A stretch of 28,192 nt of DNA from Nitrospiria bacterium (GTDB taxonomy: Bacteria; Nitrospirota; Nitrospiria; JACQCE01): NCBI GenBank assembly GCA_035499635.1, contig DATJYI010000141.1, forward strand, positions 1 to 28,192, written 5' to 3'. The first letter of the stretch is position 1; each line of letters opens with the position of its first letter. Below are positions 1 through 28,192 of the stretch, piece after piece. A program made the position numbers and the translations under genes. The notes under the pieces were generated by a model. It was not told the DNA's origin. It did no database searches and was given only the letters and a program-made list of their open reading frames with translations.

Positions 1-465
1 GTTCACAGACAGGGTCGTTTCCTGAAAATTCCACTGGTAGGTTTGGGCGAGCGAGGTGTGCTTGACCTCGTCCGGCTCGCCGTACCGGTGCTTCAGGGCG
101 GCGACGGTGTCGTTCAGTGAGCCCATATAGAAGCCATAGACCTTGAACAGCCCCGTGTCCGGCTTGAAGCTCAGATAGACCTGGCCGAATTCGGGATAGT
201 GCAGCGCCTTCCCGTCCAGTTGAAAGATGGTGACGTTGCCCTCGACCGGATCATGCAGGATCGTATATTGGTTCCGTTCGAGCTTCAAGGCTACCGCGAC
301 GCGGTCCGACGGCATGCCCCAGATGATTTTCGAGAGGAGGAGATTGTCGATCTGGCGGGTTGCCGCGGCCGGCGAGCCGGCCGGCAGGCCGATGGCGACG
401 GCAGCCAGCAGGCCGCACATGAAGCAGCCCAGCAAAGACCTTCCCGATCGGTTGCCGCGCCGCAT
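1..465 (-). CDS. Exported hypothetical protein, runs off the left edge (missing from the ORF track)
   Basis: ATG at 465, 5 bp after the groES stop; frame open to base 1: MRRGNRSGRSLLGCFMCGLLAAVAIGLPAGSPAAATRQIDNLLLSKIIWGMPSDRV...; basic N-terminus, hydrophobic stretch and AAA cleavage-like site. Confidence 0.75.
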   Translation of the reverse strand, partial: MRRGNRSGRSLLGCFMCGLLAAVAIGLPAGSPAAATRQIDNLLLSKIIWGMPSDRVAVALKLERNQYTILHDPVEGNVTIFQLDGKALHYPEFGQVYLSFKPDTGLFKVYGFYMGSLNDTVAALKHRYGEPDEVKHTSLAQTYQWNFQETTLSVN

Positions 466-470
466 GGCCG

Positions 471-803
471 TTATCCCACCATCTGTCCCAGGACGTCTTC
501 TTCCCTGACCAGCACGAGCTCTTCGCCGTCCAACTCGATTTTCCGGCCGGAGTATTTTTCATAGATCACCCGGTCGCCCGGCTTGAGCGTCGTCTTGACG
601 AAGACTTTTTCCTTTGCAGATGTCTTGCCCTTGTGCGATCCCGGCTCGTCCGGCTCCGTATAGCGTCCCTCACCGATGGCGAGCACCACCCCTTCCTGAG
701 GTTTCTCCTTGGCGGTGTCGGGAATGAAGATCCCCCCCTTCGTCCGCTCATCGGCCGACGACGGACGAATCAACGCCCAATCATGAAGCGGTTTCAATGC
801 CAT
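471..803 (-). CDS. groES: Co-chaperonin GroES (Cpn10), stand-alone paralogue with roof insertion
   Basis: KPLHD N-terminus, mobile loop ERTKGGIFIPDTAKEKPQEG, KPGDRVIYEKYSG, LVREEDVLG; GGAGGAG RBS. Confidence 0.95.
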   Translation of the reverse strand: MALKPLHDWALIRPSSADERTKGGIFIPDTAKEKPQEGVVLAIGEGRYTEPDEPGSHKGKTSAKEKVFVKTTLKPGDRVIYEKYSGRKIELDGEELVLVREEDVLGQMVG

Positions 804-841
804 TGGCTCCTCCGATCCCTTTTCCCAAAATGCCGTCCGCC

Positions 842-870
842 ATCTTAGCGTAGGGGTAGTTAAAATTCAA
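842..870 (-). promoter_or_regulatory. Sigma70-like promoter for groES
   Basis: TTGAAT (870-865), 17-bp spacer, TAAGAT (847-842) upstream of groES. Confidence 0.6.
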
Positions 871-917
871 GACGTGGCGGTGGCGAATGAGCTCCAGACT
901 CCCCCCAGGTCGGGGCG

Positions 918-1160
918 CTATCTCGGCAGTCTGGAATGGGTGCCGTCGCAGAACGGCGGATTGCCGGTCTGCTTGCACCCGCAGAGGGCGACCCTTTTTT
1001 TCTCGGTCAACCTTAATTCAATCGGTGTAAATTCCGTGCCTTTGTGCGAGCCGTCGCACAATGGCTGGCTCTTGGAGCGGCCGCAACGACACCAATAATA
1101 GGTGCCGGGCTCCAGCTCTTTGACATACGGGGCGCGTTGCGCGATCTGTGGGGTCGTCAT
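918..1160 (-). CDS. CDGSH iron-sulfur protein with two CDGSH motifs (CISD3/MiNT-like)
   Basis: WCRCGRSKSQPLCDGSH and LCGCKQTGNPPFCDGTH. Confidence 0.95.
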   Translation of the reverse strand: MTTPQIAQRAPYVKELEPGTYYWCRCGRSKSQPLCDGSHKGTEFTPIELRLTEKKRVALCGCKQTGNPPFCDGTHSRLPR

Positions 1161-1188
1161 CTGTGCTCCTTGGATGAGAATGACGGGG

Positions 1189-1515
1189 TCAGGGCGGACC
1201 GGGCCGCCTGTTCGAAGACCCCGGAGTCGGACCGGACACTGACTGTCGGGAAAGGCGGCGCCGTCTGAAGCTGTGCACCAGGCTGGTGAACGAAGCGGCC
1301 ATGCCGGTGAGCAGCAGCGCCAGCCCCGTGCGAATGGCCCAGCTGTGGTGGTCGGTCAGGCCATAGATTGATATGAGGAAGCCGATGCCCAACGCGCTTT
1401 TGCCCACCAGTTGCGCCGTGACCATCAGATGAGACAGACGCGCGTGTTCCTCAGTCGCGGATGGGTCGGCGGAGCGCCGCTCGGATGGTTGATCATGACG
1501 CGGAACGCGCTTCAT
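1189..1515 (-). CDS. Hypothetical membrane protein, 2 predicted TM helices
   Basis: Hydrophobic segments SALGIGFLISIYGL and TGLALLLTGMAASFTSLV followed by RRRR; starts 6 bp after the upstream stop. Confidence 0.6.
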   Translation of the reverse strand: MKRVPRHDQPSERRSADPSATEEHARLSHLMVTAQLVGKSALGIGFLISIYGLTDHHSWAIRTGLALLLTGMAASFTSLVHSFRRRRLSRQSVSGPTPGSSNRRPGPP

Positions 1516-1521
1516 CCCGTG

Positions 1522-1728
1522 CTACTCCAGTTGGCCGTAAAAATAGTAGGAAATTCCGAAAAAAAGGAATACCACGCCGACGATCCGCACGACCATGTTG
1601 AAGCTTTCCGCCCAGGGAGGCGGCCGTTTCGATTTGCGCCAGGCCTGTTCCATCATCTTGGGGATGATGAGCACATCGATAAGGCCAAACACGAACAGCG
1701 CAATCCCCGCGAGTTGGTTGTTGGTCAC
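1522..1728 (-). CDS. Small hypothetical membrane protein (68 aa, 2 TM)
   Basis: Two hydrophobic segments around a basic loop; starts 1 bp after the SDR stop. Confidence 0.75.
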   Translation of the reverse strand: MTNNQLAGIALFVFGLIDVLIIPKMMEQAWRKSKRPPPWAESFNMVVRIVGVVFLFFGISYYFYGQLE

Positions 1729-1729
1729 G

Positions 1730-2464
1730 TCACATCCCCCACGCGCCGCTCAGATGGATGTTGGACCCGTTCACGTACCGCGCCTCGTCGGACAGCAGAA
1801 ACCGAGTCGCCGCCACCGCGTCGGCCGTCTCTCCGAGGTAGCCGGCGGGGATTCGCTTGACCATCGCGGCCATCTCCGCTTCCGGCGCGCTGCCGGAGCG
1901 GATGAATCCCGGCGAAATGGCGTTGACCGTGATGCCGTGCGGCGCCAGCAGTTTGGCGAAGGAACGGGTCAGCACCAGCACACCCGCCTTGGCGATGTAG
2001 TGGGCCGTCAGTTCCGGCTGGGCGATCTGCTGATCCGCGTTCGCCATGCTGAAGCTGATGATCCGCCCCCATTTGCGGCGCTGCATCCCGGGGGCCACCG
2101 CCCGGCCCAGATAAAAAATGGGGTGGAGGTTGTTGTCAAACATCGAGTGCCAGCCGTCGATCGATTCCTCGAGGAGGTTGATCCGGTGGTAGGGGCCCGC
2201 GCCATTGATGAGGGCGTCGATCCGGCCCCAGTCCCGCTCAACCCGATTCACCAGTTCTCCGGCCGCCCCCGGGTCCGAGACGTCGCAGACCACGGCCAGG
2301 GCATTCCCCCCATTCTGTTTGATGGCGTCTGATGTCTCTTCAGCGGCGGCCTGGCTGGTCCGGTAACAGAAGGCGATGTCCCAATCACGTCCCGACAGAT
2401 CGAGGGCGATTGCCCGGCCGATGCCCTTCGCCCCGCCGGTGATCAATGCAACACGACGGCTCAT
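1730..2464 (-). CDS. Short-chain dehydrogenase/reductase with non-canonical active site
   Basis: TGGAKGIG Rossmann motif, INGAG, ITVNAISPG; HYIAK where YxxxK is expected. Confidence 0.92.
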   Translation of the reverse strand: MSRRVALITGGAKGIGRAIALDLSGRDWDIAFCYRTSQAAAEETSDAIKQNGGNALAVVCDVSDPGAAGELVNRVERDWGRIDALINGAGPYHRINLLEESIDGWHSMFDNNLHPIFYLGRAVAPGMQRRKWGRIISFSMANADQQIAQPELTAHYIAKAGVLVLTRSFAKLLAPHGITVNAISPGFIRSGSAPEAEMAAMVKRIPAGYLGETADAVAATRFLLSDEARYVNGSNIHLSGAWGM

Positions 2465-2707
2465 TGGCGCATGGGCGGCGGCCCCCTCCTTACCCGACCA
2501 TTCGGAGGACGGACTGAGAGGACCGCGTCATAATGCTTCTTCGAGCTGTGAACCAGTCAGACGGCATCGGGGTCATTGCTGCTCTCACATGCCAAACGCG
2601 TTGCGACTATCAAATCATCTCCGCCATGTTGCCGTCAATTCGCCTCAGAACTCCTGTTCCACGCGTCCTGCCGCATGAAACAGACGACCTCTGGCCCCGA
2701 TACGGCG

Positions 2708-2736
2708 AATGTACAAGATATGCGGGTGCAAGTCAA
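2708..2736 (-). promoter_or_regulatory. Sigma70-like promoter upstream of the SDR-CDGSH cluster
   Basis: TTGACT (2736-2731), 17 bp, TACATT (2713-2708). Confidence 0.55.
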
Positions 2737-2895
2737 CGGGGCGAGGGCGTGGCCGGCACGCGCCACCGGATGAGCCATGACAAGCGCCGACGAGACAGGT
2801 CAACGTGAACGAAGGGGCCGGTCGTCTCGACAGCGGGTGAGCCATTCTGACGGGGTTGGCGGGCGGGGCGGCGGAAAGGGGCTGTATGAGCTCCC

Positions 2896-4164
2896 TTACC
2901 CGCCCCGGGATCCTCCCCGGCCGTTGTAATAGAGCGTGACCGTCCCCATCACGGTGTAGTTTCGGTGATAATTATTTGTATAGACGGGGAGGGCCGCGCC
3001 GATTCCCCAGGTCGCCGCAAAACGCTCTTTGCGGGGCCACGTCAGTTCCAGCTCGGCGGCGGACCACAAAAAGGACCATGCGGGGGCGTTTGCGGAGCCG
3101 AAGAAGAGGCTTTGCCCGCTCTGCCACTCGCCGAAGAGTTCAAAAAGATACCCCGCCTGCCATCGCGCGTTCATCACATGTTCGAACACCGCGGTGTAGT
3201 AGAGCAGGTTGCCGTCGACCATTCGAATGGACGTGCCGGTGGGCACGCGGGTCAGGCCGTCGTTGAACGTATATCCCCCTTGCGCATGAGTCGGGTTTTG
3301 GACGATTTCGTTCAATTGCGCGTAGAACATAAAAGGCCGGGCTCGCTTCCGGATCAGAAGACCGATCGCTTCGTTGACGGTGCCGTTGCCGAACTGGTCG
3401 ACGCCCTGCTTGGCGGGATCAAGATCCTCATAGTTTCCAGTTGGAGCCGTGATCCCGAACGTCAGGCTCGTGGCCGGAACGGCTCTGATTTCATTGGTGT
3501 CGGCGTCGGAGGTCAATTGCCACTTGATCTGAACATTCGTGTCGCCCCATCCTGTACTGCTGGCCCCGGATTCCCGTCCGGTTGCATAGACCAGCGGGGC
3601 GGAGACGTCGAATTCGAGTTGATGCCCCAGCCCGACCGCCACCTTCAGCAGATTGCTGACGGTTGTGCCGCCGGATGAGAAATACGCGTACGTGATCGGC
3701 TCAAAATAGGCAGAGCCCAGCGGTTCGGTCTCGGCTGTCCCGGTAAAAAACGGACCGCTCGTGTTGGGAGACCAACGGAGTGAGGGTGAGGTGGCCTGCT
3801 GCTGAACCTCACCCGCAGCCGTTTCACCCGTGTCGCTACCTTCCGGAACTGTCGCATTGGTGGACGGGTCAGATGGATGGGCGGTGTCAGGGGAGGCGCA
3901 GTCACCCGATCCCACGGCGAAAAATATGAGACCGGCAACGATGGCAAGTATGAACAGCGCGCGGCCGAGGCGGCACCCCGCGTCGATCCGCAGGGGCCGG
4001 CTGTTCACGCCAGCAGGACGCGACGCACTCCATCGCTCCGGTGAATCGGAACAATTGCCGCCCATCTCCCGCGACGTGACGCCGCTTCCTTCCCGGAGGC
4101 TGCCGTTCCCAGGGGAGGGAATGGAAGGATCATCCGGAGGGCCTATTTCTCCCTCCCGCAACAT
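2896..4164 (-). CDS. Outer-membrane beta-barrel transporter-family protein (MetA-pathway/SphA-like); true start probably downstream, near 4064 or 4008
   Basis: Signal-like RALFILAIVAGLIFFAVG, low-complexity linker, then amphipathic aromatic-rich strands including GWGDTNVQIKWQL and FGITAPTGNY. Confidence 0.72.
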   Translation of the reverse strand: MLREGEIGPPDDPSIPSPGNGSLREGSGVTSREMGGNCSDSPERWSASRPAGVNSRPLRIDAGCRLGRALFILAIVAGLIFFAVGSGDCASPDTAHPSDPSTNATVPEGSDTGETAAGEVQQQATSPSLRWSPNTSGPFFTGTAETEPLGSAYFEPITYAYFSSGGTTVSNLLKVAVGLGHQLEFDVSAPLVYATGRESGASSTGWGDTNVQIKWQLTSDADTNEIRAVPATSLTFGITAPTGNYEDLDPAKQGVDQFGNGTVNEAIGLLIRKRARPFMFYAQLNEIVQNPTHAQGGYTFNDGLTRVPTGTSIRMVDGNLLYYTAVFEHVMNARWQAGYLFELFGEWQSGQSLFFGSANAPAWSFLWSAAELELTWPRKERFAATWGIGAALPVYTNNYHRNYTVMGTVTLYYNGRGGSRGG

Positions 4165-4543
4165 GCATGGTGATCAAATCGTGTCTTTGACGGGGGCCGA
4201 CATTGGGATGCCTGAGGGGGCATGTCTGATGAAGGCATGTCCGGCGGGCCGCCGTACGCGGCGTCCGTTGTATTAAACTGTTTCAGTATGTGTGGTGTCA
4301 TGTCAGTCATCATGTTCCCGACGCGTCCGGACTCAAAAGGCGGGCCGCTGTGGACGGGCGTCAGAGATTTAAACGGGATGGTCCCAGTTCATGGACGATA
4401 AGAGGTCCACAGGCGGCATTTCTGAGATGACTGGTGTTCGCGGAGTCACTAGCTGGCGGCACTACCGAGTTTCGGATCGGATGTTGACGGGTACAATACC
4501 ACAGGTCGGATCATGATGGAACCCCCTTTTTTGAATCCAAACG

Positions 4544-4811
4544 GAGGCGCCTTCGGGTCTATTGTGGGGGCTCGCGTCGCCCCCTTTGCCTCGAACGAAC
4601 GTGAGAGGTCACGTTCGATTCTCGGTTCAAGCACCGAGAAAAGCCTGTGGAGCCTCCCCATCACACTCGCGGTGCTCGCTGGGTAGATTCCCACGGGCGG
4701 CGCGAGCCAGAGGGCCCCGCCTTTAGGCGGGGGTGAATATAGTTTTACGCACGGAGTGCATTGTTCAAAGTCCCACGGATTCACCGTGAACGGGCTTGCC
4801 CGTGGGAATCT
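4544..4811. repeat. Non-coding hairpin-rich mosaic repeat, copy A
   Basis: Blocks shared with 14926-15186: 16/16 (4570-4585), 34/40 (4643-4682), 21/24 (4715-4738); 14-bp inverted repeat 4685-4698/4798-4811. Confidence 0.85.
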
Positions 4812-4865
4812 GCGAAGGCGTGCCGCCGCGGTATCCGCCAGATCGGATCGAGAACGGCATGCCGA

Positions 4866-5138
4866 TCAATCGGGTTCGGCGGGCTTGCCCGATTGATCAG
4901 CTCCGGCGAATTTGCGGTAATAGACGATGATGAAATGCGTGGCGATCGTGACGGCGCCGGTCGTTGAAAACGAGGCGATCAGAAAGTAGACGTCGCTGGC
5001 GTTGATCCAGAGGTGCAACGCCCCGCCGGCCCAGAGCAGGGCGGCGGCCGCCAGGAGCAGTACGCCGGTCCCGTACCCGAACTGACCCAATACAATACCG
5101 AACAACAGGCCCACCAACCCCACGAATGACCAGTGCAT
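4866..5138 (-). CDS. Small hypothetical membrane protein (90 aa, about 3 TM)
   Basis: Almost wholly hydrophobic; GGAGG 6 nt before ATG. Confidence 0.75.
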   Translation of the reverse strand: MHWSFVGLVGLLFGIVLGQFGYGTGVLLLAAAALLWAGGALHLWINASDVYFLIASFSTTGAVTIATHFIIVYYRKFAGADQSGKPAEPD

Positions 5139-5197
5139 ACGATGCCTCCGATTATGAAATGGTGACCGCCGCCGGCCCTAACCAGTAGTGGATCCTC

Positions 5198-5638
5198 TCA
5201 GAGCCCATGACGATCATTCGATGTTGGCGGCGTCGGCGGAGGCTGCATGGCGGGACAGTTTTTGATGAGATAATTCCGGGCATGATCCGCTTTCCCTGCT
5301 TCAACCAGGTCGGCCGGCGCGAGAGCGAGAAACCGGCGGAAGAATCGGCAAGCCTCCTCAATGCGTCCCTGCTTTTCATGCGCCCAGCCGATCATGAATG
5401 TCGGCGTGTAGCGCAAACTTTGTTTCGTGATCCCGTAGTCCGGCACCAGGTCGGCCGCCTGCTGGAACTGTTCGATGGCCTCGTCAAAGCGCGCCTCCGA
5501 CATGTCGATCATCCCGGCCCGGTTGTACGCGTAGGCCCGCTCCAGGCGCTGGGTATTATCATCCTGCGCGGGCGGCGGCCCGGCGACCGGCCACGCGAGC
5601 AGGCCGGCTGCCAGCACGGCGGAAACCAGCAGTGTCAC
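5198..5638 (-). CDS. Exported tetratricopeptide-repeat protein
   Basis: Signal peptide LLVSAVLAAGLLAWPVA; TPR-like FDEAIEQFQQAADLVP and IGWAHEKQGRIEEACRFFRRFLALAP. Confidence 0.8.
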   Translation of the reverse strand: MTLLVSAVLAAGLLAWPVAGPPPAQDDNTQRLERAYAYNRAGMIDMSEARFDEAIEQFQQAADLVPDYGITKQSLRYTPTFMIGWAHEKQGRIEEACRFFRRFLALAPADLVEAGKADHARNYLIKNCPAMQPPPTPPTSNDRHGL

Positions 5639-5670
5639 GACTCTTTCATGCGACTTGGCGGGCTGAATGA

Positions 5671-5781
5671 TTACCGGACGTCCGAAACGGACGGGGACCC
5701 TTTGAGTGCCTTGTTAGAGCAGGCCGCCAACGCCCCGATGGCGACGATCACGGCCATGCCGGCCACGGTGATGCGAATCAT
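5671..5781 (-). CDS. Tiny predicted lipoprotein, 36 aa (below the ORF-track cutoff)
   Basis: AGGAGG-GAGCGT-ATG; MIRITVAGMAVIVAIGALAAC-SNKALKGSPSVSDVR with lipobox LAAC; TAA at 5673-5671. Confidence 0.7.
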   Translation of the reverse strand: MIRITVAGMAVIVAIGALAACSNKALKGSPSVSDVR

Positions 5782-5926
5782 ACGCTCCCTCCTGGCTGGT
5801 GGACACGGTTGGAGTGGCTCAATCTAGCGGAAGCAGGCGCGCATGTCAACTGCCGGCGGGGCCGGGTTGATTCCGCGTGCGGATCGGGGTAAGATCCGAC
5901 CGCTCCCCAACAATTGGAGTGGCTTC

Positions 5927-6982
5927 GTGTCTGATCAGGTCATGAAACAGGCCATGATCTCCGTGGCGATTTTCATCGGCGTGACGGCGTCGTCGTTGGT
6001 CGTCCGCAAGGTGCTCGTCAGCGTGCTGCATCGCTGGGCTTCGCGGACCAAGACGACGTTGGACGATCTGCTGCTCGGCGCCATCCGGTATCCGTCCCTG
6101 CTCTGGTGCCTGGCGATCGGCCTCTACCTCGCGATCGGCACGTCGGCGCTGCCGGCGGCCTACGTCACCTACTCGTTCAAAGTCATCCACGTGCTCGTGA
6201 TTCTATCGGTCACTTTCGCGCTGGCCAACATCTCCGCGCGGCTGGCCACGATGGCCGTGCACGAAACCGGTGTCGCCCTGCCGGTCACCGGGCTCTCACA
6301 GGTGGTGATCAAAACGCTGGTTCTGTCCGTCGGCGTTCTGATCCTCCTCGACACGCTCGGCATCTCGATCACGCCGGTCCTCACCGCGCTCGGTGTGGGC
6401 GGGCTGGCGGTCGCCCTGGCGCTGCAGGACACGCTGGGCAACCTCTTTGCCGGCGTGCATCTGTTGATGGAACGATCGATCCGGGTGGGCGATTTCATCA
6501 AGCTGGAGAGCGGGCAGGAGGGCTACGTCATCGACATCGGCTGGCGGACCGCCAAGATCCGGATGCTGCCGAACAACCTCGTCATCATTCCCAACAGCAA
6601 GCTGGCCCAGAGCGTGGTGACCAACTACTACATGCCCGAGACCAAGATGTCCGCGCTCATTCCCGTCAGCGTCGGCTACGAATCGGACCCCGATCAGGTC
6701 GAGCGCGTCCTGGTCGAGGAGGCCGTCAAGGCCGCAGGGGAGGTGCCGGGGATGCTGGACGACCCTGCACCTGCCGTGCGGTTCATCCCGGGGTTCGGCG
6801 CGTCGTCCCTCGATTTCACGCTGATCTGCCAGGTCAAGGAATTCACCGATCAATATCTGGTGCAGCACGAACTGCGCAAGCGCATCCTGAAACGATTCCG
6901 GCAGGAAGGGATCGAAATCCCCTTCCCCATCCGCACGGTCCATCTCACACGGGACCGGGAGGACGACGGCCCGGCGCATTGA
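5927..6982 (+). CDS. mscS: Small-conductance mechanosensitive channel (MscS family); open frame begins at 5843
   Basis: LGVGGLAVALALQDTLGNLFAG, GDFIKLESGQEGYVIDIGWRTAKI, IIPNSKL, GIEIPFP; GGAG before GTG 5927. Confidence 0.92.
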   Translation: MSDQVMKQAMISVAIFIGVTASSLVVRKVLVSVLHRWASRTKTTLDDLLLGAIRYPSLLWCLAIGLYLAIGTSALPAAYVTYSFKVIHVLVILSVTFALANISARLATMAVHETGVALPVTGLSQVVIKTLVLSVGVLILLDTLGISITPVLTALGVGGLAVALALQDTLGNLFAGVHLLMERSIRVGDFIKLESGQEGYVIDIGWRTAKIRMLPNNLVIIPNSKLAQSVVTNYYMPETKMSALIPVSVGYESDPDQVERVLVEEAVKAAGEVPGMLDDPAPAVRFIPGFGASSLDFTLICQVKEFTDQYLVQHELRKRILKRFRQEGIEIPFPIRTVHLTRDREDDGPAH

Positions 6983-7081
6983 GGGCCGTGATCGGCGCGC
7001 AGGCAGACTGACGGCCGCATCCGCCCCATCCGTCGTGCGTCCGGGTGAGGGATAGGACGATGTGTCCATGGAGGTGCTGTC

Positions 7082-8908
7082 TCACGGCGAAAGCGCGTCG
7101 GCCGTTCGACGGGACGCCCGAAAGACAACGACGCTATGCGCACGCAGGCGGTCGGGCAGCGAACTGCCCGAACCGCCCCACCGGCTATCGGCGGAATCGA
7201 TCAGTTTCTCCCACCTCACGGACCGGTCAGGCATCGGCGCCTCCGCGTCAGATTTGCCGAAATTGAACAGACAGCGGACTTCAACGCGATCCGTCCAGCC
7301 CCGCACCGTGAGGACGGGAGAGCCTTCGCTCACCTGCACGTCGAGCCGGTTGCGATCCGGGCGCGCCAGGGGTGGGGTCTCCTTCCTCAACCGGAACAGT
7401 TCGCAATAGTACTCCAACAGCAGGCGGTGCCTGCCGGTGTCGCGCAACGCCCAGGAGAGCTTGGAACGGAGAAACGTCTCTTCCGCCTGTGGATCGGGCG
7501 GTTCCCCGCTCCAGCGAAACGCCAGGAATTCCTCCTTCCGTCCCCTTCTGACAGCCTCTATCAGGCCGGGATCATCGTGGCTGACGAAATAGAGGAAAGG
7601 CGCTTCCTCGCCGTACTCCTCACCCATGAAGAGCAGCGGGACGGCCGGCGCCAGCGCCACCGCGCCTGCCGACAGCTTGAGCGATTCGAAAGAGACGAGC
7701 GTCGACAGCCGGTCGCCGTTCAAGCGGTTGCCCACCTGATCGTGGTTCTGGGCGAAGACGACGAACTGTTCGGCCGGGCGGTCCGCCGAAGGATTACCGT
7801 GGCGTCGCTTGCGGTAGCGGGAATACTGGCCCGAAAAGACGAAGCCGTCGCGCATCGCCTTCGCCATCTGCGCGGCGGAACCGAAATCTTCATAATACCC
7901 CTGCGTTTCGCCGGTCAGCAGCGTGTGCAGCGCATGGTGATAATCGTCGGACCATTGGGCGTCGAGGCCGTACCCGCCGGCGGACCGGGGCCGGAGTATC
8001 CGCGCGTCGTTCAGGTCGCTTTCGGCGATCAGGGCGACCCTCCGGCCCGCGTCGGCCGACCATGCGGCCGTCCGCTCCGCCAGCTCCATTAAAAACGGGC
8101 TCGCGCTCCGGTCCCTGATGCCGTGTACGGCGTCGAGACGCAGCGCGTCGATGTGATAGTGCGAGAACCAATGCAGGGCGTTCTCGATGAAGTAATTTCT
8201 GACCCCATCGCTCCAGGCGTCGTCGAAATTGATGGCTGATCCCCACGGCGTGGTGTACTTGCTCGTGAAGTAGGGGCCGAACTCGGCCAAGTAGTTCCCT
8301 TCGGGGCCGAGGTGGTTGTAGACGACGTCCAGCACGACGGCCAGATCGCGCGCGTGGCAGGCGTCGACCAGCCGCTTGAGCCCCGCCGGTCCGCCGTAGG
8401 CCTGGTGGACGGCAAAGGGTGCGATGCCATCGTAGCCCCAGTTGCGGACGCCGGGAAAAGGGGTGACGGGCATCAGCTCGACGGCCGTGATGCCGACTTC
8501 GCGCAGAGCGTCGAGCCGGGGAATCACGGCGTCGAAGGTGCCGTCGGGCGTGAAGGCGCCGACGTGCAACTCGTACAGGATCATCTCCGCCGCCGGCCGG
8601 CCGCGCCAGTCACCGTCCCCCCACGCGAATGCGGCGTGGTCGATGATTTGAGAGGGGCCGTGCACGCCATCCGGCTGCGCGTGCGACGCCGGATCGGGTC
8701 GCGGCGGCCCGCCGTCCACCAAATACTGGTAGCGACTGTCCGGAGGAACGTCTTTAGCCGCCGCACGCCAGTAGCCGTCGCCGTCCGGCCGCATGGGAAT
8801 CGATTTGGCGGAGGGAGTGACGAGCTGGACCGTCACGGCCTGATGCGGCGGGGCCCAGACGACAAATTCACACCGATGGCCGCCGAGGTAACGGGCGCCG
8901 ATCTTCAC
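7082..8908 (-). CDS. treZ: Malto-oligosyltrehalose trehalohydrolase (GH13)
   Basis: RPDPASHAQPDGVHGPS, WGYDG, DVVYNH, LRLDAVH, AESD, QNHDQVGNR, MGEEYGE. Confidence 0.95.
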   Translation of the reverse strand: MKIGARYLGGHRCEFVVWAPPHQAVTVQLVTPSAKSIPMRPDGDGYWRAAAKDVPPDSRYQYLVDGGPPRPDPASHAQPDGVHGPSQIIDHAAFAWGDGDWRGRPAAEMILYELHVGAFTPDGTFDAVIPRLDALREVGITAVELMPVTPFPGVRNWGYDGIAPFAVHQAYGGPAGLKRLVDACHARDLAVVLDVVYNHLGPEGNYLAEFGPYFTSKYTTPWGSAINFDDAWSDGVRNYFIENALHWFSHYHIDALRLDAVHGIRDRSASPFLMELAERTAAWSADAGRRVALIAESDLNDARILRPRSAGGYGLDAQWSDDYHHALHTLLTGETQGYYEDFGSAAQMAKAMRDGFVFSGQYSRYRKRRHGNPSADRPAEQFVVFAQNHDQVGNRLNGDRLSTLVSFESLKLSAGAVALAPAVPLLFMGEEYGEEAPFLYFVSHDDPGLIEAVRRGRKEEFLAFRWSGEPPDPQAEETFLRSKLSWALRDTGRHRLLLEYYCELFRLRKETPPLARPDRNRLDVQVSEGSPVLTVRGWTDRVEVRCLFNFGKSDAEAPMPDRSVRWEKLIDSADSRWGGSGSSLPDRLRAHSVVVFRASRRTADALSP

Positions 8909-8942
8909 GGGGCGCCCTGTAATTCAAGCGGAGCAGCGCTAC

Positions 8943-10441
8943 TCATCCCCGGCCGTAGATCGTGGTCATGTCGGCCAGCCGGGCGACAATCCGGCGCGTC
9001 ATCTGCTGGGGCAGCACCCGCCATTCCCAGTTGCCGTTCGCGGTCGAGGGGCGGTTCATCCGGGCTTCCTCGCCCAATCCCAGCAGATCCTGCATCGGGA
9101 TGATCACGGTTTCGGCCACCGACATCATCAGCAGGCGGACCAGTTCCCAATGCAGGGTATGCTCGTCAGGTTCCCGGCCCAGATAGCTATAGAGGCGGTG
9201 GAGTTCCTCGGGGCTGATCTCCTTGCGAATCCACCCGCGGATGGTGTTGTTGTCGTGCGTGCCGGTGTAGGCGACGCAGTGGGGCGTAAAGTTGTGCGGC
9301 GCGAACGGGTGCGTGGGCAAATCCGCGCCGAAGGCGAAGAGCAGCAGCTTCATGCCGGGCAGATTGAACCGGTTCATGAGCGCTTTCACGTCGGGGGTAA
9401 TGACGCCCAAATCTTCGGCAATGAGTGGTAAGTGGGGGAATCGTTGTTTGAGTGCTTCGAACAACTCCGCGCCGGGCGCCTCAATCCACCGGCCGTGCTC
9501 CGCAGTGGCGGCGCCGGCCGGCACCTCCCAGAAGGCCGCAAAGCCGCGGAAGTGATCGAGCCGGATGAGATCGTAGAGCGACAGGTTGTGCGCCACGCGC
9601 TTGATCCACCAGTCATAGCCCGTTTCGGCCAGACGGGGCCAGTCGTAGACGGGATTGCCCCAGAGCTGGCCTGTCGCGCTGAAATAATCAGGCGGCACGC
9701 CCGCGACGGCGGTCGGTTGCTTCAACTCGTTCAGTTTGAAATGGTGCGGGTTGACCCAGACATCGGCGCTGTCGTGCTGGAGATAGATCGGCAGGTCGCC
9801 GATGAGACGGATCTGCCGCTCGCGGCAATGACGTTGCAGCTCGTGCCATTGCGCGTGAAACAGGAATTGCTGGAACTGCTCCAGTCTGATCCGGTCGCCA
9901 TACTGCTCCCGTGCCGCCTCGAGCGCCTGCGGGTTGCGGTCCCGCAGCGGCGGCGGCCAGTTGGGCCACGGGTCGCCCCGATGCAGCTCCTTCAGAACAC
10001 GGAACAGGGCGTAATCGCCCAGCCAGCCGGCCTCGTCGCGGGCGAACTGCAAGAACTCCTCGTGGCGATCGAGCGAAGCCTTAGCTCGTTCGAAGGCCAG
10101 TTGAAAGAGGCTATTTTTGAACTCGGCGGCCTGGCCGTAATCGACCCGGTGCGGATCGAACGAGACGGTCGGGTGGCGCAGATCGGCCGACTTGAGCCAG
10201 CCGTGCTGGACCATCACCTCCGGGCTGATGACCAGCGGATTGCCGGCGAAGGCCGACTCGCTGCTGTAGGGGGAATTGCCCAGCGCCGTCGAGGTGGGTG
10301 TGAGGGGAAGGAGCTGCCAATAGTGCTGCCGGCATTCCGCCAGAAAATCGACGAATCGGATGGCCGCCGGTCCCAGGTCCCCGACGCCATAGGGCGAGGG
10401 GAGCGACGTGGGATGCAGGAGAATGCCCGAGCCGCGCCGGG

Positions 10442-10445
<4 letters not shown>
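8943..10445 (-). CDS. malQ: 4-alpha-glucanotransferase (GH77 amylomaltase)
   Basis: GILLHPTSLP, WQLLPL, RLDHFRGF, AEDLG, YTGTHDNNT, MNRPSTANGNWEWR. Confidence 0.96.
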
Positions 10446-12647
<2,202 letters not shown>

Positions 12648-12661
<14 letters not shown>

Positions 12662-14600
12662 GTTTGAACACCAGCATCCCCAGCGGGGGCAGGGTGATGG
12701 AGAGGGAGTGTTCGCGGCCGTGCGCGGGGACCGGCTCTGCGTGCACGCCGCCCCCGTTGCCGTGGTTGCCGCCTCCGTAGACCGACGCGTCGCTGTTCAA
12801 CCGCTCCTGCCACCAGCCGCTCCGCGGGACGCCCACGCGGTACTGTTCGCGGACGATCGGCGTGAAATTGGCCACAATCAGAAACTGCGCCGGCGACTGG
12901 CGCCCCTTGCGGATGAAACTCAACACGCTTTGCTCCCAGTCCTGGGTGTCGACCCATTCGAACCCCTCCAGGCTGAAATCGAGCTCGTGCAGGGCCGGTT
13001 CGTCGCGGTAGAGGTGGTTCAGGTCCCTGACCCACTGCCGCAGCCCGCGGTGCATCGGATACTGTAGCACGTGCCATTCCAGGCTGGTCTCGTGGCTCCA
13101 TTCCGGCACCTGGCCGAACTCGCCTCCCATGAAGAGCAATTTTTTGCCCGGGTGGCCGTACATCAATCCGTAGAGCAGCCGCAGATTGGCAAACCGCTGC
13201 CATTCGTCGCCAGGCATCTTCCCGAGCAGGGAGCCCTTGCCGTGCACCACCTCGTCATGGGAGAGGGGCAGGATGAAATTTTCCGTGAACGCATAGAGCA
13301 GGCCGAACGTCAGGAGATGATGGCGGTATTTTCTGAAGACGGGATCGCTTGAAAAATAATCGAGCGTGTCGTGCATCCAGCCCATCATCCACTTCATGCC
13401 GAAGCCCAGGCCGCCGACCGAGGTCGGCCGCGACACCATCGGCCAGGCGGTCGATTCCTCGGCAATGGTCTGGACATCGGGGTGGCGTTCGTAGACCGTT
13501 TCATTGAGGCGCCGGAGGAAATGAATCGCCTCCAGGTTCTCGCGTCCGCCGTATTCGTTGGGGATCCAGGCGCCGTTTGGTCTCGCGTAGTCGAGATAGA
13601 GCATCGACGCCACGGCGTCGACCCGGAGGCCGTCGATGTGGTAGCGCTCCAGCCAGAACATGGCGCTGCTCAGAAGGAAGCTTCTGACCTCGTTCCGGCC
13701 GTAATTAAAGATGCAGCTGTTCCATTCGGGGTGAAAACCCTTTCGCGGATCGGCGTGCTCGTAGAGGTGGGTGCCGTCGAAATAGACCAGCCCGTGTTCG
13801 TCCGAGGGGAAATGCGACGGGACCCAGTCGAGAATCACACCGATGCCGCGACGGTGGAGCGTGTCCACCAGGTACATGAAGTCCTGCGGCGCGCCGTAGC
13901 GCCCGGTCGGCGCGAAAAAGCCCGTGACCTGATACCCCCAGGAACCGTAGAAGGGATGCTCCATGACCGGGAGCAGCTCCACATGCGTATAGCCCATCTC
14001 CGCGACGTAATCCGCCAACTGGTCGGCCGCCTCTCGATAGGAAAGCGACCTCGCCCCCTCCTCGGGCACGCGACGCCAGGAGCCGAGGTGCACTTCGTAG
14101 ATCGACAGGGGGGCGTTGAGGCCGTTGGCTTCGCGGCGCCTGGCCATCCAGTCATGATCGTGCCATTCGTAGTCGAGCTCCCAGATTAGCGATGCGGTGC
14201 TGGGCGGAACTTCCGCGCGGAAGGCATAGGGATCGGCCTTGGCCACCGCATAGTTGTGGTGGCGGGAGGCGACATGATATTTGTACCGCGCCCCCGGCCC
14301 CGCACCGGGGATGAAGCCTTCCCAGATGCCGGACTCATCGTCGCGCAGGACGAGGGGGTGGCGCTCCGTGCTCCAATTGTTGAAATCCCCGACGACCGAG
14401 ACCTGACTGGCGTTGGGCGCCCAGACGGCAAACAACGTGCCCGCGATGCCCTCGACGGTGGCGGTGTGTGCGCCCATCTTGCGATGCAGATCGGCATGAT
14501 TACCCTGTTTGAAGAGAAAGATGTCGAACGGCGTGAGCAGGCTGACCGGGCCGGTCACCGGCGCGTCCGAAGCTGCAAGCGTCTGATCGGGTTGGCTCAT
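12648..14600 (-). CDS. glgB: 1,4-alpha-glucan branching enzyme
   Basis: [65 protein letters not shown]. Confidence 0.97.
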
Positions 14601-14665
14601 GGCCGGACCGGGCCCCAGGGACTCGGGGGGCAGGGCGGACAGGTGTGTAGACAGTCGACGATCAT
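14597..14665 (-). CDS. Possible 22-aa Cys/Pro-rich ORF coupled to glgB
   Basis: GGGAGGG 5 nt before ATG; [22 protein letters not shown]; its TGA overlaps the glgB ATG (ATGA). Confidence 0.35.
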
Positions 14666-14900
14666 GGGTGCCCTCCCGCGATGTGGATCATCACGATCAG
14701 CCCCGCCAACAGGGTGGTGGCCCGGCCGGGGGGCTGTTCTTCTCATAGTGTAACTCATACCCGTCATTATGCAACAGCCATGCGCGAAGGAGGCGGTCGA
14801 TCTCCTCCTGACCCTTGGGAACGACGGCGCGTTGCCTGACGTCCATCTGGACGGCCGACGGACGACACCGCCCAGGTCGCGGAGATAGGAGCGGCCTCCG
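14662..14900 (-). pseudogene. Frameshifted C-terminal remnant of a maltokinase (Mak/Pep2 or TreS-Mak)
   Basis: VVPKGQEEIDRLLRAWLLHNDGYELHYEKNSPPA then, after a 1-nt shift, [12 protein letters not shown]; resembles the remembered Mak C-terminal pattern LLxAYLLEKAxYELxYELNNRPxWxxIPLxG and lies in the usual position upstream of glgB. Confidence 0.55.
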
Positions 14901-14925
14901 GACGCCCGATCCCGCCATTCCATTC

Positions 14926-15186
14926 GAGGCGTCATCCGTTTATAGGCGCTCGCGTCGCCCCCTCCCCAGCGGGGACAGTCCGTTCCTGGGGACGGATCAA
15001 ATCTGTCCCCGCCCGTGGAGTCTCCCCCTCTCGCTCGCGTTGCTCGCTGGATTCCGCCTGTGGCGGATGCCCCCCCGGCGGCGTGATCCGCCTCTGGCGG
15101 AAGGGGACCCCGCCCTGAGGCGAGGGTGAATGCAGCTGTTGCGCACGCAATGCGCATCCAGTCAAGCACCCCGGGCTCGCCCGGGG
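14926..15186. repeat. Non-coding hairpin-rich mosaic repeat, copy B
   Basis: Same blocks, order and orientation as copy A (14948-14963, 15011-15050, 15108-15131, 15169-15186); contains an inverted palindrome doublet at 15052-15102. Confidence 0.85.
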
Positions 15187-15411
15187 GCATCCATCAAGAA
15201 ATCCTGGAATCCCGGTCCCAATCATGTTTGTCTTCCCCGGCATGGATGCGCTTCGTCATTCGGCGCCTCGCCCGCATGACGGGTGGATTCCGCTCTCAGG
15301 TTGATTCGCGTGCGGATGGAAAGGGATTGCGCGATCACGGAATGGTGATCTCGGAAAGGACGCGAGTCGGGGAACGGTCCGAAGCCGTCGACTGCACGGC
15401 GACATTTTCTA

Positions 15412-15439
15412 TTTATAACACAACGACTGATGATTGCAA
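15412..15439 (-). promoter_or_regulatory. Sigma70-like promoter pointing through repeat B into the glgB operon
   Basis: TTGCAA (15439-15434), 16 bp, TATAAA (15417-15412) with TGn extension, in the only AT-rich patch of the divergent region. Confidence 0.5.
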
Positions 15440-15513
15440 ACCCGGCGACGGGTTGCGGTTCCGCCGGAAAAGATTTAAAGTAAAGACAATTATCACCGGA
15501 TCGGGGACCGCAG

Positions 15514-16989
15514 ATGCGCATTCTGTTCGTGTCGTCGGAAGTGGCGCCGTTCGCCAAGACCGGGGGACTGGCCGATGTGTCGGGGGCGCTGCCCGCCGCG
15601 CTGGCACGGCTGGGCCATGACGTTAAGATCGTGATGCCGAAATATGCGGCGGTCGACGACCGCCGCTGGATGCTGACGGCCGGTCGCGACATCGCCGTGA
15701 ACGTGGCCGGACGGGACGTCCGATTCACGCTGTGGTCGGGCCGGTTGCCCGACGGCCCGCCCGGCAATCCCGTCGGCTGTTATTTGCTGGGCCATGACCA
15801 TTTCTTCGGGCGGGCCGGCCTGTATCAGGAGAAAGGCCGTGACTATCCCGACAATCTCGAACGGTTCTCCGCGTTCAGCCGCGCGGCGATGGAGGTGCCG
15901 CAGGCGTTGACCTGGAGTCCTGACGTCGTCCACGCCAACGACTGGCAGACGGCGTTGATCCCGCTCTATCTGCGGACGGCGGGTCACCGGATGCCGGGGG
16001 AGGCAGTGCCGGCGACGCTCTTCACCATTCACAATCTCGGGTATATGGGTTTGAGCCCGGCCGATGGATTTCCGCTGCTCGACCTGCCGCCCGCCTACTT
16101 TACGCCGGAGACGCTGGAATTTTACGGCCAGGTCAATCCGCTCAAGGCCGGCCTGCTCTTCTCAACGGTGTTGAACACGGTCAGCCCGACCTACAGCCGG
16201 GAGATTCAAACGCCGGAATTCGGATGCGGCCTCGAGGGCGTGCTGCAACTCCGGCGGCGGGACCTGTTCGGCGTCATCAACGGCGCCGATTATTCGCAGT
16301 GGAGCCCGTCCCGCGACCCCCACCTGCCCGCGCGCTACGATTCGGAGGATCTGGAGGGCAAGCGGGTCTGCAAGCGGGCGCTGCAGAAAGCCTGCGGCCT
16401 GCCGGCCAAGGCGGCGCCGCTCCTCGGCATGATCACCCGCTTGACCGCCCAGAAAGGCGTCGACCTGGTGCTGGACGCGCTGGAGGAATTGATGCAGCTG
16501 GAGCTGCAGCTGGTCATCTTGGGGAGCGGGGAGCCGCAGCTCGAGCAGGCGCTGCAACGGGCGGCGGAGCGCTATCCGACGAAACTGTCCGTGCGGCTGG
16601 CCTTCGATGAACCCTTCGCACACCGGATCGAAGCGGGCGCCGATGGGTACCTCATGCCGTCGAAGTACGAGCCGTGCGGGTTGAACCAGCTCTATAGTCT
16701 TCGGTACGGGACGATTCCGATTGCCCGGAGGACCGGCGGGCTGGCGGACACGATCATCGACGCGACACCGAGCCATCTGGCCGCGGGGACGGCAACCGGG
16801 GTGCTGTTTGAGACCGCCAGCGGTCACGAGCTGCTCACCGCCGTCCGGCTGACGTTGGGCCTGTATCACCAGCGCGCCGTCTGGTCCAGGATGATCCAGG
16901 CGGCGATGGCGGCCGATTTTTCATGGGAACGGTCGGCGCGGGAGTATGTGGCGCTCTACGAACGGGCGATCAAAGCGGCTGGCCAATGA
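15514..16989 (+). CDS. glgA: Glycogen synthase (ADP-glucose type)
   Basis: MRILFVSSEVAPFAKTGGLADV, DWQT, NTVSPTYSREI, PSKYEPCGLNQL, TGGLADT. Confidence 0.97.
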   Translation: MRILFVSSEVAPFAKTGGLADVSGALPAALARLGHDVKIVMPKYAAVDDRRWMLTAGRDIAVNVAGRDVRFTLWSGRLPDGPPGNPVGCYLLGHDHFFGRAGLYQEKGRDYPDNLERFSAFSRAAMEVPQALTWSPDVVHANDWQTALIPLYLRTAGHRMPGEAVPATLFTIHNLGYMGLSPADGFPLLDLPPAYFTPETLEFYGQVNPLKAGLLFSTVLNTVSPTYSREIQTPEFGCGLEGVLQLRRRDLFGVINGADYSQWSPSRDPHLPARYDSEDLEGKRVCKRALQKACGLPAKAAPLLGMITRLTAQKGVDLVLDALEELMQLELQLVILGSGEPQLEQALQRAAERYPTKLSVRLAFDEPFAHRIEAGADGYLMPSKYEPCGLNQLYSLRYGTIPIARRTGGLADTIIDATPSHLAAGTATGVLFETASGHELLTAVRLTLGLYHQRAVWSRMIQAAMAADFSWERSAREYVALYERAIKAAGQ

Positions 16990-17015
16990 AGGACGACTGC
17001 CAATGAAGGACGACT
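16982..17015 (+). repeat. Perfect 17-bp tandem duplication across the glgA stop codon
   Basis: GCCAATGAAGGACGACT at 16982-16998 and 16999-17015. Confidence 0.95.
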
Positions 17016-17145
17016 AATGGATGGGGTCTGCATTCCAGGGTGTGCAACACCCGTCATACAACCAACGGGGGAAGAGCCGGCGCGTGGGGGCGATGGAGGT
17101 GTGGTCTCGTTTCCGGACGGTTCCCCTGTCAATGACTGAACTCTC

Positions 17146-17172
17146 CCTGATCGCCTCCGGCGGATGATCAGG
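17146..17172. repeat. REP-like palindrome between convergent genes
   Basis: CCTGATC...GATCAGG arms enclosing CGCC-TCC-GGCG, related to the CCGCC-NNN-GGCGG units of repeat B. Confidence 0.55.
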
Positions 17173-17204
17173 CAGGGTGTTCTTCACATGCGAGCGGATC
17201 GCAT

Positions 17205-17573
17205 TCAATCGTACCCGAACCGTTCCAGGCTTTCCTCGCCGAAGCCGAAATGGTGGGCGATCTCGTGCACCACCGTGATCTCGATCTCTCGGATCAGCTC
17301 CTCCCGATCGGGAAAGTCCTCCTCCAGCGGGCCCTGATACAAGACGATCATGTCCGGCAGCGCGCCGGCGTCGCCGGAGTTTTTCTCCGTCAGAGGGGTG
17401 CCGCGGTAGAGGCCGTAGACGAGCTCGTCGGGATCGCCGTACATGTCGGCCATTTCCTGCGGATCCGGCCAGGATTCGATGACGATCGCCACGTTGTCAA
17501 GCGCCGCACGGAATTCTTCCGGAATGCGGGCCAAGGATTGGTGGACGATCGCCTCGAATTCTTTGCGCCGCAT
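17205..17573 (-). CDS. Minimal zincin-like metallopeptidase (Zincin_1 type)
   Basis: GLYRGTPL, PDMIVLYQGPL, TVVHEIAHHFG (HExxH). Confidence 0.88.
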   Translation of the reverse strand: MRRKEFEAIVHQSLARIPEEFRAALDNVAIVIESWPDPQEMADMYGDPDELVYGLYRGTPLTEKNSGDAGALPDMIVLYQGPLEEDFPDREELIREIEITVVHEIAHHFGFGEESLERFGYD

Positions 17574-17633
17574 TGATGCGCCTCACTGGCTCCGGATGGA
17601 CGTCTCGGATGAGAGCAGGGTGCTGGGCGACGG

Positions 17634-18479
17634 TTAGGGAGCGGGGGACGGTTTCCTGGAGGTCGGTGCGTGCGACTTCCGGCCCCTGGACAGTCCGCGG
17701 GGAGGCGGACCCCAGAGGCGTTTGCGGATCATGTACCATCCCACGACCAGGATGAGGACGACGCTTACGGCGTGCGGAGCGCGGATCGGGCCGATCATCA
17801 AATCCTCCGCCCGGAAGCTGCTCACGATCGACCGGTCGATCGAATAGAGCACCAGATAGCTCAGGAACAGGAATCCATCCTGAAAGGGGCGCGTGCGGAT
17901 CGACCAGAGGAGGGCGAAAATGAGCAGATTGAGTCCCAGTTCGTAGAGCATGGCGGGATGCACCGGCACTTGGCCGAATTGGTCGCCGGCCGGGCTCCCG
18001 AGCGGGAAGACGATGCCCCAGGGCATGGCGGTGGGGTAACCGTGGATTTCCCCGTTCATGAAATTGCCCCATCGGCCGAACGCCTGCCCCAGGATGATGC
18101 TCGGGGCGCCGGCGTCGGCGAGCTTCCAGAAGGGCACCCGATGGCGGACGACATACCACCACCCCGACAACGCGCCGCCGATCAATCCGCCGTGGATCGC
18201 GAGCCCGCCGTGCCAGATGGCCGGGATTTCCAGCGGGTGGCCGGCATAGTACGACCAGTTGAACGCCACATAATAAATGCGTGCGCCGAGTATGCCGCAC
18301 AGGTAGACGATCGCCAGAAAGTCCCAGCGTTGTTCATCGGAGAGCGGGAGCCCCTTCCTCCGAATCTCCTTGCCCAGCAGCCAGCCGCCGACGAAAAATG
18401 CGATGACGTACATCACGCCGTACCAGCGGATGGTGATCGGGCCGATCTGGATCAGGACCGGATGCACAGGGGCTACCAT
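17634..18479 (-). CDS. lgt: Prolipoprotein diacylglyceryl transferase
   Basis: IGPITIRWYG, GARIYYV, GGLAIHGG, GRWGNFMNGE, HPAMLYE. Confidence 0.96.
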   Translation of the reverse strand: MVAPVHPVLIQIGPITIRWYGVMYVIAFFVGGWLLGKEIRRKGLPLSDEQRWDFLAIVYLCGILGARIYYVAFNWSYYAGHPLEIPAIWHGGLAIHGGLIGGALSGWWYVVRHRVPFWKLADAGAPSIILGQAFGRWGNFMNGEIHGYPTAMPWGIVFPLGSPAGDQFGQVPVHPAMLYELGLNLLIFALLWSIRTRPFQDGFLFLSYLVLYSIDRSIVSSFRAEDLMIGPIRAPHAVSVVLILVVGWYMIRKRLWGPPPRGLSRGRKSHAPTSRKPSPAP

Positions 18480-18510
18480 AGCAGAATCGTCCGCGCCCCG
18501 GCAACGGTCG

Positions 18511-18539
18511 TTGCATCCGGCCGCCTCTCAGTGTAAAAT
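18511..18539 (+). promoter_or_regulatory. Sigma70-like promoter for the 80-aa ORF
   Basis: TTGCAT (18511-18516), 17 bp, TAAAAT (18534-18539); palindrome GCAAC-GGTC-GTTGC (18501-18514) overlaps the -35. Confidence 0.6.
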
Positions 18540-18556
18540 TTCCGACTAGCACAGCC

Positions 18557-18799
18557 ATGGCACGATCATCCAAGTCACAGAAGCCGCGTTCGCCGGACCG
18601 GCCCCCGCGGAAACGGTCCGCGTCTCCGCCCAAGGCGGCCCGGCACGAGGAGAAGCCACCCGTCTCCCCGCGCCGGATCGAGATCCCTTTGATCTCAACG
18701 CCCAATGACCAGATGGAAATGGAACGGGAGATGGAAGAGCTGTTTAACGAGGAGAAGGTGACCCATCGGCACGGCGGGACCGAGCCCGAGCGTGACTGA
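18557..18799 (+). CDS. Small hypothetical protein with basic N-half and acidic C-half
   Basis: Fills the gap between lgt and rnd and follows a good promoter; 3' end overlaps the rnd 3' end by 56 bp. Confidence 0.6.
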   Translation: MARSSKSQKPRSPDRPPRKRSASPPKAARHEEKPPVSPRRIEIPLISTPNDQMEMEREMEELFNEEKVTHRHGGTEPERD

Positions 18800-19931
18800 C
18801 CGCCGACAGGACCGACAGGAACTCCTCCCCCAGGATTGACGCCCGCCACGGCATCAAGCGTTCGGCGATGGCGTCGGCACCGGACGTCTCCATCCGGACC
18901 AATCCCTCCATCACGCTGTTGCTGCATAGCAATCCCGGGTTCAACTTCAATCGTTCGGCGTGTCGCTGACGCACCGCTTTGAGACGGCGCAACAGATCCT
19001 CCTGTGCCTGGGTCAGGGGCGTGTGGGCCGACCGCGGCCGCGTCGGCCACTTGTCCGGTGGCAGGGCGCCCGCCCGGCGGATCGCCTCCAGTAATCGCGG
19101 TCCCTCCATCTCGATCAGGCGACGGGACACGCCTTTGACGGCGGACAGGGCGGCAAGGTCATCGGGTTGCCGTTGCGCCAGCTCCAACAGGACGTCCGGC
19201 GCGACGATCCGGAAAGGGGCTCGGTCGGCCGCGCGCGCCAATTCGTCGCGCACCTCAAGCAGCGCCTGCAGCACGGCCAGTTGTGGAGGCGTCAGGCGGC
19301 CCGCGCCCTTCACGGCGAAACAGGACGGTGCCGGTCGTGCTCCAGCCTCAAGGCCGGCGAGCCGCCCGCACTCTTCGCGCAGCCAGACGAGCCGGCCCTT
19401 GTCCTCGAGCGCCCGCGCGAGGATGTCGCTGAGCGGCAGCAGATACGCCGTATCCTCCGCCGCGTATTGGATCATCTCCGGCGGCAGGGGACGCTGGGTC
19501 CAGTCGGCTTTTTGAAAGCGTTTGTTCAGCGTGACGCCGAAGTGGCGGTGGACCAGCGCGCCAAGTCCGATTGCGTCCAGGCCGAGCAACTGCGCGGCGA
19601 TCATGGTGTCGAAGAGATGGGCGAATGCGACCCCGTAATCCCGGCCCAGGATGCGGACGTCATAGTCGGCGCCGTGCAGTATTTTTTCGATGGCCGGATC
19701 GGCGAACAACGGCAGCAGCGGTTCCACATGATCCAGTTTGAGCAGGTCGAGCAGCACGGTCTGGGTCGGCGTGGCAATCTGCAGGAGGCAGACCTGTTCT
19801 TCATAGTGATGGAAGCTGTCCGATTCCGAGTCCAACGCCAGCCGACGCTCGCGGACCAAGGCGGCCGCAAGCGCGGGGAGCGCCGCCGGATCGTCGATCA
19901 GTCGGACGGTGTCAAGGGAGGGGGAGCGCAT
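18744..19931 (-). CDS. rnd: Ribonuclease D (DEDD 3'-5' exonuclease plus HRDC); open frame extends to 20153
   Basis: ALDSESD, CLLQIAT, HGADYD, FDTMIAAQLLG, ADWTQRPL, YAAEDT, HRDC-like RDELARAADRAPFRIV. Confidence 0.9.
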   Translation of the reverse strand: MRSPSLDTVRLIDDPAALPALAAALVRERRLALDSESDSFHHYEEQVCLLQIATPTQTVLLDLLKLDHVEPLLPLFADPAIEKILHGADYDVRILGRDYGVAFAHLFDTMIAAQLLGLDAIGLGALVHRHFGVTLNKRFQKADWTQRPLPPEMIQYAAEDTAYLLPLSDILARALEDKGRLVWLREECGRLAGLEAGARPAPSCFAVKGAGRLTPPQLAVLQALLEVRDELARAADRAPFRIVAPDVLLELAQRQPDDLAALSAVKGVSRRLIEMEGPRLLEAIRRAGALPPDKWPTRPRSAHTPLTQAQEDLLRRLKAVRQRHAERLKLNPGLLCSNSVMEGLVRMETSGADAIAERLMPWRASILGEEFLSVLSAVSHARARSRRADGSPSPR

Positions 19932-20022
19932 GATGCCGGACGGGACCATTTTGGCAGAATCGGCGCCGAGTCTCAAGTGCGCTCGGAAGAGGAAATGGAT
20001 GTCCAGGGCATTGAATCGGCTC

Positions 20023-20050
20023 GCAACGCGAGCGTGAGGGGAAGGCTCCA
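20023..20050 (+). repeat. Third, partial copy of the repeat core (copy C)
   Basis: GCAACGCGAGCGTGAGGGGAAGGCTCCA is 25/28 identical to the minus strand of copy B within 15011-15050. Confidence 0.75.
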
Positions 20051-20250
20051 ATGAGGTCAACCCGGGGGCCGGTGGGGCCACAACGGTGGCCTGGGGCGTG
20101 GGGGCCATGGAGGATCCTGCTCTGCTTCTTCCGCACAGGCCCCCACATTTCATGTTGACGCGAACCCCATATAACGGTTGTCTAACGACGACGGATCTGG
20201 TAGGCTAGGCCCGTCGCTGTCTCGGCGGTCCCGCCGAGCGTGAGGAGACA

Positions 20251-21807
20251 ATGGGAATACGACGATCACGTGCACCGAAGCCGGAGGCGCCGAAGATCAA
20301 CCGGAAAATTCCGGCGACGATGGCGACCCAGCATCCTGACCACGCCAATGTCCCCTTCTGGAAACGCAACGGCGATGCATTCGTCCACGCACAGGAGGAG
20401 GTGGAGGAATGTTTCGGGGCGTTCAAGGACCTCGACTGCGAGGAATACATGTGGGATTGGGAGGGAAAATACGTCGACGAGGCGGTGGTCGACAAGCTCT
20501 TCTCCAACCATTACGAGTTTTTCTCCAACACGCACCTCGGTCGCGACGTGTTTCTGACGTTCCGTTTGCCGAACATCTGGCTGGAAAAGGGCTACCGGCT
20601 CGCCAGGGCCTACATGGGCATTCTGACGTTCGAGGACTTGTCCCGCGACCTGGGCTACGCCTCCGCGCCGGTGTTTGAAGTCATCCTCCCGATGACCGAC
20701 GAGGCGGAAAAGCTGATCCATCTGCAGCGGACGTTTGACCAGGTCGCCAAGCTCAAGGCCCGTGTCTTCAGTCAGGAGCGGGAATTCGGGCGTCTGCGCG
20801 TCATTCCGCTGATCGAAGGCGTGCAGGAGTTGACCGCAACCCGCCAGATCCTGGACGATTACGTCGAACTGTATGAAAAGGAGTACGGGGAGCGGCTCGA
20901 CTATGTCCGACCGTTTGTGGCCCGTTCGGATCCGTCGCTGAACAACGGGCTGATCGCCGCGACGGTGGCCGCCAAGGTCGCCCTGTCCGAGCATTACCGG
21001 TTTCAGGACGAGACCGGCATCCCGGTCTATCCCATCATGGGGTGCGGCTGCCTGCCCTTCCGCGGCGGCCTGTCCCCCCATCTGTTGAAAGAATTCATGG
21101 AGGAATACCGGGGGGTGCGCACCGTCACGGTGCAGTCCGCCTTCCGCTACGATTATGATTATGACGAGGTGAAAAGCGCAATCACGCATTTGAACCATGC
21201 GCTGGCCGAGGGGCGGCCCCGCATCTTTACGCCTAAACAACTCAAGCGGGGGGAGCAGATCTGCACGCTTTTCAGCGACATCTACCAACGAACGATCGAA
21301 CAGCTGGCGCCGATGGTCAACGAGGTGGCCCAGGCAATCCCCCAACGGCGGGAGCGGTTGCTCCATTTCGGCTTGTTCGGCTACGCTCGCGGCGTGCGCG
21401 GCATTCGTCTGCCCCGCGCGATCGGATTCACGGCCGCGCTCTATTCATTCGGGATTCCTCCTGAACTGATCGGCACGGGGCGCGGGCTGATGGCTGCCAA
21501 GAAGAAGGGGCTGCTCGATGACGTCGAGCAGTTCTATACGAACCTCCGGCATGATCTGCTGGAGGCGGGCACCTATCTGAACAAGGAGAATCTCCGGTTT
21601 CTCATACAGCGGTCGTCGGCGTGGCAGGACGTCGAGGCGGACATCGTTGCCATCGAGGACTATCTGGGTGAAGAGCTGGGGCCGCGCACGCCGGAGCATT
21701 TCCTGCACCGGAATTTTGCCTCCAACAGTTTTTTCCTGTGGCATGCCGGCAAGGATTTCAGTCAACCGGTGCTGGACGCCGCAAAACTGCGCCACAGTCT
21801 GGGTTGA
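20251..21807 (+). CDS. ppcA: Archaeal-type phosphoenolpyruvate carboxylase
   Basis: About 520 aa (not about 900); IPATMATQHPD, EEYMWDWEGK, LTFRLPN, FEVILPMT, VIPLIE, ARSDPSLNNG, GCGCLPFRGGLSP, LPRAIGFTAALYS. Confidence 0.93.
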   Translation: MGIRRSRAPKPEAPKINRKIPATMATQHPDHANVPFWKRNGDAFVHAQEEVEECFGAFKDLDCEEYMWDWEGKYVDEAVVDKLFSNHYEFFSNTHLGRDVFLTFRLPNIWLEKGYRLARAYMGILTFEDLSRDLGYASAPVFEVILPMTDEAEKLIHLQRTFDQVAKLKARVFSQEREFGRLRVIPLIEGVQELTATRQILDDYVELYEKEYGERLDYVRPFVARSDPSLNNGLIAATVAAKVALSEHYRFQDETGIPVYPIMGCGCLPFRGGLSPHLLKEFMEEYRGVRTVTVQSAFRYDYDYDEVKSAITHLNHALAEGRPRIFTPKQLKRGEQICTLFSDIYQRTIEQLAPMVNEVAQAIPQRRERLLHFGLFGYARGVRGIRLPRAIGFTAALYSFGIPPELIGTGRGLMAAKKKGLLDDVEQFYTNLRHDLLEAGTYLNKENLRFLIQRSSAWQDVEADIVAIEDYLGEELGPRTPEHFLHRNFASNSFFLWHAGKDFSQPVLDAAKLRHSLG

Positions 21808-21808
21808 A

Positions 21809-21922
21809 CCCGGACAGCGAGCGTAGTCCCCGCCTGTAAGGCGGGGATGAGCGTGCGAATATCAACCTGCCCTTTTCCACTCGGGTCGAAGAATCCCCGC
21901 CTGTGAGGGCGGGGTTCTTCAA
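21809..21922 (+). mobile_element. Non-autonomous IS200/IS605-type mini-element (both ends, no tnpA/tnpB)
   Basis: Left hairpin TCCCCGCC-TGTAA-GGCGGGGA (21827-21847); right end GAAT-CCCCGCC-TGTGAG-GGCGGGG-TTC-TTCAA (21891-21922), the same layout as IS608/ISDra2 right ends; preceded by TTGAA. Confidence 0.75.
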
Positions 21923-21996
21923 CGCCGGCCGCGGCTTGCCGGTCCTGACGTCCGGGCATGTGGTGGCCCGGCCCTGTCGGGCCTGATATGTGTGAA

Positions 21997-22025
21997 TTGA
22001 CAAGGTGTTGTGAATTGTTTACACT
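21997..22025 (+). promoter_or_regulatory. Sigma70 promoter of the ffh-rpsP-trmD-rplS operon
   Basis: TTGACA (21997-22002), 17 bp, TACACT (22020-22025). Confidence 0.8.
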
Positions 22026-22076
22026 GCTTTGTTTCGGGCGGGAGCCCGGAGGGATCACGGGCCCGGTGAAGCGACG

Positions 22077-23453
22077 ATGCTCGAACAGCTGACAGAACGG
22101 GTGCAGTCGTGGGTTGATCGCCTGCGGCGGGGTGGGACGCTCTCACCCGAGGAGATTGCCGGGTCATTGGGGCAATTGCGCACGACGTTGTTGGATGCGG
22201 ACGTGCATCAGGAGGTGGTGTCCTCGCTCCTTGAGCGGGTTCAAGCCCGCGCGGGGCAGTTGCGCGTGCAGGAATCGCTCAACACCGGAGATCGTATCGT
22301 GGCACTGGTGGCGCAGGAACTGGCCGCGTTGCTGGGGGATCGCCACCGGCCGTTGAGATTGGCCCCGGAACCGCCGACGGTCATCATGCTTGTCGGGCTG
22401 CAGGGTGCGGGCAAGACGACGACGGCGGGCAAACTGGCCCGCCTGCTCAAACAACAGGGACGGCGGCTGTTGCTGGTGGCCGCCGATCCGAGACGGCCGG
22501 CCGCCACGGAGCAATTGCAGGCGCTCGGGCGGCAGTTGCTGGTCGACGTCGTCGGCGATTCCGGCGCCCTGGCGTCGGCCGGTGCGGGAGAGGCGGGTGG
22601 CGCTGCCGCGGTGGCGCTCTGCAAGGCGGCTGTTGATCGGGCGCGATCTCGGGCGACCGAGGTCGTGATCATCGATACGGCCGGCCGGCTGCACATTGAT
22701 CAGGCGCTGATGGACGAGTTGCGGGCGATTCATGGGGCGGTCAGGCCGCAGGAAATCTGGCTGGTAGTCGACGGGATGATGGGCCAGGAGGCGGTGGCCA
22801 CGGCGCGGGCGTTTGCCGCGGCGGTGCCGGTGACCGGTGTGATGATGACGAAACTGGACGGGGATGCGCGCGGAGGCGCCTTGCTCTCCATCCGGGCGAT
22901 GACGGGCCTGCCGGTGACGTATCTCGGCACCGGTGAAAAGATGGACGCGCTGGAGGCTTTCCATCCCGACCGGATGGTGTCCAGACTCATCGGCCGCGGG
23001 GATCTGCTTTCGTTGATGGAGCGGGTGGCGACCGTGCAGGCGGAACCGCATCGCGCAGCCGAGCTGGCCCGCAAGATCATGCGGGAGGAGTTGACGCTGG
23101 ACGATTTCCGCTCCCAGCTGGCGCAGATGGCCTCGATGGGGCCGGTGGAGGAGTTGCTGGCCATGGTGCCCGGCGGCCACCGGCTGAAGGGAGCGGTGCC
23201 CGAGGGCGCCGCCCAGGCGCAGATGAAGCGGGCGACGGCGATCATCGATTCGATGACGCCGCAGGAGCGGCGCGCGCCGGATGTGTTGAACGGGCGGAGA
23301 CGGCTCCGTATTGCGAAGGGCAGTGGAACGACGGTGCAGGACGTCAACCAATTGGTGCGTCAATTTATCGATGCGCGCCGGATGATGAAGCAGGCGGCGG
23401 GGCGGCCCGATCGGAGCGGTCGGACTGGACTTCGGCGCCTAATGGGTTCGTAA
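22077..23453 (+). CDS. ffh: Signal recognition particle protein Ffh
   Basis: [30 protein letters not shown] domain TLDDFRSQL...[10 protein letters not shown]...RIAKGSG. Confidence 0.96.
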
Positions 23454-23476
23454 CAGGCAAGGGAAGGAGCAGAGCG

Positions 23477-23722
23477 GTGGTCAAAATTCGATTGTCTCGT
23501 CGTGGCCGGCACAAATTGCCGTTCTATCGGATCGTCGTGGCGGATGAGCGCTTTCCGAGGGACGGGCGGTGCCTGGAAGTGGTGGGCACGTACAATCCGT
23601 TGAGTAGCACAAACCAGGCAGAGGTCAAGGCGGACCGGGTGCGGATGTGGCTGAACCGGGGCGCTCAGGCGACCCCGACCGTGCGGCGCATTCTGCATCG
23701 AGCGGGTGTGGCCAAGGGGTAG
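23477..23722 (+). CDS. rpsP: 30S ribosomal protein S16
   Basis: [49 protein letters not shown]. Confidence 0.96.
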
Positions 23723-23727
23723 TCGCC

Positions 23728-24522
23728 GTGCGTGTAGTGTTTGTCACGCTGTTTCCCGGCATGATCGAACCCGTGCTGGGACAGAGCATGCTCAAGCGTG
23801 CCGTGGACAAAGGGCTGCTGGGTGCGGCCGTGATCAACCTGAGGGAATTCACCCATGACCGTCACCAGGTGGCCGACGACGCGCCCTATGGCGGGGGACC
23901 GGGCATGGTATTGAAGCCTGAGCCGATTTTCGAGGCGGTGGAGACGATTCGACAACAGGAAGGCCCAGTGCGGCTGGTCTGCCCGTCGCCCCAGGGCCGG
24001 CCATTGACGACGGCGCTTGCGCGGGACTTGGCGTGCGAACGCCGCAGCCTGGTCATGCTGTGCGGTCATTATGAGGGGATCGATGAACGGGTTCGGATCG
24101 GTCTGGATCCCGAGGAAATTTCGATCGGCGATTATGTGGTGACCGGCGGCGAATTGCCGGCGCTGGTGATCGTGGATGCGGCGGCGCGATGGGTGCCAGG
24201 GGTGCTGGGCGCGTCCGAAAGCGTGGTGGCGGAATCGTTCGCGGGGCCGTTGCTGGACCATCCCCACTACACACGGCCGGCCGAATACCGCGGGATGGCG
24301 GTCCCGCCGGTCCTGTTGGGCGGTGATCACGGAGCCATTGCACGATGGCGGCGCCGGCAGGCGTTGCTGAGGACCAAATTCCGGCGGCCGGAGTTGCTGG
24401 CGGACGCCGGGCTCACCAGCGAGGAACAGGAGTGGTTGAACGAAACGGAGACGGATCCGCCGCCGGCGATGCCGGCGACGAGCAGGCAGAAGATGAAGGA
24501 GCGAAGTCATGAATCGGATTGA
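23728..24522 (+). CDS. trmD: tRNA (guanine-N1)-methyltransferase
   Basis: VTLFPGM, DDAPYGGGPGM, CGHYEGIDER, SIGDYVVTGGE, HYTRP; GTG start 5 bp after rpsP. Confidence 0.96.
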   Translation: MRVVFVTLFPGMIEPVLGQSMLKRAVDKGLLGAAVINLREFTHDRHQVADDAPYGGGPGMVLKPEPIFEAVETIRQQEGPVRLVCPSPQGRPLTTALARDLACERRSLVMLCGHYEGIDERVRIGLDPEEISIGDYVVTGGELPALVIVDAAARWVPGVLGASESVVAESFAGPLLDHPHYTRPAEYRGMAVPPVLLGGDHGAIARWRRRQALLRTKFRRPELLADAGLTSEEQEWLNETETDPPPAMPATSRQKMKERSHESD

Positions 24523-24961
24523 GGCATTGGAACGGTCATGGATGAAGAAAACGACGCCAGCTTGTCGGGTGGGCGATCTGATCCGAATCCATGTGCGAGT
24601 GATTGAGGGAGAGAAACAACGGGTGCAGCCCTTCGAGGGTGTGGTGATTGGGCGCCGGGGCGGCCTGCATCGTGAGATGATCACGGTGCGCAAGGTGTCC
24701 TACGGCGTGGGGGTGGAGAGGATCTTCCCCATCCACTCACCGTTCGTGGAGCGGATCGAGGTCATCAGGTCGGGCAAGATCCGGCGGGCGAAGCTCTACT
24801 TCCTGCGCAAACTCAGCGGACGCGCGGCCAAGCTCACCGAGCGGGAGGCACTCTCAACCCAGTCAACAGAATCGGCCGTCAGTGACGGGGATCAGACGGT
24901 GGCCGCATCGGAGAAAATCGGGGCTGGCGCGGGCGATGGGGGGGCCCGAACGTCCTCATGA
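24509..24961 (+). CDS. rplS: 50S ribosomal protein L19 with C-terminal extension
   Basis: EGEKQRVQPFEGVVI, TVRKVSYGVGVERIFP, RRAKLYFLR. Confidence 0.97.
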   Translation: MNRIEALERSWMKKTTPACRVGDLIRIHVRVIEGEKQRVQPFEGVVIGRRGGLHREMITVRKVSYGVGVERIFPIHSPFVERIEVIRSGKIRRAKLYFLRKLSGRAAKLTEREALSTQSTESAVSDGDQTVAASEKIGAGAGDGGARTSS

Positions 24962-25023
24962 GAGTCTCATGAAGCCGTCGTGATGCCTGCGGGACGCCCA
25001 CATAATGCCCCCGGAGTTTTGGA

Positions 25024-25758
25024 GTGCCCGTGAGCGGGGTGGAAACGGGGTGGTCAGCGCGTTGTCGCGTATGGGAGCTGACGCTACGCGTGCTGGGGTA
25101 CCGTTTCATCGCAGGTGTAGATGAGGCCGGGCGCGGCTCGCTGGCAGGCCCGGTGGTCGCCGCGGCGGTGGTCTTACCGGATGCCTTCTCTTCTGAGGGC
25201 ATCGATGATTCCAAACGGCTGTCGCCTGCGCAACGTGAGGGAGCCTTCGCTCGGATCATGGCCGACGCGTCGGCCGTGGCCGTAGGGATCACGCCGCACG
25301 ACGACATCGACCGCATCAACATTTTTGAGGCCACGAAGCAAGCGATGCGGCAGGCTGTCATGACGCTGCGACCGCCCCCCGACTTCCTGCTCATCGACGG
25401 TGCGGCACTGCCGTGCGCGTGGCCCGTCTGGGGGTTGATCAAAGGTGATCGCCGGGCGTTGCCGATCGCCGCCGCTTCGATTATCGCGAAAGTGACCAGG
25501 GATCGGTTGATGACCCTGTACGATGGTCAGTACCCCGGTTACGGATTTGCTGTGCACAAGGGGTACGGGACACCTGACCATTTGGCGCATTTGAGCCGCT
25601 TGGGCGCCTGCGCCATTCACCGCAAAAGCTTTCAGCCGGTGAAGCGCGCCGGGATGAGGGCGGGTGCGAGTGTCGATCACGCCGAAACGTCTTCCAGGCC
25701 TGCCCCTGGGCAGGCTCCCACACGTGTTCCCAAAGTCGTTCCCAAACATGTTCAATGA
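25024..25758 (+). CDS. rnhB: Ribonuclease HII (exact start uncertain)
   Basis: [49 protein letters not shown]. Confidence 0.95.
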
Positions 25759-26194
25759 CGCGCAGCGGTTCGGTCGGGAAAGCGAGGTGGAGGCGGCCCG
25801 TTATCTGCAAGGGGCCGGATATCGAATTGTCGCGCGCAACTATCGGACCCCATTTGGGGAGATCGACCTGGTTGCCTACGACGGCGACGTCCTCGCATTT
25901 GTGGAAGTCAAGGCCCGCCGCAGCGAACGATTCGGCGCACCCCACGCGTCCGTCACCGCCGACAAACGGCGACGGTTGACCCGGGCTGCACTGGCCTATC
26001 TGGCCGGGTTGCGGCCGATGCGCGCCGGAGCCAAGCACGCCGGTTGCATCAACCCGGCCGACCGTCGCGACGAGTCGCCGGCGTGCCGGTTTGATCTTGT
26101 GGTGGTCGAACGTGTAGGAGGGAATGATGGCGGGGGCCGGTGCAGGATCGAGCTGCTGAAGGATGTCTTTTCCCCCGACGGGAACGGCGGGTGA
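25748..26194 (+). CDS. yraN: YraN family (UPF0102) nuclease-like protein
   Basis: [31 protein letters not shown]; usual position after rnhB. Confidence 0.9.
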
Positions 26195-26204
26195 ACGGGC
26201 CGGA

Positions 26205-26897
26205 ATGATTCAGCTGTATCATGTGACCAAGCGCTACGGCCGTTCGTCGCCTGCGCTCAATGATGTGACGCTGCAGATCGACCGGGGCGAGTTCGTCTGT
26301 GTCACCGGTCCCAGCGGCGCCGGCAAAACGACGCTGCTCAAACTGATTTTTTGCGAGGAACGGGCCGACCAGGGCCAAATTGTGGTAATGGGACGCAATA
26401 TCAGCCGCCTGCCTGCCCGCAAAGTCCACACGGTCAGACGGTTGATCGGGATGGTGTACCAGGATTTCAAATTGTTGCCCACCCGGTCATTGTTTGACAA
26501 TATCCTGCTGGCGCCGCGTGTGGCCGGCTGCACGATTTCGGAGGCCAACCAACGCGCGATGTTTTCGCTCAGGACGGTGGGACTGGAGAAGAAGCGGGTC
26601 GCACTGCCCAGAGAGTTGTCGGCGGGGGAGCAACAACGGGCCTGCATTGCTCGGGCATTGGTCAACGAACCGCCCGTGTTGCTGGCCGACGAGCCGACCG
26701 GCAACCTGGATGAGGAATTGACATGGGACATCGGCGAACTGCTGCGCGGCATCCATCTGCGGGGCACGACCATCGTGCTGGCGACGCACAACCGGTCGCT
26801 GATCGCGCGGCTTGGATGCCGCGTCATCACCCTGCGGGACGGCGCCGTGGTCAAAGACGAGGGCGGCGGGGGTGAGGCGACTCCTCTTTTGTCTTGA
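26205..26897 (+). CDS. ftsE: Cell division ABC ATPase FtsE
   Basis: GPSGAGKTTLLKLI, GMVYQDFKLL, LSAGEQQR, LLADEPTGNLD, LATH; followed by ftsX. Confidence 0.9.
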   Translation: MIQLYHVTKRYGRSSPALNDVTLQIDRGEFVCVTGPSGAGKTTLLKLIFCEERADQGQIVVMGRNISRLPARKVHTVRRLIGMVYQDFKLLPTRSLFDNILLAPRVAGCTISEANQRAMFSLRTVGLEKKRVALPRELSAGEQQRACIARALVNEPPVLLADEPTGNLDEELTWDIGELLRGIHLRGTTIVLATHNRSLIARLGCRVITLRDGAVVKDEGGGGEATPLLS

Positions 26898-27774
26898 AGA
26901 ACTGAGCCGGCATTTGCGGGAACATCGGGGCGTCGTGGCGTTGGCGGTGTCCACGATGGCGGTGGCATTTTTTCTGCTTGGTCTGTTTCTGCTGGTCTGG
27001 GTCAATGTTCGTGACATGGTTCGGGTGGCCTCGGATGAAGCCCGCGTCCAGGTGTTTTTGAAGGATGGGCTTGACCAGAGCCGCCGGGATGCCATCCGTG
27101 CGCAGCTGGAGCACGAGCCGGCGGTGGAATCGGTCGCGTATGTCTCGGAAGATGAGGCGTTGAGTCGGTTCAAGGCGCGCCTGAAGGATCAGGCTGTGCT
27201 GCTGGAGGGATTGGGGTCCAATCCGCTGCCGGCATCGTTCGATGTGAAGCTGCACCAGGGACCTGCCGTCCTGTCCGGGTTGTCCTCGCTGGCCGACCGG
27301 ATCCAATCCTGGGACGGGGTGGAGATGGTGCGCTACGGACGTGAGTGGGTCGACCGGTTCCGCGTGTTCTGGACGTTTGTCAAGGCACTGGGCGTGGGGC
27401 TGGGCGCCCTTGTGGTGATCGCGGTCGTGGCGATCGTCACCAATACGATCCGGTTTATGATCGGCGCGCGGAGCATCGACATTATGGTCTTGAGAATCGT
27501 GGGTGCATCTCCCGCGGTCATTGCGCTGCCGTATCTGTTGGAAGGGATCTTGCTGGGTGTCATCAGCGTGTCTGTGGCGATCGGACTGCTGGCTGCTCTG
27601 GTGATCGAGTTCGGTCCGACGTTGGAGGTCATCGGCGGCTTTCTGTTGGGGCGCGGCGGGGTCCGGTTTCTGTCGATCGATGTGGTGATGCTGTGGCTCG
27701 CCGTCGGTGTGCTGCTCGGCGGAGCGGGCAGTCTGATTGCGCTGAGGCGCCATTTTCGCTGGGCGGCCGGGTGA
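26872..27774 (+). CDS. ftsX: Cell division permease FtsX
   Basis: N-terminal TM, periplasmic VFLKD...YVSEDEAL...NPLPASFDV, three C-terminal TMs, LRIVGAS, PYLLEG. Confidence 0.88.
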   Translation: MRRLLFCLEELSRHLREHRGVVALAVSTMAVAFFLLGLFLLVWVNVRDMVRVASDEARVQVFLKDGLDQSRRDAIRAQLEHEPAVESVAYVSEDEALSRFKARLKDQAVLLEGLGSNPLPASFDVKLHQGPAVLSGLSSLADRIQSWDGVEMVRYGREWVDRFRVFWTFVKALGVGLGALVVIAVVAIVTNTIRFMIGARSIDIMVLRIVGASPAVIALPYLLEGILLGVISVSVAIGLLAALVIEFGPTLEVIGGFLLGRGGVRFLSIDVVMLWLAVGVLLGGAGSLIALRRHFRWAAG

Positions 27775-27778
27775 CGCG

Positions 27779-28192
27779 ATGGCGCGGCCGGCCGCGGATC
27801 GGAGCAGGGTCGTTCGGGGTGTGGCGCCTCTCGTCGTGGCGGGACTCGTATGGGGTGGCGTGTGGGGGCTGATCGGCGGCCTGGCTCTCTGTAATCAGGC
27901 TGCGGCCGGGGAGCGTCGCGCCACCGCCGACCCGAAACGGGAGCTCCAAGAGCTCAACCGGCAGCTGGACCAGAAGAAGCGGGAGCAGCAGGCGGCCGCT
28001 AAAAAGGAGCGGTCAGTGCTCGGAGAACTGGAGGGGTTGGACCATCGCATTCACCTGCGCCGCCGTCAAATGGCCATTTTGGACCAGCAGATCAGTGAGC
28101 AGAGCCAGACGGTCACGCAGCTCAGCGGCCAGGTCGCGACATTGGAGCGCAGCATGGCCGCACTCCGTCAGTCGGTGGCGGCCCGCTTACGG
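27779..28192 (+). CDS. envC: EnvC-like murein hydrolase activator, partial (runs off the right edge)
   Basis: ATG 4 bp after ftsX; signal/TM segment then long coiled coil (ELQELNRQLDQKKREQQ...LEGLDHRI...); M23 domain not in window, so the call rests on synteny. Confidence 0.65.
   Translation, partial: MARPAADRSRVVRGVAPLVVAGLVWGGVWGLIGGLALCNQAAAGERRATADPKRELQELNRQLDQKKREQQAAAKKERSVLGELEGLDHRIHLRRRQMAILDQQISEQSQTVTQLSGQVATLERSMAALRQSVAARLR

Follow-up and report, generated by a model that had tools for sequence, protein, structure and literature searches.

A family of mosaic REP/BIME-like repeats with a fixed composite layout in the class Nitrospiria

Introduction

REP sequences are defined by a GTAG or GTGG tetranucleotide placed 0-2 nt before a hairpin (PMC6006769; PMC3733652). 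The published search rule of Quentin et al. 2018 asks for a basal stem of 7-20 fully paired nucleotides closed by a 2-5 nt loop (alternatively a long bulged hairpin), a unit of 20-40 bp and an unpaired tag (PMC6006769). The E. coli enzyme TnpA-REP depends on GTAG together with the hairpin, and its cuts in single-stranded DNA fall at C^T to either side (the caret marks the cut or junction throughout; PMC3333891), and it has been proposed as the source of BIME variants via alternative cleavage (Ton-Hoang et al. 2012, PMC3333891). In Pseudomonas, REPINs are REP doublets that form hairpins and occur with single-copy RAYTs (Bertels and Rainey; RAREFAN, 10.1101/2022.05.22.493013). A further arrangement, TIRYT or 'TIRtron', in which inverted repeats of the consensus GGGGWSAS flank a Y1 gene, was described by Di Nocera et al. 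2013 (PMC3733652) and placed in subclass 2.1 by Quentin et al. 2018 (PMC6006769). Other points of comparison are IS200/IS605 with its gene-less derivatives and the BOX elements (boxA-boxB(n)-boxC) of Streptococcus pneumoniae.

No description of REP or MITE families in Nitrospirota was found in the literature. Here we report such a repeat family from a wetland Nitrospiria MAG (G000) of 2.18 Mb in 291 contigs, with 62.7% G+C and 88% completeness. The window, that is, the whole stretch of DNA that was analysed, is 28,192 nt long and corresponds to contig C141. Two copies of a structured non-coding element, A and B, had been predicted in it, to be read either as a structured RNA family or as a non-autonomous mobile element of the IS200/IS605 or REP/BIME type. 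Our analysis places the repeat among the known REP/BIME/REPIN elements, as a new family set apart by its unusual fixed composite layout, and not as a novel RNA.

Copies in the window

Copies A and B align over about 260 nt. The alignment and the folds confirmed the shared parts of the original prediction, in the same order: a 16-mer (GCTCGCGTCGCCCCCT) that is identical at 4571-4586 in A and 14949-14964 in B, an ungapped 40-mer (4643-4682 against 15011-15050, 85% identity), a CCCCGCC-n4-GGCG(G/A)GG hairpin followed by GTGAAT, a small CGCACG hairpin and a terminal hairpin. Folded as single-stranded DNA, copy A reaches -65.2 kcal/mol (z = -5.5) and copy B -70.9 kcal/mol (z = -4.4), and for each of them 0 of 200 dinucleotide shuffles were equally stable. 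Stability beyond that of the shuffles, together with the alignment, shows that the likeness is real and not due to chance.

Copy A occupies positions 4561-4813 of the plus strand (5'-ATTGTGGGGGCTCGCG ... GCCCGTGGGAATCTGC-3'), with an uncertainty of about 2 nt at ends that agree with the family consensus; the stretch is missing from contig C38 of the related genome G001. The predicted limits, 4544-4811 for A and 14926-15186 for B, are corrected accordingly, and the GAGGCG that both had been thought to share is flanking DNA, kept at the empty sites of G001, and thus a coincidence. The head of A (4564-4584) consists of a GTGG tag at 4564-4567 and a predicted hairpin, GGGGGC/GCCCCC, pairing 4566-4571 with 4579-4584; it includes a 13-mer, GGCTCGCGTCGCC, at 4569-4581. 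The variable slot (4585-4631) is filled by a 47-nt 'N' unit, TTGC^CTCGAACGAACG...GATTCTCGGTTCAAG. It is followed by the box, GTGGAGCCTCCCC..CTCGCGGTGCTCGCTGG (4647-4682), which is mostly unpaired and is the most conserved segment class-wide. The left arm of the 3' palindrome, GTAG-ATTCCCACGGGC (4683-4698), pairs at 16 of 16 positions (one of them G:T) with the right arm at 4798-4813, and this right arm is also the 3' end of the element (family consensus ...ATCTAC). Between the arms lie the anti-head GGCGGCGCGAGCC (4696-4708), complementary to the head 13-mer at 13 of 13 positions (one T:G), and the hairpin CCCCGCC-TTTA-GGCGGGG with its GTGAAT (4715-4738), the loop of which hosts the N unit in other copies. 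Copy A is located between two minus-strand genes.

Copy B extends over 14939-15192 of the plus strand, with ends uncertain by about 4 nt due to ATCC at both junctions, and G001 (L032) lacks it as well. Its slot (14971-15010) contains the inverted pair GGGGACAG...(AAT)CTGTCCCC around an 18-nt hairpin at 14979-14996, and its box lies at 15016-15051. The left arm GGATGCCCCCCCGGC and the anti-head GGCGGCGTGATCC (15066-15090) are paired at 11 of 14 positions with the tail and at 11 of 13 with the head, and the copy closes with the terminal hairpin CCCCGGGC-TC-GCCCGGGG and the 3' end GCATCC (15170-15192). It is situated in the divergent region between glgB and glgA; the nearest named relatives of the adjoining glgA are from MAGs of Nitrospirota (class Nitrospiria).

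The element had been described as present twice, which is an undercount already in the window: a third member lies on the minus strand at 20174-20019, with a degenerate head (ATATGGGGTTCGCGTC), a 'G-hairpin' repeat in the slot and a box variant (GCTCGCGTTGCGAGC), and without the 3' palindrome.

Architecture and pairing

Copies from four families of Nitrospiria have one order of parts. The consensus of head and stem is TATT-GTAG-GGGCT(C/T)GCGTCGCCCC / CTCC-(variable hairpin)-GGAG, and that of box and palindrome is CCTCCCCCTCnCGCTCGC(C/G)TTGCTCGCTGG / GTAG-AT(N)CCCACGGGC-(0 to ~115 nt)-GCCCGTGGG(N')AT-CTAC. The unit begins with the head, in which a GTAG (or GTGG/ATAG) tag precedes a short G+C hairpin, followed by a CTCC...GGAG stem with an interchangeable hairpin at its tip, and then by the conserved, mostly unpaired box with two GCTCGC half-sites. 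The fourth part, which is optional, is the palindrome GTAG-ATNCCCACGGGC ... GCCCGTGGGN'AT-CTAC (arms GTAGATNCCCACGGG). In short forms, of about 100-110 nt, the unit ends with the box or has a minimal palindrome behind it, and in long forms such as A and B the palindrome loop holds the head-complementary segment, the CCCCGCC-n4-GGCGGGG hairpin and other small hairpins.

Over 44 heads the tag reads G in 34 (77%), T in 34 (77%), A in 40 (91%) and G in 41 (93%), directly before GGGGC...GCCCC; it is GTGG in A and ATAG in B. A second GTAG stands directly before the 3' palindrome arm. The family therefore shows GTAG/GTGG 0-2 nt 5' of a hairpin, as GTAG-tagged REPs do. The head hairpin, with a 5-6 bp stem and a 7-nt loop, falls below the 7-20 bp stem of the published REP search rule; short 3' palindromes, e.g. 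GTAGATACCCACGGGC-AAA-CCCGTGGGTATCTAC, fit that rule for stem and loop, their GTAG tag being paired with CTAC. As in BIMEs, head and inverted anti-head, and arm and inverted arm, enclose variable modules in many combinations.

The hairpin arms are kept complementary by compensating changes. In the 37 elements that had both a strict box and a partner arm on the 3' side, the 16-nt arms pair at a mean of 14.2 of 16 positions, against 10.9 with shuffled partners (maximum 11.8 in 1000 shuffles). All four Watson-Crick pairs occur at arm position 7 (A-T 7, T-A 9, G-C 9, C-G 7), and position 11 has A-T in 18 elements and C-G in 10; the covariation that had been proposed as a check was found in the palindrome. 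A loose pattern for the tail gave mostly false matches and was dropped. Of the 13 positions of the head 13-mer, 11-13 are paired with the internal anti-head, a constant T:G wobble included, and at one position both partners change between clades (C-G in 12 copies, T-A in 4, T-G in 1). RNAalifold recovered the head hairpin, the CTCC/GGAG stem and the palindrome from 11 short forms of six genomes; three pairs were changed on both sides, and the head hairpin was invariant in this alignment. Since the order head, arm, anti-head, arm' is interleaved, the long-range helices are either alternatives or parts of a pseudoknot-like fold.

Contents of the variable slot

The original prediction of a conserved scaffold with exchangeable stems was correct: the slot is occupied by mini-elements that are repeats in their own right. 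The N unit of A (TTTAC^CTCGAA...GATTCTCGGTACAAG) has 21 copies in the genome, occurs also in the loop of the CCCCGCC hairpin in contigs C75, C82, C116 and C212, and makes up the centre of another repeat family, whose inverted ends are GCAGGCCGTTCAAAAAG. The two perfect hairpins that had been noticed in A do exist and are for the most part those of this separate repeat, the N unit supplying the first and half of the second. A hammerhead-like nature of the N unit, considered on account of its GATGAG, was rejected, Rfam giving no support.

The slot arms of B, GGGGACAG...CTGTCCCC, conform to GGGGWSAS, the consensus of TIRYT inverted repeats (PMC3733652). Their counterparts in sister copies match the TIR ends in C138 and L208 over 12 nt: they are GGGGACAGATTT, the first 12 nt of inverted repeats flanking Y1 genes or their remnants. 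The inner 18-nt hairpin of the B slot was seen in three copies only. The G-hairpin of the third member, GTGGGGGCCCGTGCGG...CCTCCGATGCCCCCAC, has 120 motif matches, about 90 of which look true, and many other copies carry a plain hairpin of 13-21 nt in the slot. Several further slot variants were present between 14965 and 15016 in wetland contigs.

Copy number and distribution

The head motif was found 44 times in the MAG, and BLAST with A and B as queries gave at least 36 loci. The heads lie nearly all between predicted genes (44 in 2.18 Mb), i.e. the family is of high copy number and extragenic. Five loci are less than 300 nt from a contig end, and Logan contigs of wetland metagenomes with the window DNA end within A and B, which makes the counts given here probable underestimates. 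The Logan contigs came from four wetland or peat runs; other slot variants were seen in them, and they list no empty allele, contigs being unable to show absence.

Dozens of copies are present in relatives, with 48 palindrome arms in G018 and 27 in G010, and within Nitrospiria the repeat is abundant in the families f1, f2, f5 and f9. At least 3 of 250 sampled genomes of the phylum matched, a lower bound with three candidates scored per genome. Matches in genomes from other families of the class fall on the box (query positions 70-136), which is near-invariant in alignment A3. Copies stand at unrelated places in each species.

Insertion sites and ends

G001, which shares a genus with the host (GlgA 84% identical), keeps the neighbourhoods of both A and B and has neither element, which is the outcome of the empty-site comparison that had been proposed. 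At the A site its left flank can be aligned as far as 4551 and its right flank from 4814 onwards, and 12 diverged bases separate the two; at the B site the alignment stops at 14933 and resumes at 15190, and G001 has 4 bases in between. Two cases are reciprocal. The site filled in G002 (L126) as gagc-AT(TGTAGGGG...GGGGGCATCT)AT-gaaacgg is empty in the host contig C159, which reads GGAAC-AT-GAAGCGG, and a site filled in G001 (L137) is empty in the host contig C23, which reads GGTT-C-ACGGG. Junction ambiguity in both amounts to 'AT' or 'T' only. The species compared at these four sites are 80-90% identical, which leaves the cut positions uncertain by 1-4 nt; for a further set of copies in relatives, junctions could mostly not be placed because the intergenic flanks had diverged too far. 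From the empty sites and the reciprocal cases it follows that the unit inserts, and is lost, as a block.

A tandem junction in contig C186 (...GGGCATCT^AATGTAGAGGCTCG) marks the element ends, which, together with the class-wide consensus, are 5'-(T)ATTGTAGGGG and ...GGG(N)ATCT(AC)-3'. C^T is found at both inferred ends (TC^TATTGTAG... and ...AATC^TAC); the left flanks of two of the four empty-site comparisons do not end in C. The empty sites compared gave no target duplication longer than 2 nt, apart from the 4 nt (ATCC) at both junctions of B, and the two termini, unrelated to each other, form no terminal inverted repeat.

A classical MITE, whose terminal inverted repeats are bound by the DDE transposase that moves it, would likewise be small, non-coding and multi-copy and could have internal inverted pairs such as head/anti-head and arm/arm, but with termini that are not mutual inverted repeats, no target duplication, and inverted pairs that are internal and interleaved, this explanation is very improbable.

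Candidate enzyme

The MAG has one Y1_Tnp gene, on contig C82, which encodes a protein of about 288 aa. With 86.5 bits, this protein exceeds the 80-bit cut-off of NCBIfam NF047646 (REP-associated tyrosine transposase); it has a weak C-terminal HTH match, and the gene is bounded by perfect inverted repeats, TGGGGTCAGGTCTATAATGTTTGA. Relatives have 1-12 Y1 genes each. In this genus every such gene is bounded by its own repeats starting GGGGTCAG, GGGGACAG, GGGACACG or GGGGACAC, which is the TIRYT arrangement.

Nothing convincing for the head, box, arm or G-hairpin motifs was found in the surroundings (about 1.5 kb to the left and right) of 46 Y1_Tnp loci, which belong to G000 and to 18 relatives. 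A REPtron, i.e. a RAYT gene flanked by its cognate REPs, was accordingly not seen in these genomes, which are incomplete MAGs; REPtrons have been reported to be lacking from some REP-bearing species (PMC3733652). The longer versions enclosing tnpA, tnpB or a RAYT that had been envisaged were found neither among the heads of the MAG nor at the 46 Y1 loci of the 19 genomes. Two pairs of palindrome arms in G018 that are 1.6 and 2.5 kb apart were considered as transposase carriers and rejected, for what they enclose is housekeeping genes instead, for a leucyl aminopeptidase and a pyruvate:ferredoxin oxidoreductase-type protein. With no head, box or arm near any of the 46 Y1 loci and no TnpB domain found, the link of the repeat to a HUH enzyme rests on analogy.

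Comparison with described systems

As in the REP/BIME of E. coli and other Proteobacteria, GTAG or GTGG stands directly before G+C-rich hairpins (PMC3733652; PMC3333891), units in both orientations are joined with linker motifs into mosaics, and the repeats are intergenic, present in tens of copies and variable between relatives; terminal inverted repeats and target duplications are likewise missing, borders are C^T, and the genome holds a RAYT-type Y1 gene. In contrast to REP/BIME, the Nitrospirota unit combines its parts in fixed order over 100-300 nt and includes a conserved unpaired box, its head stem is no longer than 5-6 bp, CTAC pairs with the tag of the 3' palindrome, no REPtron (Y1 gene flanked by these repeats) was found among the loci searched, and the host phylum is Nitrospirota.

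The 3' module resembles the REPINs of Pseudomonas in consisting of two inverted arms, here 16 nt long, that form a long hairpin, in the covariation of these arms around a variable spacer, and in mostly vertical inheritance within a lineage. Unlike a REPIN, however, the REPIN-like module here makes up only part of a larger unit and is often left out, as in the short forms; additional hairpins occur in its spacer, and a flanked RAYT was not found at the Y1 loci. The TIRYT is the only Y1 type found in the genus, with TIRs GGGGTCAG.., GGGGACAG.. and GGGACACG.. and a C-terminal HTH (PMC3733652; subclass 2.1, PMC6006769), and an inverted pair of ends of this type occupies the slot of copy B. The termini of the A/B family itself, on the other hand, are not GGGGWSAS repeats, and a functional link between the two is hypothetical. 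BOX elements are comparable in having conserved end modules, a variable middle and a high degree of structure, whereas their sequence is unrelated, their ends are mutually complementary and they are without GTAG tags.

Alternative explanations

It is unlikely that the family is a non-autonomous IS200/IS605 derivative, a palindrome-associated transposable element of which TnpA-IS200 would recognise the subterminal hairpins and which it would insert 3' of a short target. Such an origin would explain asymmetric ends with subterminal hairpins and the lack of target duplication, with the same presumed single-strand HUH chemistry; the 5' flank has a weak preference (T in 25 of 44 at -3, C in 28 of 44 at -2), and a 151-aa frame in one relative (G018:C338) gives a strong Y1_Tnp match typical of IS200. 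That preference, however, is not for a fixed tetra- or pentanucleotide, and the GTAG/CTAC tags are a signature of REPs and not of IS200/IS605 ends. Furthermore, no copy encloses tnpA or tnpB, all heads having a box or tail within 60-380 nt, and the TnpB domain (PF07282; TnpB/Cas12f) was not found in this 88%-complete MAG. The predicted resemblance of the terminal hairpins to IS200/IS605 ends is not borne out by these results.

To the same small degree we consider it probable that the copies spread mainly by recombination, gene conversion or replication slippage between one another, without a dedicated transposase, and that the 'empty sites' are short-repeat deletions. The mosaic, exchangeable modules, the ATCC at both junctions of B and a cognate transposase that was not found at the 46 Y1 loci would all suit this process, and CGTC-type REPs have been reported without a transposase (PMC3733652). 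It is opposed by the reciprocal presence and absence at four unrelated loci, with clean junctions and a flanking repeat that never exceeds 4 nt, by the unrelated places of the copies in each species, and by ends that are defined and conserved across families.

Still less probable is a primary function as structured RNA, i.e. a cis-regulatory leader or small RNA family with its copies next to the controlled genes. The stems are strong and covary, the mismatches are G:T and not A:C on the head-to-tail strand (the constant T:G of head and anti-head, and G:T at arm position 1 in 13 of 37 elements), and REPs are known to act in mRNA stability (PMC3733652), all of which an RNA would account for. Against it, Rfam 15 gave no match at gathering score on the window and none at E <= 1 on the window and 11 copy loci, an unrelated tRNA being the only find; no covariance model matched the repeat, those of HEARO and IS-associated RNAs included. 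Orientation is random to both neighbours (upstream opposite strand 25, same 17; downstream opposite 20, same 18; approximate counts from GC3-heuristic gene calls), the neighbouring genes are unrelated, sites are empty in a sister species that has these genes, and the slot contents are other mobile repeats. A riboswitch-like leader had also been considered, A and B each lying 330-380 nt upstream of a minus-strand gene, and was dropped on the empty sites and the random orientation. Multi-copy insertion, random orientation and the missing Rfam match speak against the structured RNA family of the original prediction.

Proposed mechanism

Of the predicted options, the REP/BIME-like one is supported, by the GTAG tags before hairpins, the covarying GTAG...CTAC palindrome, the mosaic structure, the insertion polymorphism that lacks target duplications and terminal inverted repeats, and the REP-type tyrosine transposase homologue. 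We therefore favour the explanation that A and B probably belong to a lineage-specific family of mosaic, non-autonomous REP/BIME (REPIN-like) elements, moved as single-stranded DNA by a HUH Y1 enzyme. In this mechanism a Y1 tyrosine transposase of the RAYT/TIRYT group would recognise the tag and hairpin and cut at C^T dinucleotides, and alternative cut sites together with nested insertions would give rise to the mosaic variants, as in the BIME model of Ton-Hoang. Effects on neighbouring genes would be incidental.

A bolder version, which we regard as improbable, is that the family is the missing substrate of the 'orphan' TIRYT-type Y1 enzymes, with an interleaved single-stranded DNA fold and a landing pad at the stem tip. 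Head with anti-head and arm with arm would then form a pseudoknot-like fold presenting both C^T ends to the enzyme, and the CTCC...GGAG tip would serve as the landing pad for smaller hairpin elements (N unit, G-hairpin, TIR dimers). If true, this would be hierarchical, hairpin-tip-targeting mobile DNA with an enzymology that has not been described.

Conclusions

As a member of the REP/BIME kind, a candidate 'new structured RNA' is removed from the list and accounted for as selfish DNA. Such repeats fragment MAG assemblies and can be mistaken for riboswitches or small RNAs. A REP/BIME-like family is now documented, by empty sites and covariation, in Nitrospirota, a phylum outside the REP surveys consulted, and it offers a test case for GTAG repeats as substrates of TIRYTs, a point that Di Nocera et al. 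2013 had left unanswered.

Hairpin repeats of the genome

Two hairpins about 50 nt apart lie directly 3' of the archaeal-type PEP carboxylase gene (window 21820-21922). The first, GTAG-T-CCCCGCC-TGTAA-GGCGGGG, conforms to the canonical GTAG REP rule, and the second reads GAAGAAT-CCCCGCC-TGTGA-GGGCGGGG-TTCTTC. This CCCCGCC hairpin pair was found again in contigs C125, C196 and C275 of the same Nitrospiria genome, with single hairpins in C180 and C231. The canonical REP fit and the recurrence of the pair favour a REP doublet rather than a mini IS200/IS605 element.

The G-hairpin repeat, found on the minus strand of the window at 20150-20100, occupies about 90 sites across the genome (e.g. C23, C53, C85, C88, C106 and C266) and looks REPIN-like. 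Its layout is (ATTnaAT)GTGGGGGCCCGTGCGG, a variable tip, and CCTCCGATGCCCCCAC(G/A)CCCC(G/A)AGCC; several tip variants occur, one with a T-arm-like GGTTCGAAACC loop. A '...cccatcggcc' module often follows on the 3' side, or a GGGGGGAGA..TCTCCCCCC hairpin precedes on the 5' side. The 5' end of the G-hairpin is similar to the head of the A/B family, the mosaic repeat to which copies A and B belong.

The 47-nt N unit (window 4585-4631) is present in 21 copies, among them those in the window and in C29, C46, C84, C116, C131, C148, C233, C252, C273 and C275, and its hairpin shows covariation (GAATCGGA/TCCGATTC versus GAACGTGA/TCACGTTC). A distinct repeat, roughly 150 nt long and with GCAGGCCGTTCAAAAAG inverted repeats at its borders, has the N unit as its core, and in the A/B family the unit lies within hairpin loops, after TTTAC.

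TIRYT units

A compact TIRYT unit, a Y1 transposase gene between its own inverted repeats, was located at C82:1181-2112 (L031, 983-1916), directly 3' of an ATP synthase epsilon-like gene. Perfect 24-bp inverted repeats bound its 288-aa, RAYT-like Y1 gene, whose G+C content is below that of the surroundings; a third copy of the 24-bp repeat lies in C61, and the relative genome G002 (L198) carries the same unit. At C138:9285-9360 two TIRYT-type ends, GGGGACAGATTTATTTTC...GAAAATAAATCTGTCCCC, are separated by only about 50 nt and enclose no gene; they look like a gene-less mini 'TIRtron'.

Genomic setting of the elements

Many elements have the Shine-Dalgarno sequence and start codon of an opposite-strand gene 0-25 nt from their 5' end (flank ...CTCCTT followed by ATTGTAGG), as at C82:6524, C82:9195, C7:666, C11:905, C132:19153, C180:14524, C237:3544 and several G-hairpins. 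This adjacency may account for the T/C bias seen in the 5' flank; alternatively, the elements may adjoin gene starts through a preference for A+T-richer spots in a G+C-rich genome.

Copy B lies in the divergent control region between glgB and glgA; the sister species has 256 nt less in this region. The surrounding glycogen/alpha-glucan cluster (window 7082-16989) has on the minus strand an alpha-amylase-family protein (CBM48 and DUF3459 domains; treZ/glgX-like), a 4-alpha-glucanotransferase, a second CBM48 amylase-family protein and glgB.

Copy B in metagenomes

In metagenome contigs of the wetland/peat runs X1-X4, at least six other hairpins of 13-21 nt, among them ACTGGCCAAGCCAGA and ATCCGCCGCAGGCGGAA, link the head to the box of copy B across window 14965-15016, and over B the word depth was 10-20 times the flank level. 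Hence members of the A/B family are both numerous and varied in the source communities.
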